DNA of 64,000 bases, taken from the IMG/VR virus record IMGVR_UViG_3300047548_001236, positions 1-64,000 of that record; one strand, given 5' to 3'. Below the pieces are notes generated by a model, which worked only from the letters and a program-made list of their open reading frames with translations, was not told the DNA's origin and did not search any database. Positions within the stretch are counted from its first letter, which is position 1. Each line of letters opens with the position of its first letter. Shown piece by piece: positions 1-64,000 of this stretch. A program made the translations under genes and the position numbers.

Positions 1-1276
1 CTTCTAGATTGTACAGCTTCATCTTCGAACGGTCAATCCCAACAACAAACCGTCTGTAGTAGTTAATGTCACCCCATCGATTCTTCAATTGTTTAATCAT
101 CACCTGGCCAAGATTGTCCAGTTCCTCTGATGTGATAAGAGCGAAGATTGCGTCAGCGGTATGGGTGATACCCATTGATTCGGACGTGTTGGTTAGATCG
201 ACGTCTGAGTTGTCATAGCCAGAACGGTTAAACTGTGAGGATGTGACGATAGCCACATTGAACTCCATTGCAAGACCACGAATCTCTTCTGCGATTGACT
301 TAACAAGAGTATACGAGTTAGCGGTGCCTGCACCCTTCACTCTAGAAGAAGCGCATATATTCAAATAGTCAACTAAAATCACGTCTGGCGTGAAGTTTTT
401 CTTCAAACGCAGTTCGTTCAACAGGTGACGGAAGTGACCCGCATGAGCAGATCCCGTCGGATATTCCTTGATGATCAGCTTGCCTGGCGTCTTGTCCTTA
501 AATCTAGACATCTTCTTCTCCAACACATGCAAAGGAAGATCCTTCACCTGGTCGAGCGTAATGTCCATGATGTTTGCATCAATACGTCTTGCAACCTCTT
601 CTTCTGCAAGTTCCATTGTGATGTACAGCACATTACGACCATACAACAGCTGCTGAGCTGCAATGTGACATTTCACAAGAGATTTACCACCACCAGTCGT
701 TGCCAACAGAACTGTCATCGACTTTCTTGGCAGACCGCCTTTCGTGATCTTGTTAAGCATATCAACGTCAAAATCAAGACGTTCGTCTTTGCGATGGTAG
801 TAGTCATAACGAGCTTCGTACTCCTCAAGGAAGTCGTGACCAATACTCGTGTCAAAGCTGATTCCGAGTGAATCAGAAAGTAGCTTCGGAATTGACCCTT
901 TGTCATACTCTTTGTCTTGACCATCAAGGATCAGAATTGCTCGACGGATCGAGTTATACAGGTCCTTGTCTTGACAGAACTTCTCCGTCTCAGCTACGAG
1001 CCAATCCAGATTTGTATTGGGGTCAACCTTCAACTCGTCGACGGACTGCATGACTTGCTTGAAGCCTTCTTCATTCAAGTCTTTACGTTTATCGAGTGAG
1101 ATTTTCAGGGCTTCGATTGAGGGAGATTGCTTGTATGTGTTGACGTACGAAGCATATGTTGTAAAGATCTTTTTCAGATCGTCTCGATCGAAATATTCTT
1201 CCTTGATATAAGGGAAGACTTTGCGACAGTAATCGTCGTTGTATATCAGGTTTGATATAATGGTTTGTTCTAACAT
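1..1276 (-). CDS. 41: Replicative DNA helicase (T4 gp41/DnaB-like), 3' end runs off the window
   Basis: Manual translation starts MLEQTIISNLIYNDDYCRKVFPYIKEEYF; Walker A-like LATTGGGKS, VDYL and SQFNR motifs; follows uvsX as in T4. Confidence 0.92.
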   Translation of the reverse strand, partial: MLEQTIISNLIYNDDYCRKVFPYIKEEYFDRDDLKKIFTTYASYVNTYKQSPSIEALKISLDKRKDLNEEGFKQVMQSVDELKVDPNTNLDWLVAETEKFCQDKDLYNSIRRAILILDGQDKEYDKGSIPKLLSDSLGISFDTSIGHDFLEEYEARYDYYHRKDERLDFDVDMLNKITKGGLPRKSMTVLLATTGGGKSLVKCHIAAQQLLYGRNVLYITMELAEEEVARRIDANIMDITLDQVKDLPLHVLEKKMSRFKDKTPGKLIIKEYPTGSAHAGHFRHLLNELRLKKNFTPDVILVDYLNICASSRVKGAGTANSYTLVKSIAEEIRGLAMEFNVAIVTSSQFNRSGYDNSDVDLTNTSESMGITHTADAIFALITSEELDNLGQVMIKQLKNRWGDINYYRRFVVGIDRSKMKLYNLE

Positions 1277-1330
1277 TTTCTCTCCTTACTGATGGGTAAT
1301 CAGGTGGGACTATTCATCCCACCTAGTATA

Positions 1331-2398
1331 TCACTCATCGTCGTCAAGATCAATGTCTTCGTCGTCCTGTTCGGTGTCGGATCCATTAGCTGTCAGTTTG
1401 AACCGATTCTCGATGAACTCTTTGAACGTCGGATCCTTGATCAGCTTTGTGAACAACTCAGTATTGTTCTCCAATTCTTTGGATCTGTAGCTCTTTTCTT
1501 CGACTTCACCTGTAGTCATATCCACCAATTGATACCAGCCCTTCTTGGCACTGGTAATGTGACCAGACTCCATAGCAAGGTCGAACAGACCAGACCACTT
1601 CTGGATACCCTTGTTCATCAACACCGTGAACGGTAGCTTGGATTTCTCCTTAACGTAGCGCGACTTTTCAATGTTAATGGTGAACTTGAATCCAGCCAGA
1701 CCCTCGTTATCTTTCTCTTGCGAGCGCGTGATAATAAAGATTTGGTTAGCAGAGTAGTAGATACCCGTACCACCGCTAACGATCGACTTAGGATACATGC
1801 CGATTTCTTTGTAGACGTGGTTGATTGCCAAGCAGGGAATCGACTTGGTTGTCAGGTATGGAGTGACAATGCGGAACAGAGACTTCAAGCTCTTAGCACG
1901 AGACATGTCAGCAACGGACTTCTCATTTTCTGCATCTTCAACTTCTTTCTTTGAAGCCAGGTTACCGATCGAGTCGATCATGATGAACACCTTTTCATTG
2001 GTTTCGACCGCTTGCAGCTTTTGCAACAAGTCGAACTTCAACTGCTCAACGTCGGTAATCGGAATGTGAAGTACGCGATCTGTATCAATGCCAAAACCAG
2101 CAAGATACTCAGGCGTCACACCAAACTCCGAGTCGTAGAACAACGCGATTCCGGTCTCATGTTTATCCAGAAATGCCTTCATGCAATAAAGGGAGAGCAT
2201 CGTCTTGAAGCTCTTCGATTCACCTGCAACAACAGTTAGACCTGGCAGTAAACCACCATCGAGAGTGCCACTAAAAGCGATGTTCAGGATTGGAAGATCG
2301 GTGGGGGTGCTGTCCTTTGCCCCGAAAAATTTTGACTTTGACAACACAGAAGCCGACTTTGTGCTTCCCGTTTTAAGCATCTTTTCTATAAGACTCAT
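1331..2398 (-). CDS. uvsX: RecA-like recombinase UvsX
   Basis: GESKSFKT P-loop, YDSEFG, DSIGNLASKKE, GGTGIYYSA motifs. Confidence 0.95.
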   Translation of the reverse strand: MSLIEKMLKTGSTKSASVLSKSKFFGAKDSTPTDLPILNIAFSGTLDGGLLPGLTVVAGESKSFKTMLSLYCMKAFLDKHETGIALFYDSEFGVTPEYLAGFGIDTDRVLHIPITDVEQLKFDLLQKLQAVETNEKVFIMIDSIGNLASKKEVEDAENEKSVADMSRAKSLKSLFRIVTPYLTTKSIPCLAINHVYKEIGMYPKSIVSGGTGIYYSANQIFIITRSQEKDNEGLAGFKFTINIEKSRYVKEKSKLPFTVLMNKGIQKWSGLFDLAMESGHITSAKKGWYQLVDMTTGEVEEKSYRSKELENNTELFTKLIKDPTFKEFIENRFKLTANGSDTEQDDEDIDLDDDE

Positions 2399-2399
2399 C

Positions 2400-2687
2400 T
2401 CATTTCCCCTCTACGATCGCTTGAAGTTTCTTTTTGTATGCTTCGATTTTCGCAGCTCGGTCGGGCCAATGAATGCTTGGCTTATCAGCGTCGCGGCTGA
2501 GGTTATCCAACAGTGGAAGAATAGCTGCATGCAATTTATGCAGTCTATTTGTCAGATCTTCAATTTTCTGTTGGCTTGTTTGTTGCTCAGCTTCGAGTCT
2601 ATCTACCTCGACGCGTATCTGCGATGTGTCATCAGCAAAGCTGAATCCGAAATCGAAGTCTTCGATTCTATCAATATGTTTTACCAT
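2400..2687 (-). CDS. Hypothetical coiled-coil protein
   Basis: 95-aa ORF tightly packed between gp32 and uvsX. Confidence 0.7.
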   Translation of the reverse strand: MVKHIDRIEDFDFGFSFADDTSQIRVEVDRLEAEQQTSQQKIEDLTNRLHKLHAAILPLLDNLSRDADKPSIHWPDRAAKIEAYKKKLQAIVEGK

Positions 2688-2737
2688 GTTTGAATGTTTA
2701 TGGGTGGAGCACTATGTACCCCACCCATAATCCCTAC

Positions 2738-3706
2738 TTAGGTGCGAGCTGCCAGAGTCTTGAAGTATTCAAGGTCGTCATCGTCTTCACCGCTCGAAGT
2801 GATCGACGGACCTTCGTCCTCCTTGATCTTAGGAGCAGGAGCCGACTTCATTTGAGGCTTGCTCAGTTTGCTCATATCAATTTCGTCATCGACGTCGTCT
2901 TCAAAGGTCGTGGCAGGAGCCGACTGAGAAGCACCAGCATCGGACGATACACCGAGTACTCGATGCAGACGAGCCTGCAGTTCATCGTAAGGCTTGAAGT
3001 TGTGAGGAGCGATAACATCCTTCAACGGATGGCATTGCTTCCAAATAGCTTCCATACGGTCGTCGTCCTCGAACAGAGCGCCAGGCGAGTCGAATTCAGA
3101 CTTATCGTAGTTAGGATATCCGTCAACAACACGGATCTTGAGGCGGAAGTTTGCACCTTCCCACAGATCGAACGGATTGACCTTTTCCTCGTCTTCGAAC
3201 GAAGGGTTCATCAGCTCGTTCAACTTATCGTACACCTTCTTACCGTACTTGAACAAGAACACTTTACCCTCATTTTCAGGATTACCGGTGTCTTTGATCA
3301 CGTAGATGTTGGAAATGTAGTGCAGACGACGCTTCTGCTTGCGGACTTGCTTGCGCTGGGGCGATTCGTCGTCAGTTGTAGAGTTCCACAGCTTTGCGTT
3401 CAGCTCAGCAACGGGATCGGGCTCGTCCATGCTGATAGTTTTGCGAGAGTTCTCGATATACCATTGGCCAGTGGGACCTTGGAAAGCATGATCCCACAGA
3501 CGAACGAAGGGGAAATCTTCTCCATCAGGTTCAGGAAGGAATCGGATAATCGCGAAGGCGTTGCCAGCTTGATCTCGAGTGGGCTTCCAGTACTTGTCCG
3601 CTTCTGGATTGGTGTAGCCCTTATTGCCTATCTTTTGAAGCTGCTCGGTCAGCTTTTCAAAGGCTTTGTTGCGGTTCTTCTTAAGCGATGCGAAAGATGA
3701 TGTCAT
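2738..3706 (-). CDS. 32: Single-stranded DNA-binding protein gp32
   Basis: AIIRFLP, WYIENS, FKYGKK, NPFDLWEGANF motifs; acidic tail. Confidence 0.95.
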   Translation of the reverse strand: MTSSFASLKKNRNKAFEKLTEQLQKIGNKGYTNPEADKYWKPTRDQAGNAFAIIRFLPEPDGEDFPFVRLWDHAFQGPTGQWYIENSRKTISMDEPDPVAELNAKLWNSTTDDESPQRKQVRKQKRRLHYISNIYVIKDTGNPENEGKVFLFKYGKKVYDKLNELMNPSFEDEEKVNPFDLWEGANFRLKIRVVDGYPNYDKSEFDSPGALFEDDDRMEAIWKQCHPLKDVIAPHNFKPYDELQARLHRVLGVSSDAGASQSAPATTFEDDVDDEIDMSKLSKPQMKSAPAPKIKEDEGPSITSSGEDDDDLEYFKTLAART

Positions 3707-3768
3707 TATGTGTCTCCTTATGTATAGACGGTGTATGTTTCGATGTATGTTCGTTGTATTACCGACTT

Positions 3769-4395
3769 CTAATGTTCGGCTTCGTATTTATGCTGTCCCA
3801 CATAGGTTTTGAGCAATGTAGCAAACTTTTTTTTGTCCACCTTGATGAAGGGAAGATACTTCGTTGCTAGCTTGATTGCATCCTGTGCAACAACGTCATA
3901 CTCCAACTGTTGCTTCCAATATGGAAAAACATTGGTAATGTGAGTCAGGATCGTAAAGAACTCCAGTGATATCTGGTTTCTAAACAGCAACGTAATTACA
4001 TACGGATGTGATCCATTAGCCACGGTGAAGTTGTCTTCCAATGTGGGTTTGAGCTTGTTTAGCTCGCTCGTGAAATGGTGAGTCAAACCATCAATTTTTC
4101 TCTTCCATTCCACGTACACCTGTTCGGCTGACTCTTCGCAGAGATCGCGGACCCATATGTTCGGATCCTTGATCAGATTTGCGAGAATGAGGTCGTTCCA
4201 ATTCCTGTTCTTCGATAGCTTGAAAAAGAAGTATGCGTCGCTTCTTGTTTGGAACGAGTCGAACGATGCTTTCACCTTACCATGGTATTTGTGAAAATCA
4301 TACGATTCAGTGGTGAAGTGCCTTTTCAAAGCTAGATATTTCAGGTATACGTCAAACGACTCTTTAGTCGCAAAGTTGACGGGGAGCGTTGTCAT
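3769..4395 (-). CDS. 59: Helicase loader gp59
   Basis: YLKYLALKRHF...YDFHKYHGK N-terminus; 33-59-32 synteny. Confidence 0.9.
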   Translation of the reverse strand: MTTLPVNFATKESFDVYLKYLALKRHFTTESYDFHKYHGKVKASFDSFQTRSDAYFFFKLSKNRNWNDLILANLIKDPNIWVRDLCEESAEQVYVEWKRKIDGLTHHFTSELNKLKPTLEDNFTVANGSHPYVITLLFRNQISLEFFTILTHITNVFPYWKQQLEYDVVAQDAIKLATKYLPFIKVDKKKFATLLKTYVGQHKYEAEH

Positions 4396-4609
4396 CTGGT
4401 TTTACCAATCTCATCTTGATAGCTTCGGACTTGATCTTTTCTTTCATGATCTGCGACCGCTTGACTATCTCTGCAACGGTTTCGATCTCAAGGTTGTGCT
4501 TGCTTGCATATTCAACAAGCGCATCGATATACGAAACCCCACGTGATAGGTATTCTGCAATTTCGTGATGTATTTTCTCTGGTGTGCGGGGTTCTATCAT
4601 TGGCATCAT
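4364..4609 (-). CDS. 33: Late transcription coactivator gp33
   Basis: SYIDALVEYA...EIETVA...KEKIKSEA motif; synteny. Confidence 0.85.
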   Translation of the reverse strand: MMPMIEPRTPEKIHHEIAEYLSRGVSYIDALVEYASKHNLEIETVAEIVKRSQIMKEKIKSEAIKMRLVKPDDNAPRQLCD

Positions 4610-4881
4610 CCGTTCAACGTTTTGATGCCATCAATCCAATTCTCAACAGCGTCTTTGACGTAATGGATTGACCTAGCTGAAAAGTCTTCGGTCTTGAACT
4701 TCTCGCCGGTAGGTTTATAGTACTCAACGATATATCCAGATTGGTTCTGGTGTATCTCTGCTTTGTATTGACCCTCTGGGGTCTCTTTGAAATATGACGT
4801 TAGAAACACTCTATTCTCCTGTGTTGTTTTTGGCCATGAACCCAAGCCGAGGACGCTCGATAAACCCATCAGCGTCGTCAA
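4606..4881 (-). CDS. Hypothetical protein (true start probably further downstream)
   Basis: ORF in operon. Confidence 0.55.
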   Translation of the reverse strand: MTTLMGLSSVLGLGSWPKTTQENRVFLTSYFKETPEGQYKAEIHQNQSGYIVEYYKPTGEKFKTEDFSARSIHYVKDAVENWIDGIKTLNG

Positions 4882-5464
4882 AGCTCTCTATATAGATATA
4901 CCCTAACTCCTTGAAATGTTCAACAATTTCCTGCTCGTTCTGCCAAATTGGAATCAACTCGTCGTATTGAGGGTCGGGTGAATGTCTCAAATGAACCTCG
5001 ATCACTTTATCGCCTATAAACTCAACGTTGATACGGGTGATGTTGTGATCGGCTGGTTCTTCGAAAAACAAGCTGGTCAAAGGTGGAAGATCGTGAATCC
5101 TCGTCCATTTCTTGAACTTGTAGAGGTTGTCAGCATCAACAGACGCTTCCCAACCCGAAACAGGAACCCATTTACCTTCCCATTGATAGTCAACAGAAAT
5201 CTGACGTCCTTGAAACTCTTCACACCAAAAATATCCGGGTGGGACAACCGTTGCATCGTCAGCATGAATCCACTTGATACGAGCACCGGCTGACATCCCA
5301 ACAATGTTCATCACTGGTCGGATCACGTAGGCAGCTGATGTTTTTGGAGCTATTCCAGCAGGTCCACAATAGTAGCCGAGCTCCTCAGCTAGCCACAGTT
5401 TGTTGAACCAATGTCTCAAACCAGGATACTTTTGATACGCTTCGATGTCCGTTGTAGCCATCAC
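4811..5464 (-). CDS. Conserved phage protein, possibly ATP-grasp-like
   Basis: WFNKLWLAEELGYYCGPAG; INVEFIGDKVIEVHLR resembles an ATP-grasp C-terminal strand. Confidence 0.55.
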   Translation of the reverse strand: MMATTDIEAYQKYPGLRHWFNKLWLAEELGYYCGPAGIAPKTSAAYVIRPVMNIVGMSAGARIKWIHADDATVVPPGYFWCEEFQGRQISVDYQWEGKWVPVSGWEASVDADNLYKFKKWTRIHDLPPLTSLFFEEPADHNITRINVEFIGDKVIEVHLRHSPDPQYDELIPIWQNEQEIVEHFKELGYIYIESFDDADGFIERPRLGFMAKNNTGE

Positions 5465-6126
5465 TCAACCTCTGGGAATAAACATTTGCTTACGAAGTAA
5501 TCGACGTCTTGCTCGTCAAGACCCAACGCTTTCATTGTTCTAGGCGTGTGGGGATTCTGCTTCTGAAAATAAGCGTAGCGGTTGTGCGCATACGAAGAAG
5601 GCATGTCGTCCTCCACGTTCATAATGTTTACATACCAACGGGTGTTGGCCGTCACTAGCGAGACCACATCCTCAATTTCCTTTTCTGTTTGAATGTTGCC
5701 AGCGGCAATCATACTACCAGAAAAAATCGCACGAGCCCAATCAGGCAACTCGCGGTTTTTCGACCAGTTGTATTTTGACGCAACATCGGAAAAGTATTTT
5801 AACGCAGGGTCATTCAAATTGACAGGAGAGAAGTCGTGAAACGCTCCTGTTACTTTTGTCGGGCCAGATATCACATCAAACCCGTATATAGGAGCTCCTG
5901 ACTGCAGGTTTGGGAATATACACACGTGCATCATCCACAGCTTCTTACTTTCGCGAGCGTCGACAACGTCAATGTGAGCGCGTCGAAACTTGTCCGACTT
6001 CCATGTCAGATTGACCCACCCAGGACGATTGAACCTATCCATCTGATCCTCTTGATACCTTTCAAGGGATCGATCAAAAATAGTTTCAATCTCCCTTTGG
6101 AGCTTTATTAGAGGATCCCACATCAT
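5461..6126 (-). CDS. pcyX: Ferredoxin-dependent bilin reductase (PcyX/PcyA-like)
   Basis: FRRAHI, MMHVCIFP, PIYGFD, GAFHDFSP, LPDWARAIFS, QKQNPHT motifs; adjacent to heme oxygenase. Confidence 0.8.
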   Translation of the reverse strand: MMWDPLIKLQREIETIFDRSLERYQEDQMDRFNRPGWVNLTWKSDKFRRAHIDVVDARESKKLWMMHVCIFPNLQSGAPIYGFDVISGPTKVTGAFHDFSPVNLNDPALKYFSDVASKYNWSKNRELPDWARAIFSGSMIAAGNIQTEKEIEDVVSLVTANTRWYVNIMNVEDDMPSSYAHNRYAYFQKQNPHTPRTMKALGLDEQDVDYFVSKCLFPEVE

Positions 6127-6670
6127 TGAATTCTTGCTCCAATTCTTCAAAAAACTCGTATATCATGTCGAAACAGCGGTTAGCCTCATCTGCCATCCCG
6201 TCGTGCAGTTTATCGCGGATTTTCTGTTTGAGAACGTCCACGTCTTCGTCAAACTGGTAGTGGAGTCCTGAACCAGGCACTAACTTACGAAGGATTTGAC
6301 CTCCAGAAAGATCGCCCATATGTCTGACGTAGATATGAGCCATCAATCTGTCAGGTTCTGACGAAATTGACCCTACATAGTCAATGTATCTATCAATGGA
6401 CTTGAGATGTTTAGGGATAGAGAACCCATGTTCTCTTTCAAGCTCAGTTAGATCTTTGGATATCTGATTCGATCTCTTGATGACCTCAATCCCATTCAAC
6501 AAACCTTTGTTTGTGGCTGCTGATTCAAGAACGTAATAGCACAACAGTTGGTTAGATAGATAGACGTAGTACTGGTAAGGAGTTATCTCCTTTTTGATCA
6601 TACGTCTGACAAAATTTGATCGCTCGGCTCTCTTGTGATTTTCAAGCGTCAGTTCTTTCAAATTATTCAT
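6086..6670 (-). CDS. hemO: Heme oxygenase
   Basis: LKELTLENHKRAE proximal His; AHIYVRHMGDLSGGQIL. Confidence 0.9.
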   Translation of the reverse strand: MNNLKELTLENHKRAERSNFVRRMIKKEITPYQYYVYLSNQLLCYYVLESAATNKGLLNGIEVIKRSNQISKDLTELEREHGFSIPKHLKSIDRYIDYVGSISSEPDRLMAHIYVRHMGDLSGGQILRKLVPGSGLHYQFDEDVDVLKQKIRDKLHDGMADEANRCFDMIYEFFEELEQEFNDVGSSNKAPKGD

Positions 6671-6879
6671 GGTTTGCATATGTTTGTGCTCGGTAATACC
6701 AAAGACGTGAGCTCTTTCGTGAACACAACAGCGTTGTTGGTTATCACTTTGCAAAGCTCGGTTTGTTTATCGACAAATTCGTGAAGGCCTTTACGGATCA
6801 CATCGTTGGTGACTGTTGCATCCACGAATTGTTTTTTCGACTGCTGAATATAGTCGATTGTCCAGTTAACGTTTAACAT
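6667..6879 (-). CDS. Hypothetical helical protein
   Basis: ORF starting MLNVNWTID with GGAG SD. Confidence 0.55.
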   Translation of the reverse strand: MLNVNWTIDYIQQSKKQFVDATVTNDVIRKGLHEFVDKQTELCKVITNNAVVFTKELTSLVLPSTNICKP

Positions 6880-6933
6880 GGTGTTAACTCCTAGCAGGGC
6901 GAGTAACACTATGCTACTCGCCCTATATTTATG

Positions 6934-7218
6934 TTACCTTGAAGATTTATCGTTTCTCACATAACGCGTGGCGTTTGTGGCGGAACTGCTATCTGATACG
7001 AAGTTGTATAGAGCAGATGCCTTGGCTACAAGATCTTCTGGAGTATACATCTTAGGTGCGTTATCGACCGCACCATTAAGTGCTCCAATGTCGACTTGTT
7101 TAGCAGCTTCGATCTGATGGTAGTACTTCTGAGCGTTGAGCTCAAGCTCTTTGTCCATCATCTCTTGAGCCATCTTGAGAACGTCAAGCCGAATCTCGAA
7201 AGGGTTCTTATTGGTCAT
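6934..7218 (-). CDS. Conserved hypothetical phage protein
   Basis: KNPFEIRLDVLKMA...A.ALYNFVS. Confidence 0.65.
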   Translation of the reverse strand: MTNKNPFEIRLDVLKMAQEMMDKELELNAQKYYHQIEAAKQVDIGALNGAVDNAPKMYTPEDLVAKASALYNFVSDSSSATNATRYVRNDKSSR

Positions 7219-8047
7219 CTTTCGTTACCGCCGATTGACGCTCTAGGTCAGTGAAGCCCATGGAAGCATATGTTGCAGATGTTTCCATTCCCGATGCATA
7301 AGCCGACTTCATACGAGTCGTCATAGCCGAAGCTGCACGGATCGTGTTTGCTGTTCCGTGTGTATCATACTGCATTGTGTTGTTGACGTTGAACCCAAGC
7401 GCGGAGCCAGCGTGGAACGCATTGATGTTAGCTCCGAGGAATATGAAGCCCCAGTTCTTGGCTTCCGCCTTTTCGACCATCGTTTTGATGTCATCATTAC
7501 GGAAAGTGCGAGATGAATTCTCTTCTCCGTCCGTGAGAACGGTGACGATCACCGATTCACGATCCGCTTTCTTAACCTTTGAAAGTTGCTCGTTGATTTT
7601 CATCATCACACCGCCCATTGCATCAAGCAGATTGGTGCCACCGCGAGGATTGTAGCTGTTGTGATCGAGCGGATTCACGTCTTTGACATTGACATGGTCA
7701 ATCGTGCATTTGACGGATGAACCATCAAACTTATATAGCGAGACAAACGTTTCGATTCCACTCTTTTCAGCGTCGACTTTTTGACCATCGAGGAATTCGT
7801 TGAATCCGGAAATGGTGTTGTCTCGGCAGCTCTGCATTGAGCTCGAGTCATCAAGAACAAAGATGATGTGGGAGGTTTTCTTGCCAGCCTTCTTGGGCTT
7901 GAACGCTTCCCCGAGAGTCGGCTTCGCTTGAACCGTCTGAGGAGCTTGTTGCACAACTGTGTGCGGGAGAATCGTAGTAGTTATATGAGGAGTTTGTACA
8001 ATTGACGGGTTGATCAAATTGTGGTAGGGGTAGTTTATATATGTCAT
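7208..8047 (-). CDS. von Willebrand factor A (MIDAS) domain protein
   Basis: FVLDDSSSM, GGTNLLDA, LTDGEENSS. Confidence 0.88.
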   Translation of the reverse strand: MTYINYPYHNLINPSIVQTPHITTTILPHTVVQQAPQTVQAKPTLGEAFKPKKAGKKTSHIIFVLDDSSSMQSCRDNTISGFNEFLDGQKVDAEKSGIETFVSLYKFDGSSVKCTIDHVNVKDVNPLDHNSYNPRGGTNLLDAMGGVMMKINEQLSKVKKADRESVIVTVLTDGEENSSRTFRNDDIKTMVEKAEAKNWGFIFLGANINAFHAGSALGFNVNNTMQYDTHGTANTIRAASAMTTRMKSAYASGMETSATYASMGFTDLERQSAVTKDDQ

Positions 8048-8108
8048 TTAGACCATAACCTTTCTGTGTTGTGTTGTGTGTTGTATTTTTCACAGAATCA
8101 TAATAAAC

Positions 8109-8168
8109 GTCACCGTTTCTGTTTCGAGGTAGGTGACCCACCCAAGAGAATCAGGCTGCGAGAGCCAT
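8109..8168 (-). pseudogene. Displaced 3' remnant of a tmRNA coding piece (...MALAA* plus pseudoknot)
   Basis: ATG GCT CTC GCA GCC TGA followed by GGGTGGGTCACCTACCTC...GGTGAC, which can form a pseudoknot. Confidence 0.6.
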
Positions 8169-8244
8169 GATATTATAAATAAGTATGGTTCGCGGATTTC
8201 GTGGTAGTCATCCCAACCATTCTAGAAACAATAGGAGTCCCAGC

Positions 8245-9036
8245 ATGTCTATTTATACACCTTATACCTATCTTATAGGATGGTCTTCAATAAGTAAATA
8301 TTATTATGGCGTCCGTTTTGCGAAAAACTGCCACCCAAGTGATTTGTGGGTGAAGTACTTCACCTCTTCCAAAACCGTAGCTGAATACCGTAAACTTTAC
8401 GGTGAGCCTGACGTGATTGAGGTTCGAAAAACATTCACAGATAAACACTCGGCAATTTTGTGGGAGGAGAGAGTGCTCCGAAAACTAGATATCAAGCACA
8501 ACGAAAAGATGCTTAATGCGAACGTTGCAGGCGCAATCGTGAAGAATCTTGATCACGCAAAAGGAAGACCGAGTAAACTCAGAGGCAGATATTGGACGGA
8601 GGAACAGAAAGCGAAGCTCAGAAAACCAAAATCAGTCCCTAGTCCGTTAAAGGGAAAACAATTGACAGATGAACATAAAGAGAAGCTCCGTGCTGCTAAA
8701 CGCGACTATAAACCGTGGAACGCTGGCAAAACTGGCCTACAGAGTCATTCGAGCGAAACAAAAGAAAAAATGCGGATGGCTAAGATCAAGTCAAAAGTCA
8801 TTATATTTTCAGAATGCCCTTGCTGTAAGGAAATAAAAGTTAAGCCAAATCAAACTTTCTGTAGCAATTCGTGTAGAGCGAAACACAACGCACAAAAATT
8901 ATCAGCTCAGGGAAAATTTGGATTTCAGAACAAGTCTAACCAAGATGCTGCGCAGTTAGCTAGAAGGCCCGTTGGGTTATACGGTGGAGCCCATACCGCA
9001 GACTCAATCAAGCAGCTAGGCGAACCTGTGGCTTGA
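8245..9036 (+). CDS. Homing endonuclease, GIY-YIG-like with NUMOD3 repeats
   Basis: YTYLIGW...YYYGVR, HSSETKEKMR repeats; late promoter TATAAATA at 8174-8181; antisense to its neighbours. Confidence 0.8.
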   Translation: MSIYTPYTYLIGWSSISKYYYGVRFAKNCHPSDLWVKYFTSSKTVAEYRKLYGEPDVIEVRKTFTDKHSAILWEERVLRKLDIKHNEKMLNANVAGAIVKNLDHAKGRPSKLRGRYWTEEQKAKLRKPKSVPSPLKGKQLTDEHKEKLRAAKRDYKPWNAGKTGLQSHSSETKEKMRMAKIKSKVIIFSECPCCKEIKVKPNQTFCSNSCRAKHNAQKLSAQGKFGFQNKSNQDAAQLARRPVGLYGGAHTADSIKQLGEPVA

Positions 9037-9336
9037 AATTATCGTTTGCAATGTTTGTTGCAGTTATTATTGTCTTCGCGGTAACGGCGCTTAGATCCCG
9101 GTAGCTCCATCCTGCCTAGTCCGCCTGTCGATCCTATTTCGAGCCCATCAAAGATACACTTGCTGATATCCTGTTAGATTTCAACTTGACCCACTACAGA
9201 TCAAAGTATCTAACACCGCTTCCGTTATCAGTCCGGTAGGTAGTTAACCTGTTTCCTTTGGCAAGTGTATCTATGGTGGACCCGCTGGGTACCGCCCCCA
9301 GGTCCAGAACGTGTTCAGTGAATATCATCACTACAA
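8962..9336 (-). ncRNA. ssrA: Circularly permuted (two-piece) tmRNA
   Basis: Acceptor piece ends GGGGGCGGTACCCAGCGGGTCCACCA (9274); intervening segment 9147-9273; coding piece starts GGGCTCGAAATAGGATCGAC (9146); tag ANDNFKPQVRLAA* (9008-9049); G3.U70 pair. Confidence 0.93.
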
Positions 9337-9339
9337 TTG

Positions 9340-9370
9340 TATTTATACTAGATCATGCTGAACAAGTCAA
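9340..9370 (-). promoter_or_regulatory. Overlapping sigma70-type (TTGACT-17-TATAAA) and T4 late (TATAAATA) promoter for tmRNA
   Basis: TTGACTTGTTCAGCATGATCTAGTATAAATA. Confidence 0.75.
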
Positions 9371-9500
9371 CCGCGATCGTATCTTCTTTGCTTTTCTTCG
9401 TAGGTGTCGTATCTTTCGGTCTCGCTTCCCATCAACTCCTCCTATGAAAAGAGGGGCTAACCATTGGCCCCTCACGAGTCTATTACGCGACCAGACGTAT

Positions 9501-9695
9501 TTATGCGTTCACCTTGCTGTTATAGAAGGCGATCACTTGTTTATCGAGAGCGGTGAGGGGTTGAGCAAACGGTGCTCCAAAACTTTCAAGCTTTTGAGAC
9601 ACCCTTGAAAGCGCATTTGCTATCTCATGGTTTGGGTATGTAGAAGCCATTTCAGCCATACCAAAAGCAAGAGTTCTTGCTATGTTCTGATTCAT
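9501..9695 (-). CDS. Hypothetical protein
   Basis: 64-aa ORF with GGAG SD. Confidence 0.6.
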   Translation of the reverse strand: MNQNIARTLAFGMAEMASTYPNHEIANALSRVSQKLESFGAPFAQPLTALDKQVIAFYNSKVNA

Positions 9696-9711
9696 GATAT
9701 CTCCAGGTCAA

Positions 9712-9743
9712 AAAGAAAGGGGAGGCCCGAAAGAGCCTCCCCT
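9712..9743 (-). terminator. Rho-independent terminator after porin gene
   Basis: GGGGAGGC...GCCTCCCC hairpin followed by T-run. Confidence 0.75.
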
Positions 9744-9749
9744 TGTTGA

Positions 9750-10343
9750 TCAGAATGCCATGCCGAGCTTGATGGCGACGTTGGTCTCGTCGGCAGCGGT
9801 GTCGAACGAACGGGTCACGCTCGGACGAACATAGAGACCGTCTTGGATGTTGTAGGTAGCACCGACTTCAACCAGACCACCTTGCTGAGCCCAGTCGTTG
9901 GTAGCGTCCCACGAATACGACACTTCACCAAATGCGCTCAGCTTGTCGTTGAAGCGGTACGATGCGCCGACCAGCGGAGTAGCCAGCCACACGCCATCGG
10001 TCGAACCCGATGCGACGGTATACGCAGCTTCCAGCTGACCATATGCAGTCACGGCATTGAACTCCTTGGACACGCCATAGGTAGCGCTGACCGTTAGATC
10101 TTCGGTGACGACACCATATTCAGCACCCAGGGTCAAGTCGGCAGTGGCACCGAGCACTTCGTGGGGCAGAACAGCGACGTCGACGCCAAGCGATGTTGCT
10201 TCACCAGCAACAGTGCCCAGGCTAAATGCAACGTTGTCACGATACAGTTCCAGCGTCGCGGTGTTGTTGTCAAAATCATCGGCCATAGCAGCAGTACCGA
10301 GAACAGCAACAGCGGCAGTAGCCAAAAGAACAGACTTCATCAT
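9750..10343 (-). CDS. Outer-membrane beta-barrel (porin-like) protein
   Basis: Signal peptide (...AAMA/DD), amphipathic beta strands, C-terminal Phe. Confidence 0.8.
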   Translation of the reverse strand: MMKSVLLATAAVAVLGTAAMADDFDNNTATLELYRDNVAFSLGTVAGEATSLGVDVAVLPHEVLGATADLTLGAEYGVVTEDLTVSATYGVSKEFNAVTAYGQLEAAYTVASGSTDGVWLATPLVGASYRFNDKLSAFGEVSYSWDATNDWAQQGGLVEVGATYNIQDGLYVRPSVTRSFDTAADETNVAIKLGMAF

Positions 10344-10390
10344 TATTTTCTCCTTGAGGTTGATTGTGGGATGGTGTTATGCCATCCCTT

Positions 10391-10861
10391 TTAAATAGTG
10401 TTGTGAGCGTAGTGGTCGCCAGCGAAGCTCGCAGCAAATGCTTGTGGCTTCATCTTGGGTTCTACGCCTGTGACACCAAGCACGTATCCTGCTGCTTGCG
10501 TAGCAACACAGTTAGAACCGTGTTTTGGGTCGGTGTTGACATCGCAGTGGATCTCAACATCAAATTCGTCAATGAACGGAGCGAGCTGAATATACAGTTC
10601 ACAAGACTTCATAACCTCATTCATGAGGCGCGTTGAAGGACGATTCTTCTTAACGTCGAAGTCGGGTTCGACAGAGCGGTGCTTGAAGACTCTACATCCT
10701 CTATTACCGTTCATGTGGACAACGCATACTGTTGCATATTTTGCGAACCAGCGACCATCCTTACGAAAACGAACGGAGTCTGTACCGATATAGACTTTTG
10801 TATCCTTGTTGAGCGAGTACAGTAAGTCGACCAACTCTTCTACTTGTGCTTGTGTGAACAT
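10391..10861 (-). CDS. RNase H-like YkuK family protein
   Basis: VYIGTDS, RLMNEV, EIHCDVN, AASFAGD. Confidence 0.8.
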   Translation of the reverse strand: MFTQAQVEELVDLLYSLNKDTKVYIGTDSVRFRKDGRWFAKYATVCVVHMNGNRGCRVFKHRSVEPDFDVKKNRPSTRLMNEVMKSCELYIQLAPFIDEFDVEIHCDVNTDPKHGSNCVATQAAGYVLGVTGVEPKMKPQAFAASFAGDHYAHNTI

Positions 10862-10941
10862 TATAACACCTCATTATCTCCTTTCTGATGTAAACGTAAT
10901 TGTTTCACATCAGTAGGTACAATTACGAAAACCTGTAGTAT

Positions 10942-11628
10942 TTATGACGTCCAACGATCGTTTGTAAACTCATGAAAGTCAACAGGACCGTTTACACCTT
11001 TGTAATATTCTCCGATCACATATCTTCCGTGATACACAGCACCGCAGTCAAGATTGACGCGATTGGGTGATTTGATCGGACCGTGCTTTCTTGGTGTATG
11101 ACCATGAGTGAGAAACAGACGATTGTCTTTACTCGGGAAACTCATCCAGTCGTCCATTCGAGTCCACAACAGACTGCCGCTACTTTGTAGCCCAGGAGGA
11201 TACGTGTCATCGTAGAACGCATGTGCAAAAACGTTATTATCCTCGAAGTGGAACTTTTTCAGTCCCCTCATCCACTCGATCACTTCTTTAGGAAACGCAG
11301 CGTGAGCTCTGTCGTAGTTGACAGGTTGAATTGAAGGGGGGCAAAAGTGAACAAACACGTTGAAGTCATAAAGGCGATCTTTGCGGTCATACGCATCCAG
11401 AAACATGTCTTCGTGGTTGCCCATCAGGCAAATGAACTCCCAGTTCTTGGGAGTATACATTACGGTCTCAACGACTTTCTTGTTGTCTGGACCACGGTCG
11501 ATGTAGTCGCCAAGGAAGATGATCTTCCCACCGTTAGGGTTGTTCTTGTACACAAAATCCAGAGCTTGATCAAGTAGATCGTCACACCCATGAATATCGG
11601 GAAATACGTAATATCTTTGTTCATCCAT
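10942..11628 (-). CDS. Ser/Thr phosphatase-type metallophosphoesterase
   Basis: DIHG, GDYIDRG, GNHE, HGHTP. Confidence 0.92.
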   Translation of the reverse strand: MDEQRYYVFPDIHGCDDLLDQALDFVYKNNPNGGKIIFLGDYIDRGPDNKKVVETVMYTPKNWEFICLMGNHEDMFLDAYDRKDRLYDFNVFVHFCPPSIQPVNYDRAHAAFPKEVIEWMRGLKKFHFEDNNVFAHAFYDDTYPPGLQSSGSLLWTRMDDWMSFPSKDNRLFLTHGHTPRKHGPIKSPNRVNLDCGAVYHGRYVIGEYYKGVNGPVDFHEFTNDRWTS

Positions 11629-11962
11629 TTTTCAATTCTTTCTGCCATACAGAGAGTTCCTTGTATGTGCTACAACCACATGGTTTCCAGTTCAAACACT
11701 TTCTACCGAGCCAACCTAACGTGATGCAATGACATTTTTGTTTACTGCAAACTCCGTAATGTTCATTCAGGTAATGCGTTAAGTCTTTGTCTTGCATCTT
11801 GTATCTGCTTTTCCGCAAAATCGAGTAGGTAGTTACTCCTGTCACGACAATCATCTTCAAGGAACAGTTTTAAGTTAACAATAGCAGACTGTATATCGTC
11901 CTCTATCGTCCCCTTCATATTGAGACCAAACAACCCCATCAATATACTCCTAATCTCTAAAA

Positions 11963-12039
11963 TGGCGCCCCCGGCAGGAGTCGAACCCGCAACCCTCGGA
12001 GTCGAAATCCGATACTCTATCCAGTTGAGCTACAGAGGC
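11963..12039 (-). tRNA. tRNA-Arg(UCG)
   Basis: Cloverleaf, loop TTTCGAC, CCA. Confidence 0.92.
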
Positions 12040-12131
12040 TAAATGAGTGGCCTAACAGACGATCTTAATGGGCATTGGCATAAGCCTGGAGGTTCCTGGT
12101 TTGCCACTCGCTACTACGAACCTTTATTCGC

Positions 12132-13274
12132 TCAGATCTCAACCACCCTTAGTGGAGGAAACCCATTGAAAGCAACGCTGCTATATGTAGTAGTGTACGC
12201 TCCAGTGTTATTTATGATCACCTTATCGCCTGTTTTTATCGTTGCAGGCAACAGAATCTTGTGTTTTTCATAAAGCACGTCAGCACTGTCGCATGTTGGA
12301 CCAGCGAGTATGAAACCCTCCACAGGTTCATTTTCCTTACCAATCACGGCGATCTGATACTTAATAGCTTCCTGCTCTGTTTCTGCCAAACCAGAGAATC
12401 TACCAATGTTCAAATACACCCATTTTGTCGAATCGTTGTTTGACTTTTGCGACACTAGGAGAACGTCTGCAGCAATTGCACCGAGGTTTGCAACCATACC
12501 TCGACCAGGTTCAACAATCAGATAGTCGACTCCTTTGAATCTCTTTTTAATCATCGTATTGAGTAATTTATTATACTTCGAAGCTGGTGTAATGTCAACA
12601 CCGTAATAGCTTGGAAAACCACCTCCTATATTCAGCACATGAAAGTCGAATCCCTGCTCACGACATTCTTTCCATATCTCGGAAATGTAGTCCAACGTCG
12701 ATGTCCACATTTGTGGGTGTTTTGTTTGACTGCCGATATGGAAGCTCAATCCAACAGGATTCAGTCCTTTTGATTTAGCACGCTCGGCGAGCGGAATTAC
12801 CATGTCACGATGGCATCCAAACTTACGGCTGAGTGGCCAATCTGCTTCCGTATCGAGAATGATCACACGGATAAACACTCTCGAACCAGGAGCGTGTTCT
12901 GCTACTTTATCAATTTCATCAGACGAATCGACGGCAAAGAGATCAATACCTACACGATGTGCAAACCGTATATCGGAAACGCTCTTAATCGTGTTACCAA
13001 AGCTGATATCGGCAGGCTTTGCTCCTGCATCTAGACACTTTTGAATTTCACCAGCGCTTGCTGCATCAAACTTGCCTCCATACGAGCTGATTGCCTTTAA
13101 AATAGAAGGGTGAGGGTTTGCTTTAACCGCATAATGCACATTGCAGTTGGTAAAGTTTTCAGTGAAACTATCATAGTTCTGTTTAAGCGGTTCGAGATCA
13201 AGAACCAAGGTGGGATAGTCAAACGAGTTGTCTCGTATGAAACGATGTAGTTTACTTTCCATGAAACCCTCCAA
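12132..13274 (-). CDS. Fold-type III PLP-dependent ornithine/lysine decarboxylase
   Basis: HYAVKAN, FDAASAGE, SFHIGSQ, NIGGGF, EPGR, GPTCDSAD, GAYT. Confidence 0.92.
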   Translation of the reverse strand: MEGFMESKLHRFIRDNSFDYPTLVLDLEPLKQNYDSFTENFTNCNVHYAVKANPHPSILKAISSYGGKFDAASAGEIQKCLDAGAKPADISFGNTIKSVSDIRFAHRVGIDLFAVDSSDEIDKVAEHAPGSRVFIRVIILDTEADWPLSRKFGCHRDMVIPLAERAKSKGLNPVGLSFHIGSQTKHPQMWTSTLDYISEIWKECREQGFDFHVLNIGGGFPSYYGVDITPASKYNKLLNTMIKKRFKGVDYLIVEPGRGMVANLGAIAADVLLVSQKSNNDSTKWVYLNIGRFSGLAETEQEAIKYQIAVIGKENEPVEGFILAGPTCDSADVLYEKHKILLPATIKTGDKVIINNTGAYTTTYSSVAFNGFPPLRVVEI

Positions 13275-13331
13275 AAAGAAAAAGGTGAACGGACAACTCC
13301 GTTCACCTATTTATTACATTTTTTTCTACTA

Positions 13332-13646
13332 TCAGGCCTTCGACAGCTTCTGGTAGTAGGTAGCGGCAGTGTTCTTGCCAACACCACGGGCCACAGCTTC
13401 GGCGATCAGCTCGCTGCGCTTGACCTTGCCGAACTTCTCAGCAAACAGGGTGCGGAAGATCGACACGGGCGATTCGATGTTGGAAGCAGTCGTGCGGCGC
13501 TTCACAACAGCTTTGACGATGGCTTCGCTGACAACGACCTTGCCATCAGCACGTTTGGTGAACACCGGATTCGCGATCTTTGCGCGAACAGCACCGCGCT
13601 TGGCGCTCGACATCGAGGAGTAGATCTTTTCAACGGTTGCGGTCAT
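13332..13646 (-). CDS. Small basic hypothetical protein
   Basis: MTATVEK... with AAGGAA SD. Confidence 0.65.
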   Translation of the reverse strand: MTATVEKIYSSMSSAKRGAVRAKIANPVFTKRADGKVVVSEAIVKAVVKRRTTASNIESPVSIFRTLFAEKFGKVKRSELIAEAVARGVGKNTAATYYQKLSKA

Positions 13647-13902
13647 CTGTTTGTTCCTTCTGTGTGAGTGTGGTTTGTTTCTTTCGATGACCCTCATATA
13701 ACCCATGACACTGGGTCGCTCAACAGGAAAAACACACCGCAACACATTTTTTTCAAAAAAACTTAGACCAGCCTTACTTTTTCTTCTGCTGCTCTCGATA
13801 CTCGGCCAATTTCTTGAAGTACTCGGCACCTTCGAGATTGTGCCATTCATCACACTTACCGGTTGGCGACTTACCGCAGTTACACTCTTGTTGTTCCATG
13901 GC

Positions 13903-14121
13903 TTACTCCTTTCGTCTGTCGGTATTTATTGGTTCATCGTCGATCAGAGCTTCGTAAAACGCCCATACGAAAAGCAGAGCTGGAGCTACGATCAATGTGA
14001 ACAAAGCTAACCACCAACAACGTCCAAAAGCCTTGACTACTCCAATAAACAGGCACTTGCTGACCCAGAATAGCAGGACAGCAAGTGCAATAAGGAATAG
14101 TAACGCTAGAGGTTGTTCCAT
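13903..14121 (-). CDS. Small membrane protein
   Basis: Two hydrophobic segments. Confidence 0.55.
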   Translation of the reverse strand: MEQPLALLFLIALAVLLFWVSKCLFIGVVKAFGRCWWLALFTLIVAPALLFVWAFYEALIDDEPINTDRRKE

Positions 14122-14265
14122 TACAGACGCGTTTTGTTGGTAACCTTATCTTGCAGATCACGGGCCCACTTCGGCTGAGGGAGATTCCACCCAACGACCA
14201 GACCAACGATACCACCGATAATGAATGCAAACATCTTTCTCATCCTTTCATGTTATAGAGATTTC

Positions 14266-14357
14266 TCAGGAACGCGTTTGCCACCATGGCGATCAGTCGA
14301 AGTTACTCGATTGACAGGAGTCGAACCTGCTATTTCGTGTTTGCTGAAACGTTCCTT
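14266..14357 (-). ncRNA. CAGCAA-stem cassette 1: permuted tRNA-elbow mimic (T arm, loop-closed acceptor, D arm)
   Basis: AGGAACG/CGTTCCT closing stem, TTCAGCAAA, GCAGGTTCGACTCCTGT. Confidence 0.7.
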
Positions 14358-14363
14358 TGTATG

Positions 14364-14435
14364 TGGCCCTTCCTGCGTGAATTGAACACGCCTTCCCTGG
14401 TTTAGGAAACCTGGCCCCGACCCAGCGGAGGAAGG
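14364..14435 (-). tRNA. tRNA-Arg(CCU), atypical D arm
   Basis: Loop TTCCTAA, 7-bp acceptor, CCA. Confidence 0.7.
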
Positions 14436-14436
14436 A

Positions 14437-15726
14437 TTATTTTGGATAGTATGTCATTTCTGAGCCGTAGTCAACATCGTAGTCTGGCTCGTCGTGTTTG
14501 AAGCCGTGCTTCTCATACCACTTGATTAGTCTTTTGGTCGATTTAATATGCTCAGGACGGTTTGAGTACGCCTTTGCGAACAAGTTGATCTTAACACCGT
14601 GTTTATCTGCAAGCCCAGTCAGATGTTTCAAAGCCTTTGTGCCTGCCCCGCTCTTTGGCGCAAGAGATACGATATCGTGCATATGAACGTCGTTGCCATC
14701 TCTCGACAGATCGACGGTTGCGCCGTGTAGAATTCTGGCTGAGCGGTGAAACGGATGCTCAGTAGAGTCATTCCCGTATTCTGCCATAAATTGCTTAGCA
14801 CGCTCACCCGTTGCACCTTTACCTAGCTTGATACGAACAGGCTCTTCGGATTCGTTTATAGAGGTCTTGTACGCAGATGCTGGTATGCGATAAAAAGCAT
14901 AGCCAGACCCTGCTTCCGTATGTCCGCCCAATTTGTTTGTGTATCTGCGATATAACTTTCCCCGAGATGGTTCGGTGCTATCTGATGTGAAAAGTACAGT
15001 ATGTATTTGCGGGTTTCTTTTTAGATGGTGAGCGATGATGTTATGCATAGTACTCATCACTTTACCCGAACTTGCACCAGCATTGCCGGTAACGCCAACG
15101 TTACCATGTTTAGTCATGAAATACACATGCGCTGTGTTTGAATTGGCTTTGTCGTGGTTGACAAAGGCAATGTACGGCGTGCCATTATGCTCAAATTCGT
15201 AATTAGCACCACCACGCTGATTAATTGCCGTAGTAGTGAATAATAGGGGACTATCTCCAGCCTCGTTTATGGAAGATTTGTAGGCACTTGCAGGGACCAC
15301 GTGGATTGTATCATAGCCCGTTGGATCGGATATTCCACCGTGCTTTTCGGCATACCGCGCGTAGAGCTTTTCACGAGAAGGTTCATCAGGAGATGACGTG
15401 AACCGTACTTCTTCGATTTCAGGGTGCTTACCTAGGTGGTGCTTGACAATATTGTGTACCGTTGATAAGACTTTGACAGCCCCATGTCTTGCTCTACCTG
15501 TTACGTTCATGTCTCCCAATTCTGGTCTTTGGGAGTAGTCAGCAAAATTGACAAAGGCTGTTGGGAACGGCGCATCGTGGTGCGCGATGTTTACACGAAA
15601 CGGCTTTCCGTTATGTTGGAATGAATAGCGGTGATACCGTTGATCATACTCGTCGTGCTCGCCATCAAACTTGAATGGCAGCGCACCATCGCCTGCTTCT
15701 TTGAGGAATTGTGAAAATGACAACAT
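14437..15726 (-). CDS. Putative internal head polyprotein: capsid-targeting-like N-terminus, two repeated domains, C-terminal GNAT
   Basis: MLSFSQFLKE start; internal SINE/AGD and SINE/SEE linkers; GAGTKAL...LIKWYEKHGF; TATAAATA upstream. Confidence 0.7.
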   Translation of the reverse strand: MLSFSQFLKEAGDGALPFKFDGEHDEYDQRYHRYSFQHNGKPFRVNIAHHDAPFPTAFVNFADYSQRPELGDMNVTGRARHGAVKVLSTVHNIVKHHLGKHPEIEEVRFTSSPDEPSREKLYARYAEKHGGISDPTGYDTIHVVPASAYKSSINEAGDSPLLFTTTAINQRGGANYEFEHNGTPYIAFVNHDKANSNTAHVYFMTKHGNVGVTGNAGASSGKVMSTMHNIIAHHLKRNPQIHTVLFTSDSTEPSRGKLYRRYTNKLGGHTEAGSGYAFYRIPASAYKTSINESEEPVRIKLGKGATGERAKQFMAEYGNDSTEHPFHRSARILHGATVDLSRDGNDVHMHDIVSLAPKSGAGTKALKHLTGLADKHGVKINLFAKAYSNRPEHIKSTKRLIKWYEKHGFKHDEPDYDVDYGSEMTYYPK

Positions 15727-15757
15727 AATGGGATCTCCTTTATGCTGTATTTATACA

Positions 15758-15847
15758 TGGCGGATGGAGAGGGAGTCGAACCCCCACGAGTCGTTATCTC
15801 CTAACGCATTTCGAATGCGCGGCCACCACCTATTGGCTTGTCCATCC
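15758..15847 (-). tRNA. tRNA-Ser(CGA)
   Basis: Long variable arm, loop TTCGAAA, CCA. Confidence 0.88.
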
Positions 15848-15854
15848 GTTATTA

Positions 15855-15928
15855 TGGTGCCCTCGAAAGGATTCGAGCCTTTTCCTCTACGATGTGAACG
15901 TAGTGTCCTCCCATTAGACGACAAGGGC
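15855..15928 (-). tRNA. tRNA-Val(CAC)
   Basis: Loop TTCACAT, CCA. Confidence 0.82.
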
Positions 15929-15933
15929 AATTT

Positions 15934-16007
15934 TGGTCCTGACTGATGGGCTCGAACCATCCCTACCGGTTCCACAGACCGGTGTGCTACCGCTATCACT
16001 AAGTCAG
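15934..16007 (-). tRNA. tRNA-His(GUG), no G-1, A73
   Basis: Loop CTGTGGA; 3' end GGACCA. Confidence 0.88.
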
Positions 16008-16016
16008 GTTGATTTT

Positions 16017-16093
16017 TGGCACCGCGCCGGGATTCAAACCCTGTCCGCCTCAGTCACAGTGAGGAATGCAAATTCAATTACACCTGTCGCGGC
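16017..16093 (-). tRNA. Atypical tRNA-His(GUG)
   Basis: Loop CTGTGAC; degenerate D and T arms; G73. Confidence 0.6.
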
Positions 16094-16130
16094 ATTGTTA
16101 TTCTATTTATACTATATCTGGTCGGACGTG

Positions 16131-16505
16131 TCAACCGATTCTTTTGGTCAATTCGGCGAGCTCTGCCTCGAGCCTTTGTTTTTGCCTAATAGCATATTCA
16201 AGATCGTACGCTTTCCGTCTGATTTCTTGAAGCTCTTTTGATCGAATCGTTTTATCAGACTCTTTCCACTCGAGAGCAGGAATTGCTTCGACTTCACTCA
16301 TCACAACTTCAAACGTCACCACTTCACAGTCGTGGTAGTAATCAGCCTTTGTTTTTCTTGAGTAGCTGGATCCAACTTGCTTCATGTGAGATGTTACATG
16401 ATTGCGCGCTTTCCACTGCTTGCCCTTTCCATTGAACGTTGGAGACGTTCCACCTGTGCTGAAAAGGCCATCGCTTTTACGTCGAATCATATAGATGGTA
16501 GTCAT
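16131..16505 (-). CDS. Hypothetical protein
   Basis: ORF in operon. Confidence 0.65.
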   Translation of the reverse strand: MTTIYMIRRKSDGLFSTGGTSPTFNGKGKQWKARNHVTSHMKQVGSSYSRKTKADYYHDCEVVTFEVVMSEVEAIPALEWKESDKTIRSKELQEIRRKAYDLEYAIRQKQRLEAELAELTKRIG

Positions 16506-16792
16506 GTATCACCCTTAGCTGGATATTTGTTATCGCGGTTCTTACCTACATGATATCCATCGCAATGTAGGCACTTGTAGTTGGAAAACCACACACCGTG
16601 CTTTTTCGTCATCGATTCCGCGGCTCTCGTGGCAGATGCTTTAGTATTATACATCACTTTTGGCTTTCCGCTACCCTGCGAAATGTGGGAATTGATGTGA
16701 AACAACCCCCACGCATTTCGAGTAATAAAGAAGTTGCGAATAAATCGTTTCAACGGCATCTGATCCTTAACAACAAGGATGATGTTTCGCAT
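16502..16792 (-). CDS. Hypothetical protein with CxxC..H zinc-finger-like end
   Basis: YKCLHCDGYHVG. Confidence 0.6.
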   Translation of the reverse strand: MRNIILVVKDQMPLKRFIRNFFITRNAWGLFHINSHISQGSGKPKVMYNTKASATRAAESMTKKHGVWFSNYKCLHCDGYHVGKNRDNKYPAKGDT

Positions 16793-16793
16793 C

Positions 16794-17483
16794 TTATACA
16801 CGATTCTTCTCCAGGAATTCGTCAACCCAAAACGGAACAGTCTGTGTTGCAAGACCAATGTAATGTTCATCAAAGTCTTTGTAGTTTTCTGATTCTTTCA
16901 GATTGAACTCAATCGTCTGAGCTTTCTTCTTAGCCACATAAACAAAACCTGCAGCAGGATAGACGTTACCCGACGTGCCTATTGCCATGAAGATGTCACA
17001 ACGACGCAGCTCGTGATCGATGTCCAGCATATAGAATGGCTCTTCACCAAACCACACGATGTCGGGACGGACGGTCAACTCTCCACACTCGTAGCAAGGA
17101 TCGTTGACTGACATATGATCTGTTGCTAGTTGCTTATGGCCACAACATTCGCAGACAGCTTGAGCGAGGGATCCGTGCATATGGAGAACTTTTGACCCAG
17201 CTTTCTCGTGCAGGTCATCGACGTTCTGAGTTACGATTGTGACCTTATGTCCACTTTGCTGCAATTTAGTCAAAGCAAAATGTGCCGCATTCGGCTGAGC
17301 AGGTGCCGCGTCTTTACGACGCTGATTGTAGAAGTCCAATACCATCTGAGGATTGCGACGATACCCTTGAAGGGTGGCAACTTCTTCAATAGAGTAGCCA
17401 CTCCACAGACCGTCAGAATCTCTAAATGTCGGTATACCGCTTTCTGCGGAGATTCCGGCTCCAGTCAAAATCACTATATGCAT
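16794..17483 (-). CDS. cobB: Sir2/CobB NAD-dependent deacylase
   Basis: TGAGISAESGIPTFR, TQNVDDLHE, HMHG, RPDIVWFGE, GTSGNVYPAA. Confidence 0.93.
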   Translation of the reverse strand: MHIVILTGAGISAESGIPTFRDSDGLWSGYSIEEVATLQGYRRNPQMVLDFYNQRRKDAAPAQPNAAHFALTKLQQSGHKVTIVTQNVDDLHEKAGSKVLHMHGSLAQAVCECCGHKQLATDHMSVNDPCYECGELTVRPDIVWFGEEPFYMLDIDHELRRCDIFMAIGTSGNVYPAAGFVYVAKKKAQTIEFNLKESENYKDFDEHYIGLATQTVPFWVDEFLEKNRV

Positions 17484-17498
17484 AATGTACGTTTCCTA

Positions 17499-17951
17499 TC
17501 ATCTGTAAGCGTCTGCTTGTATCACGTGCCGATGTTCATGGCCAAGGTCAATTGTACGGCCGCCCATTTGTTTTGTGTACCTTGTATACACCGAAGCTCT
17601 TGAGGGCTCCGTTTTATCCGAGGTAAAGTCTATTGTTTGAACGTGGGGTCGATTTCCAACATGATGTTTGATTATGTGATGGACGGTGGACATTATACGG
17701 GCAGCTTTTGTTCCCTTATCACCAGTCATTTTATATACGTGGCTTTTTCTATCATCGTGGAAAGGTTCGAATGATACTTCCGCCTCACCTTGTGTATAAT
17801 GTCTCACGTCTACAAGTAGTTTGTGGCCATCTGCATCAAACGCATACGAAGCTGAATCACCGTGCCCCAATTCTGGGGACTTTTCAACTTCCTTAAAGGA
17901 GTAAGGGTTATCACGGGATTCCATTACAACAAATTGATGAAATGTCAGCAA
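17499..17951 (-). CDS. Putative internal head protein (paralog of 14437 domains)
   Basis: MLTFHQFVVME start; STVHHII...FTSD.TEPSR..Y motif. Confidence 0.7.
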   Translation of the reverse strand: MLTFHQFVVMESRDNPYSFKEVEKSPELGHGDSASYAFDADGHKLLVDVRHYTQGEAEVSFEPFHDDRKSHVYKMTGDKGTKAARIMSTVHHIIKHHVGNRPHVQTIDFTSDKTEPSRASVYTRYTKQMGGRTIDLGHEHRHVIQADAYR

Positions 17952-17980
17952 TTGTTTATCTTTCTTCGTTGTTGCTTTTA

Positions 17981-18064
17981 TGGTGCGGTCGGAGAGATTC
18001 GAACTCTCACGCTTTGCAGCACAGCGACCTCAACGCTGCGTGTCTACCATTCCACCACGACCGC
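17981..18064 (-). tRNA. tRNA-Leu(GAG)
   Basis: Class II cloverleaf, CCA. Confidence 0.92.
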
Positions 18065-18065
18065 T

Positions 18066-18524
18066 TTATTTTCTGTATGCGTCTGCAGGTACTGTATGGA
18101 CGTTAGTATCATATACCATGTTCGACCGATGGGTTGTTCCTCCCATCCTCATTGTGTAACGGTGATACAGGGAAGCTCTTGACGGTTCCGTAGTATCGGA
18201 CGTAAACCCTATCGTCCTCAATTCTGGATGTTTGGCAACATGTCTTTTAACGATATGATGAACAGTTGAAAGAATTCTTCCAGCCTTCATCCCTTGTTCG
18301 CCTGTCATGTGAAACGTAGGCATCTCCTCGCCATATTCATCTTCGCCATGATGTGTATGAAAAGTAACGTCTGCGTCTTTACCAAAATGCGTTATCGTTG
18401 CTGTATAAGGTGTTCCGTCAGCATTGAAATGATAACGTGTTTCAACTTCATCTTCGTCGCGGAGGTGGAAGTCGTAAGGTTTATCGCCAGCTTCTGCAAG
18501 CATAAAGGTTTTGAAGGAAAGCAA
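18066..18524 (-). CDS. Putative internal head protein (paralog)
   Basis: MLSFKTFMLAE start; same FTSD..EPSR motif. Confidence 0.7.
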   Translation of the reverse strand: MLSFKTFMLAEAGDKPYDFHLRDEDEVETRYHFNADGTPYTATITHFGKDADVTFHTHHGEDEYGEEMPTFHMTGEQGMKAGRILSTVHHIVKRHVAKHPELRTIGFTSDTTEPSRASLYHRYTMRMGGTTHRSNMVYDTNVHTVPADAYRK

Positions 18525-18569
18525 TTGTATTCTCCATAAACATTCAGTCGTTCTGTATATTTATGAAAT

Positions 18570-18674
18570 TGGTATCCCAGACAGGATTCGAACCTGCACC
18601 TACGTCGACTGATAACCAGCGGTAGGCCCTAGCTTTTTATGGCCCCGGTGTTTACCCACTTCCACCACTAGGAT
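18570..18674 (-). tRNA. Degenerate Leu-like tRNA with enlarged variable arm
   Basis: Acceptor, D and T arms and CCA intact; anticodon stem poorly paired. Confidence 0.5.
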
Positions 18675-18680
18675 ATTTTT

Positions 18681-18757
18681 TGGAGGTCGACCATGGACTT
18701 GAACCACGACCCCAGCTCTTGCAAGAGCTGTACATTAACCAATTTTGCTAATCGACC
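18681..18757 (-). tRNA. tRNA-Cys-like with 8-nt anticodon loop
   Basis: CAGCT-CTTGCAAG-AGCTG; U73; CCA. Confidence 0.7.
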
Positions 18758-19117
18758 TTATTGTTTAGGATCGCGGTACATCGCTTCTCGAGTACTGTAA
18801 TCCTTGTTACGTCCTTTGTTCTCGACAAACCCATGACGCTTGTAGAACTTGATCAACCGAGACTTTGAACCACCAAAGTCTGATGAGGGAGTCAACGTCA
18901 CACGCTTTTGTTTATCATCAGCGTATGCCGTGATACGCTTCATGGCTTCTGTTCCAAGACCTTCATTCCGACGATCCTTCGGCACGATGATCTTGCCAAC
19001 GTGCAAATAGCCAGGACGACTGTGATGGACGGAGTGGTCAACACCAAGCTCATCCAGAGCCTGGCGAAGCTGATCGATATCGTTACTTTCAAGAATGTAT
19101 TGTTTGAACGAAAACAT
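18758..19117 (-). CDS. GNAT acetyltransferase with capsid-targeting-like N-terminus
   Basis: MFSFKQYILE; RRNEGLGTEAM; LIKFYKRHGF. Confidence 0.8.
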   Translation of the reverse strand: MFSFKQYILESNDIDQLRQALDELGVDHSVHHSRPGYLHVGKIIVPKDRRNEGLGTEAMKRITAYADDKQKRVTLTPSSDFGGSKSRLIKFYKRHGFVENKGRNKDYSTREAMYRDPKQ

Positions 19118-19414
19118 GGTCCACCCTTTTGGGTGTATTTATCAATAGTATTCGTACATCTGATTGAGGCAGCGCTTACACTCGCCCTTGTAGTATTCGT
19201 TCATCGTTATCCTTAGCAGCCATATTATGGCCTGCGATTTTGCTGGTATCATTTTTGTCTCTCTGTGTGTCTATGAGGCAGGTGCGGTATCCCCAGCATC
19301 TTTAAAGCCAAAAACAGGCTCGCTAGTCCCATGCTCCTTTTGAGATTAGGGCCCTAATCCCTCCAGCTGTATTTATGATCACTAGATACAGTTGGACTTT
19401 CCTTACCTCGGTTC

Positions 19415-19490
19415 TGGTGCTGGAGGTGGGATTTGAACCCACGACCTTCGCTTTACGAGAGCGCTGCTCTGGCCTCTGAGCTACACCAGC
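19415..19490 (-). tRNA. tRNA-Thr(CGU)
   Basis: Loop CTCGTAA, CCA. Confidence 0.9.
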
Positions 19491-19815
19491 ATATGATTAG
19501 TTAAGAGCACATCGAGATCAATTACACCACAATGGTTCTAAGCCAAAGCCAGGTCGCCAACTGGTTCTTCTGGTGATCAAACCAGATGTGTTTTAGATGT
19601 GGGAGCATCGTAGGCGAAGATCTTTGTTCTGTTGTAGAACTCTCCCAAGCTCTGTCTAGTCAGACGTGCTCGTAACTAACCATATAGAAACAGATACCCA
19701 CTATACGCTGACGAGGCGTTATGTGTCTGGTGATAGCGAACGAGAATGCCTTCTAATCCGTTGTTCTATCTAAGTTCCGCCCAGAACGGCTAAACGTCAA
19801 GTATCTGTTTGTATA

Positions 19816-19891
19816 TGGTGCCGCCACGAGGACTTGAACCCCGGACATCCTGATTACAAATCAGGCGCTCTACCAGCTGAGCTATGACGGC
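19816..19891 (-). tRNA. tRNA-Thr(UGU)
   Basis: Canonical cloverleaf. Confidence 0.95.
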
Positions 19892-19892
19892 G

Positions 19893-19965
19893 CAGGGGTG
19901 CCCGGATTCGAACCAGGTTTGCATCGTTTTGGAGACGAGCCGCGCACTGCCACACGCACACCCCT
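19893..19965 (-). tRNA. tRNA-Trp(CCA), no encoded CCA, abutting tRNA-Thr
   Basis: Loop CTCCAAA; acceptor AGGGGTG/CACCCCT. Confidence 0.75.
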
Positions 19966-19972
19966 ATATGTG

Positions 19973-20296
19973 TTATTTATATTTATCAACAATCGCGGCA
20001 GCTTTCTTCCGCCACTTTTTCAGCTCAATCACGCGCTCTTTGATGCTCGGATTGTTTTCGATGAATTTCAGAAGAGCCTCTTTTTTCGAGGTCCCGCGAC
20101 CATAGTTACCACCGTAAATGTAGTGAGCAATGCACCAATCGTTAGCGTTACCATTCAGACAGTAGGCGTGATATGCACCATAACGATCTCCGTTGATGCA
20201 GACGTTGCCGTGCTCGTCAAATCCCGCAACAGGGTAAAGTGCAGCGCGTTCAACAATTGCTTGAGCTTGACGCAGCGACGTGATCTTCGGAAGCAT
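19973..20296 (-). CDS. Hypothetical protein
   Basis: GAGG SD, 107 aa. Confidence 0.6.
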   Translation of the reverse strand: MLPKITSLRQAQAIVERAALYPVAGFDEHGNVCINGDRYGAYHAYCLNGNANDWCIAHYIYGGNYGRGTSKKEALLKFIENNPSIKERVIELKKWRKKAAAIVDKYK

Positions 20297-20405
20297 TCCA
20301 ATACCTCTTTCTGTATGAGGATAGGTATAGCTGATTTGGTGTTAGGCGACAACGGGCAGTTTCGCTTCATGCCCAGGAAGTTTTAGTAGGAGAATTAATC
20401 GCTGC

Positions 20406-20780
20406 TTATTGTTGATCGACCCATGCTTGAATATGCTTGAGGTCGATGTTCGGGTTGTCGTACTTTTTGACGAGTGCAAGAACTCTAGGGAGAATTTTGT
20501 TATAGAAGGTTGCTTCTTTACTCTCTTCTCTCTTAGCCTCTACGCTCTTATACGGCTTACCTGCAATGTAAGCTCTGGCGAGGAACGTCGATCGATTTTC
20601 GTTGCGCACATCCCATCTACGGTGTTCGTTCAACGAAAACCACTGGTTTGCCATACCGGCCCAGTCTTGTTCGTTCGTCTTTGCCCATTCGATCTGTCGC
20701 TTGAGCTTGTGCTCTTCGTGACGAATGATCTTTGCTTCCACGCTCAGGTGTTTGGACTTCACTTTAAGTTCGATGCTCAT
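20406..20780 (-). CDS. Conserved hypothetical phage protein
   Basis: ELKVKSKHL..EAKIIR.EE; LARAY..GKPY. Confidence 0.7.
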   Translation of the reverse strand: MSIELKVKSKHLSVEAKIIRHEEHKLKRQIEWAKTNEQDWAGMANQWFSLNEHRRWDVRNENRSTFLARAYIAGKPYKSVEAKREESKEATFYNKILPRVLALVKKYDNPNIDLKHIQAWVDQQ

Positions 20781-20838
20781 CTTAGCTTCCTTTTCTGATT
20801 TGAATTTGATTGGTAGTCTGGTTCAATTCAGAAGGTCG

Positions 20839-21108
20839 CTAAGGAGGTACCCAGTCTTCGATGATGGCATGGTTATCCTCATCGATCGTCAACCGACACT
20901 TTTTAACCTTGATCGCGCCTTTCGTGTGCGGGTTATCTGGCGTCTGCTTGGTTGTCCAAGGCTTGTTACATTCTACGCTATTGCAATAGAACGACTGTCC
21001 CTTGGCTTTGAGCACCCACATCGGAATGCTAGAGTCTTCGAGGTGTTTTTTGTTGAAGTGGAATACAATATCATCACACCTCATATCAACCTAGAAAGTC
21101 ATAGTTTT
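20839..21108 (-). CDS. Hypothetical protein
   Basis: ORF with AAGG SD. Confidence 0.55.
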
Positions 21109-21237
21109 ACCCTTTCGTTTGTTACGTTTGTCGGATATGTGAACGCTCTCCGTTCGCGTTTCAGTAACCTTCTCCACTTAGCCTTGGGCTCATCCAGCAG
21201 AGTCGGTTTAGGCTGTCACATTCAGCACTGAAATCTA

Positions 21238-21313
21238 TGGCGGCCCTGGTGGGACTCGAACCCACGACCATGAGTTTTAGAGGCTCTAGCTCTACCATCT
21301 GAGCTACAAGGCC
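21238..21313 (-). tRNA. Amber suppressor tRNA (anticodon CUA)
   Basis: Loop CT-CTA-AA, canonical D/T arms, G73, CCA; two mismatches in anticodon stem. Confidence 0.8.
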
Positions 21314-21694
21314 GTATGCTGGTTTTGAGGAGGATCCAGCAACCTCACTAATAGCAGAATCGCACGCATTGATTCCGAGTCGCCAGACATTGCGATGTGG
21401 CCATTGTAGTTATTACCTACAAATCATGGGCGATGAACACCCGCCATATATTCTGGTCGAACAAGACCTAAAAGCGAGCCTCTAGGCTGGTTGGGCTTTG
21501 ACATAATTTCACCACGTTTGAAAGCAGGGTGGCTTGTGGCTACTTTAGTGTCATACCAACCAAACGCTGATTTTATCATTCTTGGTTGCAGTATCCACCC
21601 AAATTCTTCGACCTTTCACCGGTTAAGGTCGACTGTTGCTTTCACGGGCTCCCCTGAGCGGACAGGGTAAAGCAAGCAATCAGATTCTTAAAAA

Positions 21695-21806
21695 CAGATT
21701 GAGATTTCTACTTCTTTGATAGACCAGGAAATCGAAGACTGGGGTGACCGGTGAGCCGGAGCTCTGGTGGTCGTGCTATGTTTCTTAGTTGCGGAACACT
21801 CAATCT
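21695..21806 (-). ncRNA. CCGCAA-stem cassette 2 (non-tRNA cargo)
   Basis: AGATTGAG/CTCAATCT stem plus TGTTCCGCAA. Confidence 0.55.
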
Positions 21807-21842
21807 TGAATACGTTATACTATACTCTTTAGTGAGAAACAA

Positions 21843-22020
21843 CAGGATCATTTTACGTGCTCTACTAACTGAGCTACTCTCCCATCAAAGATACACCGTT
21901 TTTACAGATTTCCCTCTTTCGAGTAACGCACCTCTGTCGATGTATCTGTGGTGGGAGAGGGTGGATTTGCACCACCGACCACGGCTTTATCGGAGCAAAA
22001 AGATTGCTGAATTGATCCTT
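21843..22020 (-). tRNA. Circularly permuted tRNA-Ile(GAU) in CAGCAA cassette 3
   Basis: 3' half 21949-21996 transcribed before 5' half 21856-21883; rejoins to 76 nt with CGGCT/AGCCG stem and loop CCGATAA. Confidence 0.85.
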
Positions 22021-22031
22021 TTGAAATTATT

Positions 22032-22157
22032 TCAGGTTCGCCTTTTACGTTGACCTAACTACTTAGTCGATCACCCCGTAGTGAAGTTGGCGGGGTGAGC
22101 AGGACTTGCACCTGCATCTACGGCTTGACATGCATAATTGTATGCTGAACCGAACCT
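22032..22157 (-). tRNA. Circularly permuted tRNA-Asp(GUC) in cassette 4
   Basis: 3' half 22088-22133, 5' half 22048-22077; stem ACGGC/GCCGT, loop ATGTCAA, G73. Confidence 0.85.
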
Positions 22158-22164
22158 TTTAATC

Positions 22165-22238
22165 TGGTGCTCCAGCGCGGTAACGATCCGCGGTCTCACC
22201 CGTACCAAGGGCGTGTAATACCTTTATACTACAGGAGC
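22165..22238 (-). tRNA. tRNA-Thr(GGU)
   Basis: Loop TTGGTAC; variant T loop. Confidence 0.85.
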
Positions 22239-22391
22239 AAAAACACTCACTTCAAACGAAGCAACCACTTAACAAACTTGGTCATCGCCATCTCGTTGTT
22301 CGGCTGAGGCGGAAGATGCCCTGCCTTCGGAGTGTCGATGTAACGCTGGATTGGGTTGGTCATATTCACTTCTCCATCATGTTGTTGAAAG

Positions 22392-22479
22392 TGGTACCCC
22401 CTGCCGGACTCGAACCGGCACGCCCTTCCGGACAGTAGATTTTAAGTCTACGGCGTCTGACCTGTTTCGCCAAGGGGGC
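22392..22479 (-). tRNA. tRNA-Leu(UAA)
   Basis: Class II cloverleaf. Confidence 0.92.
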
Positions 22480-22484
22480 ATATC

Positions 22485-22561
22485 TGGTAGTCCCTGTAGG
22501 ACTCGAACCTACAACCGACCCGTTATGAGCGGGGGGCTCTAACCAATTGAGCTAAGGGACC
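22485..22561 (-). tRNA. tRNA(CAU), Ile2 or Met
   Basis: Loop CTCATAA. Confidence 0.9.
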
Positions 22562-22568
22562 ATTATCT

Positions 22569-23030
22569 CTATTTATTGCAAAGCTCACGAGGCAGCAGGT
22601 CGAATTCAGGAAGATAATCGTTGAAATAACGACGGTAGCTTCCGACGACTGACTTGATCTTACCCTTGACCTTGCGACGCTCTTCAACGTTGCGAATACT
22701 GTTCATCAGGTTGCCGAGCAGATGACGAACCGAAGCAATGTGAGCCTGTTTGTACAGCCTCTCTGCTTCAACCTTGGAGTAACCACGTTCGACAACATAA
22801 TTGACGAAGCAACGATTACCACGTTCTTCATTGCACTTCCGGCACATCACGAACATGTTGTCCGTAGTATCTGGACCACCGTACGACTTTGCTACCATGT
22901 GGTCAACAGTCGCCATGTTGCGTTGCACTTTATCAGGATTTGCTTTCCAGACCAACTGAACGTTGCAGCAAGGGCAACGACGAAGTCCGCTTTCGAAAGC
23001 ATTCTGCAGGGCTGTTTTCTTGAAGCACAT
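22569..23030 (-). CDS. HNH endonuclease
   Basis: CPCC...ATVDHMVAKSYGG...NMFVMCRKCNEERG. Confidence 0.85.
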   Translation of the reverse strand: MCFKKTALQNAFESGLRRCPCCNVQLVWKANPDKVQRNMATVDHMVAKSYGGPDTTDNMFVMCRKCNEERGNRCFVNYVVERGYSKVEAERLYKQAHIASVRHLLGNLMNSIRNVEERRKVKGKIKSVVGSYRRYFNDYLPEFDLLPRELCNK

Positions 23031-23087
23031 TTGAGTTTTTCCTCTCTTGTGCCGTCTATATAGGGGAAGTTGGTTGTACAGGCAACA

Positions 23088-23399
23088 TCAATAATTGTGA
23101 AAAAGATCGTATGTCTTCTCAAAAATATCTGGCTTGCAAGGATAATGCTCACCATTGACACCTCGAATAATATAATCGCCAGGAAGCGCGTTCATCGTAC
23201 CTTCCAGAGTAATTATTTTGAAGATTTTACCGTCGTTCTTCACGTGATCCTGATACTGTTCGAAGGAGTTGAACCACTTGAACCAATCAGGATGCTTACC
23301 CGTGAAGTCGAGTACTTCTCTAAGGTTGTCTCCTGTGTATTGTATCGCTTCGATCACAACAGGTCTTTTAATGTATTTGTTGATCATCACGTTCTCCAT
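23088..23399 (-). CDS. Conserved phage protein (PGDYI-type)
   Basis: KRPVVIEAIQY...TLEG.M...GDYIIRG..GE.YPCKPDIF..TY. Confidence 0.8.
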   Translation of the reverse strand: MENVMINKYIKRPVVIEAIQYTGDNLREVLDFTGKHPDWFKWFNSFEQYQDHVKNDGKIFKIITLEGTMNALPGDYIIRGVNGEHYPCKPDIFEKTYDLFHNY

Positions 23400-24355
23400 T
23401 CTACTTGCAACGGGGAGTACGAGGGGATTTGCACCAGGCCCCTGAACCTTCTCCTCTTTTCAGCTCCTCAGGGAAGGAGCCTACTTCTGCACCTTGCTTA
23501 CTCCGCTCTGGAAGTAGAATATTGTTGCGGGTGAGATTACCCCGTATTGTGAGCGCCTTTCCGATGTACCACATCCCTTGCGAGGAGTGTTGTCGGGTTA
23601 TCCACAAGAGTCTTTCGATCATCTTGTATCGCTCAGTGCTGCCGTTTTTGAGGTCTGGCTGTTGACCTGTCGCATGTTACTACTCGTCCGTCTTTCCTAC
23701 GCCTGCCTTGCGAGCAGCTCAGAGGCGCTAACCTCCTACGTGATCATTCTGAACAACTACTCTAGCCTTGCGAGCCTTCGTAGGCCTGATTATCTTTCGA
23801 CTCAGGCATTAAGCACCTTTCGTAACACACCGGAGCAGACTTTCGCTTTTTGAATCTATGTTGCTTTGAACCAAAATCAAACGCTAATTTAATAGCTGCG
23901 AACCTACTGAGAAGTGCTGCTCCAGTTGCTCCACACCTTGTTAGATGCAGAATACCACACTCCTCCTGTCTTTCTCCTTGCGGGATACTCAACGTCACTT
24001 CACGAATCCGGTGTGACCCTTCCTCGTTGATGATCCTACACCGCCCTTCTACGCGAATAGTCGGACTATGTAGACACCTGTTGGACTTTTCCATTCGTTA
24101 GTTTGGCTGAAAACTGTTTGGGCGCCAACCCTCTTACACCTCACCGATCGGCTCTGGTGCTATCCTTTCGGACAGTCTTCCTAACTTACTGGATACCTCC
24201 TAGCTTCTAAGGCTAGAAGGGACTTGCTTTCGGTTTAATCCGAGTCAAGTCTATCCCAGGCTTGTATGAATGGACCATTTTACTGGCGCAGGTATGTAGG
24301 AATCCCTGCTTTGGGTGTGTTACCACACTTACCCTGACGACGTCATACCGCCATT
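23400..24355 (-). ncRNA. Candidate large structured ncRNA (about 950 nt)
   Basis: No credible ORF, many hairpins, downstream of a promoter and boxA within the tRNA island. Confidence 0.45.
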
Positions 24356-24567
24356 ACACTGTTTATATCTAACACAATGAGCAACTTACTCGTGCACATT
24401 TCAGTCACAACTGCAGGAATCGAACCTGTACTCCTATCTTTTTAATGATAGGTGCGCACCTAGCGCTGTTCAGCCTACTAATGCTCGGTCATCAACCGTC
24501 GGTACGTTAATGTACAGCATCTAGCATCGTGTTAGATAAAAACAGTGTATGTCACTGTTTTCTAAAT

Positions 24568-24578
24568 TGTCAAAGAGC
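24568..24578 (-). promoter_or_regulatory. rrn-type boxA antitermination element
   Basis: GCTCTTTGACA just downstream of a TTGACT-17-TATACA promoter. Confidence 0.65.
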
Positions 24579-24644
24579 GTGAAGACTTTCATCTTCGGTA
24601 GAGATCTGTATAAACTATTCTTTCCAGACAGTCAACAGATTTTA

Positions 24645-24768
24645 ACGGGAACATCTGATTTTTGCCGGCTGCTCTACCACTGAGCTACAAGATCCTTGTG
24701 GGGACCTTGGAGGGATTCGAACCCACGACCCGCTGGTTGGTATATCAATATTTGCTGTATTGTTCCCT
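24645..24768 (-). ncRNA. CAGCAA cassette 5: permuted tRNA-like RNA with G-1:C73-type acceptor
   Basis: T arm, CAAGGTCCCCA-CAA-GGATCTTG, then D arm; GGGAACA/TGTTCCC closing stem. Confidence 0.75.
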
Positions 24769-24938
24769 AATTGGGATTCAAGATGGGAGTCTTTTCCTCC
24801 CTGCCAGCCTGGCATTCGCTTCAATGGGGCTCTCGGTGAGTCACTCCCCTCCACGGGATGGAACAAATTCCATCGCAGCCACCGTCTACAAGCATCTAAC
24901 TACAGGCGTGTCAGTGTAGACGTTCCAACACCCTTAAT

Positions 24939-25016
24939 TGGCTCCCTCTGCTGGACTCGAACCAGCCTCATTCTTGATTAACAGTCAAGCGCCATCACCT
25001 GGACGACTCAGAGGGA
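24939..25016 (-). tRNA. tRNA-Asn(GUU), atypical D arm
   Basis: Loop CTGTTAA, CCA. Confidence 0.8.
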
Positions 25017-25404
25017 ATGAAAGGTTACAGTCGCAAACCCGTTGCCATAGCCATCCAAAGAGGCATCAGCTGAGGAACGAATGTGGTCAGCACACATGCA
25101 ACAAACGTAGAAAGAACCATCGAGCTGACCAGTTCGGTTTTGTCGTTGATTCTGACCAGAGTGGGCAGACCAAGGGAGATTCCAATGTTTTTCATCTGTT
25201 TCACCTTCACTTGAGATTTGCGTTGTAGGCTTTCGAGCCTGCTGCCTTCGCTTTGGTAGTGGCTTCGAACTTGGTCATTCCTTCGCTGATACTCTTTTTG
25301 TATTCAGCGTCGAATGCTTCCTTAGCCGCCAGCATCGCTTTCTCTTCAATGTCTAGTGTCAAAGTTGCCATGACTCAGTTCCTTTCGTTCGTCATGTGAG
25401 TAAC

Positions 25405-25674
25405 TTAGCTGATATGCTTGGACGAGTCAACAACTTTTTTCAGATATTCATAAACTTCATCATAATCGTCAAACATCCTCGTTCCATGCTTGCTCATCAC
25501 TCGGACTTTTGACCCGAAACACTGAACCAGACCAAAACCTGGATATCTTCCGTTACCGAGACGTCTAGCATTCCAGCGTGTTCTTCTCGGCACTGGTTCT
25601 ACAAAAGCATAATCGACGTTGAGGATTTCTCCGCAGGTTTCGTAGAACTTCTTCTTTTCTTCGTTTGTTTTCAT
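25405..25674 (-). CDS. Hypothetical protein
   Basis: ORF overlapping upstream stop (ATGA). Confidence 0.6.
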   Translation of the reverse strand: MKTNEEKKKFYETCGEILNVDYAFVEPVPRRTRWNARRLGNGRYPGFGLVQCFGSKVRVMSKHGTRMFDDYDEVYEYLKKVVDSSKHIS

Positions 25675-26072
25675 GGATTGTAAGGGATTGCCAGCCTTTC
25701 GTCTAACATCAGTTGGTTGATATTCACACCATCGACGTACAGCACAGCAAGATAACGTCCATACTTGTCGGGCTCATCCTTGATCGATTCAATCACGATC
25801 GTACGACCCTGAGAGATTTTAGCGCGAAGCCAATCTCGAACAGCAAGACCTCTTTCCCTTGTGGCTCCTCTAACTTCTGGAGCGTCAAGACCATACAACC
25901 TAAGACTCTTGTCTTTGATCCAGATGGAAAATCCGAGGTCGATGTCTACTGTTAGCGTGTCGCCGTCGTATACGGAAACAACCTCTACCTCGTAGATATA
26001 GTTTCGAGTGGCTTGTTGTGCATGAGCAGATGTTGCAAACAACAACGCACATATGGAAAGTATTTTGATCAT
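25671..26072 (-). CDS. Thermonuclease (SNase-like) with signal peptide
   Basis: VYDGDT, LRLYGLDAPE, DKYGRYLA. Confidence 0.9.
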   Translation of the reverse strand: MIKILSICALLFATSAHAQQATRNYIYEVEVVSVYDGDTLTVDIDLGFSIWIKDKSLRLYGLDAPEVRGATRERGLAVRDWLRAKISQGRTIVIESIKDEPDKYGRYLAVLYVDGVNINQLMLDERLAIPYNP

Positions 26073-26740
26073 GTGAAGTCTACACCAAACGCGATACTGA
26101 TTCTTGTAAAGTTAGTTTTCTTGGTTGGACTAACCATGTGAGGCATCCAGCAAGGAAACAATACGAGGGTGCCTTCCTTTGGCGTGATACAGATTGGGTT
26201 ACCAAAAAATGGATACCGCTGAACGTTATCTTTCATGATAACTGGAGTTTTTGCGAAGTGGATAGGATCAAGAAACACAAGATCGCCAGGATCTGGACGG
26301 CTTGCAGACTTGATCAACACCTCTTCATCTAAGGGAACGTCCACATCTAGGTTGTCTTTATCAATGCCGCTGGTTGGAAAATACACGCCAGCAAGCATGT
26401 CTTTAGCATTATGAGAGTGGGGCATGTGATATGCGTATCCGTCATTGTTAATGTTACCCCAGTACGTTCTAGAGTTGGGAGTTCCGCTAATTCCAAAGAA
26501 CGATTGTGAGCTGAGAACAATATTGTCAATGATCTGCTTCAAAGACTTAAAGCTGTCATACCGATCTTGAAGTCCCGCGACTGTTTGATCGATATCGACA
26601 CCTGAACGCATTTGTAAAGGGTCGATGTTCGCAACGTGCAGTAGATCGTGGATCAGTTGTTTGTTCAGTTCTTTAGATTTCTCTCCAAGCGACATGTATG
26701 CGATTGGATTGGGAAAAGCTGACATTGTCTGTAGTTTCAT
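26069..26740 (-). CDS. Putative 2OG-Fe(II) oxygenase
   Basis: WGNIN...HMPHSH, GVYF, LVLFPCWMPHMV, RISIAF. Confidence 0.85.
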   Translation of the reverse strand: MKLQTMSAFPNPIAYMSLGEKSKELNKQLIHDLLHVANIDPLQMRSGVDIDQTVAGLQDRYDSFKSLKQIIDNIVLSSQSFFGISGTPNSRTYWGNINNDGYAYHMPHSHNAKDMLAGVYFPTSGIDKDNLDVDVPLDEEVLIKSASRPDPGDLVFLDPIHFAKTPVIMKDNVQRYPFFGNPICITPKEGTLVLFPCWMPHMVSPTKKTNFTRISIAFGVDFT

Positions 26741-26756
26741 ATTGTTCTCCGATTAT

Positions 26757-26830
26757 TGGAGCGGGTGAAGGGAATCGAACCCTCATCTTCTGAGTGGAAG
26801 TCAGTGGCTCTGCCATTGAGCTACACCCGC
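26757..26830 (-). tRNA. tRNA-Gly(UCC)
   Basis: Canonical. Confidence 0.92.
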
Positions 26831-26843
26831 ATCAATGGCCGCA

Positions 26844-27947
26844 TCAAGCGGCCATATCTACTTCATAAAGGAATCTTGTGTTCGGCATCAGCTTGCGATT
26901 GTAGGAAGTCGATTGAACGAACACGTCATACGGAAGACCATTAGGACTAACGTTGCCACGCATACCATAAGGAATTCCGATCATTTCTCGGGCGCGAGCA
27001 CCAGTGTACATATCACCAGTCAGCTTGTCTCGCAGCACGACTTCTTTGTTTGGTTGGATTTCTTCACGCTTGGTGAATTCGTAGAACCCACGACCAGTTT
27101 GGAAGATCAGGTTATGATCCTGCACAAACTCTTTAATGACGCGAGGAGCTGAACCGACATCCATCACCTGGAATCTGCCTGGATCGACCGGCTTGAGATC
27201 AGCCGACATATTCTGGTCGATCTTAACATAACGTCCCTTTGCATCGCGAGGACGGTTGGTGAGAACACCAAACGACTTGTCCAAAGTACGGTTCATGCGA
27301 CCGCTATTAGCTACAACTTCTTCATACTCACGAACGCGCTCTTCGGATACCTGACGATATACGATAGCGTTCACGAGGCTCAAGATGTCAGTGAACTGAT
27401 CCAAATACAGATGGTATCCATTACCGATACGAGCCAACTCTGAGTAGTAAGGAGGAGCTTCTGGCCTGGACAAGCATTGAATGGTATAAATCTGGATTCC
27501 CATGTCAGCCAACTTGCGAGCTTCTTGTCTCCAGTCGATACGATCTCTGTTGTCGCGATAGTTTGGCGTGTGAGCAATCTCATCGCCAATCATTACAAGA
27601 ATTTTACGAGCGTTCAATGACCAGTTGAAAGCAGTCTGTGCTTGACGAAGCACTAGTTCATAGGCTTCACCGCCGTTACCGCCACCACCAGTTGGATTGA
27701 CATTTCGCACGAATTGTGTAAGAGTGTAGAGATCCGTAGTCAGATCGACTTGCTTGGTAATGTACCCATAGCGATGGAGATCGCAGTAGTCGCCGTTTGC
27801 ACCAAGGCCGATTCTGAGATTGGGGATTTCTTTAAAAAGAGAACCTACAGTGTTCTCCAGGTTTCGCCTGACTTGGTCTAGGCAGGGGTACATCGACCCG
27901 GTAGTGTCAAAATTGAAAACGATTTCGAGCTTATCTTGCGTATTCAT
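26844..27947 (-). CDS. vWA domain protein
   Basis: FNFDTTGSM, GDYCD, GGG..EAYE, LVMIGD. Confidence 0.88.
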   Translation of the reverse strand: MNTQDKLEIVFNFDTTGSMYPCLDQVRRNLENTVGSLFKEIPNLRIGLGANGDYCDLHRYGYITKQVDLTTDLYTLTQFVRNVNPTGGGGNGGEAYELVLRQAQTAFNWSLNARKILVMIGDEIAHTPNYRDNRDRIDWRQEARKLADMGIQIYTIQCLSRPEAPPYYSELARIGNGYHLYLDQFTDILSLVNAIVYRQVSEERVREYEEVVANSGRMNRTLDKSFGVLTNRPRDAKGRYVKIDQNMSADLKPVDPGRFQVMDVGSAPRVIKEFVQDHNLIFQTGRGFYEFTKREEIQPNKEVVLRDKLTGDMYTGARAREMIGIPYGMRGNVSPNGLPYDVFVQSTSYNRKLMPNTRFLYEVDMAA

Positions 27948-28078
27948 GTGTATTCTCCGTATGTTTTGTATATGTGCGTATATTTTTGTATGAACAATGT
28001 GTAGGCACGATGTAGTAATGCGTTCACAACACTATTTATACACGGTTACGCATACGATACAGCACCTACGAAGAAAAA

Positions 28079-28177
28079 TATCCTGGTTGGACTCGAACCA
28101 ACGGCCTGCGCTTTATTCCCAGCGTTTGGGTCCTTCACCATGAGGGAGCACTGCTCTACCGACTGAGCTACAGGATG
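28079..28177 (-). ncRNA. tRNA-like RNA with 34-nt anticodon loop, no CCA
   Basis: Canonical D and T arms; two hairpins in the anticodon loop. Confidence 0.6.
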
Positions 28178-28190
28178 TTTCGGAATTCGT

Positions 28191-28248
28191 TGGTACCCCC
28201 GGCCGGACTCGAACCGGCAAGCCCGAAGGCGCTTCATTTTGAGTGAAA
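28191..28248 (-). pseudogene. 3' remnant of tRNA-Leu(CAA)
   Basis: TTTCA-CTCAAAA-TGAAG, variable arm, T arm, CCA; 5' half absent. Confidence 0.8.
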
Positions 28249-28284
28249 TCTCTACTAATATAAATACCCCAAAAGGATGTAGAA

Positions 28285-29100
28285 ATGCACTTGTTATTTG
28301 ACTGCGTCGAGGGAAAGAACCCCGAAGATATCATACCCCGTAAGTATCGTGCCTTGATCAAACTGCTTGGGAAGCATACTCCCACATATCATGATCTTCA
28401 ACAATTTCGTGATAAGGTTCATGATATGATTCATGTCACTGGTTACAGTCCTAGTCAGATACAGAACCTCTTGGGGGTCGAATATTCTGATTTTGGTATG
28501 TTTATTAAGCGCTGTCTCGGCATCAAGCTTAAACATATACGCGACGCTAACATCGCATCTGCTGTTAGGATGGGTAGAAACACATCAGACGAAAAGCAAC
28601 GTTACATGAAATCGTGTGAGTTTTCTTTCGATCCATATTCTTATCCGGATGTTCCGGGGTATCAACTATTACTCGACCGTGGTATATATCACCCCAAGAG
28701 TAACCCAACCGGGGTGTGTAGAGACCATATGGTATCGAAAGAGTATGGTTGGAGGAACCACATACCACCTAATGTGATTTCAAGTGTGTACAATTGTGAA
28801 TTTCTGTTGCATCACGACAATGTCAAAAAGAGTACAGCATGCTCGATTACACCAAATATGCTGTACGAAAGAATAGCAAGTGCTAGTTTTGATCCCCTGG
28901 TAAAAACTACACATATGCTATCTAAAACCGTCGAACACAAGACAAAAATTTCTAAAACCCTTTCCACATACATGTGTGTTACAGATGGCACTTGTAATAT
29001 CAGGATATTGAAGACAGACCCAATACCAGAGGGGTTTAGGAGAGGTATGACTAGAAAGCGTAAAATGGTAGGCGTGGTCGGACTCGAACCGACAGAATGA
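28285..29100 (+). CDS. Putative HNH-like homing endonuclease
   Basis: RDHMVS...NCEFL...N..K; C-terminal TDG...IPEGFRRG motif; TATAAATA at 28259. Confidence 0.7.
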   Translation: MHLLFDCVEGKNPEDIIPRKYRALIKLLGKHTPTYHDLQQFRDKVHDMIHVTGYSPSQIQNLLGVEYSDFGMFIKRCLGIKLKHIRDANIASAVRMGRNTSDEKQRYMKSCEFSFDPYSYPDVPGYQLLLDRGIYHPKSNPTGVCRDHMVSKEYGWRNHIPPNVISSVYNCEFLLHHDNVKKSTACSITPNMLYERIASASFDPLVKTTHMLSKTVEHKTKISKTLSTYMCVTDGTCNIRILKTDPIPEGFRRGMTRKRKMVGVVGLEPTE

Positions 29101-29146
29101 CGCTCTTTTTGAGAGAGCCGACTTTACCAAATTTGCCCACACGCCC
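29066..29146 (-). tRNA. tRNA-Leu(CAA), short variable region
   Basis: GCTCT-CTCAAAA-AGAGC; CCA. Confidence 0.88.
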
Positions 29147-29154
29147 ATTTTTAT

Positions 29155-29227
29155 TCAGGATGGCCTTCTGTAAGCTACTACAAATTGGAGGTTTGTTGCT
29201 TTCTGAGATATTGGCTGAAACCATCTT
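29155..29227 (-). ncRNA. CAGC-stem cassette 6
   Basis: GATGG/CCATC stem plus TTTCAGCCAA. Confidence 0.5.
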
Positions 29228-29236
29228 ATAATTTAT

Positions 29237-29321
29237 TCAGGATCAATGTTTGTGGAATCGAACCACTTCGACAAGTTTTTCAAGACTCGTTTTATCCGAA
29301 GATGTTGCGGAACTGATCCTT
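29237..29321 (-). ncRNA. CCGCAA cassette 7 carrying anticodon-like arm and T arm
   Basis: AGGATCA/TGATCCT; CGAGTCTTGAAAAACTTG; GTGGTTCGATTCCAC. Confidence 0.7.
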
Positions 29322-29713
29322 TATTTGTCTTTACATACTATCAAACAGTTCCTCATGGAAGTCAATAATTAATTTGCCCAGCCGCTTCCTGGGCGATGTA
29401 CCTACTTTGACCTTACGTCCTAGACCGGTACCCGGTGCTCGCGCGGACCCAAGCCACTAGTGCTCTCCATATTTATAGACCCATGGGCTGATGATGGGTC
29501 TTTCTTACATAGGTTGAGTCTGATATGCATTTTAAGATCCCCGCTTATACTCTGCTCGGATCACGTTTGAAGTTAGACTTCAACTCGTCTTAGACGGACC
29601 ATCCCGTTGCTTTCAGAGGTTAAACCACCTATGTGAGTCATGTCCCGGGTCCCCGTACGGTGAACCTATTACCCCCTCGAGGCAAGCCTCACTACAGGAC
29701 GGGCATTTCATAC

Positions 29714-29830
29714 TTACGAGCTGGCTTTCTTATCGTTGTAAGCCTTGAGCTTCGCAAGAAACTCTTCTTCTGTTAGCGAGTGCCAACCAACACATTTGCC
29801 AGTCGGCGATCGTCCACATCCACAGTCCAT
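29714..29830 (-). CDS. 38-aa CDGSH-like Fe-S/Zn mini-protein
   Basis: MDCGCGRSPTGKCVGWHSLTEEEF...; AAGGA SD; below the ORF-track size cutoff. Confidence 0.7.
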   Translation of the reverse strand: MDCGCGRSPTGKCVGWHSLTEEEFLAKLKAYNDKKASS

Positions 29831-29852
29831 TTTCATTATCCTTTGTTTTGTT

Positions 29853-29981
29853 TCTGGATCATCTTTGATGCGTCGTTGCGTTTACCATTCCGCCACACGA
29901 ACATTGGCTCGTGGTAGGACTCGAACCTACAATTGCTTGTGCAATACGATTTTACAATGCAGAGTTGCTGTACTGATCCAT
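29853..29981 (-). ncRNA. CAGCAA cassette 8: permuted class-II tRNA-like RNA (Tyr-GUA or Leu-like)
   Basis: TTGTAAA loop, variable arm, T arm, CCA in loop, then D arm GGCGGAATGGTAAACGC. Confidence 0.72.
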
Positions 29982-29989
29982 TAATTGAA

Positions 29990-30433
29990 TTATACCTCTT
30001 CAAAAGCCTTTAGTTTCCACTGGAGAGTTTCGTGGATATCAATTTGACCTTCAAGGAAGTTAAGCACACCACGTTCATTCAATTCTTCCGCCATTTTTGC
30101 AGCCGTACGCAGCTCATCAAGAACTACTTCGTTATCAGATGCAAGACGAATAAACATGAACTTAGCGCTTGGGATAGCAATCTCGTCGGAGATTGCGCTT
30201 AGCTCCGAGAATCTTTTCAACGATCCTGGGGTGAATGCTCCCATTGCACGGATATGCTCAGCGTAGAGATCTACAGAGTTCCACGTGTCTGTATATACTG
30301 TTCCGAAGAACGTGTGATACTGGTCAAAGTTTGGACCTGTAACGTTCCAGTGATAGTTATGTGCTTTCAGGTAGAAAGCAAATACAGATGCGAGAACTTT
30401 CTTCATCTGTTCTATGAGTTGTTGTTTGTCCAT
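29990..30433 (-). CDS. dps: Dps/ferritin-like DNA protection protein
   Basis: KAHNYHWNVTGPNF..YH..F; D..AEHIR. Confidence 0.92.
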   Translation of the reverse strand: MDKQQLIEQMKKVLASVFAFYLKAHNYHWNVTGPNFDQYHTFFGTVYTDTWNSVDLYAEHIRAMGAFTPGSLKRFSELSAISDEIAIPSAKFMFIRLASDNEVVLDELRTAAKMAEELNERGVLNFLEGQIDIHETLQWKLKAFEEV

Positions 30434-30450
30434 GTTAGGGCCCTCTCGAA

Positions 30451-30819
30451 TTACGGATATCTGTTGATTGAAGGATAGTTGCCAGTCTTAGCAAGATGGA
30501 ATCCGCGGTCGACAGCACCTTGTAGCGTGTCATGTGGCTCTTTTCCAAGAGCACCATATGCACCAGTACGTAGGTAATACTTTCCATCACCCTCCTGTCT
30601 GATTACAACAACTTCATCCCCATCCTTTTCAACCTCATGAACAACGTGAGGATCTTCTCTGTGAATCTTAGAAACGTAAACAGAGTATCCTTTGGAACGA
30701 AGATCACGTACTTCTGGATGTTGGTTCAGTGGAGGAATATCATCATTGTATCCGACATCCGCCTCCGACAAGTTAGCACGAATAGCCTGCTCGACAAGCA
30801 GCTTGATATTGGTCATTGT
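30451..30819 (-). CDS. Late hypothetical protein, possible internal protein
   Basis: TATAAATA upstream; LVE/LSE motifs near N-terminus. Confidence 0.55.
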   Translation of the reverse strand, partial: TMTNIKLLVEQAIRANLSEADVGYNDDIPPLNQHPEVRDLRSKGYSVYVSKIHREDPHVVHEVEKDGDEVVVIRQEGDGKYYLRTGAYGALGKEPHDTLQGAVDRGFHLAKTGNYPSINRYP

Positions 30820-30859
30820 GTTCCCCTTGTAGTATACTGACACAACAGTATTTATACTA

Positions 30860-31075
30860 CTAGGCTAGTTCACCTTTTTCAGCGACGCAAGCACCATCAA
30901 TAGACGTGACCGTGTACATTGATGACAGAATGACAAACAAATCCTGGCTCATTTGATTCACTCGAATGTTACAGTTTTCGATGGTGTTGTAAGGTCCCCA
31001 TTCATCTTCAACCACAGCACATCGTTCGGATGTAGGGGTCACCATCAAGCATACAAGAACCATTGCCTTAAACAT
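30860..31075 (-). CDS. Small Cys-containing hypothetical protein
   Basis: MFKAMVLVC...D.WGPY...C. Confidence 0.6.
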   Translation of the reverse strand: MFKAMVLVCLMVTPTSERCAVVEDEWGPYNTIENCNIRVNQMSQDLFVILSSMYTVTSIDGACVAEKGELA

Positions 31076-31331
31076 AGACACATCTCCTTTTGAATACAAC
31101 TCTAAGCAAGAGCACGTTTGTACTCAGGGCGTGCAGATGCTATGCCTTGATATTTATTTCAGAACAGCCGCAGTCCTCGATGATCATCATACTGCCACAA
31201 CCACATGTTGCACGTTCCCTGGCTCGTCCACGATCCACCGCCAGGTCTCTAAGCTGCTCTAGGATAATCACCTGCCGGCTTCTACCCTAGCCTCACGGTT
31301 TGTTCTAGAATTTATCCACTTTGGCTTATTT

Positions 31332-31425
31332 TGGTGCCCATGACAGGATTCGAACCTGCATGCCCCTTTTACAAGGCGGCGCCATCTCAGGGCGCTGTGG
31401 CTACCAGAAGTTACACCACATGGGC
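31332..31425 (-). tRNA. tRNA-Leu(GAG), second copy
   Basis: Loop CTGAGAT, long variable arm. Confidence 0.82.
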
Positions 31426-31520
31426 AGAATATTGGTCGGTCTCTCCCTGATGTCACACCTTTGCAGAGCGGTCTCTACAACCGTAAAGGATGCTTCGATG
31501 TTTACAGAGCCTTTGGATAA

Positions 31521-31626
31521 TGGTGGTCTCAGCAGGATTCGAACCTGCACCGCGCCGGAAGCACATTCCGGTGTTCACCCGAGGTTTCACTCTGCAGCGC
31601 TACTACCCTCAACGAACTCCGAGACC
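31521..31626 (-). ncRNA. tRNA-like RNA with acceptor, T arm and CCA but aberrant body
   Basis: GGTCTCG/TGAGACC-A-CCA; GCAGGTTCGAATCCTGC. Confidence 0.6.
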
Positions 31627-31631
31627 ATAAT

Positions 31632-31712
31632 TGGTGCTGATGGAGGGACTCGAACCCTCAAAAACTCACTTTCTGAAAATGAGATGTCTACCTGAAATTG
31701 CATCACATCAGC
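31632..31712 (-). tRNA. tRNA-Leu(CAG), short variable region
   Basis: Loop TTCAGAA. Confidence 0.8.
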
Positions 31713-31717
31713 GTTAT

Positions 31718-31793
31718 TGGATGCCCCGCTTGGACTCGAACCAAGGTTTTCGCGCTCAGAACGCGACGTCCTACCGGCATAGACGACGGGGCA
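31718..31793 (-). tRNA. tRNA-Gln(CUG)
   Basis: Loop TTCTGAG; U1-A72. Confidence 0.88.
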
Positions 31794-31797
31794 AAGA

Positions 31798-32523
31798 TTA
31801 TATGGTGCGGCCGAAGTTCCACCCGTCAGGGAGAGTGTCTCCTTTAGCCATTTTCCTATTGTTGTGACCGTCTGTTATCCAAACAGAGTTCTCTGTTTTT
31901 CCACGCACCCAACCTTCTGGTATATCGGAATCGTTAGTTAGACGTTTATTCGTTTTACCGTCGGTTATCCACATAAACGGTTGTCTCTTTCCTTTATTCC
32001 GCTCTTTAGAGCGGTAATTTGAATCTTTCCATTTCTGAGAAATACTTTCTGATATTTTCTGTTTATGTTCTTCGGTTTTTGCCACACCTTTGTGGAGTTT
32101 GCTATTGTGTTCAGCTATACGCTTTTTGTGATCAACCGTCAACTTGCGCCCAACACCGTGCTTATTCCCTTTCATGGCGCGTGAAATAAGTTTTTTTGTT
32201 GATTCGTTATGTGTTCTACCCTCGAACGTCAACCCATTGATCTGTTTACCGCCCAGACCACCCCCAACGCAAATGTTATATGTATCAGAACGCGCGACAA
32301 AATCTTCGTTAACTATTTCTCGTTCTTTTTGAATTGCAGCGTCAAGAGTATCGAAGCGGTACATTACTTCCTTAGAAAAGGTGTCTCTACCATACTTTAC
32401 AATAGCCCTTTTTAATAGTTTTCCGGAACCCATATATCCGTCATCAACATCGTCGGTTTTATGAAGTCCAATGTATATTTTACCATTAGCCAAATTAGTA
32501 ACTTTGTAAATGGTGTAATCCAT
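31798..32523 (-). CDS. Seg-like GIY-YIG homing endonuclease with NUMOD3
   Basis: TIYKVTNLANGKIYIG, YMGSG, HNESTKKLIS. Confidence 0.9.
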   Translation of the reverse strand: MDYTIYKVTNLANGKIYIGLHKTDDVDDGYMGSGKLLKRAIVKYGRDTFSKEVMYRFDTLDAAIQKEREIVNEDFVARSDTYNICVGGGLGGKQINGLTFEGRTHNESTKKLISRAMKGNKHGVGRKLTVDHKKRIAEHNSKLHKGVAKTEEHKQKISESISQKWKDSNYRSKERNKGKRQPFMWITDGKTNKRLTNDSDIPEGWVRGKTENSVWITDGHNNRKMAKGDTLPDGWNFGRTI

Positions 32524-32556
32524 GTGCTAATACCTCCAGCACATATTTATGATTTT

Positions 32557-32584
32557 GGAGATTTTACCATTAAACTACCTCCCA
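32557..32584 (-). pseudogene. 5' remnant of a tRNA (Gln-like)
   Basis: TGGGAGGTAGTTTAATGGTAAAATCTCC, truncated by the HEG promoter. Confidence 0.6.
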
Positions 32585-32779
32585 TCGCTCTTCTTTGAAC
32601 TGCACCGGCTGCATTCGGATCCTTGGCCGAGGCGTTCTGGCATGCAGCAGCGTACCCGTCGATGCAGTCCAAAGAAGAGTCGGTTATTACTGGTTTCCTC
32701 ACCGAAAGGTCTTTAATACACCAGTCCTATTGTCAGTCATTAAAAAGATCGTACGTCAGACTGACAATTGAGTACGATC

Positions 32780-33154
32780 TCATCCCACCGTGTCGATATG
32801 AGTCAACCGAGACGGTTCAATTTTTCCGTGATGAATATATCCATGTCCGTCTGTTCCAGGTGCAAACTTGCTCGACCAATCACTCATATCATCTGTTTCA
32901 TGATCTTTATGAAGTGGTAGGTTACTCGAATCAACTTTCCATATATCCATGGACTTGCCATCATCTGCATGGAGATTAGCAAACCACTTGGCATTATTTA
33001 AGTCTTTCCACACATACACCTTTCCAGATCTAGTGTCAAGACCTTTTTGCTTGATGGTATTATGTCTGTCAGCCAGCGACACGTGGTAGCTTGTATCGAT
33101 ACTGTGAGTCGTTTGCTCGTGTAGCTTGGTAATAAATTGGATGAAACTATCCAT
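32780..33154 (-). CDS. Putative internal protein, ADP-ribosyltransferase-like fold
   Basis: MDSFIQFI..LHE start; YHVS...IKQKGL...VYV. Confidence 0.55.
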   Translation of the reverse strand: MDSFIQFITKLHEQTTHSIDTSYHVSLADRHNTIKQKGLDTRSGKVYVWKDLNNAKWFANLHADDGKSMDIWKVDSSNLPLHKDHETDDMSDWSSKFAPGTDGHGYIHHGKIEPSRLTHIDTVG

Positions 33155-33184
33155 CACTTTCTCCGATTGTTTGATATCGGATAT

Positions 33185-33472
33185 TTATTGTTGTGATTGT
33201 TTCAGAAGAGCTTCTCTACGTCTCGCGACCTTGAGGTTACGGATCAACGTTTTTACTTCTGTTGGAGCTTTGAGATTGCATTCCATGCAAGCAGAGAGCG
33301 CTTTTACTCTAACCTCACGATCGGAAATGGTAGACACAACATCCACATAATGAAAGTAGTCGCTAACGTGTCTCATAACCTTGGATTGTAGTGCCGGATC
33401 ATTGCTTACGATCCTTTGCAGCAACAAAGCAGCTTCCGACTTTCCAAACAGATAATCCATTTCACACTCCAT
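33185..33472 (-). CDS. Hypothetical protein
   Basis: ORF. Confidence 0.5.
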   Translation of the reverse strand: MECEMDYLFGKSEAALLLQRIVSNDPALQSKVMRHVSDYFHYVDVVSTISDREVRVKALSACMECNLKAPTEVKTLIRNLKVARRREALLKQSQQ

Positions 33473-34010
33473 GCTAATTCGAATGACTGGCCCCACCTAT
33501 CTCGCCGTCAAACCGATCCTACCATTTTACCCTGGATTTACCCAGTCAAAAATAGGACCCTCCGTGATTCCGTTGGGAGGAGCAACCCTCCCGGAGTAAC
33601 AATCGAAGTGATGAGCTTCTACAAATTCGGTGTGTTACCAACCTAGCCATTTCCCAGTATAGCCTACTGCCCAACGCCTTCACGATCGGTTGGCAATCGA
33701 ATCCTGATAACCCGCAGATTCCTAGGGTATTGCAAGGGATGTTCATCACACATCCACAGGCCATATTCTTTATGCCGCTTCGAGTTTCCATTGAATTTGC
33801 AGTAACACTTCTTGCAGCCTATGATACTCGACCCGAGCATCAAGCCGTTCTGCAGCAGTGTAATCGGGATTTCTCGTTTCTTCGTGCTTGATAGACATTT
33901 GACGAGAGATCTCAACCCACTGCTTGATTAAACTATCGCGGTCCACGTCGAACTCCTAATCTTGTAAGCAGGACATACGTCCTTTTCGATTCGCAGTCAA
34001 CGTGTTTTTG

Positions 34011-34070
34011 CGGGATCATCTTGCTTTTCAACCAAAATGAAAGTTTGTATTTGTTGCGGAACTGATCCCT
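34011..34070 (-). ncRNA. CCGCAA cassette 9 displaying only an anticodon stem-loop
   Basis: GGGATCA/TGATCCC; TTTCA-TTTTGGT-TGAAA. Confidence 0.7.
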
Positions 34071-34074
34071 TTAT

Positions 34075-34149
34075 TGGTGCAGCTTAGAGGATTCGAACCT
34101 CTGACATCTGTCGAGTCAGGACAGCACTCTACCACTGAGTTAAAGCTGC
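34075..34149 (-). tRNA. tRNA-Val(GAC)
   Basis: Loop CTGACTC. Confidence 0.88.
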
Positions 34150-34156
34150 GTTATTC

Positions 34157-34232
<76 letters not shown>

Positions 34233-34369
34233 AAATATGCTCCTGGTGGGAATTGAACCCACTTCGGTCTAGAAGTTAACTTCTCTCACTGGCTCACCAG
34301 CTCGTTCGACCTACCGAGTATGTTTCAACTCTGCATTTCCCTGTGTAGCGAACTGCACAGGCAGGAGTA

Positions 34370-34430
34370 TGTGTTTGGCTCTACCACCTAATTGGCGACT
34401 TAGCTTCGTAAAGGTTAACACGAAGTACCA
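34370..34430 (-). repeat. Three-way-junction leader motif, copy 1 of 4
   Basis: GGTA-stem-CTAAGTC-stem-AGAGCCAAACACA. Confidence 0.7.
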
Positions 34431-34435
34431 GTATT

Positions 34436-34747
34436 TCATTTTTGTCTTGCTTTTGCAAAACGTGCTTGTTGTCGCTTCCATGAACGATCAGCTTTTGCCT
34501 GTTCAGCAAACACATAAGCCTTGTGTTCTGCTACCCGTCGATCATACTCCTCTTCTGTTTCCAGTCGAAGCTCGAGAATGCCGATGCCGTTACTCCCCTC
34601 CAACACGATTTCATTATCGGGGTTAGCATCTTTCGTGAACTCTTCGATCTTATCGAGTAGATCTGAAACGGTTACATATCCAGTGTTGATCGTGGTTCCT
34701 CGTACTTCAATGATCCTACGATGTAATGCTTGTTCGAGAATACTCAC
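34436..34747 (-). CDS. Hypothetical protein
   Basis: AAGGAA SD; R.ETEEEY..R motif. Confidence 0.6.
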   Translation of the reverse strand: MSILEQALHRRIIEVRGTTINTGYVTVSDLLDKIEEFTKDANPDNEIVLEGSNGIGILELRLETEEEYDRRVAEHKAYVFAEQAKADRSWKRQQARFAKARQK

Positions 34748-34773
34748 GACAGATTCCTTTCATGAACATATTT

Positions 34774-34848
34774 TGGTCAGTCTGGCGGGGATCGAACCCG
34801 CGACCTCTAGGCTCCCGACCCAGCACTCTCCCGCTGAGCTACAGACTG
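34774..34848 (-). tRNA. tRNA-Pro(GGG) with C33/A37
   Basis: Loop TCGGGAG; C1-G72, A73. Confidence 0.82.
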
Positions 34849-34854
34849 ATGAAT

Positions 34855-34931
34855 TGGTCAGGGTAGTCGGATTCGAACCGACGGTCTCCGGAGTCCAGGT
34901 CCGGCACTTTACCAAACTAAGCTACACCCTG
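34855..34931 (-). tRNA. tRNA-Pro(UGG) with C33/A37
   Basis: Loop CCTGGAC; C1-G72, A73. Confidence 0.82.
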
Positions 34932-35092
34932 TTTATTTTACTCTACGAACTTTGAAGCTCTCAGTTGTCCAATCGCCTCTTTTCTTCCACTTCATTCTGA
35001 CATCGAACACCGATGTTGCCTCAATCGTTGAATAATATTCAAATCTGAACCCATTATTCACGAGAATCTCGAACATCGTGTGATCTTTCCTA

Positions 35093-35317
35093 TCAGAAGT
35101 ACACATGAAGGTTTTTGCTTACTTTGCCTTCACCTTGAAACAGCTCCGAACCAGTCAGGAGGATCGTTTCACCCTGTTCCGTCTTGACGGTAACAGAAAG
35201 GTCAGTACCAGCCTTGGTACGAACACTCTCAATGTGACCGTAGAACGGCTGGTCGTTGTAAACACCCGTGACAACCGAACCATTTGCATTCCACAGAGCG
35301 TTCATGAAGCTGTTCAT
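35093..35317 (-). CDS. Early hypothetical protein
   Basis: AAGGAG SD, sigma70-type promoter upstream. Confidence 0.65.
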   Translation of the reverse strand: MNSFMNALWNANGSVVTGVYNDQPFYGHIESVRTKAGTDLSVTVKTEQGETILLTGSELFQGEGKVSKNLHVYF

Positions 35318-35539
35318 CTGTCGATCTCCTTTGTTGCGTTCCTTTTAGCTGATTTGAACAGCCACGTCAACGCACAAAACAGATATTTTTGAAAAATTGC
35401 AGTAGCAGCGCTCGCTTAGCACGACGGGGTCGAAAGCTGTCATTAGACATCCTGCAAGTCGGTCTTATCCGCAAACCGTCACCCAACAAGGACAGCCCAA
35501 TATCGGAATGACGGCGGTCCTAGATGCTCTTGTGAAACT

Positions 35540-35623
35540 TGGTGCTGACGGTGAGACTCGAACTCACGGTGGGTTTCCCGACGGATTACAAAACCGTTCC
35601 AATCGCCGCTATGGGACGTCAGC
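35540..35623 (-). tRNA. tRNA-Thr(UGU) with long variable arm
   Basis: Loop TTTGTAA; GGGAAACCC variable hairpin. Confidence 0.75.
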
Positions 35624-35632
35624 ATATATTTT

Positions 35633-35770
35633 TCTGGATCAACTTTTTGCTGTATACTGTGCTGCTATTACACTAATCCGCCATAGTTAGATTTGGTGGC
35701 GGACCTAGGATTTGCACCTAGACTAGTCGTTTATGATACGAAAAGCTAATTTGTTGCTGGAATGATCCAT
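35633..35770 (-). tRNA. Circularly permuted tRNA-Met(CAU) in cassette 10
   Basis: 3' half 35694-35740, 5' half 35656-35682; stem GT|CGT/ACGAC, loop ATCATAA. Confidence 0.85.
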
Positions 35771-35777
35771 TATTGAT

Positions 35778-35856
35778 TGGAGCGGGCAGGGAGAGTTGAA
35801 CTCCGCGTTCTACGGCTTGGAAGGCCGCTGGTCGCCCCTTGACCTTGTCTACCCGC
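35778..35856 (-). tRNA. tRNA-Gly(UCC), atypical
   Basis: Loop CTTCCAA; U73; odd D arm. Confidence 0.75.
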
Positions 35857-35867
35857 ATTTTTTGTTT

Positions 35868-35943
35868 TGGTCGGGGTGGCCAGACTCGAACTGACGACTT
35901 TTAGTACCCAAAACTAACGCTCTACCACCTGAGCTACACCCCG
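35868..35943 (-). tRNA. tRNA-Pro(UGG)
   Basis: Loop TTTGGGT. Confidence 0.9.
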
Positions 35944-36323
35944 TAATGTACTTTTCTATGACAGTTGGAACACAAGACTATACACTTCTGTGCTTCCTCG
36001 TAAAAGAGGCGCCGTCCTCTTGCATCGCTCGGATGCAAGTCTTTAACGGTAGGATCGAGATGGTGCAGATCAAGTACCGCAGGGTGATTCTCACCACAGT
36101 GAGCACATCCTCTCGATACCTTATACTCTCTCACCTCATCGGCAAATTTATCTCGTGCCTTTTTACGTATTACGTCATACTTCTGTTTCTTTTTAGCCTC
36201 AGATAAAGCACTAAATGCGTTTGAGCACTTCTTACAATACCGTTGATAGCCATCAGGCGACTTCGCTTGTTTGTAGAAGTTACCCAACGGTTTAGTTTGT
36301 TGGCACTGTAGACACGTTTTCAT
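35934..36323 (-). CDS. HNH endonuclease whose stop codon lies inside tRNA-Pro
   Basis: CAHCGE..LDLHHLDP...KCIVLCSNCHRKVH; TATAAATA upstream. Confidence 0.88.
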   Translation of the reverse strand: MKTCLQCQQTKPLGNFYKQAKSPDGYQRYCKKCSNAFSALSEAKKKQKYDVIRKKARDKFADEVREYKVSRGCAHCGENHPAVLDLHHLDPTVKDLHPSDARGRRLFYEEAQKCIVLCSNCHRKVHYGV

Positions 36324-36468
36324 ACGAACCCCCGTTTTGGGGTATTTATATAAACCCGAATCTCACCATATTCTAACTGTAGGGGTCTGAATCCTACAGC
36401 AGAGAAGGAAAGGGATAATCGTCAAAGGCTCTACAGACTATAGCCTCGGATCAGTGCGCTATTCCTTC

Positions 36469-36750
36469 TTATTCTTCGTACTTGGCCACTCCGCGAATGT
36501 ATTGCCAGCCATACCAATGGCGACCAACACGCGAATCAGTAATACGGATGTTGTGATCTTCCGGATTGTGACCATGCTTCTTCATGACGTCGATCAGCTT
36601 CTGCAGCTCACCTTGTACGTCTGCTTCGGTCAACATCGCACCGACGTTCCGAGCGCCTTCCTTTGCACACGGGTTGGTGTAGCACTGCCACACTCCAATA
36701 CCGGCTTCGCGAAGCATCGAACGGAACTGCTTGGTGGTCATCGTCAGCAT
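36469..36750 (-). CDS. Early hypothetical protein
   Basis: AGGAG SD before MLTMTTK. Confidence 0.6.
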   Translation of the reverse strand: MLTMTTKQFRSMLREAGIGVWQCYTNPCAKEGARNVGAMLTEADVQGELQKLIDVMKKHGHNPEDHNIRITDSRVGRHWYGWQYIRGVAKYEE

Positions 36751-36828
36751 TTGAGATTCTCCTGTGCTTGTGTTAAAGCATATATACGAGATTGCTGAAC
36801 GCTTGTCAACCAGTTTCTTGAAAATAAT

Positions 36829-36913
36829 TGGTGCCCGTGGAGGGACTCGAACCCCCATGCTTTACAGCGCTTGGACCTAAACCAAGTGTGTCTGCCAATT
36901 CCACCACACGGGC
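36829..36913 (-). tRNA. tRNA-Leu(UAG)
   Basis: Class II cloverleaf. Confidence 0.93.
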
Positions 36914-36920
36914 TAAGCTA

Positions 36921-37187
36921 TCAATCTCTCATAGGATAGATGCCTTCGGTCACGATAAACTTCTTCACTTCTCCTTGACGCCAATCACGCTTGACACCAT
37001 GTTCGTCTAGCGGTCTCAGATCTGGTAAAGCAAAATCGTGTACAGCATCGCCACCGTATGTGATTCCCAATAGCGAGAAAAGTGCTTCGTTGTTTTTGAT
37101 TGGCAGCTTTCTACCATCACATGGTAGTGTGTACATAGGTGTCCATGTAACTGCCATTTCTAATATCGTACTGATGTACAATTCCAT
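36921..37187 (-). CDS. Stand-alone phage tail-collar domain protein
   Basis: CDGRKLPI..NEALFSLLG.TYGGD...FALPDLR. Confidence 0.85.
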   Translation of the reverse strand: MELYISTILEMAVTWTPMYTLPCDGRKLPIKNNEALFSLLGITYGGDAVHDFALPDLRPLDEHGVKRDWRQGEVKKFIVTEGIYPMRD

Positions 37188-37409
37188 TTTTCAATACCTC
37201 CATAACGCACCGTGCGTTGAGGTATTTATTAAGTGTTATACAGAGCCCGTCGCCACAACATCGACAGCATTATCTACATATTTTCGGCCGTGTAGTTATA
37301 GACTTGCGTCCTTAGGGTACATCATTACAGTTACTCGAAGAACCGCGTGTTCCTTTTACTACAGCCGCTAAACCGTAGCACCTTTCACTTACTGACACTC
37401 TGTATTGTT

Positions 37410-37485
37410 TGGCTGGGGATCCAGGATTCGAACCTGGAACCTGCGGTACCAAAAACCGTTGCTCTGCCAATTGAGCTAATCCCCA
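37410..37485 (-). tRNA. tRNA-Gln(UUG)
   Basis: Loop TTTTGGT; U1-A72. Confidence 0.9.
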
Positions 37486-37486
37486 A

Positions 37487-37924
37487 TCATCTCTTTGGAA
37501 ACTGATCTAGGTTCAGATAGCTGACTTCGACCGTTTCATCTCCTCTTAGCTTTGCGGCCATCACAGCATGATGGCCATCGTCGATGTAGTGCTTTCCTTT
37601 ATGTGTCACAACTCTGATATGAGTCGGTTTTGTCTCACCGATCTTCATTCTCAGCGTTTCGACATTCTCCGTTCTGACGAACGGCTGTGTCGGAAGCAAC
37701 TCTTCAACACGCATGTTTGCCTTTGTAAACATACCTCTATAGACCGAACGCGTCAGTTTTGCTTCTACACGCATTTCACGAACAGCAACGGACTCAACCT
37801 TACGAGAGTCAAATGCTGTCAGCGGAATGTGCATGCCTTTGACAACCTTTTCCCATTTACCAAAACGAGAACGTTTGCCATAACGGCGTGCTACACGAAT
37901 AGCTAGCTGAACGGGGTCTACCAT
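37487..37924 (-). CDS. ParB/Srx-like domain protein
   Basis: LLPTQ...YIDDGHHAVMAA. Confidence 0.7.
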   Translation of the reverse strand: MVDPVQLAIRVARRYGKRSRFGKWEKVVKGMHIPLTAFDSRKVESVAVREMRVEAKLTRSVYRGMFTKANMRVEELLPTQPFVRTENVETLRMKIGETKPTHIRVVTHKGKHYIDDGHHAVMAAKLRGDETVEVSYLNLDQFPKR

Positions 37925-37991
37925 AGCATTCTCCTTTGTTGTCCATATAGACGTGGCACAGTGAAAATGCAACGGTGTAAGAGGCCAATAT

Positions 37992-38068
37992 TGGTTGCGG
38001 GGGTAGGATTTGAACCTACGACCTCCTGGTTATGAGCCAGGCGAGCTACCAGACTGCTCTACCCCGCA
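37992..38068 (-). tRNA. Initiator-type tRNA-fMet(CAU)
   Basis: GCGGGGTAGAGCAGTCTGGTAGCTCG; ...CCCCGCAACCA. Confidence 0.9.
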
Positions 38069-38117
38069 AAAAATTCAGGTTACAGTTTGCTTTTATTAGC
38101 CCCGTAACACGGCTATT

Positions 38118-38205
38118 TGGCGGAGCGTCTGGGAGTTGAACCCAGTGGACCCTTACAGGTCCTACAGATTAGCAATCTGCTGCATTACCGTCCTGCCCAC
38201 GCTCC
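38118..38205 (-). tRNA. tRNA-Ser(GCU)
   Basis: Class II, loop TTGCTAA. Confidence 0.9.
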
Positions 38206-38215
38206 ATTATATAAT

Positions 38216-38291
38216 TGGTAGCCGAGGAGGGATTCGAACCCCCGACATTTTCGGTGTAAACGAAACGCTACTACCACTGAGCTACTCGGCT
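38216..38291 (-). tRNA. tRNA-Val(UAC)
   Basis: Loop TTTACAC. Confidence 0.9.
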
Positions 38292-38298
38292 ATATTCT

Positions 38299-38429
38299 CT
38301 GGATCAACTTTTTGCTACGCGTTCTATCTACTAAACTAACCCCTGTCAGTAATATGGTCAGGGGTGTAGGATTTGCACCTACGTCTCGATCTCCCAAAGA
38401 TATGCTAATTAGTTGCTGTAATGATCCAT
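38299..38429 (-). tRNA. Circularly permuted tRNA-Pro(UGG) in cassette 11
   Basis: 3' half 38355-38401, 5' half 38318-38345; stem CG|ATC/GATCG, loop TTTGGGA, C1-G72, A73. Confidence 0.87.
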
Positions 38430-38436
38430 CAGAATG

Positions 38437-38703
38437 TTATTTCTTCTTAGACTTCATCTTCTCTTCGTACCTAAACTTACCACTTCTGATGAACCAAGTC
38501 AAGTCTTTTGGCGTCACTTGTAAAGACATAGGGACATCAAAGTCACAATCTCCTGCATGGAAACCACACGAACAGTAGCTACCAGCTCGAATAGAACCGA
38601 CTTCATCGTTCTTCCAAGCTCCAACGTGCCGAATCTTAGTGTGTGTCTTTCCGATGGAATACTCATAGGTCTTTCCATCAACTTCAATCTTACGGTACGA
38701 CAT
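38437..38703 (-). CDS. Hypothetical protein
   Basis: AAGGAG SD, MSYRKIEVDG. Confidence 0.65.
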   Translation of the reverse strand: MSYRKIEVDGKTYEYSIGKTHTKIRHVGAWKNDEVGSIRAGSYCSCGFHAGDCDFDVPMSLQVTPKDLTWFIRSGKFRYEEKMKSKKK

Positions 38704-38749
38704 GTATATCTCCTTTACAGGGTGGCTTGGCAACATTGCCAATTGAATT

Positions 38750-38824
38750 TGGAGCGGGAGATGGGATTCGAACCCACGACATTTTCCTTGGCAAGGAAAC
38801 ACTCTACCCCTGAGTTACACCCGC
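38750..38824 (-). tRNA. tRNA-Gly(GCC)
   Basis: Canonical. Confidence 0.92.
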
Positions 38825-38924
38825 ATTTATATGCACATCCCCTACCTGCGATTGCACATCGACCAGTCTCAAACAAAAGGTCCTACCGACGTATCCTATC
38901 GCGCGAACTCGATACGTTTCTCAA

Positions 38925-39018
38925 TGGAGCCCTGAATAGGATTCGAACCTACATTTGCCTTTTACAGCTCATTCCAGTTACCTTTCTCGACGTTCGTAGC
39001 GTCGGGGGATACCAGGGC
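38925..39018 (-). ncRNA. D-armless tRNA-like RNA with ACG anticodon arm and long variable region
   Basis: GCCCTGG-TATCCCC-CGACG(CTACGAA)CGTCG...T arm-CCA. Confidence 0.65.
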
Positions 39019-39068
39019 ATGTTATTTCAGCCGGAAATTCTTTAGTCGGACGCCGGATCGCCTCTGTT

Positions 39069-39422
39069 TGGTGGACTGTATCGGATTTGAACCGACATTG
39101 TAAGGTTATCTGACACCAGATGGTCGTTACCGACATGGATTTACACAGGCCCCACGGTTACCGTTGTTTACTAGTCAACAGCCCATTGGTGCCTAAGTCG
39201 TACATGCTAAAGTCAGCAAGACGAACATAGGACTTTATCTTGGTGGATCTGACGGGACTCGAACCCGCGTAACTCTGCCTTGTGTACCCCTAACGAATTA
39301 AGGTGGCAGTGTGATTCCTCACGTACACTAACAGACCCATAATTTGGTGGAACAGGGAAGTCGTGTAGTCGCTCCCAGGCGGCCCATATTGGCCCCGCAG
39401 TTATACACTCTGCGCATGCCCC
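39069..39422 (-). ncRNA. Three tRNA-like RNAs with G3.U70 Ala-type acceptors and aberrant bodies
   Basis: 39069-39184, 39241-39338, 39345-39422; each GGG.../...TCC-A-CCA. Confidence 0.65.
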
Positions 39423-39433
39423 ATAGTTAACTT

Positions 39434-39509
39434 TGGTGGAGCCTATCGGGATCGAACCGATGACCTTCTGAGTGCAAGTCAGACGCTCTCCCAACTGAGC
39501 TAAGGCCCC
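39434..39509 (-). tRNA. tRNA-Ala(UGC)
   Basis: Canonical. Confidence 0.95.
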
Positions 39510-39618
39510 AAATAGTATAAACAGGTTCGACCGCGGCACTCCATCGAAGCTCCCCTACTGCCTAAATCCGCGGTACTTCAAACGGCATGTTCAGGGCTCA
39601 GTTTCGCCTGTTTATTAT

Positions 39619-39699
39619 TGGTGGAGCCACCGAGGGTACGATCCCGGCTGATTTCCGCATTGCAAGTGCGGTGACCACCCCATAGCAGTCCCTGGCCCC
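39619..39699 (-). tRNA. tRNA-Ala(UGC), atypical
   Basis: Loop CTTGCAA; variant D/T arms. Confidence 0.7.
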
Positions 39700-39938
39700 G
39701 AATTCATTGGGTATTTCTGTTTTTAACGTGGCGCACACCCTACGTCCACATCATACTGGTTCTCACGTATCGAACCGAATGTCGTCTAGCATTACGACCC
39801 CTGCTTTGCTTGTTGCAGCGCCTAGGTAGCTAAATCAAACGAGTATAGACAGGGCTGTTTGCAGCTTTGACCATGAAGGAGACTATGCTCAGCGACATGG
39901 GACACCCTCACAAGGGGTGATTACATCACTATCTATTC

Positions 39939-40012
39939 TGGCGACCCATAGGGGAATCGAACCCCTAACCTCGGATAGACAATCCGGTATGATACCACTT
40001 CATCAATGGGCC
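39939..40012 (-). tRNA. tRNA-Asp(GUC)
   Basis: Loop TTGTCTA; G73. Confidence 0.88.
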
Positions 40013-40019
40013 ATTTATT

Positions 40020-40095
40020 TGGCTCCCAGTGCAGGGCTCGAACCTGCGACCCGATGATTAACAGTCATCTGCTCTACCAACTGAGCTAACTGGGA
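40020..40095 (-). tRNA. tRNA-Asn(GUU)
   Basis: Canonical. Confidence 0.93.
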
Positions 40096-40392
40096 ACATT
40101 CTGCCCGTGCTGTCCACGCGAATCGGACTTAACCTTATGCGCTTTCTACTCTGCCGGCGGGCTTCGGCTAGCTGTATTCTAGTTGTAGCTGGTTTGACAG
40201 GGTTCAGGAGGCTTTACGGTGGCACCATCTCCGGACTTTATTTAACCACGTCCGCCGTTAGTCAAACTAGTTAGAACAAGAACGAGCCTTTTCAAGACAT
40301 GCTCAGGTCAATACTCGTTACTGTACTATTCTATTTATAGGGCAATCAAGTCTTATGGTTTCATCAACCCGCTTGATCTTTGTTTGATTCTT

Positions 40393-40623
40393 TTACGCTA
40401 CTTGCGTTTCCGTGTCAACCACTTTTTTACGCTTTTGCTTCTTTTGTTTTTCCAGAAGCCGTTTGGCTTGCAGCCGATCTTGTGCTTCCTGATCTTCTTT
40501 TTGTGAGTGTGCCGTTCTCGCGAACTTTGCTACTTGGCGTCGAAGTCGTGCTGCGATGGATCGCTTCCAACGTTCAGCTCGCGAAGGTTTTTCGATGTGG
40601 ATATCTACTTCTTCATCAGTCAT
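40393..40623 (-). CDS. Basic hypothetical protein
   Basis: GGAG SD before MTDEEVD. Confidence 0.5.
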   Translation of the reverse strand: MTDEEVDIHIEKPSRAERWKRSIAARLRRQVAKFARTAHSQKEDQEAQDRLQAKRLLEKQKKQKRKKVVDTETQVA

Positions 40624-40651
40624 GGCATTCACTCCATTATCGTTGTTGTTA

Positions 40652-40742
40652 TGGCGGAGCCGCAGGGATTCGAACCCTGGGGACGAAAAAGACGCCCACT
40701 GCCTTTCCAAGGCAGCGCGATAGACCACTCTGCCACAGCTCC
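40652..40742 (-). tRNA. tRNA-Ser(GGA)
   Basis: Class II. Confidence 0.92.
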
Positions 40743-40752
40743 ATAGTAATAA

Positions 40753-40842
40753 TGGCGGAAGCGGTGGGATTCGAACCCACGGAACGATTTCTCGTTCGCT
40801 AGTTTTCAAGACTAGAATCTTAAACCACTCGATCACGCTTCC
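40753..40842 (-). tRNA. tRNA-Ser(UGA)
   Basis: Class II. Confidence 0.92.
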
Positions 40843-40845
40843 ATA

Positions 40846-40994
40846 TGTGTTCGGCTCTACTAGCGGACGCAACTAGCGATTTAACTACAGTTTTGTAAAG
40901 CGTCTCTCTGTAGTACCATAATAGTCATTGGCTCTGGCCCGGAATGCGTGGGCGACTTAGCAGAGAGAATCTATACCTTCCCCTCTCTGTACCA
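40846..40994 (-). repeat. Three-way-junction leader motif, tandem copies 2 and 3
   Basis: 40846-40918 and 40928-40994. Confidence 0.7.
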
Positions 40995-41003
40995 GAAAAT
41001 TAT

Positions 41004-41621
41004 CTAAGGTGTGTAATTACGACACTCTGATAATGACTGTATGAATACAATATTTTTGTAGGTATTCATCAGAATATGAACTTTCTCTGTCTGCGCTTTG
41101 AAAGCAGCGGGATTTTTAGGGTCGAGATACACGTCATATTTTGGCAGATAAAAATCAGGAAAATAATTGTGAGTCACTCCTGCTGTATCTATCCAAGGTA
41201 TAGGGTCTGGCCTAACCCATTCGATATTCAGTTCATCGAGCCTTTGAGCAAGTGCTAGTTCCCACGATGAGTCTAACATAACACCCTTATATTCGACAAC
41301 CCCTTTTCGCAGTCTTCTGTGCTTTGATGCGAGAGCTTTTACTCTGGTTTTTTGTTTCGATTCATCTGTATGTTTTCTACCGAGAAATGTTCTATGATCG
41401 ACGTGATCATACACACCGTTTTTATGGTGTTCAGACACTTTTTCAGCAGCTCTTTTTCTACCCTCTATGGTTTTAGCATTTCTTGCTTTTTCCATATTAT
41501 TAACGTAGGCGTTTCTTTTAGGATTTGAGTCACACCATCTACTGTGATTAGCCATCCAACCTTTTGGTTTATCGTCTAGATCATATGTTGTGTTGCAGTG
41601 TTTGCAAGACCCTTGCTTCAT
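41004..41621 (-). CDS. Putative PD-(D/E)XK homing endonuclease with NUMOD3
   Basis: GRKHTDESKQK; DSSWE...YFPDFYLP...YLDPK; late promoter upstream. Confidence 0.75.
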   Translation of the reverse strand: MKQGSCKHCNTTYDLDDKPKGWMANHSRWCDSNPKRNAYVNNMEKARNAKTIEGRKRAAEKVSEHHKNGVYDHVDHRTFLGRKHTDESKQKTRVKALASKHRRLRKGVVEYKGVMLDSSWELALAQRLDELNIEWVRPDPIPWIDTAGVTHNYFPDFYLPKYDVYLDPKNPAAFKAQTEKVHILMNTYKNIVFIQSLSECRNYTP

Positions 41622-41674
41622 TATAGCCTCCTTTTGAGACTATTTATAAAACGAAGGCTCTCGTTCTATCCAAA

Positions 41675-41800
41675 TGGCGACCCCGGTAGGACTCGAACCT
41701 ACAACCTACTGATTAGATCGTGCCTTAGAAGATTCGCACTTCACTGGGCTTCCATACCCTCAGGCCAAGTCAGTTGCTCTATCCATTGAGCTACGGAGTC
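41675..41800 (-). tRNA. tRNA-Arg(UCU) interrupted by a 50-nt insert in the anticodon
   Basis: Removing 41717-41766 restores a 76-nt cloverleaf with loop CTTCTAA. Confidence 0.85.
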
Positions 41801-41804
41801 GCTA

Positions 41805-41868
41805 TGTGTTTGGCTCTACCTCTAGGAACAAAGGCGACTTAGCTGCTTTAACCGCCAAGCAGTACCGA
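41805..41868 (-). repeat. Three-way-junction leader motif, copy 4
   Basis: GGTA-CTGCTT..AAGCAG-CTAAGTC-GCCT..AGGT-AGAGCCAAACACA. Confidence 0.7.
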
Positions 41869-41874
41869 TATATA

Positions 41875-41951
41875 TGGTAGGGGATACCGGACTTGAACCG
41901 ATAACCTGCGGATTATGAGTCCGACGCTCTAACCAATTGAGCTAATCCCCC
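41875..41951 (-). tRNA. tRNA(CAU), Ile2 or Met
   Basis: Loop CTCATAA. Confidence 0.9.
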
Positions 41952-42112
41952 ACTCTGTTTAGAATGATACACAATGCCATGATGTTCTCTGCTGTGTTTC
42001 AAGCAACACTTTCATGTCTACTCCAGATGGCGCACGCTATGTGTATCAATCAAAACAGAATTGATACTTACACTATTTAAGTGATATCGTCAACTATTAT
42101 TCTACTTTCAAC

Positions 42113-42211
42113 TGTGCGTGGGAGGAATCGAACCTCTGCCTGGCATCTTGCTGCCTACCCCGTATCCCTACGTCTCGGTCTTCCTGTGCTCCCACTACAC
42201 CATCACGCACA
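42113..42211 (-). ncRNA. tRNA-like RNA with D and T arms, expanded anticodon region, no CCA
   Basis: GTGCGTG/CACGCAC stem extended by a long flanking helix. Confidence 0.55.
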
Positions 42212-42463
42212 TGTAAAAGTAGAATTCTGTTTTCAGCTGCACTTTACAACGGAGCGACCGTTTTAACCTAGCCGTATCGAACGGCGACTCCCTTGCGCAA
42301 AGGTGAGCTCATTCCCCGATCGGAGATAAAGTACATGTGAAAACAGAATTTTCAGTGTTCCAAAGGAACACCTCCAACAAAGGAACTCACGGACACATTC
42401 GTCAGTTTGTTCTTCTGTCTCAGTTTCATGATCGGATTTCTCCTAGAAACATTCGTGCCAAAT

Positions 42464-42474
42464 TGTCAAAGAGC
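42464..42474 (-). promoter_or_regulatory. boxA antitermination element heading the tRNA operon
   Basis: GCTCTTTGACA downstream of a TTGACG...TAATCT promoter. Confidence 0.65.
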
Positions 42475-42531
42475 GTTTCGTTTGTGTCGTTAGATTAGCT
42501 TAGCTTCTTCGTAACGTCAACCCGAAAATTA

Positions 42532-42680
42532 AGAAACCCAGGATTTTTGATCCTGGGTCACTTTGAAGTAGAGATGTCGGTTTATCTTTACGTCGAAGTG
42601 ACCCTAAACATAGGGAGTGCACGGGCTACGCCGCGTCCCTGATTTCTATCTAGTGAGGATATGGAAGGTGAAGAAGTCAT
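42532..42680 (-). promoter_or_regulatory. Candidate leader-peptide attenuator (30-aa ORF, antiterminator, terminator)
   Basis: ORF 42588-42680; GGGTCACTT/AAGTGACCC overlaps terminator ACCCAGGAT-CAAAA-ATCCTGGGT-TTCTT. Confidence 0.55.
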
Positions 42681-42756
42681 TGGTCTCTCTTGGTTTGTGT
42701 TAGAGGTATTTATACCTTTTTGCAGCTATGATCAACGGGATTTGCAACTTTTTTTG

Positions 42757-43164
42757 TTATTTTTCTTCGATTGATATGATTCGATGTGGTGGCACATTTT
42801 CAGTGTGTAGGGATATATCCGCGCCCGTCAAATCGCCTGGATGTTTGTTGAGCAAGTCTTCGTGTGGATTGTCGGGATCGTATGCCATATCTGGTGTGAT
42901 GTGATGGGGGTGATTATCGTGTGGAGGTATTCTAAACTTGACGATGGTCTTTTTAACACTCGTGACAAAATTTGATGGCTGTCCTATAGTAGCAAAGATT
43001 CCATAGTCTCCGTTTATACCATGTTTCCGAAACGAATCAGCTACATGTCCGGGCGATTCATGGTAGGCGATTATACCGTTGGGCCAATGCTTACGTATAC
43101 GATCGTGAAACTCTCGTTCGTAATGATCATTGTCTTCCGTGATAAATTGCTTGAACGTTTTCAT
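42757..43164 (-). CDS. Putative internal head protein, ART-like
   Basis: MKTFKQFITE resembles T4 CTS MKTYQEFIAE; AYHES...KHGI...GIFAT. Confidence 0.65.
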   Translation of the reverse strand: MKTFKQFITEDNDHYEREFHDRIRKHWPNGIIAYHESPGHVADSFRKHGINGDYGIFATIGQPSNFVTSVKKTIVKFRIPPHDNHPHHITPDMAYDPDNPHEDLLNKHPGDLTGADISLHTENVPPHRIISIEEK

Positions 43165-43645
43165 ATCAGTGGATCCCCTTTCGTTGTGTTATTTATTGGA
43201 AAGGGGATCTGAGCGTTTATTCTGGTTGAGTGAGCACGTCGATCATGCTTAACATCTTCTTCGTTGAATGCGTTACGTTCTGGCTAAAAGTCCCAGATCT
43301 GTCTTTTAGGACCTGGCATGTTTTACCATCTTCCATAAGGAAGAGAACAAATGCGGCATATTGCATCTTTTGAAGGTGCGATTCGCGACGCTCGAGAGCA
43401 AGAGCTTCTAACATATGATCATGTGTGCTGTAAATATAGAGGTTTGAAGGGTTTGCGATCACATACATTATGCGTCCTCGGTAATCTTCGTAAGATGTTC
43501 GCTCAGTTGTTCTGCCGTGAGAAGCTGACCGACAGCATTTCCAGGCCGGTCCTTACGGACAAGAAACTTATCGCCTTCCCAGTGACCTGCAAAGTGAGCG
43601 TGAAATAAACGCCAACCATGCGCTTCACGGAACTCACGGTCGCTC

Positions 43646-43885
43646 TTAGCAATCAGAATGTTCATCATATTCTCCTCTACAGATTCTAACAATGTGCTTT
43701 GGTGAGACGATCTTGCAGATCGCTTCGATCTCCTGAATTCGTCGTTTGGGGATGTCGTAATGTGGATACGGTGTGGAATGAAACCAACACCTATCAATCC
43801 CTAGCTGGTTAGCCATCAGATGGAGATTCTCCAGACTGTAAGGCAGGCACACCAGATGTCTCTTTCTGTCGCATACGAATACCAT
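43646..43885 (-). CDS. DUF4031-like protein
   Basis: HL...LENLH.MA..LGI.R.WF....HYDIP. Confidence 0.7.
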   Translation of the reverse strand: MVFVCDRKRHLVCLPYSLENLHLMANQLGIDRCWFHSTPYPHYDIPKRRIQEIEAICKIVSPKHIVRICRGEYDEHSDC

Positions 43886-44249
43886 CTTTGTACTCCTTCT
43901 TCAACAGCCATCTAGTATTTTTATCAACCATGAACCACTCCTTGTGTTTCGCCTGCTTCCAAGGAACAGTCGATGCGATCCACGAAGGCCCATCAAAGTA
44001 CATCGTCGGAAAACGATCTACGATCTCATTTACTACTTCTTTGATCATTGACCATTCAATGCACCTCACATACCACCGAAGCTGGATGTATCGCTGGCAA
44101 GCAACGTGCATGTGTTCGTAATAGAACTGCCGAGCTTGCTCGTTATCACTAGTGATATATTCATCACCAATATCGATTGGTTCGGACTTGAAGTTATAAC
44201 GCTCAACCCGCATCTGTGTGGGGCCTGCAATGATCTTATACTTCATCAC
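43809..44249 (-). CDS. Hypothetical protein
   Basis: ORF in operon. Confidence 0.55.
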   Translation of the reverse strand: MMKYKIIAGPTQMRVERYNFKSEPIDIGDEYITSDNEQARQFYYEHMHVACQRYIQLRWYVRCIEWSMIKEVVNEIVDRFPTMYFDGPSWIASTVPWKQAKHKEWFMVDKNTRWLLKKEYKDGIRMRQKETSGVPALQSGESPSDG

Positions 44250-44617
44250 AATTCCTTCGCAAACTTCTCAACGAGATGAACGCTCTTAGAAAACGCTTCC
44301 ACTTCCCACCACCGTTGCATATACGGAATGTCGTGGCAGTTATCCATCCAGTGGCCGAGGTTTTCTTTCATATACTGCTTGACATGAATCATCTCGTGAG
44401 CAATCGTCGTGAAGATCTCACCGATGTTACGTTTACCGGTTTTGACAAGAATCACAAATTCGGATTCTGTGACATCCATGCAGAGACCATAGACACCATC
44501 GAGATCGTCTTCTCCGTGAATTGAAATGCTATCAGGCTGAATCTGCAGTTCCTTGCAGAGCCACAAAACAAACTTCTGAACGAGCGTTGCGTTGGTGATT
44601 TCAGTTTTGAGAAGCAT
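44246..44617 (-). CDS. HExxH metallopeptidase-like protein
   Basis: TIAHEMIHVKQY...WWEVEA. Confidence 0.7.
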   Translation of the reverse strand: MLLKTEITNATLVQKFVLWLCKELQIQPDSISIHGEDDLDGVYGLCMDVTESEFVILVKTGKRNIGEIFTTIAHEMIHVKQYMKENLGHWMDNCHDIPYMQRWWEVEAFSKSVHLVEKFAKEL

Positions 44618-44754
44618 CTGATTTCCTCCTTGATGCTTCTCATATATTTGAAATAAATGCAGACGTCAACAGGCTTTTGAAACAAACTGGATTTCAAAAC
44701 AACCTTTAATATTTCATAGAGCGTATCTCTAGTATACGTCGGTTGACCAAAAAA

Positions 44755-46635
44755 TCAACCTTTGTCTCTGTAGTATCGGTGAGTTACATGGCGTGGCTCA
44801 CCTCGCTTCTTTGCTAGAGCAGTTAGAGCTGCGTCCTGCACGCGATATGAGTCGTCGTTTTTGTAAGCATTCTCGAGCTGTTCTATAGTTGCCTTGCGAT
44901 GCTTGACTGCGTGTTCGCGTGTAAGCCAGTTGGGGCTCTGCAGTGCTTGAGCAACATGAGATTCATCTGCTTTTCTGTGCTTCAATGCGGCCTGGTGGAT
45001 GTGTGTCTCGTCTATCCACGATTGGTCAGTGTGGTTGAGAGCTTTTGTTAGTAGCTCTTTATCAGCATTCTTGTGTGAAACGACTGTCTTCTTAACGTAA
45101 GCAGAAGGATCTTCAAATCCTGCGTGCAGATCCGATGCTGTGTTTTCAGGATGTGCGTATGCAGCCTCACGTACAGTCCACGCAGGATCGGACTTCGCCA
45201 TCTTTATGTGCTCGGCTGTTGCCTTTGGATGTGTGACGACCGCAACACGAGCTATTGCACGATCGTTGGATTTCTTGTTCAAGACCCGAGTTAGAGTCTC
45301 TGGCGATGTCGATGGATGTTTCAAAACGTAAGCGACAGCGTTTCCAGATGTGGATGTGTCAACAATTTTATCAATGTGGTGCGATCGTGTGTTGGGATGG
45401 TCAGCAACTGCTGCTGTAATACTAACGTTATCAGCTGCCTCTGGACGCGATAGAATATCGTCAATATCTTTTGAAGTAGCATTTTGGTTTTTACGTAGTG
45501 CCGCTGCTGCTGTCATTAGATTAGAATGAGACATTCCAGCTCGAATTACTCTTGGTGTTGCATTTGGATGGTTAATAGCCATGTATGCAGATTGAGGATC
45601 TGTTTGGTTGTTCACAGCGTCCATCAGGTGGCGCTCTGTTGCTTGAGGGCTCTTCATGGCAGCTTGTCTAACCAAATTATGTTTGTCGCGAAGCGCCATA
45701 GTAATATGTTGAGGGATTATCTTATTTACATCTGTGAGAGCGGCAATGCGACTCTCATCATTACCCGTTTTAAGAATGTGTGTAATATGCGCCGATGTGA
45801 AATCTGGATGTCTTGCTACAAATCTTTTGACATCAGGATGTTGAGAGTCAAAGTTCTTCACCATCTGAACAATGTGTTGTTTAGTGATGGCGGGATGAAC
45901 GGTACGTGTCACATGATTATCATTGTAAACATCAGGGTGTTTTGTGAAAATGCCCGACGAGTATGGCCCACTTAGTTCTTTCGCTATACGATGAGAATCT
46001 TCCGTAAATTTTGGGTGACTAACTCCATATTCAGCATCGACGCTGTACATCGTGTGCCCTTGTTCGTTATGGTGCGGATGAAGAGTAGCACGGTATATTT
46101 CTTGGCCGTTTTGATCGTGGACAAAGTGAACGACCGTACCGTGCTTGATCTCATGCTTGAGGTAACGACGATTGATCCCATTGACAACATTCTTGCAGCT
46201 AATGTCTTTCCATGAATGTCCTCTCGGATGCTCGGCGTTAGGTGTGGGGTTTGTTTGTCCAGCAACTTCGGTTCCACGAACAGTCGTCGTCTTGTGATTA
46301 GTGTAGCCTGTTTGACGAACAGGGTCCTTGTCAAATTGCAGACGTAGGCTGTTGTCTTTGACAGCTCTACCTATCCGAACGTCACGACCATATTTGTCTT
46401 TAATGGAGCCACGAATGTAGTCATCATGAGATATGTCATGTCCGAGATGTCGTTCGATTTGACGATGGATTTCAGACTTATCGTCGTTCTTGATCTCACC
46501 ATGGACCTTATCGATGTCCTTGCCAAAGAAGTGATCGGTTGCTTCACGAGCTTTCGGTGTCATCTTTGTCTTAGCGTATTGATCACGCTGTTCGTCAGTC
46601 AAATACTCAAGAAGAAATGTCTTGAATCCAAACAC
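44755..46635 (-). CDS. Large HEAT/LRV-repeat protein with capsid-targeting-like N-terminus
   Basis: MFGFKTFLLE; about 24-aa repeats (VR.AA..HP.AT..HI..AL). Confidence 0.75.
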   Translation of the reverse strand: MFGFKTFLLEYLTDEQRDQYAKTKMTPKAREATDHFFGKDIDKVHGEIKNDDKSEIHRQIERHLGHDISHDDYIRGSIKDKYGRDVRIGRAVKDNSLRLQFDKDPVRQTGYTNHKTTTVRGTEVAGQTNPTPNAEHPRGHSWKDISCKNVVNGINRRYLKHEIKHGTVVHFVHDQNGQEIYRATLHPHHNEQGHTMYSVDAEYGVSHPKFTEDSHRIAKELSGPYSSGIFTKHPDVYNDNHVTRTVHPAITKQHIVQMVKNFDSQHPDVKRFVARHPDFTSAHITHILKTGNDESRIAALTDVNKIIPQHITMALRDKHNLVRQAAMKSPQATERHLMDAVNNQTDPQSAYMAINHPNATPRVIRAGMSHSNLMTAAAALRKNQNATSKDIDDILSRPEAADNVSITAAVADHPNTRSHHIDKIVDTSTSGNAVAYVLKHPSTSPETLTRVLNKKSNDRAIARVAVVTHPKATAEHIKMAKSDPAWTVREAAYAHPENTASDLHAGFEDPSAYVKKTVVSHKNADKELLTKALNHTDQSWIDETHIHQAALKHRKADESHVAQALQSPNWLTREHAVKHRKATIEQLENAYKNDDSYRVQDAALTALAKKRGEPRHVTHRYYRDKG

Positions 46636-46664
46636 TATCGTGTCCCCTCTTCATAAATAGGTTT

Positions 46665-46934
46665 ATGTTTATTTATGTTATAGGGACAGTTGAAAAGCAG
46701 AAGATCGGGTTCAGCAAGGATGTTGGACGCCGACTACGTGCGTTGCAAACAGGCAATAGCGAAAAACTAGTAATTCACCATTCTGTGCAAGTTCCAGACG
46801 AACAAGCGCGATACGTCGAAAAGACAATCCATCACGAATACAACTACTTGAGAATCAAGGGTGAGTGGTTCAAAATGACTCCTGATCAAGCTAAGATGTG
46901 CATCGAGCATGCAGCGATTAGATGGGCGAGTTGA
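46665..46934 (+). CDS. GIY-YIG (T5orf172/Mug113-like) protein
   Basis: IYVIG...KIGFS..V.RRL..LQTGN...GEWF. Confidence 0.85.
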   Translation: MFIYVIGTVEKQKIGFSKDVGRRLRALQTGNSEKLVIHHSVQVPDEQARYVEKTIHHEYNYLRIKGEWFKMTPDQAKMCIEHAAIRWAS

Positions 46935-46980
46935 ATTCAGATAAATACATCTGATTCAATCCCTCTATTAGGAGAACACA

Positions 46981-47343
46981 ATGTCCAAGTCTGATATTCG
47001 TACAATTGTCAACGAAGCATTCAAGGCTGCTCTAACTGAACAAGTCGATGAAGCTTTTGGAATTTTCAACAGACGTCGCGAAGAACCTCAAGGAATGTCT
47101 GCAAATGATGTCTCAATGAGAGAGCGCCATCATAGAAACATGACCGTCAAGCATACTGAGCTCGCCGATGATTTCGACAATGCAGGAAACCGCGAAGCTG
47201 GTGACTTCCATACAGCAGCCGCTGAGGCTCATAGCCGTGCTGCTAAAGCCCTTCAATTCCATCACCAAGATCCAGAAGGATACAAGAAAGCATCGGACGC
47301 TGCTGACAGGGCCTCGATGAGAGCAGACGTATTCATCAAATAA
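46981..47343 (+). CDS. Late hypothetical protein, possible internal protein
   Basis: ATAAATA and AGGAG upstream; VNE/LTE/VDE motifs. Confidence 0.6.
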   Translation: MSKSDIRTIVNEAFKAALTEQVDEAFGIFNRRREEPQGMSANDVSMRERHHRNMTVKHTELADDFDNAGNREAGDFHTAAAEAHSRAAKALQFHHQDPEGYKKASDAADRASMRADVFIK

Positions 47344-47357
47344 GATAAGGGCGCTGG

Positions 47358-47660
47358 TTAGGCGCCCTTTTTGTAAATCCGATGCTTAGCGATATGCCAC
47401 TTCTCGGTGACGAAGCCAAACTCAGTTTCGTCCGTCACAACATGAGCGACAATGCCCTTGACAAGAGCGCGACGCGTCTGAGTCGCGCCGGGCGGACCAA
47501 CATACACCAGATGAGGAAAGTGAACCAGTTTGCCGCCGTGCGCAGGAACGTGAAGAACAAACTCGGGATTGTCCGTATATTCGAACGTCTTACCATACTG
47601 ACGCTCAATGAACGAACCAGTAATGTCAGAAATCTGAACGTCGACCGGTGCATAAGCCAT
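47358..47660 (-). CDS. Hypothetical protein
   Basis: GGAG SD. Confidence 0.6.
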   Translation of the reverse strand: MAYAPVDVQISDITGSFIERQYGKTFEYTDNPEFVLHVPAHGGKLVHFPHLVYVGPPGATQTRRALVKGIVAHVVTDETEFGFVTEKWHIAKHRIYKKGA

Positions 47661-47733
47661 GTTACATCTCCTCTGTGGCAGGAATCACATACCACAAACA
47701 GAAATTGTGTACAACAAGAAAAAGGGCGCTAAA

Positions 47734-48630
47734 CTAGCGCCCTTCATATTTCTCTAATACTGCTTTCAGCTCTGCAATCATTCGGTCGACTGGAACCTCG
47801 CGTTTGACAGCATTGTCCAGAGAACCGTAATGATGCTCTAGGCAATTCATGAGAAGCTCTTTGACTGCTTCCTCGTCAGGGGCGTGCTGCAAGGTCGACT
47901 TGACGTACAGCTCTTCAAGATGCCTTTCAGCTTCGTTGAACCAATTGCGTAGCTTCTCCTCAGTCCATTCCCCACGACGGATCGATTTCAGGATCTCACG
48001 ATTCGCTTCGATATCAAGATCATGCTCGACAAGGATCTGCTGAGCTTCAAGAGCAAGTCGAACAACGTGATACGCAAACTTCACATCATAGCCAAACTCG
48101 TCGATTGAAGCCTGACGCTTTGGGTTCGAGGCATTAGCTTTCGTGCCGATCTTGTGAAGCTGAGCGTACGCGTATCCACGGAACTTGTGGTAGCTACCCT
48201 TATGGAGGAACAACTTGCGATTGTCTCGAACCATTTGCCCAATCTTCGATGCATACAGAACGCACCGTTGTGGGACAAACAAACTGTCGCACATGTTCGG
48301 GTTGTTTTCCATACACAGGTGGAAGTACTTCACGATCGAATAGATACTGAAATCGTATTCCTGACGAGCCTCAGCATCCATGATGTGGTGTTCCTGATAT
48401 TGTTCGAATCGCTGGATCTGTCGACCGAACCCAAGGATTTCTCCTCTTAGATGAGGGAAGACATCTTCCTTAGGCGGAATACAGAAACCATACACGTCCA
48501 TATCAGACGTATCGCTAGACACGCCATAGGCAACAGAACCCATGATCACCTCATAGTGAACATTCTGAGGCAGCCACTTAGGAGGAGCGATGAGCCCCTT
48601 TTGCTTCATTAGTTGAACACGAGATGCCAT
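47734..48630 (-). CDS. Pol-beta superfamily nucleotidyltransferase
   Basis: GSVAYG...SDMDVYG; NPN; YDVKFAYH..RL. Confidence 0.88.
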   Translation of the reverse strand: MASRVQLMKQKGLIAPPKWLPQNVHYEVIMGSVAYGVSSDTSDMDVYGFCIPPKEDVFPHLRGEILGFGRQIQRFEQYQEHHIMDAEARQEYDFSIYSIVKYFHLCMENNPNMCDSLFVPQRCVLYASKIGQMVRDNRKLFLHKGSYHKFRGYAYAQLHKIGTKANASNPKRQASIDEFGYDVKFAYHVVRLALEAQQILVEHDLDIEANREILKSIRRGEWTEEKLRNWFNEAERHLEELYVKSTLQHAPDEEAVKELLMNCLEHHYGSLDNAVKREVPVDRMIAELKAVLEKYEGR

Positions 48631-48633
48631 GTG

Positions 48634-49068
48634 TCATTCCTTTTGATCGAGAGCTTTACCCGATTCAATCCAACGAAAAAGATCGTCAGTTGAAGGGTTG
48701 TTAAACATTTGACGGAGAATCAAATACTCCATGCCTTTTGATGCAAGATGCTCGAGGGTCTTGCTGTCTCCATCGAGAGTGATCGTTACACTGTCCTCGT
48801 CCTCAATAATCTCGAAGTCGTCGCCGTCAGTGGTATCAAAATCCAGGCCTACGTCAAACTCTTGCAGATCGTCTTGCAGTTCATCAAGTAGCTCAGCGTG
48901 TTGTGCTGCAGTCGAGTAATACTCGTGGACAATCAACAAGCTGTTGATGAGTGCTTTGCCTTCGTAGTCGACTTCATGGGTACTTGCAACAACGCAAAGC
49001 GAATCAGCAAGACTTTGCCGGACGAGCTCAGAGACAGAGTCACTATCGACCGTTACGGTATATTCCAT
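48634..49068 (-). CDS. Acidic hypothetical protein
   Basis: ORF with SD. Confidence 0.6.
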   Translation of the reverse strand: MEYTVTVDSDSVSELVRQSLADSLCVVASTHEVDYEGKALINSLLIVHEYYSTAAQHAELLDELQDDLQEFDVGLDFDTTDGDDFEIIEDEDSVTITLDGDSKTLEHLASKGMEYLILRQMFNNPSTDDLFRWIESGKALDQKE

Positions 49069-49486
49069 TGTATTTCTCCTTGTATGTAGCCATCATATAT
49101 TGCTCGAGTTCGAAGGCTTGCCTTTCCCAAGGCAACTCAAAATAGTCAACCTCATGAACATTACCATTCCATGTGGACTTACGCGATCCTTCACCTAATG
49201 TCAACATACCACTTATGATCTGATTAACGTGAACCATTTCGTGAAATAACGTTGCGATGATGTCCTCTTTCGATGCGCGACGATTGACACGTATAGTTGC
49301 TTGTGTGTCATCATCCTGTTCAACGTCAGCATCCCCGTACTGTGGAAATACGATATCATATGTAAACAGTATCTCAATAGAAATGTCCTCGGGAATCCCG
49401 AGGACATCGCACGCATGGTTGATCACTGTATCGAGCTGCTCATATGATAACTTTCGAGTTGGTAAGTTATCAGCGAAATATATCAT
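49043..49486 (-). CDS. HExxH metallopeptidase-like protein
   Basis: TLFHEMVHVNQ...PWERQA. Confidence 0.7.
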   Translation of the reverse strand: MIYFADNLPTRKLSYEQLDTVINHACDVLGIPEDISIEILFTYDIVFPQYGDADVEQDDDTQATIRVNRRASKEDIIATLFHEMVHVNQIISGMLTLGEGSRKSTWNGNVHEVDYFELPWERQAFELEQYMMATYKEKYNGIYRNGR

Positions 49487-50835
49487 CAGCTAATCTCTTC
49501 GAGGTCGTCGATGAACTGCTCTTTCGGAGTAGTCGTCTTCCAGTATTTGATCTGCTTCTCAACGTCTTTGATCTGCTTTGCCAGCTCCTTGACCATCTCG
49601 TCAGTCAGGCTGAGCAGGTTGATGGTCAGCAGCCGATCGACGTCACTCGCCAGAGCGCTTGTCGTAGAAAGGATTTGTTTTTCAACGTCAGCCTTCTTCT
49701 TGTTCTTGAACTGGATTTTTTCATCCAACACAGCCTGGATGAACTGCATCTTGACATCGAGCCAACGTGCTTCCTCGGTGTTCAATTGCAGTTGATTGTC
49801 GATACGCTTCTGCAGAATCGTTGAACGGTAGTCGCAAAAGTCGACGATCAAATCCCGCTCATCAACATATTCTTTCAGACGTCCGTTGTGATCGATGACA
49901 GTCAGGTTCTCAGAAAGCGGCTTAGACAGCTTGAACTCTTTGATGATCTTATCATCGTCCCAAAGAGCAGAGATCTGCTGCTTTAGTTTAACCTCAAAGC
50001 GGAATCCATCTTTATCGCACATATCATCGTAGCTGACGATGTCTCCCTTCTCTTCGAGCTTGTCGAGCACTTCGACATAACCCTCACGGTCGAAACCGTA
50101 TGGGATCTCAGTGATCAGAAGAACCGTCTTGCTCTTGCGTTCAAACTTGCCGTTGCAGTAGTACTTCTGCTCTTGCTCATTATAGATCACCTCACCGTTG
50201 AAATGAGGATATTTGACTTTCGTCCGCTTCTTGATCTTGCCTGTCGTGACGTATTCCTTACACGCTTTGATAAGATCGACAGGGTCACGAGGAAGGATGT
50301 TGGTTGCGAAACCTGTTGCAATCCCTTTGATCCCATTTGCGAGAACCAAAGGAATCACTGGAACGTAGAATGCAGGCGGCTCATGTTCCGGATCAGGGTG
50401 AACAGGTGACAGCTTAACGTCCTTGATATACTTGTCAAAGTTGCTATGCAGCTTCGAGTATGTGTAACGCGGAGCAGCAGCGGACTGAACTAGCCTCGTG
50501 CCAAAGCTACCACGTCCTTCAACGAGGCAGATGTTGTTCGACCATTCAGCCGCCATCAATTGACCAGCACCTGCAGCGGCAGACTCGCCGTGGTTGTATC
50601 CATAGTCAGAAACAACGCCAGCGATTGCACTGACCTTCTTGAACTCGCGCTTCGAATTGACAATCGAGCTGTATAGGTAGAATCGTTGAACAGGCTTCAA
50701 TCCGTCAATCATATTCGGGATTGCACGAGATTCGACGGTATACATAGCAAACGAACGCCACTCGTTGTTGGCAATCGAAGATACAGGATAGAGACGAACA
50801 TCGTCGTCTTGGAAGAATTGTGTAAGATTGCTCAT
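49486..50835 (-). CDS. 52: DNA topoisomerase II medium subunit gp52
   Basis: RAIPNMIDGLKPVQR, YNHGE, AAPRY. Confidence 0.95.
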   Translation of the reverse strand: MSNLTQFFQDDDVRLYPVSSIANNEWRSFAMYTVESRAIPNMIDGLKPVQRFYLYSSIVNSKREFKKVSAIAGVVSDYGYNHGESAAAGAGQLMAAEWSNNICLVEGRGSFGTRLVQSAAAPRYTYSKLHSNFDKYIKDVKLSPVHPDPEHEPPAFYVPVIPLVLANGIKGIATGFATNILPRDPVDLIKACKEYVTTGKIKKRTKVKYPHFNGEVIYNEQEQKYYCNGKFERKSKTVLLITEIPYGFDREGYVEVLDKLEEKGDIVSYDDMCDKDGFRFEVKLKQQISALWDDDKIIKEFKLSKPLSENLTVIDHNGRLKEYVDERDLIVDFCDYRSTILQKRIDNQLQLNTEEARWLDVKMQFIQAVLDEKIQFKNKKKADVEKQILSTTSALASDVDRLLTINLLSLTDEMVKELAKQIKDVEKQIKYWKTTTPKEQFIDDLEEIS

Positions 50836-52664
50836 TTTGTCATAAACTCCTTGCGTAGGTTCGAGTCGTTACCAAACATCATCTGGAAGTATTCAGACTT
50901 GTCGACAACAACAGTATCGAACACAGGCTCGTTGAGAATCCGACTATACTCCTGTTCGGTCAAAGATCCAAGCCCTTTGATGTAGCGGTGCGTGTATCCC
51001 TTGCTGTTCTGCTTGAACGTGTTTGCTTCTTCATATGTGTAGAACCACTTGGTGTCCTTGCCGTTGGAAGAGATCATGATCGGGGAGCGAGTGATTTTAA
51101 CACGCTTCTCTTCGAGAAGTCTCGGCCAGAACTTGTACAAGAATGCGACAATCAGCGGCGAGATGTGACCGCTACCATCATGGTCGGAGTCAGTCAATGT
51201 CGCAATGCTTTGATACGTCATGCTATCGACACTGTCTGGATCACTGATATCCAAGCCAAGCACAGCAACAAGCTCGCTCAGCTCCTTGTTCTTCAACACC
51301 TCGGCGGGCTTCATATCCCACGTGTTGAGGATCACACCACGAAGAGGATATGCACCGATCTTAGAAGGATCGCGAACCTTGAGCAAGAAGCCCATAGCTG
51401 AATCCCCCTCGACCAAGCACAGAGTAGCTTTGTCGTTGTTTGCTGCAATGTGTTTTGCAACCTTGACCTTTTTCAGCTTTTTCTGCTCTTTCTTAGCATC
51501 GCGATATTCATCTGCTTCCTTCTTGGCAATCTGAGCGGCAATGACAGGCTCGACAATATCATCAGCAGCCATTAGCTTCTTGGCGATGTACTTGAAGTCG
51601 TGAGCCGTAGATCCTTCAAAGTGCTCTTTGACATTCCCTGCCGAGTTGGTCAAGCGCTCTTTAGTTTGGCTGTCAAACTTGGGATTGACGAAGTTGCGAG
51701 CAAACATAACAAACGTGAGGCCATTCTTCACTACTGATTTTGCGACTTCAATCTTATGCTTCTTCTTAATCATTGCGAGAAGCTCGTCCACGACGCCGTT
51801 AACAATAAAGTCGACATATGCGCCACCCTGACGAGTGTTGACCCCATTGACGAAGCTGGTCGTCCGGAATCCATCGTCCGATGCAGTGAAGAAGAACGAC
51901 AGGTTGTCTGTCTTTTCGATGATCACGGAAGCCTGCTCATCAGCGTAGAGAGCAGCGTACTTCTTGAGATCGTTGACCTCGATCTTGTTCTTATTGAACG
52001 AAAAGGTGATCTCAGGAAAGGCCATTTGAAGGCTAGTCAGACGATCGTGGATCAATTCCACGGTGTCGAAATCAGCCAGAGACTTGCACTCAAACAGAGA
52101 GAAGTCTGGAATGAATGTCACAGACGTGCCGCTTCCTGCGTGACGTGACTTACGCTTTACATCGATGTTTAACCCACCGTCGGTGCAATTGACCTCGACG
52201 ATCTTCCCTTCTCTCCAGGTGTGACCTTTGAAGGACGTAGAAAGGAAGTTGGTAGCAGACGATCCGACCCCGTTGGTTCCGATCGTCACTCGCTCGCTGT
52301 CGAAAGACGTTCCAGCATTGACACGAGTCCAAGCTGCAACCGGACGAAGGATCTTTTCGCCAGACGCAGCATCGAGAATCTCATCCTGAGGAATCCCACG
52401 TCCGTTGTCTGTGATAGTGACAGCATCCTCATCGACCGAGACGTCGATACGGTTTGCATGCTTGAAATTTGTTCTGATTGCTTCGTCGATGGAGTTGTCG
52501 AGAATCTCATCGATCATTTTGGAAAGTGCGGGAACGTATGTCGCTTTCTTCCACTTTCCGAGTACGAATCTCTCTACTTCTTCTTTCGAGGAAGATCCCA
52601 TGTACATCCCCACACGCAGCCTCACGTGATCTCTTGGAGATAGAATCTGAAATTTTTCCGTCAT
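50832..52664 (-). CDS. 39: DNA topoisomerase II large subunit (fused gp39+60)
   Basis: EILDNSIDE, DNGRGIP, EGDSA, PLRG, DSDHDG, YIKGLG. Confidence 0.95.
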   Translation of the reverse strand: MTEKFQILSPRDHVRLRVGMYMGSSSKEEVERFVLGKWKKATYVPALSKMIDEILDNSIDEAIRTNFKHANRIDVSVDEDAVTITDNGRGIPQDEILDAASGEKILRPVAAWTRVNAGTSFDSERVTIGTNGVGSSATNFLSTSFKGHTWREGKIVEVNCTDGGLNIDVKRKSRHAGSGTSVTFIPDFSLFECKSLADFDTVELIHDRLTSLQMAFPEITFSFNKNKIEVNDLKKYAALYADEQASVIIEKTDNLSFFFTASDDGFRTTSFVNGVNTRQGGAYVDFIVNGVVDELLAMIKKKHKIEVAKSVVKNGLTFVMFARNFVNPKFDSQTKERLTNSAGNVKEHFEGSTAHDFKYIAKKLMAADDIVEPVIAAQIAKKEADEYRDAKKEQKKLKKVKVAKHIAANNDKATLCLVEGDSAMGFLLKVRDPSKIGAYPLRGVILNTWDMKPAEVLKNKELSELVAVLGLDISDPDSVDSMTYQSIATLTDSDHDGSGHISPLIVAFLYKFWPRLLEEKRVKITRSPIMISSNGKDTKWFYTYEEANTFKQNSKGYTHRYIKGLGSLTEQEYSRILNEPVFDTVVVDKSEYFQMMFGNDSNLRKEFMTK

Positions 52665-52891
52665 ATATTTACACCTTATCGTTATATGTATTCGTATGTT
52701 GTTTTGTCCATATGTGTTTTGCGAGTATCTCGACGTTATCGTGCATCAGAAAATATTTACGCTCGATGAGATACTTAGCCTTTTCAATGAAAAGGTCTTT
52801 ATCAGCTTGCGAAATTTTTTCCCATTTCAACTCTTCTACCATGTCGCGCACCTACTTATATAACTACAACAAAGCCTACCAGAAGAAAACA

Positions 52892-53299
52892 CTACCGGTA
52901 GCGCTGGACGTTCACACCAAGTTTTTGCAATAATGTTATCCCTGCAGCGTCACGGTACATTTCATCGTAGTACACCTCTTTAATTCCAGCTGTGTACATC
53001 TGCTTGGCACACTCAACACATGGGGAATGCGTAACGAAAAACACCGCCCCTTCCGAACTTTCAGTGCACTTTGCTAGCTTAGCAATGCAGTTGGCCTCGG
53101 CATGCAATACTTCGATTTTTGTCTTACCGTTTTCGTCCTCACATGTATTGTCAAACCCTGGAGGGGTTCCATTGTACCCTATCGAAAGGATTCTTCCATC
53201 TTTAACAGCTATCGCGCCTACTTTAAGCCTCTGTGCCTTTGACAGAGAGGCAAAAACATGAGCCACTTGCATATAAGCATCTTTCATTTCTTGCTTCAT
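52892..53299 (-). CDS. cd: dCMP deaminase
   Basis: GYNG, HAEAN, SPCVECAK. Confidence 0.92.
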   Translation of the reverse strand: MKQEMKDAYMQVAHVFASLSKAQRLKVGAIAVKDGRILSIGYNGTPPGFDNTCEDENGKTKIEVLHAEANCIAKLAKCTESSEGAVFFVTHSPCVECAKQMYTAGIKEVYYDEMYRDAAGITLLQKLGVNVQRYR

Positions 53300-54165
53300 C
53301 GCTTGATCCTTCCTTTAACAAACCCGTCGGGAATGATTTCACCCTCTTTGAACTGGGTCTCAGTGTCTCCGTTATTGTACCACGATCTCTTGAGTCTCAC
53401 AATTTTACCAGATCTAACATCATCCCAGTAAGACGTTGCTATTCGAGATAGGTGACCTGATTCAGCATTTCGCTTGCCTTGTACTTTACCACCAAGCGAC
53501 GATGACTTTCGACGTAGCTCATCGTCAAGAAAGCACCCCGTTCTCTTTTCGTGCAATGCCTTTTTAACGTTTTTTATTCGCTTTTCTTCATCAACCATTG
53601 CACGAATGCGGTCCATGTGGCCGTTCTCTGCATTTCGTCTACCCTGGACAGAACCCCCCATTGACGCATACATCTTCTGTTGTTCTTCCGTTAGGGAAAG
53701 CCACCCTGTTTTATTTTCGTACATTGATTTCTTCAACGCTTCGACGCGCTTCTCGTGATCTATCATTGAGCGGATTCTTTCCATGTGACCGCTCTCAACA
53801 TTTCGGGCCCCTTGCATTTTTCCTCCAATGGAGTTGTATGTGATAAGGGTACCGTCTGTTTCATACCCCAAGGTGAGGTTATTGTTATGCATGTTCAAAA
53901 ATGATGGATTGTTGGCCGCATTCACCCTTTTCAAAAACCTTGTCTCGTACTGGTATGCTTGTTCGGGTGTATCAAACACTCTTATCTTCACTATTTCAAA
54001 TGAAGTGATACCTTCATCGGCTATTATCTGATTTACGACCTTAGATGAAGTCGTGTAGCCATTCTCTTTTAGGAGATTATCGGGATTTGAATGTTTTGAT
54101 CTCTTGCTTCCAGCGTAGTACACGCCTGAGCTCTTGTGCCGGATTATGTAAAAATATGGTTTCAT
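53296..54165 (-). CDS. GIY-YIG-like homing endonuclease with three internal repeats
   Basis: YFYIIR...YYAGS; GG..QG.RN.E.GH repeated three times; late promoter upstream. Confidence 0.75.
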   Translation of the reverse strand: MKPYFYIIRHKSSGVYYAGSKRSKHSNPDNLLKENGYTTSSKVVNQIIADEGITSFEIVKIRVFDTPEQAYQYETRFLKRVNAANNPSFLNMHNNNLTLGYETDGTLITYNSIGGKMQGARNVESGHMERIRSMIDHEKRVEALKKSMYENKTGWLSLTEEQQKMYASMGGSVQGRRNAENGHMDRIRAMVDEEKRIKNVKKALHEKRTGCFLDDELRRKSSSLGGKVQGKRNAESGHLSRIATSYWDDVRSGKIVRLKRSWYNNGDTETQFKEGEIIPDGFVKGRIKR

Positions 54166-54482
54166 AGTAGACCTCCTATTGAACTCTACCACTATTTATA
54201 TTTTTGTTCATCTCGGCATGTATAACAAGACTACCTTGATCAAGCCACCAAAGTGATGGCCTTATTAAGGTAGTCTTTCTTCAACTGAACCTTGTCCTGA
54301 CGGCGAATCGCCTTCTTGGACTTCTGGTGAACGCCGCCACCGTTACGGTTGATCAGATGCTGAACGAACGGGTTGCGTTCCTTCGGCGCTTGTTTCTTCT
54401 TGGTCTTCATCTTGTGCCTCCACATAGAAATGCTTGCTGTTGTACACCACATACAGCAAGCATATGTATCTTTCAACAGGGC

Positions 54483-54827
54483 CTAGAGTAGTTTCAGATT
54501 GCCGGTGATTGGTTGAAGGTTTTCGTGCGTGTCTGGCCCAACAGCAATGCACGTATTGGTCGGAACGCCGTTGAATACGGTTAGTCCCGAGTCGGTGATC
54601 AATTCAGCTATCAGACCAGCTTCGCGCGCTTTGTTATAGACCTCCAGCAATTCTTCTTCACTATTGACTCCTACAGCAATTTTTGTGAAAAGTCCACTGA
54701 GCCATTCTTTCACACGAGGATCATCCATATGAAGTAGAGTTGCTTTCATTGATGCATGTGCACCTTGTGCGATCTCTTTGCCTCTAGGCATCTTAAGATC
54801 TTTACGCATCACAATAATCTGTTTCAT
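54483..54827 (-). CDS. pth2: Peptidyl-tRNA hydrolase, Pth2 type
   Basis: KQIIVMRKDLKM..GK..AQGAHA; DSGLT; TCIAVGP. Confidence 0.92.
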   Translation of the reverse strand: MKQIIVMRKDLKMPRGKEIAQGAHASMKATLLHMDDPRVKEWLSGLFTKIAVGVNSEEELLEVYNKAREAGLIAELITDSGLTVFNGVPTNTCIAVGPDTHENLQPITGNLKLL

Positions 54828-55321
54828 TTTGCCTCTCTTACACCGTATCGCAAACGGTATTGGGTTTTGTATGGATACCACATGCCATGCATCGGTTTGA
54901 ACGTCGTTGGGTCGGTATAGAACCGTTCGACGGTCCGTTCAGCTTCCAGATTATCCACATATTCCTTGAGAACCATGTACAGAGGACCTGTGTTCGACAT
55001 TGCAAACAAATGGTCTTCTGTAGGCATGGCTACCGTTCTAGCCATGTACAAATTATCGTGGAAAATTGCAGTGGGTCCTGTCATGAAAGCCTTTTGAGCT
55101 TTCGCAAAGCGCTCACACACATCATCGAATTCCGGAGGCTTTCGAGTTACAGACCAAGCGTTTGGGGTGGAAGGGGTTTCAACAGCGAGGTGTCGATCCA
55201 TCACAGACTTCCACTCGTCATACGACGTTGTGATGGTGCACTCAAAGCCGTTCAGTGGTGTATCTTCGAACAGGCTGTCCTTACGAGAGGGGATTACCTG
55301 CACACTTTCAATTTGCATCAT
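54824..55321 (-). CDS. Hypothetical protein
   Basis: ORF in operon. Confidence 0.55.
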   Translation of the reverse strand: MMQIESVQVIPSRKDSLFEDTPLNGFECTITTSYDEWKSVMDRHLAVETPSTPNAWSVTRKPPEFDDVCERFAKAQKAFMTGPTAIFHDNLYMARTVAMPTEDHLFAMSNTGPLYMVLKEYVDNLEAERTVERFYTDPTTFKPMHGMWYPYKTQYRLRYGVREAK

Positions 55322-55829
55322 TGTTCTTCTCTCCATCTTGCTCTGCAGTCGGGGCAATGAAAATCAATCCAGTAGCTGTCTGCAGTCGGATCGTAGTTTC
55401 CTGTGTTGCTCCCGTGTTTCTTTGTAAGTCCAGGGTGTTGACAGGTTGCCTGTAGTTTGGCCAATTCTCCATCGAGCTTTTCACTGCGACGGTCAATACC
55501 TGCTAGCTTCTTACGGATCTCTTCTTGGGTCATTTCGTTGCTTTCTTGGGAAAACAGGTGCACTTTGTTCCGCACGGTTTTCCTACAATACAAAAATTGT
55601 TGGGGCAGATCTTTTTGATTGCTCTAACCTTTCCAAGTAATGTCAATTCACCACCCACCATACTTCATCTTTTGAATGTCTTGGAGAGCTTGAATCAGCA
55701 TACCGATGTTCTTAATGGAGACGGAAGAAGTTTCCTCCCGTCCCCAATAATTATCGGTGTGCGTGATGGTGACTTCTTCGCCGCCATCGTAAGCGATGGT
55801 GGTATGTTCATCAACGCGGCAACGATATG

Positions 55830-56468
55830 TCACTTTTGCTTCTCCTCAAGCACTTTACGAGCCATGTCATGGTTTGCTCTTTCAAAAACACGACCCAGAC
55901 CGTAGTAAACCTGTTCCCAAACCCAAATAAACGGTTTGTGAGACAGCTCCCACACAATGCTTGCAGGCCACAGAAGAACCCAGGACGATACACGATCTTT
56001 GTTCTTACGAACAGAGTAGGGATAGCTGTCTGAATTCAGGAAGGTATCGAAGGATACATCAGCTGTCGATTTTTCATCTTTTTCACTCGGCGACATCACG
56101 ACATCACGAGCTTTGCGCTTCCAGTCAAGTTCTTCACGAGTTTTCCGGTCTGCCCAGGCGGCATACGAAATCTGGATGTTCTCTTTATTTTTGTTGATGT
56201 AGTTCGGTAGCTTCCACATTCTGGTGTAGACTGCACCGACAGCCACATACAGAACCAAATAGACAATCAACATCAACGGATTTGCTGCAATTGAAGCAAG
56301 AATCGGAATGTTGAACACCCACTCACCAACCGCCCATGCAAGCGCAATCACACCAAGGCCGATGAAGAAGCTGTCAGTTTCACTGGCCCAAACGAGGCCT
56401 CCCAGCACAATTAACAGATACAAACCAAGCCAAAAACCAGCCACGCTTGCGAAGATCATTTCAACCAT
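55830..56468 (-). CDS. Membrane protein
   Basis: Several hydrophobic helices. Confidence 0.7.
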   Translation of the reverse strand: MVEMIFASVAGFWLGLYLLIVLGGLVWASETDSFFIGLGVIALAWAVGEWVFNIPILASIAANPLMLIVYLVLYVAVGAVYTRMWKLPNYINKNKENIQISYAAWADRKTREELDWKRKARDVVMSPSEKDEKSTADVSFDTFLNSDSYPYSVRKNKDRVSSWVLLWPASIVWELSHKPFIWVWEQVYYGLGRVFERANHDMARKVLEEKQK

Positions 56469-56471
56469 TAT

Positions 56472-57065
56472 TCACTCCTTATTTTTACGGTTATCAAACC
56501 ATTGCTTCCATACTTTACGAGAGACTGTATCATACAGATCTTCATACCCTGTTTCAACCGCCTCGTCAGAACCGCCCAGCTTCACGTGAAACATAGCTGG
56601 AGCTCCATGATTTTGTTTGCAGAATGTTTCGGCTTGCTCGAGATTGTCTGCTATCTTCATCAACTCGTGCGAACCTTCGAAGAACTCGCCCTGCCAGTTT
56701 AGCTTGAGGCCATAGCAGATCACGTCGATCTCCCAGTAGTCGACCAACATAGCAAGATCCCACACCTGTTCCTTCGTCAGGAACTGGGCTTCGTCGATTA
56801 GTATGAAGTCGGGCTTGGGTTGGTTGGATTGAAACAACCGGAAGACACGAACGCTAGGAAGAATGTCTTTAGATACGATCACGCATTCTTCTTCAATCCC
56901 AAGACGACTTGAAATCGTGGTCGTCCGGTCGTCAATCTCGGGTTTCATCAGAAGAGTCTTAAAACCCTTTTGCTTAAGCATGTAGTTTTTGGTCAGTAGA
57001 CTCAAGCTCTTACCCGAATTCATGCTCGAAAATATGAACGTTAGCTTACACATTTCTTCTCCCAC
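56472..57065 (-). CDS. tk: Thymidine kinase
   Basis: SSMNSGKS, ISSRLG, LIDEAQFL, CYGL, FEGS. Confidence 0.92.
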   Translation of the reverse strand: MGEEMCKLTFIFSSMNSGKSLSLLTKNYMLKQKGFKTLLMKPEIDDRTTTISSRLGIEEECVIVSKDILPSVRVFRLFQSNQPKPDFILIDEAQFLTKEQVWDLAMLVDYWEIDVICYGLKLNWQGEFFEGSHELMKIADNLEQAETFCKQNHGAPAMFHVKLGGSDEAVETGYEDLYDTVSRKVWKQWFDNRKNKE

Positions 57066-57568
57066 TGCCCCATGATAGACATGGCATGCTTCATTTGTTT
57101 CATAAGGATACCGTTTTCGGAGTCACACCGAATCCAACGTTTGATTCCAAGAGTGGTGTTGAAATCGTAGTTGCTGTCGTCAAACAGCAAGAAGTCGTTA
57201 TAGGGTCCAAACTCTTTCAGATAGTCTGCAACCTCGACGGCACGACCATTCAGACGGTTGTATTTATCAAGCTCGTTCAACGGGTTGGTTTTCCAGTTGG
57301 GCCATGGGAATTTTCCCCGAAATCCCGCGTTCCTGAACGAAGAGTTGATCCAGTGGTAGTATACCGGATCGTCGTGTTTAATGTGGTTTTTCCACGTAGA
57401 AATCAGAACAAAGTCGACGTTGTAAAGATCGTCGATCTTGTTCATGAAATCGATGGCGATAGGATCAAAGCGATCCCACATCATGTGGTTAGTGCACGTG
57501 TGACCTAATTGCACACGTGCACTACAGAATACACCATCGATGTCGAGGAAGATTGCGTATTTAGACAT
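57041..57568 (-). CDS. HAD phosphatase (Swiss-army-knife RNA repair type)
   Basis: IFLDIDGV, LISTW, R..EV..YL, LFDD. Confidence 0.8.
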   Translation of the reverse strand: MSKYAIFLDIDGVFCSARVQLGHTCTNHMMWDRFDPIAIDFMNKIDDLYNVDFVLISTWKNHIKHDDPVYYHWINSSFRNAGFRGKFPWPNWKTNPLNELDKYNRLNGRAVEVADYLKEFGPYNDFLLFDDSNYDFNTTLGIKRWIRCDSENGILMKQMKHAMSIMGQWEKKCVS

Positions 57569-57784
57569 CTCACTCCCCAAAGAAACCAGCTTCGTAACCG
57601 TACACCATATATGCATCCTCAGCGCGTTTACTCCACAGAGCAATCGCAGCTTCGTTACCCGAAGCGACAGCAGCGTGCATCATCGCCAGGCAGAAGTCAT
57701 AAACGTTGCGCAGATTCATCAGCATTGGTCGATCTCCTTTGTTGAAATCAATATAGGCGACTCCTGTATGAGTGGCAACAGCAA

Positions 57785-58078
57785 TCACTCTTCCCAACGA
57801 TGGGTTTCATAATCCCAGTGTCGATGGTCATACACCTTGATATTGAACATAACCCCAAGCGTTTCTACTCGGAAGTCGGGACCCTGATGATCCGACCCCC
57901 ACCAATGCAGATCGATGAGAAAGTCAAATACAGTTTGGAACGACTTGAAGTTTGTGATCTGGATTTCTGCACTCTTATTTTTGGTTAGTGTCCAGTGCTT
58001 ATAGAAGTAGTCCACTTGTGATTTTTCTTTGATAGGCGGACTATAAAACAGGTTATCTATTTTCAGAGAAAGTCTCAT
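57785..58078 (-). CDS. Hypothetical protein
   Basis: DH.GP...YDHRHWD. Confidence 0.55.
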   Translation of the reverse strand: MRLSLKIDNLFYSPPIKEKSQVDYFYKHWTLTKNKSAEIQITNFKSFQTVFDFLIDLHWWGSDHQGPDFRVETLGVMFNIKVYDHRHWDYETHRWEE

Positions 58079-58614
58079 CACTCTCTCCCGTGATGATCGA
58101 TCGGCTTCCACGTCTTCTTTTTCATGATTCGACGAACATCGTCCATATTCAGCGGCATGTAGTTGTGACAGTCGACGCCGACGTCGAAGCTCAGAGCGTT
58201 AGGATCGTCAGGTAGAGATCCATGGCTATGGCCATATAGCATCCAGGCACCATGGTGAGACTTATTCCACACGCGCATTGAGTAGTGGCACAGAACGATG
58301 AACTGGCCATCGATAGTCATTTCGTGGTAGTCCTTAATCCACTGCCACCCTTTCAGGCGACGTCCTACCTTGTCGTGATTGCCAAGCACAAGGTGCTTAC
58401 GACCATTGAGACGATCGAGAATCGACTGGCCCTTTTCTTGATCCATGAAACAGAAGTCGCCGACGTGAAACACATCATCGTCGACACCAATCCTGCTGTT
58501 CCAGTTCTCGATCATTTTTGAATCCATTTCTTCCTTGGATTTGAAAGGTCGATTACTGTATTTGATAATGTTGGCGTGCCCAAAATGGGTATCGGACGTA
58601 AACCATGTAGTCAT
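58078..58614 (-). CDS. Calcineurin-like phosphoesterase
   Basis: FTSDTHFGH, VGDF, GNHD, HY, YGHSH, DVGVD. Confidence 0.9.
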   Translation of the reverse strand: MTTWFTSDTHFGHANIIKYSNRPFKSKEEMDSKMIENWNSRIGVDDDVFHVGDFCFMDQEKGQSILDRLNGRKHLVLGNHDKVGRRLKGWQWIKDYHEMTIDGQFIVLCHYSMRVWNKSHHGAWMLYGHSHGSLPDDPNALSFDVGVDCHNYMPLNMDDVRRIMKKKTWKPIDHHGRE

Positions 58615-58806
58615 TTTGCTATTCTCCACAATCCATTCTCCACGGGCACATCGAAAGCATCAGAGTGGAGCAATCATCTTCACCAAAACACGGAGGTGGA
58701 GGTTGCTGTCTGAGCTTCCTGATCTGCTCGAAGAGTTCTTGTTGTTTTTGTTTGTTTCCTAGACGTTCCTGAACAACAGATTCGTCTAGCAATTGTTGAA
58801 TCCTGC

Positions 58807-59106
58807 TCACACCCCAGCTTTCTCTTTCCACTTGGCAAGTTTCCGGCTGTTGAGAGCTTTTAGGTAATGTTCGTCGGCCAGCACACCGTAATGAATGTAG
58901 ATGATGTCGATCATACAGTTGATCACATCCAGAGCTTCGCCAACTACACCGTCGACACCTTGCTGCTTATATGACTTGCCCTCAGCAATCTGAACCTCTT
59001 GGGCCAATTCGCCGAGCTCCGTCATCGCATGGGTCAACACGTCTTGGATGGTACGTCCGTTGTCGACCTGACGTGACGTTTCGAGGATTTCAGAAACAAG
59101 TGTCAT
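58807..59106 (-). CDS. MazG-like NTP pyrophosphohydrolase
   Basis: TELGELAQE...GEALDV. Confidence 0.75.
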   Translation of the reverse strand: MTLVSEILETSRQVDNGRTIQDVLTHAMTELGELAQEVQIAEGKSYKQQGVDGVVGEALDVINCMIDIIYIHYGVLADEHYLKALNSRKLAKWKEKAGV

Positions 59107-59284
59107 TCAGCTACTCCAATGATGTCTTCGTCAGTTTCTTTGTCGTCCCAGCGATACCATCCTTTATCGTTTCGGCATGTTTGCTTTCCAGTCGTGTCAG
59201 CAAATACTGTGACGCCGCTTGACTTACGGACAAAGGTGTATTGTCTACCCTTGCGATCGACGTAGTTTTGATTTTCTTCGAACT

Positions 59285-59686
59285 TCATTCGATGCCGTCC
59301 AACTCTTTTTGCAGCTTTTCGAGTTGCTTCCGCTTGCGTTCCAGCTCTGTAGCCTTACGCTTTTCTTCGCGTGCAATTCGAGCCTTCTCTTCCTTTTCTT
59401 GCTGCTTACGCAGTTTCTCCTGCCGCGCTTCGTAAAGCTCTTTAGCCTTTTCCAAATGCTGCTCGACAGTCGATGGAGTAATCTCCTCAACCAATCGTAG
59501 AAGGTAATTTGCTTTTAGTTCGTACCGATATTGGTTAGCAAAACTGATCAACTTTTCTAGCTCAGCCACTCGTTTATCGTCCACCTCGTGCCAATCAATA
59601 CCGTCTGTGATAGTCCGAACAGTTTCGGTGCTTTCGTAGTCGTATTGCTCGTCACTATAGACTTTGACAATCTTAATTCGTCTCAT
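59285..59686 (-). CDS. Hypothetical coiled-coil protein
   Basis: ORF in operon. Confidence 0.6.
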   Translation of the reverse strand: MRRIKIVKVYSDEQYDYESTETVRTITDGIDWHEVDDKRVAELEKLISFANQYRYELKANYLLRLVEEITPSTVEQHLEKAKELYEARQEKLRKQQEKEEKARIAREEKRKATELERKRKQLEKLQKELDGIE

Positions 59687-60792
59687 ACTGTATCCTCATT
59701 GTGCTTGATACCATTCACGTCATGGTTGTTGCTTCCATAGAACCAGTGCTTTTGCGTCGCTACGTGGTTCGCTCGAACGAATTTTGCAACTGATGTCTTG
59801 AAGTCTTTGTATTCAAAACTATCAGCCAGCCTTACTACGTAACCTTCGTGGATGTCACGGTCGGTCTTTTCATTGTAGAGCTTCTTGATTGCCGCTTCGT
59901 CCCAGATCCCGTCAAACAAGACTGGCACCATCGGCATATCAAGCAAAGAGAACCATTCAATGGTATCGTCCCAGCTTAGACATTGATTATACTCGTTCCA
60001 AATCGAAAAGCCAAGTAGATATCCAGGCAGATCTTCATATTTGATCGAATGGACTGCATAAAGGTTCTCAGCGCAAACACGCCATCCTTCTGGCAGCTCA
60101 TATGAGCGCCGCATCCAGAAATTCTTTGCCCAATCTCGAGTGTAGTGACTACGACCATCAACGGACCGTGCGTGGCAGTAGTCCCGATACCCCGAGAAGT
60201 TTTCACCATCCATCTTGCGAGTAACAATCACTCGCTTCCCCTCGAACACCGAGAGATCGCTCATCGTCCGATCGTCTTCGGTTTTGCCTGGAGACCACGG
60301 AAGGTGATAGGTGCGAGGATATTTGACGTATTCGACAAAACGAATCGGCTCCAGATCACCAACGAGCTCTTCACCCATCGACAGATATTCAAACCGATTG
60401 TAGTCGGCCAGAACCTTACGAACGGATTCGTCGTTGTAAAGAGGTCCTTTTGTACGTCGACCATCTGTTAGGATCACATTACCCCACTTATCGTAGACGT
60501 GATCAGGATACATGTCTTCCGGCAGCGCAATCTTCTCGATCTTTGCCGCCCGACGAACATCCTCGACGCTCAGCCAAGTCGTTTCGGCTTTATAGTGACA
60601 CCCATCTTTACCGTCGTCGCAGAGCGTTGCTCCATTGTCTAGGTAATATCCGCCATCTGTCCAGAGACGACGTTCGATGACGTGATGAGCATCAATCTTG
60701 TGCCCGTTGTGAAGCCCATTTCCACAGACAACACAACGGTGCCGGTCTCGTTCGAATACCAAATTTCTGAAATCGTCTCTTGATAGTAGCAT
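59683..60792 (-). CDS. HNH-domain / ATP-dependent RNA ligase fusion
   Basis: CVVC...DAHH...NGATLC..CH N-terminus; KYPRTYHLPWSPG, KMDGEN, EGYVVR, KFVR. Confidence 0.85.
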   Translation of the reverse strand: MLLSRDDFRNLVFERDRHRCVVCGNGLHNGHKIDAHHVIERRLWTDGGYYLDNGATLCDDGKDGCHYKAETTWLSVEDVRRAAKIEKIALPEDMYPDHVYDKWGNVILTDGRRTKGPLYNDESVRKVLADYNRFEYLSMGEELVGDLEPIRFVEYVKYPRTYHLPWSPGKTEDDRTMSDLSVFEGKRVIVTRKMDGENFSGYRDYCHARSVDGRSHYTRDWAKNFWMRRSYELPEGWRVCAENLYAVHSIKYEDLPGYLLGFSIWNEYNQCLSWDDTIEWFSLLDMPMVPVLFDGIWDEAAIKKLYNEKTDRDIHEGYVVRLADSFEYKDFKTSVAKFVRANHVATQKHWFYGSNNHDVNGIKHNEDTV

Positions 60793-61398
60793 AACATTAC
60801 TCTTAATTCTTGCGAATGGAAGGGACGAGTCGGCCAGTATACTGCTTACCGAATACATCAACGGTTGCAATTTGATTGTTGGCGTAACCCACAAGGAGAC
60901 CCTGGACGTAGGTGTTATTGTAGACGATGGTTCTGATCATGCGATGACCTCGTACACACGGTGATATTCACCGTCTTGATTCGCCCATTGTTTTGTTTTA
61001 CGAAGCACCCGCTGAGCATCTACCTTGACGCCAATGAACGTCACCATATTGTCGATCTCGTCGATTGCATCCTTGAGCTTATCGTTACGAGTCGATAGTT
61101 GGGATCCACCTTGGCAGGTCACCTCCACGACAAACTCATCATTGAAGTGTTTTGGCATCAGAACTTTATCCATATTACTGACCTTTCTGGCTGAGTTTGC
61201 GGATGACGATGTCACGGTTGGTGATGGCAGCGGCAATCTTCTTGATTGCATCTTCCTTGGATTCGTTATCCAGGATCATCTTGACGAATGCTTCATTCAT
61301 TTTGGTGGTCGTTTCCATGATCTTGCTCCTCATTTGATAAACAACATATAGAAGGTTCGACGGACGCAGTCAACAAAAAAAGGGCCGAAGCCCTCTTT

Positions 61399-61896
61399 TC
61401 ACCAATAATCCCAAACATACTGCTTACCGAGATAGGTATCGGGGTAAGGTTTTTGCTCCCAGCTATCATCGTCCTTAATGATTTTACGAGCAAGCTCGCG
61501 GTTCAGACGGCGCAGATCGCTGGCACAGTGCTTCTTGTAGGAACGATTCAGATCGCCGTCATAGAAACGACCGTCACGTTTGAACTTTTTATATTCTTCG
61601 GTCGCATACTTCACTTCTTCGTCGTGATCGTATTCCACGTAGGTGATACGAACATTTTTGAACTCGTATTCAGTTGGTTGGCTTGGAGGAAACCAGCTGG
61701 TGCAAGGACGACCATACAGCCAATGGCCGTAAGCGGTTTCCCACTCTTCCATGGCCTTTTCGTAGGCCTTGCGACCACCTTCGGTCATGTAGTATTCCCA
61801 ACGGCGACGCTTTTTGACCACGTTAATGTGGTCATTAATGTATTTGACAAGGCTCTCCTGTTCGGTGATGGAGCTCTTGCGATAGGTTCTAGACAT
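61399..61896 (-). CDS. Hypothetical protein
   Basis: MSRTYRK...; AAGGAG SD. Confidence 0.65.
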   Translation of the reverse strand: MSRTYRKSSITEQESLVKYINDHINVVKKRRRWEYYMTEGGRKAYEKAMEEWETAYGHWLYGRPCTSWFPPSQPTEYEFKNVRITYVEYDHDEEVKYATEEYKKFKRDGRFYDGDLNRSYKKHCASDLRRLNRELARKIIKDDDSWEQKPYPDTYLGKQYVWDYW

Positions 61897-61957
61897 TTAC
61901 TTCTCCTTCTAGCTATGATAGCTCAGAAGTCGTCGTAAAACTTTCTATAATGGATCA

Positions 61958-62482
61958 TCAGATCTTTCCTTCAATGGTTTCGAGTACGCGTGATACTACA
62001 AATTGCTCTTGGCTGTCAACAGGTACATCCCACACAGGCCAAGGAGATTGGCGAATGAAATTGGTGATTGCATCTCCAGCTTCTTGTGCATACTGTTGAT
62101 CCGGTGTTCTGCCTCGAGGGTCATAGTTGTCACGACCTGGTAGAACGAAAAAGATGGATTCGAACTTAGTGTCTGCAATGTGCTTGAATAGATCGACGCC
62201 GTGATTGTCAAACTGGTTTTGTCCATAAAACAGAGAGCAGTATAGAGGACTATCAGTTACAACAACATCGACATTCTCAAATTGCTTGATCCGCCGATAT
62301 TTCTCTGAGAATACAAGAAGCTCATCAGACAGTGTCCAGTAATCCTGGCGACGATGGAGCTCTTTTGTATACTCGATAACCAATTCAACATCCATCGACA
62401 GCGCTTTGAGCTCTCTGAACACTCCTGCTGCGAGTGTTGATTTACCTGCACTAGGCGGTCCTGTAAAGTTAACGAGAAGCAT
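61958..62482 (-). CDS. P-loop kinase (NadR/AAA_28-like)
   Basis: GPPSAGKST, EYTKE, VVTDSPL. Confidence 0.8.
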   Translation of the reverse strand: MLLVNFTGPPSAGKSTLAAGVFRELKALSMDVELVIEYTKELHRRQDYWTLSDELLVFSEKYRRIKQFENVDVVVTDSPLYCSLFYGQNQFDNHGVDLFKHIADTKFESIFFVLPGRDNYDPRGRTPDQQYAQEAGDAITNFIRQSPWPVWDVPVDSQEQFVVSRVLETIEGKI

Positions 62483-62494
62483 GATATATACTCT

Positions 62495-63004
62495 TTATGG
62501 AGTTGTCTTGTTGGAAAATTGCTCAACGATAGTGTAATCGTTGCGTGTGATCGTTATTTGATTGGAAATGAGCACGCTTTTGTGTTCGATGATCTTCTTG
62601 AGTCCGTTACTATCAAACCCAAGCATTGCAAGCTGTGGCAGCCCCATAAACCGTACAAACTCGTCGATGTCGATGATCTGGTCGCGGATTGGAACGGTCT
62701 TAGTTATGAGTATTTTGTATTGCCCTTCTTGTAACTTCTGACCTCGTGAAGTCATACGAGCGATGTTCAGATCTTTTGTCCACGTTGTATAGTCACTGAG
62801 TTGTGCACGGGAACGGTAAGCATTATCAATGAATGTATCATCTACGACGATAGCAAGGTGCAACAGCTTTGTATAATTGCGCAATTGGTTTGGAATTTGC
62901 GTTTTGTTTGACTCGAGCTGTCCTGCAGCTCGAGAGGTTTGACTGCTGAGCCAAGTGTTCAGCGATTGTTTGAAGTTTTCAGAGCCGACGTAGCTTATTG
63001 GCAC
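62495..63004 (-). CDS. Hypothetical protein
   Basis: 169-aa ORF. Confidence 0.55.
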   Translation of the reverse strand: MPISYVGSENFKQSLNTWLSSQTSRAAGQLESNKTQIPNQLRNYTKLLHLAIVVDDTFIDNAYRSRAQLSDYTTWTKDLNIARMTSRGQKLQEGQYKILITKTVPIRDQIIDIDEFVRFMGLPQLAMLGFDSNGLKKIIEHKSVLISNQITITRNDYTIVEQFSNKTTP

Positions 63005-63155
63005 CTAATGCGTTCCTCTCTAGTAAGTGAATTCAAGGTCCGTGTTGCCCAGCCTTTGGTTTTAAACCTTTGTGGATAGGCTACAGTGCAGTCAGGCCAA
63101 CGGATACTCCACGATCCATCGACACATTCGATATGACACTGATACCACATATTTA

Positions 63156-63629
63156 TCACTCCAAGATGTATACATACGGTTTGACGTTCTTCAACTCTGA
63201 TTCGATGATAGCAGCAATCACGTTCCAATCACCGCCTCCAAGACCTGCGCCAATTTGGGGCATTGCAACTGCTGAAATACCGTAGATTTCAAAGAAGCTG
63301 TTGATTTTACTCATCGACTCAGCAACTGCATCATAGCTAACATAGCGCTGTCCATCACGACCATAAAGGTTTTGCGTGATTGCGTTAACAATAACTTTGT
63401 AGTTGTCGGGGTCGTTCACACGATCGCCACAAGGAACCGTAATGACGTCTCCCAGCTTTAAGTGATGGTGCTGTTCGTAAGCAGAACGATAGCGGTCATA
63501 CGCCTTCGGATACTTCTCGCGAATAATCTTCGCAACGCCAGATCCCATAACACCTTGAGCATTGCACCCATGTACAATCACTTTGATTGGGGTCTGGAAC
63601 AGATCGCCTTTGACATATTCAATTTGCAT
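63156..63629 (-). CDS. Macro domain (ADP-ribose processing) protein
   Basis: GDLF, HGCNAQGVMGSGVA, MPQIGAGLGGGDW. Confidence 0.92.
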   Translation of the reverse strand: MQIEYVKGDLFQTPIKVIVHGCNAQGVMGSGVAKIIREKYPKAYDRYRSAYEQHHHLKLGDVITVPCGDRVNDPDNYKVIVNAITQNLYGRDGQRYVSYDAVAESMSKINSFFEIYGISAVAMPQIGAGLGGGDWNVIAAIIESELKNVKPYVYILE

Positions 63630-63852
63630 TTTCGAGGTCCTCCGGCATATCAATTTGGATTACTGTGTTGGCGTCCACGCAGAGGCGGTATCTTCCATCA
63701 TCTGTAACAGCTATCCCTCCAGCTTGTTCGCACAATGCTACTTTTCGATTGTGTTCGGGCACAGCAACAAAAAAAGCATAACTCACCATTGTACCAATGA
63801 TGCTGACCATAACTCCTGCAAAGATCGCCCATAGAGTTGTTTCTGTATCCAT
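63619..63852 (-). CDS. Small membrane protein
   Basis: N-terminal transmembrane helix; AGGAG SD. Confidence 0.55.
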   Translation of the reverse strand: MDTETTLWAIFAGVMVSIIGTMVSYAFFVAVPEHNRKVALCEQAGGIAVTDDGRYRLCVDANTVIQIDMPEDLENAN

Positions 63853-64000
63853 TTACTTCGCTCCTTCTAACATCTCCAAATGCTTGCGAACGTAACGCAT
63901 AAACAGAGGAGCGTAATCTTCGGCCTTGAACGTAGCGTTCCCAATATCAGAGATCGGAACAGGAAATGCAAAGTGATCTTGCGTTTCATACCAGAGGTTG

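What the first reader, a model, noticed from the sequence alone, without database searches (positions are those of the whole stretch)
8109..9336. Homing endonuclease at the tmRNA 3' end, flanked by two alternative tag/pseudoknot tails
Seen: the intact tmRNA tag ends ...VRLAA* plus a pseudoknot and overlaps the HEG C-terminus in antisense. On the other side of the HEG lies an orphan ...MALAA* plus a different pseudoknot (8109-8168), cut off at the HEG late promoter. Inference: the HEG cassette invaded the tag region, supplied a replacement 3' tail and displaced the original.
Basis: partly seen in the sequence, partly recalled or inferred. Interest (0 to 1): 0.8.

Follow-up and report, generated by a model that had tools for sequence, protein, structure and literature searches.

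The report
Homing endonuclease that swaps phage tmRNA tail
A selfish endonuclease gene sits in the 3' end of a T4-like phage's two-piece tmRNA gene; it brings a working replacement tag-plus-pseudoknot tail, which its own coding end overlaps in antisense, and leaves the phage's original tail as an orphan on its far side, an arrangement found in eleven related phages.

Summary
On the minus strand lies an alpha-type permuted tmRNA (9335-8962; Rfam 90 and 74 bits). Its tag ends ...KPQVRLAA* and is followed by a pseudoknot. Both lie antisense inside the last 24 codons of an intact SegE-like GIY-YIG/NUMOD3 endonuclease gene (8245-9036, + strand).

Beyond the endonuclease's TATAAATA promoter lies an orphan MALAA* plus pseudoknot (8168-8109). 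A covariance model built only from endonuclease-free relatives scores the orphan at 62.7 bits (E 2e-14). It scores the attached tail at 15 bits.

Fourteen endonuclease-free relatives run straight from an ...ALAA tag and an orphan-type pseudoknot into the next gene. Ten other phages carry the same endonuclease, always between an attached tail and an orphan tail. In the one relative that shares near-identical endonuclease DNA (L220), identity is 95-100% from 8151 to about 9061 and 48-82% outside. This points to recent lateral transfer.

It is therefore a natural allele class that the endonuclease carries, not something it invented.

Closest analogues are fungal mitochondrial endonuclease ORFs that carry a foreign gene 3' end, and T4 Seg endonucleases. 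I rate it a new variant of a known kind. Cleavage and expression are untested.

The parts
9340..9370 (-). tmRNA promoter: TTGACT (9370-9365), 17-nt spacer, TATAAATA (9347-9340)
   Evidence: Read. TATAAATA is listed. A TATAAATA sits at the same place before the tmRNA of relatives.
9274..9335 (-). tmRNA acceptor piece (T arm, 3' acceptor strand, CCA at 9276-9274)
   Evidence: Rfam RF04321 and RF01849 alignments.
9147..9273 (-). Intervening segment of the permuted tmRNA gene, closed by a long stem; no ORF here
   Evidence: In relatives this segment differs completely and sometimes holds an endonuclease ORF.
8962..9146 (-). tmRNA coding piece in use: 5' acceptor strand (G3:U70), PK1, tag ORF 9061/9049-9008 ending KPQVRLAA*, terminal pseudoknot 9000-8965 (S1 UGCGGU/ACCGUA, S2 GGGCUC/GGGCCU)
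   Evidence: The tail is 87-95% identical among 8 endonuclease-bearing loci against 62-72% for the endonuclease body. S2 covaries within this tail class.
8245..9036 (+). Free-standing homing endonuclease gene: SegE-like GIY-YIG N-terminal domain, NUMOD3, Cys4 finger, conserved C-terminal tail. The last 24 codons (8965-9036) are antisense to the tmRNA tag end and pseudoknot.
8171..8244 (+). Endonuclease promoter (TATAAATA 8174-8181), conserved 5' leader, AGGAG ribosome-binding site
   Evidence: The leader is conserved in 6 of 8 endonuclease-bearing loci.
8109..8170 (-). Orphan native tail: last 5 tag codons plus stop (8168-8151) and a complete pseudoknot (8143-8109; S2 GUCACC/GGUGAC). It is cut off from the tmRNA by the insertion.
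   Evidence: Model from endonuclease-free tails: 62.7 bits, E 2e-14. Collinear with the tails of L205, L206 and L213. Empty-site contig in run X4.
8048..8108 (-). CA-rich spacer that in endonuclease-free relatives directly follows the tmRNA tail and precedes the VWA-domain gene (7208-8047)

Best explanation
The feature is a mobile cassette driven by a free-standing GIY-YIG (Seg-type) homing endonuclease. It has settled in the 3' module of a phage-encoded two-piece tmRNA gene.

The tail module (tag end plus terminal pseudoknot) occurs in the phage population as two old allele classes. N has ...ALAA and loop GAAACAGAAC. P has ...VRLAA, S1 UGCGGU/ACCGUA and loop GUAUAACCYAAC.

The endonuclease gene lies convergent to the tmRNA, directly behind a P tail. 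Its reading frame has run into that tail, so the tail and the last 24 codons are the same DNA.

Inferred mechanism. The enzyme cuts N-type tmRNA genes in or near the tag ORF. The break is repaired from an endonuclease-bearing genome. The tmRNA body serves as the left homology arm and the N-type tail as the right arm. The result is: tmRNA body, P tail in use, endonuclease, promoter, then the recipient's own N tail as an orphan.

Because the cassette brings a complete working tail, the tmRNA is not inactivated, and no intron or intein is needed. Because the cassette separates the tmRNA body from the N tail and puts a P tail in its place, the new allele should be immune to cutting.

What is shown: the anatomy, homology of both tails to tmRNA tails, the empty sites, recurrence in 11 loci, sharp high-identity islands, and covariation in both tails. 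What is inferred: endonuclease activity, its target, immunity of P alleles, use of the orphan as a homology arm, and expression and function of the tmRNA.
For: 1. Anatomy.

2. Empty N-type sites. Fourteen distinct loci have a single tail followed directly by spacer and next gene. Collinear alignments stop at window 9058 and resume at 8168. An empty-site contig sits in run X4.

3. Same architecture in 10 further loci with endonucleases 45-94% identical to the window's (L214, L216-L223, L230). The tail model gives two hits in each such locus and one in each endonuclease-free locus.

4. Orphans fall into at least 6 fully compensated S2 classes. Four of these are shared with endonuclease-free genomes; the other two (the L221 and L223 orphans) are so far unique to their loci. 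Attached tails are near-identical.

5. Mobility. Window against L220 is 95-100% identical from 8151 to about 9061. Identity is 79% in the orphan pseudoknot (a different S2 class), 48% in the spacer and 82% in PK1. L221 against L230 shares one 1191-bp island at 92.8% in otherwise unalignable DNA. Endonuclease-bearing loci are spread over three PK1 haplotypes, each shared with endonuclease-free N-type genomes and, for A and C, with endonuclease-free P-type genomes (L227 carries a variant of B).

6. The endonuclease looks intact. It is full length against its homologues. Invariant E74 and N91, near-invariant R24 and the Y-x-Y ... Y-Y-G motif fit GIY-YIG. Nearest Atlas clusters carry SegE_GIY-YIG. 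Phage homologues are annotated Seg-like or GIY-YIG.

7. Orphans decay. In L218 and L223 the tag end and S1 are gone. The L219 endonuclease is truncated. This fits the known gain, decay and loss cycle of such elements.

8. The phage is T4-like: gp59 and the gp33 late co-activator lie next to the locus in relatives, and TATAAATA is 11-fold enriched.
Against: No cleavage, homing or expression data exist. The only run labelled RNA-seq among the four laid out (X6) looks like DNA.

P-type tails exist without the endonuclease in six phages. For the window itself, the direction of the founding event therefore cannot be proven: P tail plus endonuclease into an N genome, or endonuclease plus N fragment behind a P tail.

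Standard double-strand-break repair would normally replace the recipient tail, not leave an orphan. At least the founding event therefore needs an illegitimate join.

Pfam's GIY-YIG models do not reach threshold on this protein, and the AlphaFold model was poor (pLDDT 57).

In 9 of 11 loci the orphan pseudoknot is still intact. This could mean recent arrival, constant renewal by homing, or a function I have not recognised.
Confidence: 0.72

Rival explanations
1. Local tandem duplication. The tail was duplicated in place, the endonuclease landed between the copies, and the two copies then diverged. No foreign tail was imported.
For: The two tails are homologous, are direct repeats and flank the endonuclease.
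Against: Attached tails of different phages are 87-95% identical to one another, while each orphan resembles the endonuclease-free N tails. The N-tail model scores the window's orphan at 62.7 bits and its attached tail at 15.2 bits. Both classes occur alone in endonuclease-free genomes. Sharp identity islands indicate transfer.
Confidence: 0.05
2. Reverse direction. The endonuclease lives natively behind P-type tmRNA genes in an ordinary intergenic position. The N-type orphan is a scrap from a recombination partner that travels with it. The target is then not the N-type tag but something else, for example the P-tail/spacer junction or a distant site.
For: P-type endonuclease-free genomes align with the window up to 8964-8966, exactly where the endonuclease-specific DNA starts. 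The first 18-20 nt of the orphan move with the cassette: they are 100% identical between the window and L220. Seg enzymes are known to cut at a distance from their gene (PMC2988022).
Against: Orphan pseudoknots differ between loci with nearly the same endonuclease. The window and L220 share 94% protein identity but have different S2 classes. L221 and L230 share a 92.8% identity island covering the endonuclease gene but also have different S2 classes. So the orphan body is local, not cargo. The break in homology to N-type genomes falls inside the tag at both ends.
Confidence: 0.15
3. Both tails are used. The orphan is kept because it has a role of its own, for example as a 5' leader or processing signal for the downstream VWA gene, or as an alternative tmRNA 3' end produced by read-through and processing.
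For: In 9 of 11 loci the orphan pseudoknot keeps perfect S1 and S2 pairing. A conserved minus-strand TATAAATA at 8250-8257 could transcribe it together with the next gene.
Against: The orphan has no tRNA-like part and no resume codon upstream. About 800 nt of antisense endonuclease sequence separate it from the tmRNA. Orphans are truncated in L218 and L223 and absent in L202. Renewal by homing explains intact orphans without requiring a function.
Confidence: 0.08

Closest known systems
Mobile endonuclease ORFs (mORFs) of fungal mitochondria that carry a foreign gene 3' end (Allomyces macrogynus atp6; Glomus atp6, atp9, cox2, nad3)
   Same: A free-standing endonuclease ORF is inserted in a gene together with a diverged replacement 3' end, which is the part used. 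The native 3' end stays downstream as a duplicate and resembles the allele of endonuclease-free relatives more than the inserted copy does (PMC3630166).
   Different: Those cases involve protein genes in organelles. The endonuclease is on the same strand and often in frame, mostly LAGLIDADG. Here the host gene is a structured RNA (tmRNA) of a phage. The endonuclease is convergent and overlaps the imported tail in antisense. The imported module is a tag ORF plus a pseudoknot.
Free-standing Seg (GIY-YIG) endonucleases of T4-like phages, especially SegB in the T4 tRNA gene cluster
   Same: Same enzyme type and host type. They have their own middle or late promoter, home without an intron, and co-convert flanking DNA. 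SegB sits among, and targets, stable-RNA genes (PMC2988022).
   Different: T4 Seg genes lie between genes. They are not reported to carry a replacement part of the target gene, to leave a displaced copy, or to overlap the RNA gene.
Genomic islands and prophages that integrate into the 3' end of tmRNA (ssrA) or tRNA genes
   Same: The incoming DNA supplies a new 3' end for the RNA gene, and the old 3' end stays as a repeat at the far side of the insert. tmRNA genes are a known favourite target (PMC11915505).
   Different: Those elements use tyrosine integrases and short identical att repeats in bacterial chromosomes. Here there is an endonuclease and homologous repair, in a virulent-type phage genome, and the repeats are only about 60% alike.
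Group I introns with LAGLIDADG endonuclease genes in the T-loop of tmRNA genes
   Same: A homing endonuclease element lives inside a tmRNA gene without destroying it (PMC11915505).
   Different: There the RNA is repaired by splicing. Here there is no intron, and function is kept by module replacement. A related locus, L221, has a LAGLIDADG ORF in the intervening segment instead.

Membership tests
Permuted (two-piece) alpha-type tmRNA | Match to the curated covariance models above the gathering score | tested here: met
   RF04321 scores 90.4 bits (cut-off 47). RF01849 scores 74 bits (cut-off 50).
Permuted (two-piece) alpha-type tmRNA | Acceptor piece ending in CCA placed before the coding piece; acceptor stem with G3:U70; tag ORF starting GCA and ending in a hydrophobic ..LAA | tested here: met
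   Read: CCA at 9276-9274; GGGCUCG pairs with CGGGUCC including G3:U70; tag ...VRLAA*.
Permuted (two-piece) alpha-type tmRNA | The RNA is made, processed into two pieces and active in trans-translation | not testable with these tools
   The four runs laid out gave contigs only, and the one labelled RNA-seq (X6) looks like DNA.
GIY-YIG (Seg-type) homing endonuclease | N-terminal GIY-(10-11 residues)-YIG motif with the conserved Arg, Glu and Asn | tested here: inconclusive
   YTY...YYG, R24, E74 and N91 are invariant or nearly so in 13 homologues. Nearest Atlas clusters carry PF19835 SegE_GIY-YIG, with scores 0.94-0.97. One homologue, P0070, has PF19835 on record. However, Pfam GIY-YIG models do not hit this protein, PDB gives no hit, and the AlphaFold model is too poor to compare.
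GIY-YIG (Seg-type) homing endonuclease | NUMOD3-type DNA-binding modules behind the catalytic domain | tested here: met
   PF07460 hits at 1.4e-8 in the window protein and in 13 of 13 homologues.
GIY-YIG (Seg-type) homing endonuclease | Site-specific cleavage of the endonuclease-free allele, followed by gene conversion | not testable with these tools
   Only indirect signs are available: empty sites, patchy distribution and sharp identity islands.
Endonuclease ORF carrying a replacement 3' gene end (mORF type) | Inserted 3' end diverged and in use; native 3' end displaced downstream and closest to endonuclease-free relatives | tested here: met
   Scores of 62.7 against 15.2 bits with the N-tail model. 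Collinearity breaks at 9058 and 8168. 'In use' is inferred from contiguity and conservation only.

The most novel reading that the evidence does not exclude
This is a dedicated 'tail-swapping' gene-drive system for a structured RNA. An endonuclease lineage has fused its own C-terminus to the antisense of one tmRNA tail allele (P). It converts the other allele (N) wherever the phages meet. In doing so it rewrites the degradation tag that the phage tmRNA adds to stalled host or phage proteins, from ...ALAA to a longer ...KPQVRLAA. The displaced tail is kept as the built-in homology arm. The N/P dimorphism of the tail and the endonuclease-free P alleles would then be footprints of the drive cycle (invasion, fixation, loss, immune allele). 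The 72-nt sense/antisense overlap would let the abundant tmRNA restrain endonuclease expression.
Probability: 0.3. Interest if true: 0.8.

Novelty: new variant of a known kind. Interest (0 to 1): 0.66.

Why it matters
It shows a third way for a homing endonuclease to live inside an essential structured RNA gene without an intron: it brings a spare part. The mRNA-like tail of two-piece tmRNA hangs free of the tRNA-like core, so it can be exchanged as a module.

The population data give a natural experiment on which tail features matter. S1 and S2 pairing and the ..LAA end are kept, while the loop and the middle of the tag are free to vary.

It gives a concrete, testable pair for mapping a new Seg-type specificity: N-type sites predicted to be cut, P-type sites predicted to be immune.

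It also warns annotators that a tmRNA-like fragment next to a phage tmRNA gene can be the native tail, with the one in use being imported.

More broadly, the tmRNA gene of these freshwater and wastewater T4-like phages attracts at least four endonuclease families. That makes it a good system for studying competition among selfish elements.

Tried and rejected
1. ARAGORN did not call the tmRNA. Rfam was needed.

2. No close relative was found in GenBank phages by DNA: one 147-nt hit only.

3. A PDB profile search of the endonuclease family gave nothing useful.

4. The AlphaFold2 model built on 13 sequences was poor (pLDDT 57, N-terminal domain below 50), so I did not run a fold search. The GIY-YIG assignment rests on motifs, Atlas neighbours and annotations.

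5. I first read the extra 12 nt before the tag (GCA ACA AAC AUU, 9061-9050) as a left remnant of the recipient's tag. I dropped this as the main reading because endonuclease-free P-type genomes (L227, L228) have the same ATNI prefix. It may be native to P-type tags or a scar of an older invasion.

6. A formal pair count with the count of structure pairs was not run. The S2 helix register differs by one base between tail classes in both alignments (A2, A4). I compared own-strand with cross-class helix lengths instead: own 5-7 bp in all but one of 27 tails (the L217 attached tail has 4), cross-class mostly 3-5.

7. The reads gave contigs only, so there is no evidence on RNA ends or on within-sample polymorphism beyond one empty-site contig.

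8. The single genome-contig hit (Flagellimonas, L233) matches the 24-nt pattern, but its flanks show no tmRNA context. I treated it as chance.

9. The literature search found no report of an endonuclease in or behind a phage tmRNA tail.
Full report
**What is in the window**

The minus strand between 9374 and 8962 carries a circularly permuted, alpha-proteobacterial-type tmRNA gene. Rfam RF04321 scores 90.4 bits and RF01849 scores 74 bits, both above their gathering scores. ARAGORN missed it.

Reading the strand, the gene has these parts:
- a TTGACT-17-TATAAATA promoter (9370-9340)
- the acceptor piece (9335-9274, ending CCA)
- a 127-nt intervening segment closed by a long stem
- the coding piece starting at G9146

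The 5' strand of the coding piece pairs with the acceptor 3' strand and includes G3:U70. After PK1 comes the tag frame. From the GCA at 9049 it reads ANDNFKPQVRLAA, with the stop at 9010-9008. A GCA 12 nt upstream (9061) sits at the distance from PK1 where relatives have their resume codon. That would give ATNI-ANDNFKPQVRLAA.

An H-type pseudoknot follows at 9000-8965, with S1 UGCGGU/ACCGUA and S2 GGGCUC/GGGCCU.

**The endonuclease**

On the plus strand, an ORF of 263 codons (8245-9036) has an AGGAG ribosome-binding site. A TATAAATA lies 64 nt upstream, at 8174-8181. The protein hits NUMOD3 (1.4e-8) and phrog_314 'homing endonuclease'.

Its N-terminal 110 residues carry YTY-x10-YYG, R24, E74 and N91. 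These are invariant or nearly so in 13 homologues. The nearest Atlas clusters carry SegE_GIY-YIG (scores 0.94-0.97). Phage homologues are annotated Seg-like or GIY-YIG. Pfam's own GIY-YIG models do not reach threshold, and an AlphaFold model was too poor to use. I therefore call it SegE-like GIY-YIG with moderate confidence.

The last 72 nt of the ORF (8965-9036) are the reverse complement of the tmRNA tag end and pseudoknot.

**The orphan**

Three bases beyond the endonuclease promoter, the minus strand reads ATG GCT CTC GCA GCC TGA (8168-8151). A second complete pseudoknot follows, ending at 8109 (S1 GGGU/ACCU, S2 GUCACC/GGUGAC, loop CGAAACAGAAAC). After it come a CA-rich spacer and a VWA-domain gene.

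I built a covariance model from the tails of 12 endonuclease-free relatives only and ran it over the whole window with filters off. It returned:
- the orphan at 62.7 bits (E 2e-14)
- the attached tail at 15.2 bits (E 0.02)
- nothing else better than E 2

The orphan is therefore real tmRNA-tail sequence of the common type. The tail in use is a diverged homologue.

**Relatives without the endonuclease**

I found relatives in two ways: an exact 35-mer from the tmRNA body and a protein scan with the neighbouring gene. Fourteen distinct loci have no endonuclease and a single tail of the orphan's kind, which I call N.

Their tags include ANENFAPVEMALAA, ANENFAPVAYALAA and ANDNFAPVAYALAA. After the tag come a pseudoknot with the conserved loop GAAACAGAAC, the CA-rich spacer and the next gene.

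Collinear alignments of such genomes with the window stop at 9058 and resume at 8168. About 23 nt of tag are replaced by about 889 nt. A wastewater contig (run X4) matches 8109-8170 at 57 of 62 positions and then continues into a normal tag, which fixes the right junction at 8170/8171.

**Relatives with the endonuclease**

Protein search found homologues from 94% down to about 45% identity. The genomic context of ten of them shows the same order every time: tmRNA body, attached tail, convergent endonuclease, TATTTATA promoter, orphan N-type tail, next gene. These loci are L214, L216, L217, L218, L219, L220, L221, L222, L223 and L230. The tail model gives two hits in each of these loci and one hit in each endonuclease-free locus.

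Mean pairwise identity across eight of these loci:

| Segment | Identity |
|---|---|
| Attached tail | 87-95% |
| Endonuclease body | 62-72% |
| Orphan | 53-56% |

The orphans fall into at least six S2 classes, each perfectly complementary:
- GUCACC/GGUGAC (and its variant GCCACC/GGUGGC)
- GGGCUC/GGGCCU
- GGUGGAA/UUCCACC
- GCAACUU/AAGUUGC
- GGUACU/AGUGCC
- CAGUUUG/CAAACUG

Four of these classes are shared with endonuclease-free genomes. The last two (the L221 and L223 orphans) are so far unique to their loci.

This covariation shows that the pseudoknot is a selected structure. It also shows that each orphan belongs to the local genome and not to the cassette.

Signs of decay fit the usual life cycle of such elements. 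Orphans are truncated in L218 and L223. The L219 endonuclease is truncated (199 residues against about 263).

**Evidence for movement**

The window and L220 share a 94%-identical endonuclease. Their DNA identity by segment:

| Segment | Identity |
|---|---|
| 8151 to about 9061 (orphan tag end, promoter, endonuclease, attached tail) | 95-100% |
| Orphan pseudoknot (a different S2 class) | 79% |
| Spacer | 48% |
| PK1 | 82% |
| Intervening segment | Unrelated |

L221 and L230 share a single 1191-bp island at 92.8% in otherwise barely alignable DNA.

Endonuclease-bearing loci are spread over three PK1 haplotypes of the tmRNA body. Each haplotype also contains endonuclease-free N-type genomes. 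Haplotypes A and C also contain endonuclease-free P-type genomes, and L227 carries a variant of B.

The right-hand crossover lies inside the orphan, between its stop codon and its pseudoknot. This is what one expects if the orphan serves as the right homology arm during repair.

**A correction to the simple story**

A scan for the attached-tail motif found six endonuclease-free phages whose only tail is of this second kind, which I call P:
- L224 (ANENFAPEVRLAA)
- L226 (ANTNAKPEVRLAA, followed by the usual spacer)
- L227 (the same 17-residue tag as the window)
- L228 (ATNIANDNFAPMDLRLAA)
- L225 and L232

S2 covaries inside the P class too (GGGCUC/GGGCC, GGGUUCC/GGACCC, UGAGCUC/GGGCUCA, UGAGUUC/GGACUCA). 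P is therefore a functional, natural allele class of the tail and not an invention of the endonuclease.

These genomes align with the window up to 8964-8966, where the endonuclease-specific DNA starts. They may be ancestors of the association, or products of endonuclease loss that keep an immune allele. I cannot tell which.

L223 is informative about the order of events. Its endonuclease (63% identical) lacks the C-terminal extension and stops just outside an N-like attached tail, with an orphan pseudoknot beyond. This suggests that carrying a tail came first and that the reading frame later ran into the P tail.

The peptide stretch just before the overlap (GFQNKSNQDAAQLARR) is conserved while its DNA varies at about 62-69% identity. 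That part is therefore under protein-level selection. Conservation of the last 24 residues can be explained by the RNA.

**How it most likely works**

The following is inferred. The enzyme cuts N-type tmRNA genes in or near the tag frame. Repair from a cassette-bearing genome uses the tmRNA body on one side and the N tail on the other. The recipient ends up with the P tail in use, the endonuclease, and its own N tail as an orphan.

The tmRNA stays functional because a whole tail module is supplied. This works because in two-piece tmRNA the tag and terminal pseudoknot hang free of the tRNA-like core.

The new allele should be immune, because the cassette now separates the tmRNA body from the N tail and the tail joined to the body is of the P type. 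The founding event needs one illegitimate join at the promoter-orphan border, since ordinary repair would have erased the recipient tail. Junctions differ somewhat between distant loci and are identical between close ones.

The convergent 72-nt overlap with an abundant RNA may dampen endonuclease expression. This is speculation.

**Comparison with known systems**

- The nearest parallel is the mobile endonuclease ORFs of fungal mitochondria. They insert into atp6, atp9, cox2 or nad3 with a foreign C-terminal part and leave the native one downstream (PMC3630166).
- Enzyme and host match the free-standing Seg endonucleases of T4-like phages. One of these, SegB, sits in and targets the tRNA cluster (PMC2988022).
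- Islands that integrate into tmRNA genes also supply a new 3' end, but they use integrases.
- tmRNA genes with group I introns carrying LAGLIDADG genes are known (PMC11915505).
- I found no report of an endonuclease replacing the tail of a tmRNA gene, in phages or elsewhere.

**The gene as a hotspot**

Several other endonucleases occupy the same gene in relatives:
- L200/L204: an HNH endonuclease at the same spot, with its stop codon inside the pseudoknot.
- L202: a different GIY-YIG endonuclease on the tmRNA strand, which has removed the pseudoknot altogether.
- L221: a LAGLIDADG ORF in the intervening segment.
- L220: another ORF in the intervening segment.

**Verdict**

This is a new variant of a known kind. 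Enzyme activity, target site, immunity and RNA ends remain to be tested.

Noticed in passing
window 23528-23965 (-): Full-length GOLLD RNA (194.9 bits, E 2e-53) lies in the middle of the phage's tRNA region.
   Followed up: no
window 11963-41951 (-): About 40 tRNA genes, all on one strand. One has a CUA anticodon (21238-21313, amber-suppressor-like). One is called with a four-base anticodon (18681-18757). Three Rfam tRNA hits of 100-123 nt were missed by ARAGORN (41678-41800, 28078-28177, 18573-18674); these may be interrupted genes.
   Followed up: no
L200 4674-5231 (-) and L204: An HNH endonuclease occupies the same spot behind the tmRNA tail, convergent, with its own TATAAATA. Its stop codon lies inside the 3' strand of pseudoknot S2, and there is no orphan tail. 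The tail there has a third S2 class, GGUGGGA/UCCCAUC.
   Followed up: partly
L202 80-868 (-): A different GIY-YIG (LEM-3-like) endonuclease lies on the same strand as the tmRNA. The tag is ANTNAKPEIRLAA*. The terminal pseudoknot is missing entirely and a simple hairpin stands in its place. This suggests a second invasion into a P-type allele and a tmRNA that may work without the pseudoknot.
   Followed up: partly
L221 3420-3842 (-); L220 1077-1451 (-): Endonuclease ORFs lie inside the intervening segment of the permuted tmRNA gene: a LAGLIDADG ORF in L221 and an unassigned ORF with an endonuclease-like C-terminus in L220. These are in addition to the tail cassette in the same gene.
   Followed up: partly
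window 8250-8257 (-): A second TATAAATA lies on the minus strand, overlapping the endonuclease's first codons. It is conserved in all cassette-bearing loci. It could act as a promoter reading towards the orphan and the VWA gene, compensating for the insertion.
   Followed up: no
L027 2593-2883 (+): A more distant phage tmRNA has an unusually long tag of about 33 codons, ending ALAA, and an N-type pseudoknot with S2 GCGACUU/AAGUCGC.
   Followed up: no
window 6086-6754 (-), 7208-8047 (-), 9750-10343 (-): The neighbours of the tmRNA are a heme-oxygenase-like gene, a VWA-domain gene and a small beta-barrel outer-membrane-protein-like gene. The gene that follows the tail differs between related phages (VWA, heme oxygenase or others).
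   Followed up: no
L227 910-976 (+): An endonuclease-free P-type tail whose 3' flank (GGGCCCGCUA...) looks like the flank of N-type tails. This is the junction that would result if the endonuclease were deleted by recombination between the attached and orphan pseudoknots of an L219-like locus.
   Followed up: partly

What the first reader, a model, noticed from the sequence alone, without database searches (positions are those of the whole stretch)
8962..9336. Phage-encoded two-piece tmRNA with a possibly extended tag
Seen: permuted gene order and tag ANDNFKPQVRLAA. An in-frame upstream GCA in an ATAACT-GCA context could give ATNIANDNFKPQVRLAA. The gene has overlapping early and late promoters. 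Known: two-piece tmRNA is typical of Alphaproteobacteria, which points to the host group.
Basis: partly seen in the sequence, partly recalled or inferred. Interest (0 to 1): 0.6.

Follow-up and report, generated by a model that had tools for sequence, protein, structure and literature searches.

The report
Phage two-piece tmRNA, extended tag
A 283-kb T4-like freshwater phage carries its own alphaproteobacterial-type two-piece tmRNA gene; phage copies of this ribosome-rescue RNA are already known, but this one most likely writes a degradation tag four residues longer than the usual form.

Summary
On the minus strand at 8962-9374, Rfam scores alpha_tmRNA at 74 bits (cut-off 50) and tmRNA_permuted at 90.4 bits (cut-off 47). 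The gene order is permuted. The acceptor stem has 7 pairs with G3.U70 followed by ACCA. A 127-nt intervening segment is closed by a 12-bp stem. ARAGORN misses the gene at default settings.

The extended tag is the better reading. The upstream GCA (9061-9059) sits in the ATAACT context that 54 other phage two-piece tmRNAs use (A at -4 in 53 of 54). It also lies at their usual distance from the tRNA-like domain. The downstream GCA has C at -4, which corresponds to the inactivating A86C mutation of E. coli tmRNA. Two further viral contigs carry the same 17-codon tag and differ only at third codon positions.

The promoter TTGACT-N17-TATAAATA is real. TTGAC and TATAAATA are invariant in four relatives, and the genome encodes a gp55 homologue.

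The alphaproteobacterial host is plausible but unproven: phage Melnitz carries an alpha-type tmRNA yet infects a gammaproteobacterium.

Phage two-piece tmRNAs are already described, so this is a new member of a known kind. Two small additions are a conserved tag extension and mosaic exchange between the tRNA-like and tag modules. No RNA data were available, so processing and tagging are inferred.

The parts
9365..9370 (-). -35 hexamer TTGACT of a sigma-70-type (early) promoter
   Evidence: TTGAC is invariant in window, L005, L107 and L042.
9340..9347 (-). TATAAATA. Its first six bases serve as the -10 hexamer, 17 nt after the -35. The whole octamer is the T4-type late-promoter motif.
   Evidence: invariant in all relatives. 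There are 46 sites in the genome against a mean of 6.7 for 30 shuffled octamers. A gp55 homologue lies at G000:81631-82125.
9274..9335 (-). Acceptor piece (62 nt): P2 5' strand, T arm (9301-9285), acceptor 3' strand CGGGTCC (9284-9278), discriminator A and CCA (9277-9274).
   Evidence: Rfam alignment and pair check. 62/62 identical to L005. The predicted transcription start falls at or near 9335.
9147..9273 (-). Intervening segment, presumably excised from the precursor. It is closed by a 12-bp stem (9272-9261 with 9163-9152).
   Evidence: Its length is 127, 81, 110 and 97 nt in the four relatives, identity is only 33-43%, and the closing stem is kept by compensatory changes. Related contigs replace 9158-9266 with 16 nt.
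8962..9146 (-). Coding piece: acceptor 5' strand GGGCTCG (9146-9140), D-loop analogue, P2 3' strand, PK1 region (9101-9077), spacer, tag reading frame and 3' domain (9007-8962).
9059..9061 (-). Favoured resume codon GCA, preceded by T(-5) A(-4) A(-3) C T (9066-9062).
   Evidence: PWM 7.94 bits, rank 1 of 174 positions. It lies 65 nt after GGATCGAC, as in the nearest relatives. ARAGORN -ps80 starts the tag here. The similarity of related contigs stops at 9058.
9047..9049 (-). Alternative resume codon GCA of the canonical ANDN start, preceded by A(-5) C(-4) A T T.
   Evidence: PWM -4.57, below all 54 reference tmRNAs. Position -4 is C, T and C in window, L152 and L153. The Rfam consensus aligns its GCAAACGA here.
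9008..9061 (-). Tag reading frame of 17 codons plus TGA: ATNIANDNFKPQVRLAA. The 13-codon version starts at 9049.
   Evidence: The same peptide is encoded in L152 and L153. All differences between them are synonymous third-position changes.
8185..9036 (+). Convergent free-standing homing endonuclease gene (283 aa). Its last ~75 nt are antisense to the tmRNA 3' domain and the end of the tag.
   Evidence: Pfam NUMOD3 1.6e-8 and phrog_314 homing endonuclease 5e-12. It is absent between the tmRNA and the VWA gene in L005. A homologue sits in the same place in L152 (59% aa).

Best explanation
This is a functional ssrA gene of a T4-like jumbo phage. It encodes an alphaproteobacterial-type, circularly permuted (two-piece) tmRNA.

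Transcription. The gene is read from a composite promoter in which a sigma-70-type -35/-10 pair overlaps a T4-type late TATAAATA motif. The RNA could therefore be made both early and late in infection. The transcript starts at about 9335.

Processing. The precursor folds so that the acceptor 3' strand-CCA (ending 9274) pairs with the acceptor 5' strand (starting 9146). A 12-bp stem extends that helix. By analogy with Caulobacter, host tRNA-processing enzymes would remove the 127-nt segment in between. That would leave a ~62-nt acceptor piece base-paired to a ~185-nt coding piece.

Action. The G3.U70 pair and the ACCA end should allow charging with alanine. The phage encodes no SmpB, so host SmpB would have to deliver the RNA to stalled ribosomes. 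Translation then most likely resumes at the upstream GCA (9061-9059). This adds Ala plus ATNIANDNFKPQVRLAA and ends at TGA. The ANDNF motif and the C-terminal LAA should send tagged proteins to host Clp-type proteolysis.

Likely benefit. The tmRNA would keep ribosomes free while host and phage mRNAs are being cut. It would act alongside the phage's 51 tRNAs.

Shown here: gene anatomy, family membership, promoter motifs and their conservation, conservation of the extension.
Inferred: processing, charging, use of host SmpB, the resume site, proteolysis and the benefit.
For: Family membership. Rfam scores are above the gathering cut-offs for alpha_tmRNA and tmRNA_permuted. The acceptor stem has 7 pairs with G3.U70 and is followed by ACCA. 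The T arm has 5 pairs and a P2 duplex forms. All of these are kept by compensatory changes in window, L005, L152 and L153.

Intervening segment. It varies in length and sequence, while its closing stem covaries.

Phage origin. The record is a complete 283-kb virus with T4-type core genes. There is one tmRNA copy in the genome. The same gene neighbourhood recurs in L005 and L153.

Resume site.
- In 54 distinct phage two-piece tmRNAs, position -4 is A in 53 and position -5 is always a pyrimidine.
- The upstream GCA scores 7.94 bits, the best of 174 positions. The downstream GCA scores -4.57, below every reference.
- The upstream GCA lies 65 nt after GGATCGAC, which matches relatives L107, L112 and L050. 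The downstream GCA lies at 77 nt.
- L152 and L153 were found with a pattern outside the extension. They carry the extension with contexts ACAACT and ACAAAT. The four variable sites in the first eight codons are all third-position and synonymous.
- In E. coli, A86 (position -4) is the main frame determinant, and A86C or A86U abolish activity or shift the frame (PMC2481249). SmpB Tyr55 stacks on A86 (PMC8363625).
- Bacterial tags with duplicated starts (ANDNFANDNF...) exist and keep the canonical context at the first GCA.

Promoter.

No SmpB gene in the phage.
Against: - No RNA or proteomic data exist. No run on record as RNA holds this DNA. Processing into two pieces, charging and the resume site are therefore untested.
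- ARAGORN does not call the gene at default stringency.
- The Rfam consensus aligns its GCAAACGA to the downstream GCA, and ANDN is the near-universal start of alpha-type tags.
- The PWM also scores 7.85 at an out-of-frame site inside the tag (9036). The motif alone therefore does not define a resume site.
- The non-coding 3' domain is as conserved (93%) as the tag between window, L152 and L153. Part of the conservation of the extension may reflect a recently shared module rather than coding constraint. For the extension alone, only two variable sites are informative.
- The second stem of PK1 could not be defined here.
Confidence: 0.78

Rival explanations
1. The same functional phage tmRNA, but translation resumes at the downstream GCA (9049-9047). 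That gives the canonical 13-codon tag ANDNFKPQVRLAA. The 12 nt GCAACAAACATT would then be an untranslated insertion in the spacer upstream of the resume codon.
For: ANDN is the start of nearly all alpha-type tags. The Rfam consensus GCAAACGA aligns to this GCA. MAFFT aligns the single resume codon of L005 with it.
Against: Position -4 is C (T in L152) and position -5 is A. No reference tmRNA has that combination, and it corresponds to the inactive or frame-shifting A86C and U85A mutants of E. coli. The distance from the tRNA-like domain would be 77 nt, against 63-68 in the nearest relatives. The 12 nt are in frame and free of stops, and they vary only at third codon positions. An equally good alignment places L005's GAAAATTACAACT|GCA against the window's GACAATAATAACT|GCA.
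Confidence: 0.17
2. The gene is a decayed or decoy tmRNA. It would have been captured from a host or another phage and no longer supports tagging. It might, for example, titrate SmpB, as proposed for the TLD-only RNA of mycobacteriophage DS6A.
For: ARAGORN scores it below its default threshold. The insertion displaces the canonical ANDN start from its context. A homing endonuclease ORF runs antisense into its 3' part. DS6A is a precedent (PMC4131195).
Against: All defining pairs are intact and kept by compensatory changes in four diverged relatives. The tag frame is open, ends in LAA plus a stop codon, and encodes the identical peptide in three phages whose neighbouring proteins are 42-66% identical. 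The promoter is conserved. The Rfam alpha model matches end to end.
Confidence: 0.04
3. The tmRNA is host DNA on a mis-binned or chimeric contig, for example a prophage junction at a bacterial ssrA gene. On this reading it is not a phage gene.
For: Bacterial tmRNA genes are common prophage integration sites. Many IMG/VR fragments that carry tmRNAs may be such junctions (PMC4383910, listed).
Against: The gene lies inside a 283-kb T4-like genome, among phage genes on both sides, and behind a TATAAATA late motif. No bacterial genome matched beyond ~40-50 nt, either in 27 pattern hits or in 401 sampled Alphaproteobacteria. Contigs from another run of the same sample (X2, 8865-9153) and from a run of another study (X3, 9144-9374), each identical to the window, together cover most of the gene.
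Confidence: 0.01

Closest known systems
Two-piece tmRNA of Alphaproteobacteria (Caulobacter crescentus ssrA; Rfam RF01849 alpha_tmRNA, RF04321 tmRNA_permuted)
   Same: Circularly permuted gene with the acceptor 3' strand-CCA ahead of the 5' strand. G3.U70 pair. GGCGGTA-type T loop. GGATCGAC D-loop analogue. ANDNF tag core that ends in AA. TAR-N-N context before the resume codon.
   Different: Carried by a phage with no smpB and driven by a T4-type composite promoter. The intervening segment is long (127 nt). The tag has a four-codon N-terminal extension. Sequence similarity to any sampled bacterial tmRNA is limited to ~40-50 nt of the T arm and acceptor.
Phage-encoded two-piece tmRNAs of aquatic myophages (OM43 phage Melnitz, Pelagibacter phage Mosig and HTVC008M-like phages, roseophages DSS3_MAL1 and MD18)
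   Same: An alpha-type permuted ssrA in T4-like or large aquatic phages, placed behind an early promoter. Buchholz et al. counted 53 two-piece tmRNAs among 18,146 phage genomes, 50 of them aquatic (PMC9004378). DSS3_MAL1 has an annotated ssrA next to tRNAs.
   Different: Only 43 nt are alignable with DSS3_MAL1 and MD18. There is no glutamine riboswitch in the 3' domain. The source is freshwater, not marine. The tag is extended. ARAGORN, the tool used for the published census, misses this sub-lineage at default settings.
Viral contigs L005, L152 and L153 (IMG/VR)
   Same: The same tmRNA lineage, promoter motif and gene neighbourhood. L152 and L153 encode the identical 17-codon tag.
   Different: L005 shares a 100% identical tRNA-like domain but has a different PK1 and an unextended tag (ANENFAPKAYALAA). 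L152 and L153 share the tag module at 93-94% but have diverged tRNA-like domains at 74-82%. The gene is therefore a mosaic.
Bacterial alpha-type tags with duplicated N-termini (ANDNFANDNF..., freshwater MAGs L129, L130, L137, L140, L142, L144, L146, L147)
   Same: Extra in-frame codons at the start of the tag, with the canonical upstream context kept at the first GCA.
   Different: Those are clean 15-nt duplications of ANDNF. Here the extra four codons (ATNI) resemble the tag start only weakly: 7 of 12 nt match GCAAACGATAAT.

Membership tests
tmRNA (SsrA), permuted / two-piece form, alpha type | Covariance-model score above the curated threshold | tested here: met
   RF01849 scores 74 bits against 50. 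RF04321 scores 90.4 bits against 47. Both models match end to end. Among clan members, the alpha model was the one kept.
tmRNA (SsrA), permuted / two-piece form, alpha type | tRNA-like domain: 7-bp acceptor stem with G3.U70 (the alanine identity element), discriminator A and CCA, and a 5-bp T arm with a 7-nt loop | tested here: met
   GGGCTCG pairs with CGGGTCC; all 7 pairs are standard and the third is G.U. ACCA follows. The T arm is CTGGG / GGCGGTA / CCCAG. Compensatory changes occur in L152 and L153.
tmRNA (SsrA), permuted / two-piece form, alpha type | Circular permutation: the acceptor 3' strand lies upstream of the 5' strand, separated by a dispensable segment | tested here: met
   CCA ends at 9274 and the 5' strand starts at 9146. 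The 127-nt segment is variable in relatives and closed by a covarying stem.
tmRNA (SsrA), permuted / two-piece form, alpha type | Short reading frame without a start codon that ends in a hydrophobic ...AA tag plus a stop codon | tested here: met
   The frame ends ...VRLAA followed by TGA at 9010-9008.
tmRNA (SsrA), permuted / two-piece form, alpha type | Resume codon preceded by pyrimidine(-5), A(-4), purine(-3) | tested here: met
   Met at the upstream GCA (T, A, A at 9066-9064). Not met at the downstream GCA (A, C, A). Functional basis.
tmRNA (SsrA), permuted / two-piece form, alpha type | Pseudoknot PK1 between P2 and the resume codon | tested here: inconclusive
   The Rfam model places one 4-pair stem at 9100-9085, one pair of it non-standard. 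Relatives covary in that stem (sequences). I could not define the second stem.
tmRNA (SsrA), permuted / two-piece form, alpha type | Detection by ARAGORN | tested here: not met
   No call at default, -ps or -ps90. A permuted tmRNA is called at -ps80. The same holds for L005, L152 and L153. This is a tool threshold, not a biological criterion.
tmRNA (SsrA), permuted / two-piece form, alpha type | Cleavage into two RNAs, alanylation, SmpB binding and tagging of stalled peptides | not testable with these tools
   No holder of this DNA is on record as RNA. The contigs laid cannot show RNA ends.
T4-type late promoter | TATAAATA motif, over-represented upstream of genes, in a genome that encodes the late sigma factor gp55 | tested here: met
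   There are 46 sites against 6.7 for shuffled octamers. 80% are followed by an ORF within 150 nt, against 57% for controls. The gp55 homologue has E = 5e-18. Use at this gene in vivo was not tested.
Sigma-70-type (early) promoter | TTGACA-like and TATAAT-like hexamers 17 nt apart | tested here: met
   TTGACT-N17-TATAAA matches 5 of 6 in each hexamer. TTGAC is invariant in four relatives while the spacer varies. The arrangement is weak in L153 (TTGAGT-N18).

The most novel reading that the evidence does not exclude
The tag-coding half of the gene (PK1, extended tag, 3' domain) moves between phage tmRNA genes as a module, independently of the tRNA-like half. The homing endonuclease gene that abuts and overlaps its 3' end may drive this by co-conversion of flanking DNA during co-infection. 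On this reading, the conserved 17-residue tag ATNIANDNFKPQVRLAA is a phage-specific signal rather than a copy of a host tag. It might feed the phage's own ClpP-fold protease.
Probability: 0.15. Interest if true: 0.55.

Novelty: new member of a known kind. Interest (0 to 1): 0.33.

Why it matters
- Phage tmRNAs show that large phages bring their own ribosome-rescue RNA as well as tRNAs. This example extends the known set to a freshwater T4-like jumbo phage.
- The lineage escapes ARAGORN at default settings, so censuses built on that tool undercount phage tmRNAs.
- The extension is a natural test of the rule that the A four bases upstream, not the ANDN sequence, sets the resume codon. Here the two signals are 12 nt apart, so one mass-spectrometry experiment could separate them.
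- The mosaic pattern indicates recombination within a small RNA gene: a tRNA-like domain identical to one relative and a tag module identical to others.
- None of this changes the general picture of trans-translation.

Tried and rejected
- ARAGORN at default, -ps and -ps90 found no tmRNA.
- The annotated phage collection gave only 43-nt matches, to Phaeobacter phage MD18 and DSS3_MAL1.
- An exact 32-mer of the T arm plus acceptor gave 0 hits in genome contigs. The tag pattern gave 0 hits in metagenome contigs.
- Search for a bacterial donor: the 27 genomes hit by the pattern and 401 sampled Alphaproteobacteria match only the T arm and acceptor. The 401 genomes include the unpublished G045, which contributes one 37-nt match of the same kind. 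No separate claim rests on it.
- My first pattern for relatives with the extension allowed only synonymous changes, so it was biased. I repeated the search with a pattern outside the extension and counted only codons not fixed by that pattern.
- No glutamine riboswitch of the Melnitz kind is present.
- The phage genome has no SmpB and no SspB.
- TAG recoding, raised by the tRNA with anticodon CTA, is not needed. Table 11 gives 252 ORFs of at least 150 aa, and reading TAG as sense adds no more than reading TAA as sense does. No other genetic code was used.
- I tried by hand to define the second stem of PK1 and a pseudoknot in the 3' domain, and abandoned both.
- RNA evidence: no holder of this DNA is on record as RNA. 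The one library labelled RNA-Seq is probably DNA and is kept as contigs.
- The large protein searches, structure prediction and complex prediction were not needed and were not used.
Full report
**What is there**

The window is the first 64 kb of a 282,855-bp IMG/VR virus record that CheckV rates as complete. Its gp41 helicase and UvsX genes resemble those of T4-like phages of Sinorhizobium, Caulobacter and Stenotrophomonas, at about 64-68% nucleotide identity. It encodes a homologue of the T4 late sigma factor gp55 (E = 5e-18). The DNA occurs in freshwater and freshwater-sediment metagenomes.

On the minus strand, Rfam finds alpha_tmRNA at 8962-9374 (74 bits, gathering 50) and tmRNA_permuted at 9008-9335 (90.4 bits, gathering 47). 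Both models match end to end. It is the only tmRNA in the genome. ARAGORN finds nothing at default settings and calls a permuted tmRNA only at -ps80.

**Anatomy**

- The promoter comes first: TTGACT (9370-9365), a 17-nt spacer, then TATAAATA (9347-9340).
- The acceptor piece follows at 9335-9274. It holds the P2 5' strand, the T arm CTGGG/GGCGGTA/CCCAG, the acceptor 3' strand CGGGTCC, and ACCA.
- A 127-nt intervening segment (9273-9147) begins and ends with a perfect 12-bp stem, 9272-9261 pairing with 9163-9152.
- The coding piece starts with GGGCTCG (9146-9140). This pairs with the 3' strand over seven standard pairs, and the third pair is G.U, the alanine identity element.
- The D-loop analogue, the P2 3' strand, the PK1 region, a spacer, the tag frame and a 3' domain follow, ending near 8962.
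- The same pairs form in three related viral contigs (L005, L152, L153), kept by compensatory changes in the acceptor stem, T arm, P2 and the closing stem.
- The intervening segments are 81-127 nt long and only 33-43% identical. That is what one expects of a segment discarded during maturation.
- Related contigs in the source sample replace 9158-9266 with 16 unrelated letters.

**The tag**

The frame from 9049 gives ANDNFKPQVRLAA. The frame from the upstream GCA at 9061 gives ATNIANDNFKPQVRLAA. Four lines of evidence favour the upstream codon.

1. Context.
   - In 54 distinct two-piece tmRNAs from viral contigs, the base four positions upstream of the resume codon is A in 53.
   - In the same set, the base at -5 is always a pyrimidine and the base at -3 always a purine.
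   - Fourteen bacterial examples follow the same rule.
   - The upstream GCA has T, A, A at these positions. The downstream GCA has A, C, A.
   - A weight matrix built from positions -8 to -1 ranks the upstream site first of 174 positions in the coding piece (7.94 bits).
   - The same matrix puts the downstream site at -4.57, below every reference sequence.
   - The rule has a known mechanism. In E. coli, A86 at position -4 is the main determinant of frame.
   - A86C and A86U abolish activity or shift the frame, and U85A shifts it by one base (PMC2481249).
   - SmpB Tyr55 stacks on A86 to position the resume codon (PMC8363625).
2. Spacing. The upstream GCA lies 65 nt after the conserved GGATCGAC. 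The relatives with the same PK1 type (L107, L112, L050, L042) have 64-65 nt. The downstream GCA lies at 77 nt.
3. Relatives.
   - A search pattern taken from the far end of the tag, outside the extension, found two more viral contigs. Both carry the extension.
   - Their contexts before the upstream GCA are ACAACT and ACAAAT. Position -4 of the downstream GCA is T in one of them.
   - In the first eight codons, which the search pattern did not fix, the four variable sites are all third-position and synonymous. By chance this would occur about once in 81.
   - The 15-nt spacer just upstream differs at 3 and 5 positions.
   - The three phages encode the identical 17-residue peptide, although their neighbouring proteins are only 42-66% identical.
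4. Other indications. ARAGORN's own heuristic starts the tag at the upstream GCA. The similarity of other related tmRNAs in the metagenome stops at 9058, right after that GCA.

Several points count against the upstream codon.
- The motif alone is not sufficient: an out-of-frame site inside the tag scores 7.85.
- The non-coding 3' domain is as conserved as the tag, so part of the conservation may reflect a shared module.
- The extension alone has only two informative sites.
- The Rfam consensus aligns to the downstream GCA.

I put the extended tag at roughly 0.75-0.8. Compared with L005, the closest relative in the tRNA-like domain, the window has a 12-nt in-frame insertion immediately after the resume codon. 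Bacterial tags with duplicated starts (ANDNFANDNF...) show that such insertions occur naturally.

**Promoter**

- TTGAC and TATAAATA are invariant in window, L005, L107 and L042, while the spacer between them varies.
- TATAAATA occurs 46 times in the genome. Thirty shuffled octamers of the same composition average 6.7 sites.
- 80% of the TATAAATA sites are followed within 150 nt by an ORF of at least 70 aa, against 57% for the controls.
- Only four TATAAATA sites also have TTGAC at the -35 position.
- Three of those four precede stable-RNA genes: this tmRNA, the tRNA-His/Val/Ser group at about 16,000, and the second tRNA block that begins at 68,676.

Whether both are used is untested.

**Host**

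- The RNA is of the alpha type.
- A 32-nt pattern covering the T arm and acceptor, with three free positions, hit 27 bacterial records. All are titled Alphaproteobacteria or one of its groups (Rhizobium, Rickettsiales, Rickettsia, Thalassospira, Kordiimonas, Robiginitomaculum), or only Proteobacteria/Pseudomonadota. Many are freshwater MAGs.
- No bacterial tmRNA aligns beyond about 40-50 nt. This holds for those 27 records and for 401 sampled genomes of the class (the sample includes the unpublished G045, which adds nothing special).
- The close relatives are all on viral contigs. The gene therefore belongs to a phage-borne lineage and is not a recent capture.
- Phage Melnitz, which infects a gammaproteobacterium, carries an alpha-type tmRNA (PMC9004378). 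The host inference is therefore probable, not proven.

**How it probably works**

The phage has no SmpB or SspB gene, so it must rely on host SmpB, alanyl-tRNA synthetase, tRNA-processing enzymes and Clp-type proteases. It would be expressed through infection and would release ribosomes stalled on cleaved mRNAs. It would mark the incomplete proteins with an ANDNF...LAA tag that host proteases should recognise. These steps are inferred from the family. Only the gene anatomy and its conservation are shown here.

**Mosaic structure**

- Against L005, the acceptor piece (62/62) and the 5' part of the coding piece (45/45) are identical. PK1, the tag and the 3' domain are only 50-60% identical.
- Against L152 and L153 the pattern is reversed. 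The tag and 3' domain are 93-94% identical and the tRNA-like parts 74-82%.
- The two halves of the gene therefore have different histories.

**Homing endonuclease**

A convergent homing endonuclease gene (8185-9036, plus strand; NUMOD3, phrog_314) sits between the tmRNA and the VWA-like gene. In L005 those two genes are adjacent. Its last ~75 nt are antisense to the tmRNA 3' part. L152 has a homologue in the same place (59% amino-acid identity) and L153 has none. Whether this endonuclease contributes to the mosaicism is speculation.

**Comparison with what is known, and novelty**

Two-piece tmRNAs were defined in Caulobacter and occur in three bacterial lineages. Phage copies are documented: 53 two-piece genes among 18,146 phage genomes, nearly all aquatic (PMC9004378). 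Annotated examples include DSS3_MAL1.

This gene is a new member of that kind. The additions are modest:
- a conserved four-codon extension, in which the resume-codon context and the canonical ANDN start are separated;
- a sub-lineage invisible to ARAGORN at default settings;
- modular mosaicism;
- a composite promoter shared with the phage's tRNA blocks.

Interest is about 0.33.

Noticed in passing
window 23528-23965 (-): A full-length GOLLD RNA (Rfam RF02032, 194.9 bits, gathering 150) lies inside the phage's tRNA array.
   Followed up: no
window 21238-21313 (-): A tRNA with anticodon CTA, which ARAGORN labels Pyl; it would read the TAG codon. The genome still reads well under the standard code. 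TAG is the rarest stop, ending 31 of 252 long ORFs.
   Followed up: partly
window 18681-18757 (-): A tRNA call with an enlarged anticodon loop and the four-base anticodon tgca. The amino acid is undetermined. Rfam tRNA scores it at 45.3 bits.
   Followed up: no
window 41678-41800, 28078-28177, 18573-18674, 31635-31712 (-): Rfam tRNA matches that ARAGORN does not call. Three of them are 100-123 nt long, so they may be tRNA genes with inserts or introns.
   Followed up: no
G000:C1:11963-68676: ARAGORN makes 51 tRNA calls in the whole genome, all on the minus strand and in two blocks. The second block (67262-68676) lies just outside the window, behind a composite TTGAC-N-TATAAATA promoter at 68946-68918.
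   Followed up: partly
window ~16020-16100 (-): Downstream of the composite promoter at 16134-16104 lies a tRNA-like stretch that ends in a T-arm-like GGTTTGAATCCCGG and ...GCCA. Neither ARAGORN nor Rfam calls it.
   Followed up: no
window 8185-9036 (+): A free-standing homing endonuclease gene (NUMOD3) is inserted between the tmRNA and the VWA-like gene. Its C-terminal ~24 codons are antisense to the tmRNA 3' domain and the end of the tag. A TATAAATA motif abuts its start at 8174-8181.
   Followed up: partly
G000:C1:247081-247731 (-) = L154:1402-2052: A stand-alone ClpP-fold protease (Pfam CLP_protease 48.8 bits; phrog_1827 'ATP-dependent protease' 221 bits) in a phage of the T4 type. It could conceivably act on tagged proteins, but no link was shown.
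   Followed up: partly
window 10391-11628 (-): An RNase H-like protein (PF04308) and a calcineurin-like phosphoesterase lie upstream of the tmRNA. The phosphoesterase matches the NinI-like phosphatase phrog_246 and, weakly, an RNA-ligase phrog. They may be RNA repair or processing genes.
   Followed up: no
L005, L152, L153 and the window: All four members of this tmRNA sub-lineage score above the Rfam cut-offs but are missed by ARAGORN at default stringency. Phage tmRNA counts based on ARAGORN are therefore lower bounds.
   Followed up: yes

Follow-up and report, generated by a model that had tools for sequence, protein, structure and literature searches.

GNAT-fold proteins with T4-type capsid-targeting sequences in a freshwater phage, including a polyprotein with putative prohead-protease linkers

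Four genes that open with a T4-type capsid-targeting sequence

The window analysed here, a 64-kb stretch of DNA, is the start of the 283-kb genome of a freshwater T4-like phage known from a metagenome alone. It contains four minus-strand open reading frames (ORFs) of 429, 150, 152 and 119 amino acids, each of which opens with a T4-type capsid-targeting sequence (CTS) ending in [LIV]-x-E, and this raises the question of whether their products are packaged in the phage head, cleaved there and delivered to the host. The initial annotation had described ORFs at 14437, 17499, 18066 and 18758 with M-x-[ST]-F-x-x-[FY] starts; all four were recovered on the minus strand at these positions.

In T4, the first 10 residues of IPIII suffice for targeting and the gp21 protease cleaves after L/I-X-E (PMC9026906). 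The translations of the T4 ip genes (NC_000866) begin with MKTYQEFIAE/A for ipII and ipIII and with MKTFKEF...TITE/A for ipI, the slash marking the cut. When compared with these, all four phage proteins displayed an N-terminal stretch, some 10 residues long, similar to MKT[YF][QK]EF. In the 429-aa polyprotein, the CTS (residues 1-10, 15697..15726, minus strand) reads MLSFSQFLKE/AGDG and ends in L-K-E; in the stand-alone A protein of 152 aa (18066..18524, minus strand, TTG start), it reads MLSFKTFMLAE/AGDK and ends in L-A-E; in the stand-alone GNAT of 119 aa (18758..19117, minus strand), it reads MFSFKQYILE/SNDI and ends in I-L-E. The second stand-alone A protein, of 150 aa (17499..17951, minus strand, TTG start), starts with MLTFHQFVVME/SRDN and has a variant V-M-E, not L/I-x-E, at this place. 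The TTG start of the 152-aa protein is supported by homologues on other contigs, which keep an identical N-terminus; the public gene call gives this protein as 145 aa, and the CTS is therefore lost from it. The 150-aa gene has a weak ribosome-binding site, its product is fast-evolving (end branch of 1.24 in the tree), and it was not found in the relatives L004 and L006.

Over the whole genome, 19 CTS-like N-termini were counted, versus about 1 when the sequence was reversed or shuffled. The motif heads at least 15 proteins, including HEAT-repeat proteins of unrelated fold; among the further carriers are a 135-aa protein of no assigned family (MKTFKQFITE..., 42757..43164, minus strand) and a 626-aa protein with HEAT repeats (MFGFKTFLLE/YLTDEQ, 44755..46635, minus strand). 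The genome also encodes a gp21-type S77 prohead protease (C1:172969-173415; PF03420, 128 bits) and a gp23-type capsid protein (PF07068, 485 bits). A Sir2/CobB-type deacetylase gene (16794..17483, minus strand; Pfam SIR2, E 3.8e-46) begins 15 nt past the 150-aa gene, and an ornithine-decarboxylase-like (ODC-like) gene lies downstream, the synteny of both being kept in relatives. The deacetylase is without CTS and is context, not cargo.

A (T/C/G)ATAAATA site had been claimed ahead of three of the four ORFs, and such sites were indeed present 19-34 nt upstream of three. A T4-late-promoter-like TATAAATA is located 22 nt before the start of the 429-aa ORF (15748..15755, minus strand), and the L004 and L006 orthologues carry the same motif. 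The late-promoter-like CATAAATA lies 34 nt before the 152-aa start (18558..18565, minus strand), where relatives have TATAAATA, and the late-promoter-like GATAAATA lies 19 nt before the 119-aa start (19136..19143, minus strand), where the L006 orthologue has CATAAATA. Upstream of the 150-aa ORF, no late-promoter-like motif was detected; this gene is probably co-transcribed. In the window, TATAAATA was observed 15 times for 1.36 expected (11-fold enrichment). Late expression from TATAAATA-type promoters is predicted for three of the four genes.

Modules of the polyprotein and their folds

The 429-aa ORF has the order CTS-A-SINE-A'-SINE-G, in agreement with the layout first proposed for it, S-I-N-E being found at residues 152-155 and 289-292. 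Module A1 (residues 11-155, 15262..15696, minus strand), of GNAT-like fold, scores above the Pfam DUF6934 cut-off (29.2 vs 27 bits) and has another [LIV]-x-E site inside it, at residue 106. At junction 1 (residues 152-155, 15262..15273, minus strand), a prohead-protease cut is predicted after Glu155, followed by AGDSPL. Module A2 (residues 156-292, 14851..15261, minus strand), also of GNAT-like fold, is 45% identical to A1 (E 7e-29) and matched the A-family HMM with a domain E of 1.4e-49 in a search of the genome ORFs. At junction 2 (residues 289-292, 14851..14862, minus strand), the predicted cut falls after Glu292, before SEEPVRIKLGK, and stand-alone G proteins have their CTS cut site at the equivalent position. 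The chain ends with module G (residues 293-429, 14440..14850, minus strand), a minimal GNAT whose GxG loop reads PKSGAG. Pfam and PHROG scans detected no peptidase domain in the 429-aa protein.

The stand-alone A proteins, which had been matched to A and A', are clear paralogues of these modules (blastp E 1e-19 to 1e-32). The match claimed between the last module and the 119-aa protein (Pfam Acetyltransf_7/1; phrog_10691, E 3.6e-31) is real but distant and concerns only positions 66-134, the C-terminal half, of the G profile: blastp gave an E of 1e-4, and a G-only HMM searched against all genome ORFs retrieved the 119-aa protein at E 9e-7.

The initial annotation implied that domain A was distinct from the GNAT module; structure prediction and structure search, which it had proposed for this domain, instead returned a GNAT fold for domain A itself. 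When the AF2 model of the 152-aa protein (pLDDT 82.8) was compared with the PDB, every top match was a GNAT (E 1e-4, VIA Z up to 9.4), the best being the spermidine acetyltransferase SpeG (Z 9.4) and ODC antizyme (Z 9.2), in a range (Z 8-9.4) that cannot separate SpeG from other GNATs. The model is without the alpha1-alpha2 helices and its loop is T-G-x-x-G-x-x-A, not the canonical Q/R-x-x-G-x-G/A. DUF6934 matched 15 of 32 A modules at E<0.01; its cut-off was not reached by the 150-aa and 152-aa proteins. According to the model, domain A is a divergent GNAT fold near DUF6934.

For module G (AF2 pLDDT 91), the best PDB match was AcrVA5 (6iuf; Foldseek E 1e-5, TM 0.77 by target, 21-22% identity), and a profile match to 6iuf (E 0.02, 18 bits) covered the G-x-G loop and the next helix-strand-helix. 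The PKSGAG loop keeps G-x-G, with Pro in the first position. The 119-aa protein contains a canonical R-x-x-G-x-G motif (RNEGLG) and scored 29.0 bits against Acetyltransf_7 (cut-off 27); neither domain A nor G obtained a Pfam GNAT match. An acetyl-CoA-dependent acetyltransferase activity, predicted to modify host proteins, is probable for both G and the 119-aa protein. For the A modules, the most likely roles are acyl transfer with acceptor sites that have diversified, or binding of variable host targets by the GNAT fold.

Conservation of the cut sites and virion data

The A family consists of 1,732 unannotated clusters at 50% identity and appears to be restricted to phages. Among N-terminal A modules (n=134), 129 of 129 aligned had Glu as the cut residue and 119 of 122 had L/I/V at P3. 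Internal A modules (n=100), from which targeting positions 1-7 are absent, kept the Glu in 69 of 72 aligned and L/I/V at P3 in 63 of 66. Directly after the cut motif comes a conserved [AS]-[GF]-D-x-P-Y-x-F segment. Some relatives display linkers that are relics of a Met and CTS (YKMSESFLNE/AGD, YRMSESFLNE/AGD, YKMTEGFIIE/AGD), and some have T-N-E or M-N-E junctions, outside the strict T4 consensus. The CTS motif is kept at the N-terminus of over 100 members of the family in phages other than this one. Cultured phages that carry such proteins include Vibrio phage ValKK3 (ORF145-147), nt-1 (ORF252) and Atu_ph07 (gp482/483).

Stand-alone CTS proteins are known for both A and G, and the architectures found were A-G, A-A-G, A-A-A-G, A-G-methyltransferase and tandem arrays with as many as 6 A modules; shuffling of module order between phages is strongly supported. 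In the same proteins, the median identity of orthologues was 55% for A modules versus 76% for G modules, the A modules being faster-evolving and copy-number-variable. The 119-aa GNAT type recurs inside giant proteins, some of them DarB-like by GenBank annotation (Serratia phage Parlo, Pseudomonas phage Skulduggery).

Homologues were also traced in the virion mass spectrometry data of Atu_ph07 (PMC6102473 Table S5). In this phage, the A-A homologue gp483 (33.72 kDa, MLLSE/LFD...NLTE/LFD) is a virion protein, detected by 16 peptides with 55.8% coverage, and its abundance peaked in gel band 12, the one that holds proteins of 13-16 kDa (PMC6102473). The homologue gp63 (41.40 kDa), in which a GNAT of the 119-aa type is joined to another domain, peaked in band 8, with 29-30 kDa proteins (PMC6102473). 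Most of the Atu_ph07 A-A protein migrates as a single module would, as judged from gel bands and not from mapped N-termini; the homology is distant (E 1.5e-12 with the A HMM).

Proposed mechanism, alternatives and known systems

The reading that we favour, with a probability of about 0.6, is that these are T4-type internal proteins built from two kinds of small GNAT-fold module, A and G, which are cleaved, injected and act on the host. In this scheme, the four genes would be transcribed late from T4-type TATAAATA promoters, and their products would dock onto the prohead scaffolding core through the first 10-11 residues, M-x-[ST]-F-x-x-[FY]-[ILV]-x-E. The gp21-type S77 protease would cut after each exposed [LIV]-x-E and remove the targeting peptide. 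Both S-I-N-E junctions of the 429-aa protein would also be cut, so that a single targeting signal would load A1, A2 and G as three individual products of about 15-16 kDa. The mature modules would then be ejected from the head together with the DNA, to work inside the cell that has just been infected.

The original proposal of a paralogous capsid-targeted family, including a polyprotein with protease-site linkers, gained strong support from comparison (protease and capsid genes, match to the T4 CTS, junction conservation, Atu_ph07 homologue). Given the junction conservation, the relic linkers, the shuffling and the migration of the Atu_ph07 protein, packaging and cleavage are well supported by comparison; for this phage, we infer packaging, cleavage and injection, as well as the catalytic activity and the targets. 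By analogy, the modules may be anti-defence effectors, because T4 Ip1-3 are all three injected inhibitors of GmrSD-type restriction enzymes (PMC12373910), G has an AcrVA5-like fold and the 119-aa GNAT type is found in DarB-like proteins.

It seems rather unlikely that the packaged 429-aa protein loses the CTS alone and stays whole as a tandem GNAT, in which the [LIV]-x-E before the modules would be structural. Tandem GNAT proteins are common in cells and one of their domains is often non-catalytic; moreover, the [AS]-[GF]-D-x-P-Y-x-F segment after the motif clearly belongs to the domain, and the extra [LIV]-x-E in A1 implies that cutting of every site is not required. However, in stand-alone members this Glu serves as the cut site of the CTS, which places those residues outside the mature domain, and internal copies retain just P3 and P1, the rest of the CTS being lost. 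The relic linkers, the free variation in module order and number, the low confidence of the N-terminal 10 residues in the A and G models (pLDDT 52 and 61) and the single-module size at which the Atu_ph07 protein mainly runs also argue against an uncut chain.

We also find it improbable that the proteins are packaged and processed but not host-directed, being core or scaffold components, DNA-condensing or charge-neutralising, or acting on polyamines with the ODC-like neighbour. T4 internal proteins are abundant, with about 1,000 copies embedded in the head DNA (PMC3012670), and three mature modules are basic (pI 9.0-9.8), but three others are neutral or acidic (pI 6.3-7.2); rapid divergence, duplication and shuffling are more readily explained by a conflict interface than by a structural role, and the recurrence of the 119-aa type in giant proteins, some annotated as DarB-like, points the same way. 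The polyamine variant is suggested by the syntenic ODC-like gene and by the best structural matches of A, the Z values of which do not discriminate among GNATs. That the N-terminal motif does not direct packaging here, and that ordinary late cytoplasmic enzymes inherited a likeness to the T4 CTS whose function was lost, is very improbable. The metagenomic phage does have metabolic-type genes, Sir2 and ODC-like, as neighbours, but the motif occurs far beyond chance on many proteins of the genome, the unrelated HEAT-repeat ones included, it is kept at the N-terminus across other phages, the cognate protease gene is present and homologues are found in Atu_ph07 virions.

With T4 IPI, IPII and IPIII and the polymorphic ip loci of T-even phages, the proteins of this phage share a CTS of about 10 N-terminal residues of the same pattern (MKTYQEFIAE and MKTFKEF... 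in T4; here MLSFSQFLKE in the polyprotein and MKTFKQFITE in the 135-aa protein) ending in [LI]-x-E, and a cognate gp21/S77 protease. The four genes are likewise small, fast-evolving and non-essential-looking, and flank a tRNA cluster on the same strand, as the T4 ip genes do. In contrast, those of T4 are single small non-enzymatic proteins without mutual homology beyond the leader, whereas here a homologous GNAT-fold family forms tandem duplicates and polyproteins of several modules, with the cleavage portion of the CTS employed again in the linkers. Beyond the leader, no resemblance to the Ip1-3 sequences was observed.

Polyvalent proteins, those similar to P1 DarB included, likewise carry multiple effector domains per polypeptide, thought to be delivered with the DNA, as three GNAT-fold modules stand here behind a CTS; their effector list includes GNAT domains (Iyer et al. 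2017, PMC5512222), and the 119-aa GNAT matches a module of giant proteins, some of which are annotated as DarB-like, and of phrog_10691. Polyvalent proteins, if processed, are predicted to be so by their own peptidase domains (PMC5512222), whereas the present chain is without one and its cut sites fit a prohead protease acting in trans; it is led by a T4 CTS, and its modules are mostly one repeated family, not mixed activities. In the giant phages phiKZ, 201phi2-1 and SPN3US, numerous proteins of the head interior are cleaved by a gp21-related protease at short motifs, the cut falling after Glu and in some cases at several sites per protein (PMC9026906), but the motif is S/A-X-E, the known substrates are propeptide-bearing head proteins, and chains of homologous effector modules are not described there.

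AcrVA5 (6iuf), an anti-CRISPR acetyltransferase that inactivates Cas12a by acetylation, is the nearest solved structure to G, both being unusually small GNATs on mobile elements; their sequences are similar at a borderline level, module G is extended by one more N-terminal helix and by a C-terminal tail, and capsid packaging is not reported for AcrVA5. The best AlphaFold DB neighbours of A are uncharacterised proteins of about 150 aa. DUF6934 (PF22028) is a Pfam family that carries no described function and for which we found neither a CTS nor a polyprotein context described in the literature, where it is mentioned once in passing. New here are the assignment of A as a divergent GNAT, the proximity of G to AcrVA5, the extent of the A family, the relic CTS linkers and the module shuffling. 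What sets these proteins apart from the T4 internal proteins is the arrangement of GNAT-fold modules in polyproteins with putative prohead-protease-site linkers.

Capsid-targeting leaders and their genomic setting

The four ORFs of the locus are encoded on the minus strand, at the coordinates given in the initial annotation: window positions 14437-15726 (the 429-aa polyprotein), 17499-17951 (150 aa), 18066-18524 (152 aa) and 18758-19117 (119 aa). Their starts resemble the capsid-targeting sequence (CTS) of the T4 internal proteins and read, with a slash at the cut position, MLSFSQFLKE/AGDG, MLTFHQFVVME/SRDN, MLSFKTFMLAE/AGDK and MFSFKQYILE/SNDI, respectively; in T4 itself (NC_000866), ipII and ipIII begin with MKTYQEFIAE/A and ipI with MKTFKEF...TITE/A. 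The first ten residues of IPIII are enough for targeting, and gp21 cleaves after L/I-X-E (PMC9026906). The sites reported upstream of three of the four genes were also found (TATAAATA, CATAAATA and GATAAATA, 19-34 nt before the gene). For TATAAATA, 15 occurrences were counted in the window where 1.36 would be expected, nearly all of them on the coding strand, and the orthologous genes of two related contigs carry the same upstream motif. Two of the ORFs, those of 150 and 152 aa, start with TTG; for the 152-aa protein this start was confirmed by homologues on other contigs, in which the full N-terminus is kept. With TTG as its true start, this gene (18066-18524, minus strand) is publicly annotated from Met8 onwards, which gives 145 aa and leaves out the CTS. 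Such miscalls could hide CTS signals elsewhere too.

Genome-wide, 19 CTS-like N-termini were counted, compared with about one in reversed or shuffled sequence. The same leader is present on a 135-aa protein (MKTFKQFITE) and, in the form M..FK.FLLE/YLTD.Q, on seven proteins of 475-734 aa, one of them with EDVLLEN, encoded at C1:213304-225319 (plus strand; C1 coordinates refer to the whole virus record) and at window 44755-46635 (minus strand). HEAT or LRV repeat models were matched by six of the seven proteins. Of the seven genes, six adjoin one another on the plus strand, following TATAAATA, mostly with overlapping stop and start codons. These proteins look like a second, unrelated capsid-targeted family; an assignment of those on the plus strand as Alt-like ADP-ribosyltransferases was rejected, Pfam giving HEAT/LRV repeats. 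In addition, a 502-aa ORF with the start MKKFRQIISE/VAQ and TATAAATA upstream (C1:171103-172611, plus strand) lies between a portal-sized ORF and the prohead protease gene, and may encode a component of the prohead core or an internal protein. As the leader is carried by many unlike proteins, it serves this phage as a general address label rather than marking a single family.

The virus record comprises 282,855 bp (45% G+C), of which the window is the first 64 kb. It has genes for a prohead protease of the T4 type (Pfam Peptidase_S77, 128 bits, C1:172969-173415) and for a major capsid protein of the T4 type (Pfam Gp23, 485 bits); the head module of the latter also contains portal-sized and scaffold-sized ORFs in T4 order, assigned by position only. 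No close relative of the genome was found among 50,697 GenBank phages. In a sequencing-run search, the region was recovered in full from one freshwater metagenome only, its source; RNA runs had about 7% of sampled words in common with it, which are taken to be conserved parts such as tRNA genes.

All 38 tRNA genes of the window are encoded on the minus strand. One of them (21238-21313) has a CUA anticodon that would read UAG (ARAGORN label Pyl; Rfam tRNA, 60.9 bits) and may be a phage-borne amber suppressor. A tRNA-like sequence of 102 nt (18573-18674, minus strand), called by Rfam and missed by ARAGORN, possibly holds an intron or a long insert; beside it, ARAGORN assigned a four-base anticodon (tgca) to the tRNA at 18681-18757 (minus strand).

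Other neighbours were also recorded. An ornithine/DAP/arginine-decarboxylase-like PLP enzyme (window 12132-13274, minus strand; Pfam E 1.8e-51) is encoded downstream of the polyprotein and is syntenic in the related phage contigs L004 and L006. Near the syntenic locus of L006, a contig of 297 kb, a heme oxygenase and a ferredoxin-dependent bilin reductase are encoded (L006:15961-17170), enzymes best known from cyanophages. A Sir2/CobB-type NAD-dependent deacetylase gene without CTS (window 16794-17483, minus strand) starts 15 nt after the 150-aa gene and occupies the same place between GNAT genes in L004 and L006. Acetylation of Cas12a by AcrVA5 is reported to be undone by CobB (preprint, 10.1101/2021.11.16.468554); a phage deacetylase amid predicted packaged acetyltransferases may shield the producing cell.

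GNAT-fold modules A and G

The two internal A modules of the polyprotein and the two stand-alone A proteins are clearly paralogous, as had been proposed, with blastp E values between 1e-19 and 1e-32. The structure prediction and Foldseek search named as a check in the initial annotation gave a GNAT fold for domain A. The AlphaFold model of the 152-aa protein (pLDDT 82.8, pTM 0.79) starts with five strands and a long helix, continues with a strand and a helix, and ends with two strands; all its top PDB matches are GNAT acetyltransferases (Foldseek E ~1e-4). VIA gave Z values reaching 9.4 with SpeG and 9.2 with ODC antizyme. In the AlphaFold DB, uncharacterised proteins some 150 aa long make up the nearest clusters, and GNATs come next. 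At the sequence level, Pfam DUF6934 was the only family contact; the A proteins gave no match in PHROGs, and nothing significant in a profile search of solved structures. The conserved residues of A (T-G-x-x-G-x-x-A, STVHxI..H and FTS...EPSR..LY.RY...GG) gather where GNATs bind acetyl-CoA, and the canonical GNAT loop is not retained.

For module G (model pLDDT 91), AcrVA5, an anti-CRISPR acetyltransferase, was the best match among solved structures (E 1e-5; TM 0.77 across the full length of AcrVA5), and a borderline profile match (E 0.02) covers the G-x-G loop. G was also found on its own behind a CTS. The proposed match of G to the 119-aa protein, a canonical small GNAT, was recovered (E 1e-4 by blastp, 9e-7 with a G-only HMM), although it is confined to positions 66-134 of the G profile, the C-terminal half. 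The nearest relatives of the 119-aa protein are modules of giant phage proteins, to which GenBank records give the labels DarB-like antirestriction, PLxRFG protein or methylase, and modules in phrog_10691, a profile of 3,925 positions. GNATs are among the effector types of 'polyvalent proteins' (Iyer et al., PMC5512222). When the A and G profiles were compared, only the CTS aligned; therefore homology between them is not demonstrable by sequence, though both have the GNAT fold.

A search of 1.84 billion representative proteins with the A HMM yielded 1,732 clusters at E<=1e-3, 341 of them at E<=1e-10. Among the best 150 matches, about two thirds stand alone, with a length near 150 aa and, in almost every case, a T4-like CTS (e.g. 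MKTFKQYINE, MKSFKEFLTE/IFD); in the remainder, between two and six A modules are chained together, the longest protein having 1,566 aa. Close homologues came from metagenome contigs only, in the architectures A, A-G, A-A-G, A-A-A-G, A-G-methyltransferase, G-X and X-G-X. By model features, the nearest ESM Atlas clusters (three listed, to be read as leads and not as established relatives) are 95-100% viral, and the A family, which is without annotation, appears to be phage-restricted. Searches of the 50,697 GenBank phages by tblastn with the 152-aa protein and the divergent stand-alones P0063 and P0094 gave no match, and an IMG/VR scan with the A alignment no confirmed relative.

Junctions, module shuffling and virion proteins

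The S-I-N-E linkers described in the 429-aa protein are located at residues 152-155 and 289-292. In this protein [LIV]-x-E occurs just four times, and three of the sites coincide with module boundaries. Junction statistics were obtained from 234 A modules aligned to the profile, 134 N-terminal and 100 internal. In the N-terminal modules, Glu occupied the cut position in 129 of 129 aligned sequences, L/I/V was found two residues earlier in 119/122, and Phe at position 4 in 105/109. In the internal modules, Glu (69/72 aligned) and L/V/I (63/66) were retained and the targeting positions 1-7 were absent. Thus, the part of the signal read by the protease is kept and the part read by the scaffold is lost. 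In several relatives, the linkers are visibly relics of a start codon plus CTS (YRMSESFLNE/AGD, YKMTEGFIIE/AGD), which indicates that the chains arise by in-frame fusion of adjacent CTS genes. The first ten residues are the lowest-confidence part of both structure models.

In a tree of 32 A modules, module 1 of the polyprotein is sister to module 2 of a relative's protein (support 100/99), and three further position swaps were observed; judged from their sequences, the modules would act as independent units. Within the same proteins, A diverges more than G between orthologues (median identity 55% vs 76%). The 150-aa gene, which two syntenic relatives lack, is a fast-evolving duplicate specific to its lineage.

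Cultured phages were reached by one tblastn query only, the three-module member P0040, which matched KVP40-group vibriophages and Agrobacterium phage Atu_ph07. In Vibrio phage ValKK3, ORF147-145 form a tandem trio (L012:2294-4544; A-HMM E 6e-10 to 1.2e-9) with a variant leader, MKFSEYQNELTE/AFD or MKFSEYQRLNE/SLD, and two of the three proteins have about 300 aa with extra domains. ORF252 of nt-1 was also among the vibriophage matches. Atu_ph07 encodes AUZ95242, with two A modules (MLLSE/LFD...NLTE/LFD, 33.72 kDa), AUZ95241, of architecture X-A (31.68 kDa), and AUZ94875 (41.40 kDa; N-terminus MRLFQLLE/TAEE), in which a 119-aa-type GNAT is followed by SITE/TAEL and another domain.

These proteins were matched to gp483, gp482 and gp63, respectively, by exact molecular weight and adjacency rather than by accession number (an accession offset would give about gp430). 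The gp21 homologue of Atu_ph07 is gp204 (PMC6102473, Table S3). In the published virion proteome (PMC6102473), gp483 was detected with 16 unique peptides (55.8% coverage) and was highest in gel band 12, where 13-16 kDa proteins are most abundant; gp482 likewise peaked in band 12, and gp63 (13 peptides) in band 8, with 29-30 kDa proteins. The predicted junction cuts would give 16.3 + 16.9 kDa for gp483 and 12.2 + 28.2 kDa for gp63. Therefore, relatives of the family, if distant ones, are present in virions and migrate at module size, at the resolution of gel bands rather than of mapped termini.

Proposed pathway and relation to T4

In the pathway that we propose, the four genes would be transcribed late and the CTS would dock each protein onto the prohead core. 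The S77 protease would then take off the CTS and cut the S-I-N-E junctions, releasing A1 (16.4 kDa), A2 (14.9 kDa) and G (15.4 kDa) alongside mature single-gene products of 15.9, 16.2 and 12.5 kDa, all of which would leave the head with the DNA. G and the 119-aa protein would most likely acetylate host proteins, and A could be either an acyltransferase whose acceptor site varies or a binder built on the GNAT fold. The Ip1-3 proteins of T4 all inhibit GmrSD variants (PMC12373910), and an anti-defence role is plausible by analogy with these, AcrVA5 and the DarB-like proteins.

Three rival views are weakened by the statistics of the junctions, by module shuffling and by the proteome of Atu_ph07: that the 429-aa protein is a tandem GNAT left uncut, that the leader no longer works as a packaging signal, and that the proteins have a structural or polyamine-related role inside the head, for which the SpeG and antizyme fold matches and the syntenic decarboxylase-like gene could be invoked. 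A polyamine link of this neighbour with module A is possible at the level of the modelled fold; since the Z scores do not part SpeG from other GNATs, the polyamine reading is only a minor rival.

On a more far-reaching reading, capsid-targeted chains of effector modules severed by the prohead protease may represent a general, unrecognised route by which T4-related and other large phages load many different small enzymes into the head behind one targeting signal. The A family would be the main cargo (1,732 clusters; chains of up to six modules, in proteins of 800-1,500 aa), made of phage-specific GNAT-fold acyltransferases or pseudo-enzymes, cassette-shuffled against host immunity proteins, and the co-transcribed Sir2/CobB enzyme would undo unwanted self-acetylation in the producing cell. 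This joint reading is tentative (probability about 0.3). On the proposed route, payload grows when adjacent CTS genes join in frame and the signal is reduced to its protease site, which stays as linker; this gives a sequence rule for packaged effectors in uncultured phages: a CTS, then modules parted by [LIV]-x-E. Cultured phages to which the idea leads are Atu_ph07, ValKK3 and nt-1. It may also be of use for T4-based protein-delivery vectors, as several cargos could travel behind one CTS.

CTS-bearing internal proteins and their processing by gp21 are already classic, and multi-domain injected 'polyvalent' proteins are already known. Literature searches returned no description of a large homologous family of GNAT-fold cargo behind the T4 CTS, of module chains linked by the cleavage half of a CTS and severed there by the prohead protease in trans, or of the origin of such chains by tandem CTS gene fusion or their shuffling. 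The T4 internal proteins are the classic case of injected phage proteins, and all three were shown only recently to block restriction enzymes; the present results suggest that the same delivery route serves a much larger, probably enzymatic repertoire of more than a thousand unannotated sequence clusters. In T4 the ip genes flank a tRNA cluster on the same strand; in this phage the CTS genes lie within a much expanded tRNA region, a comparable neighbourhood.
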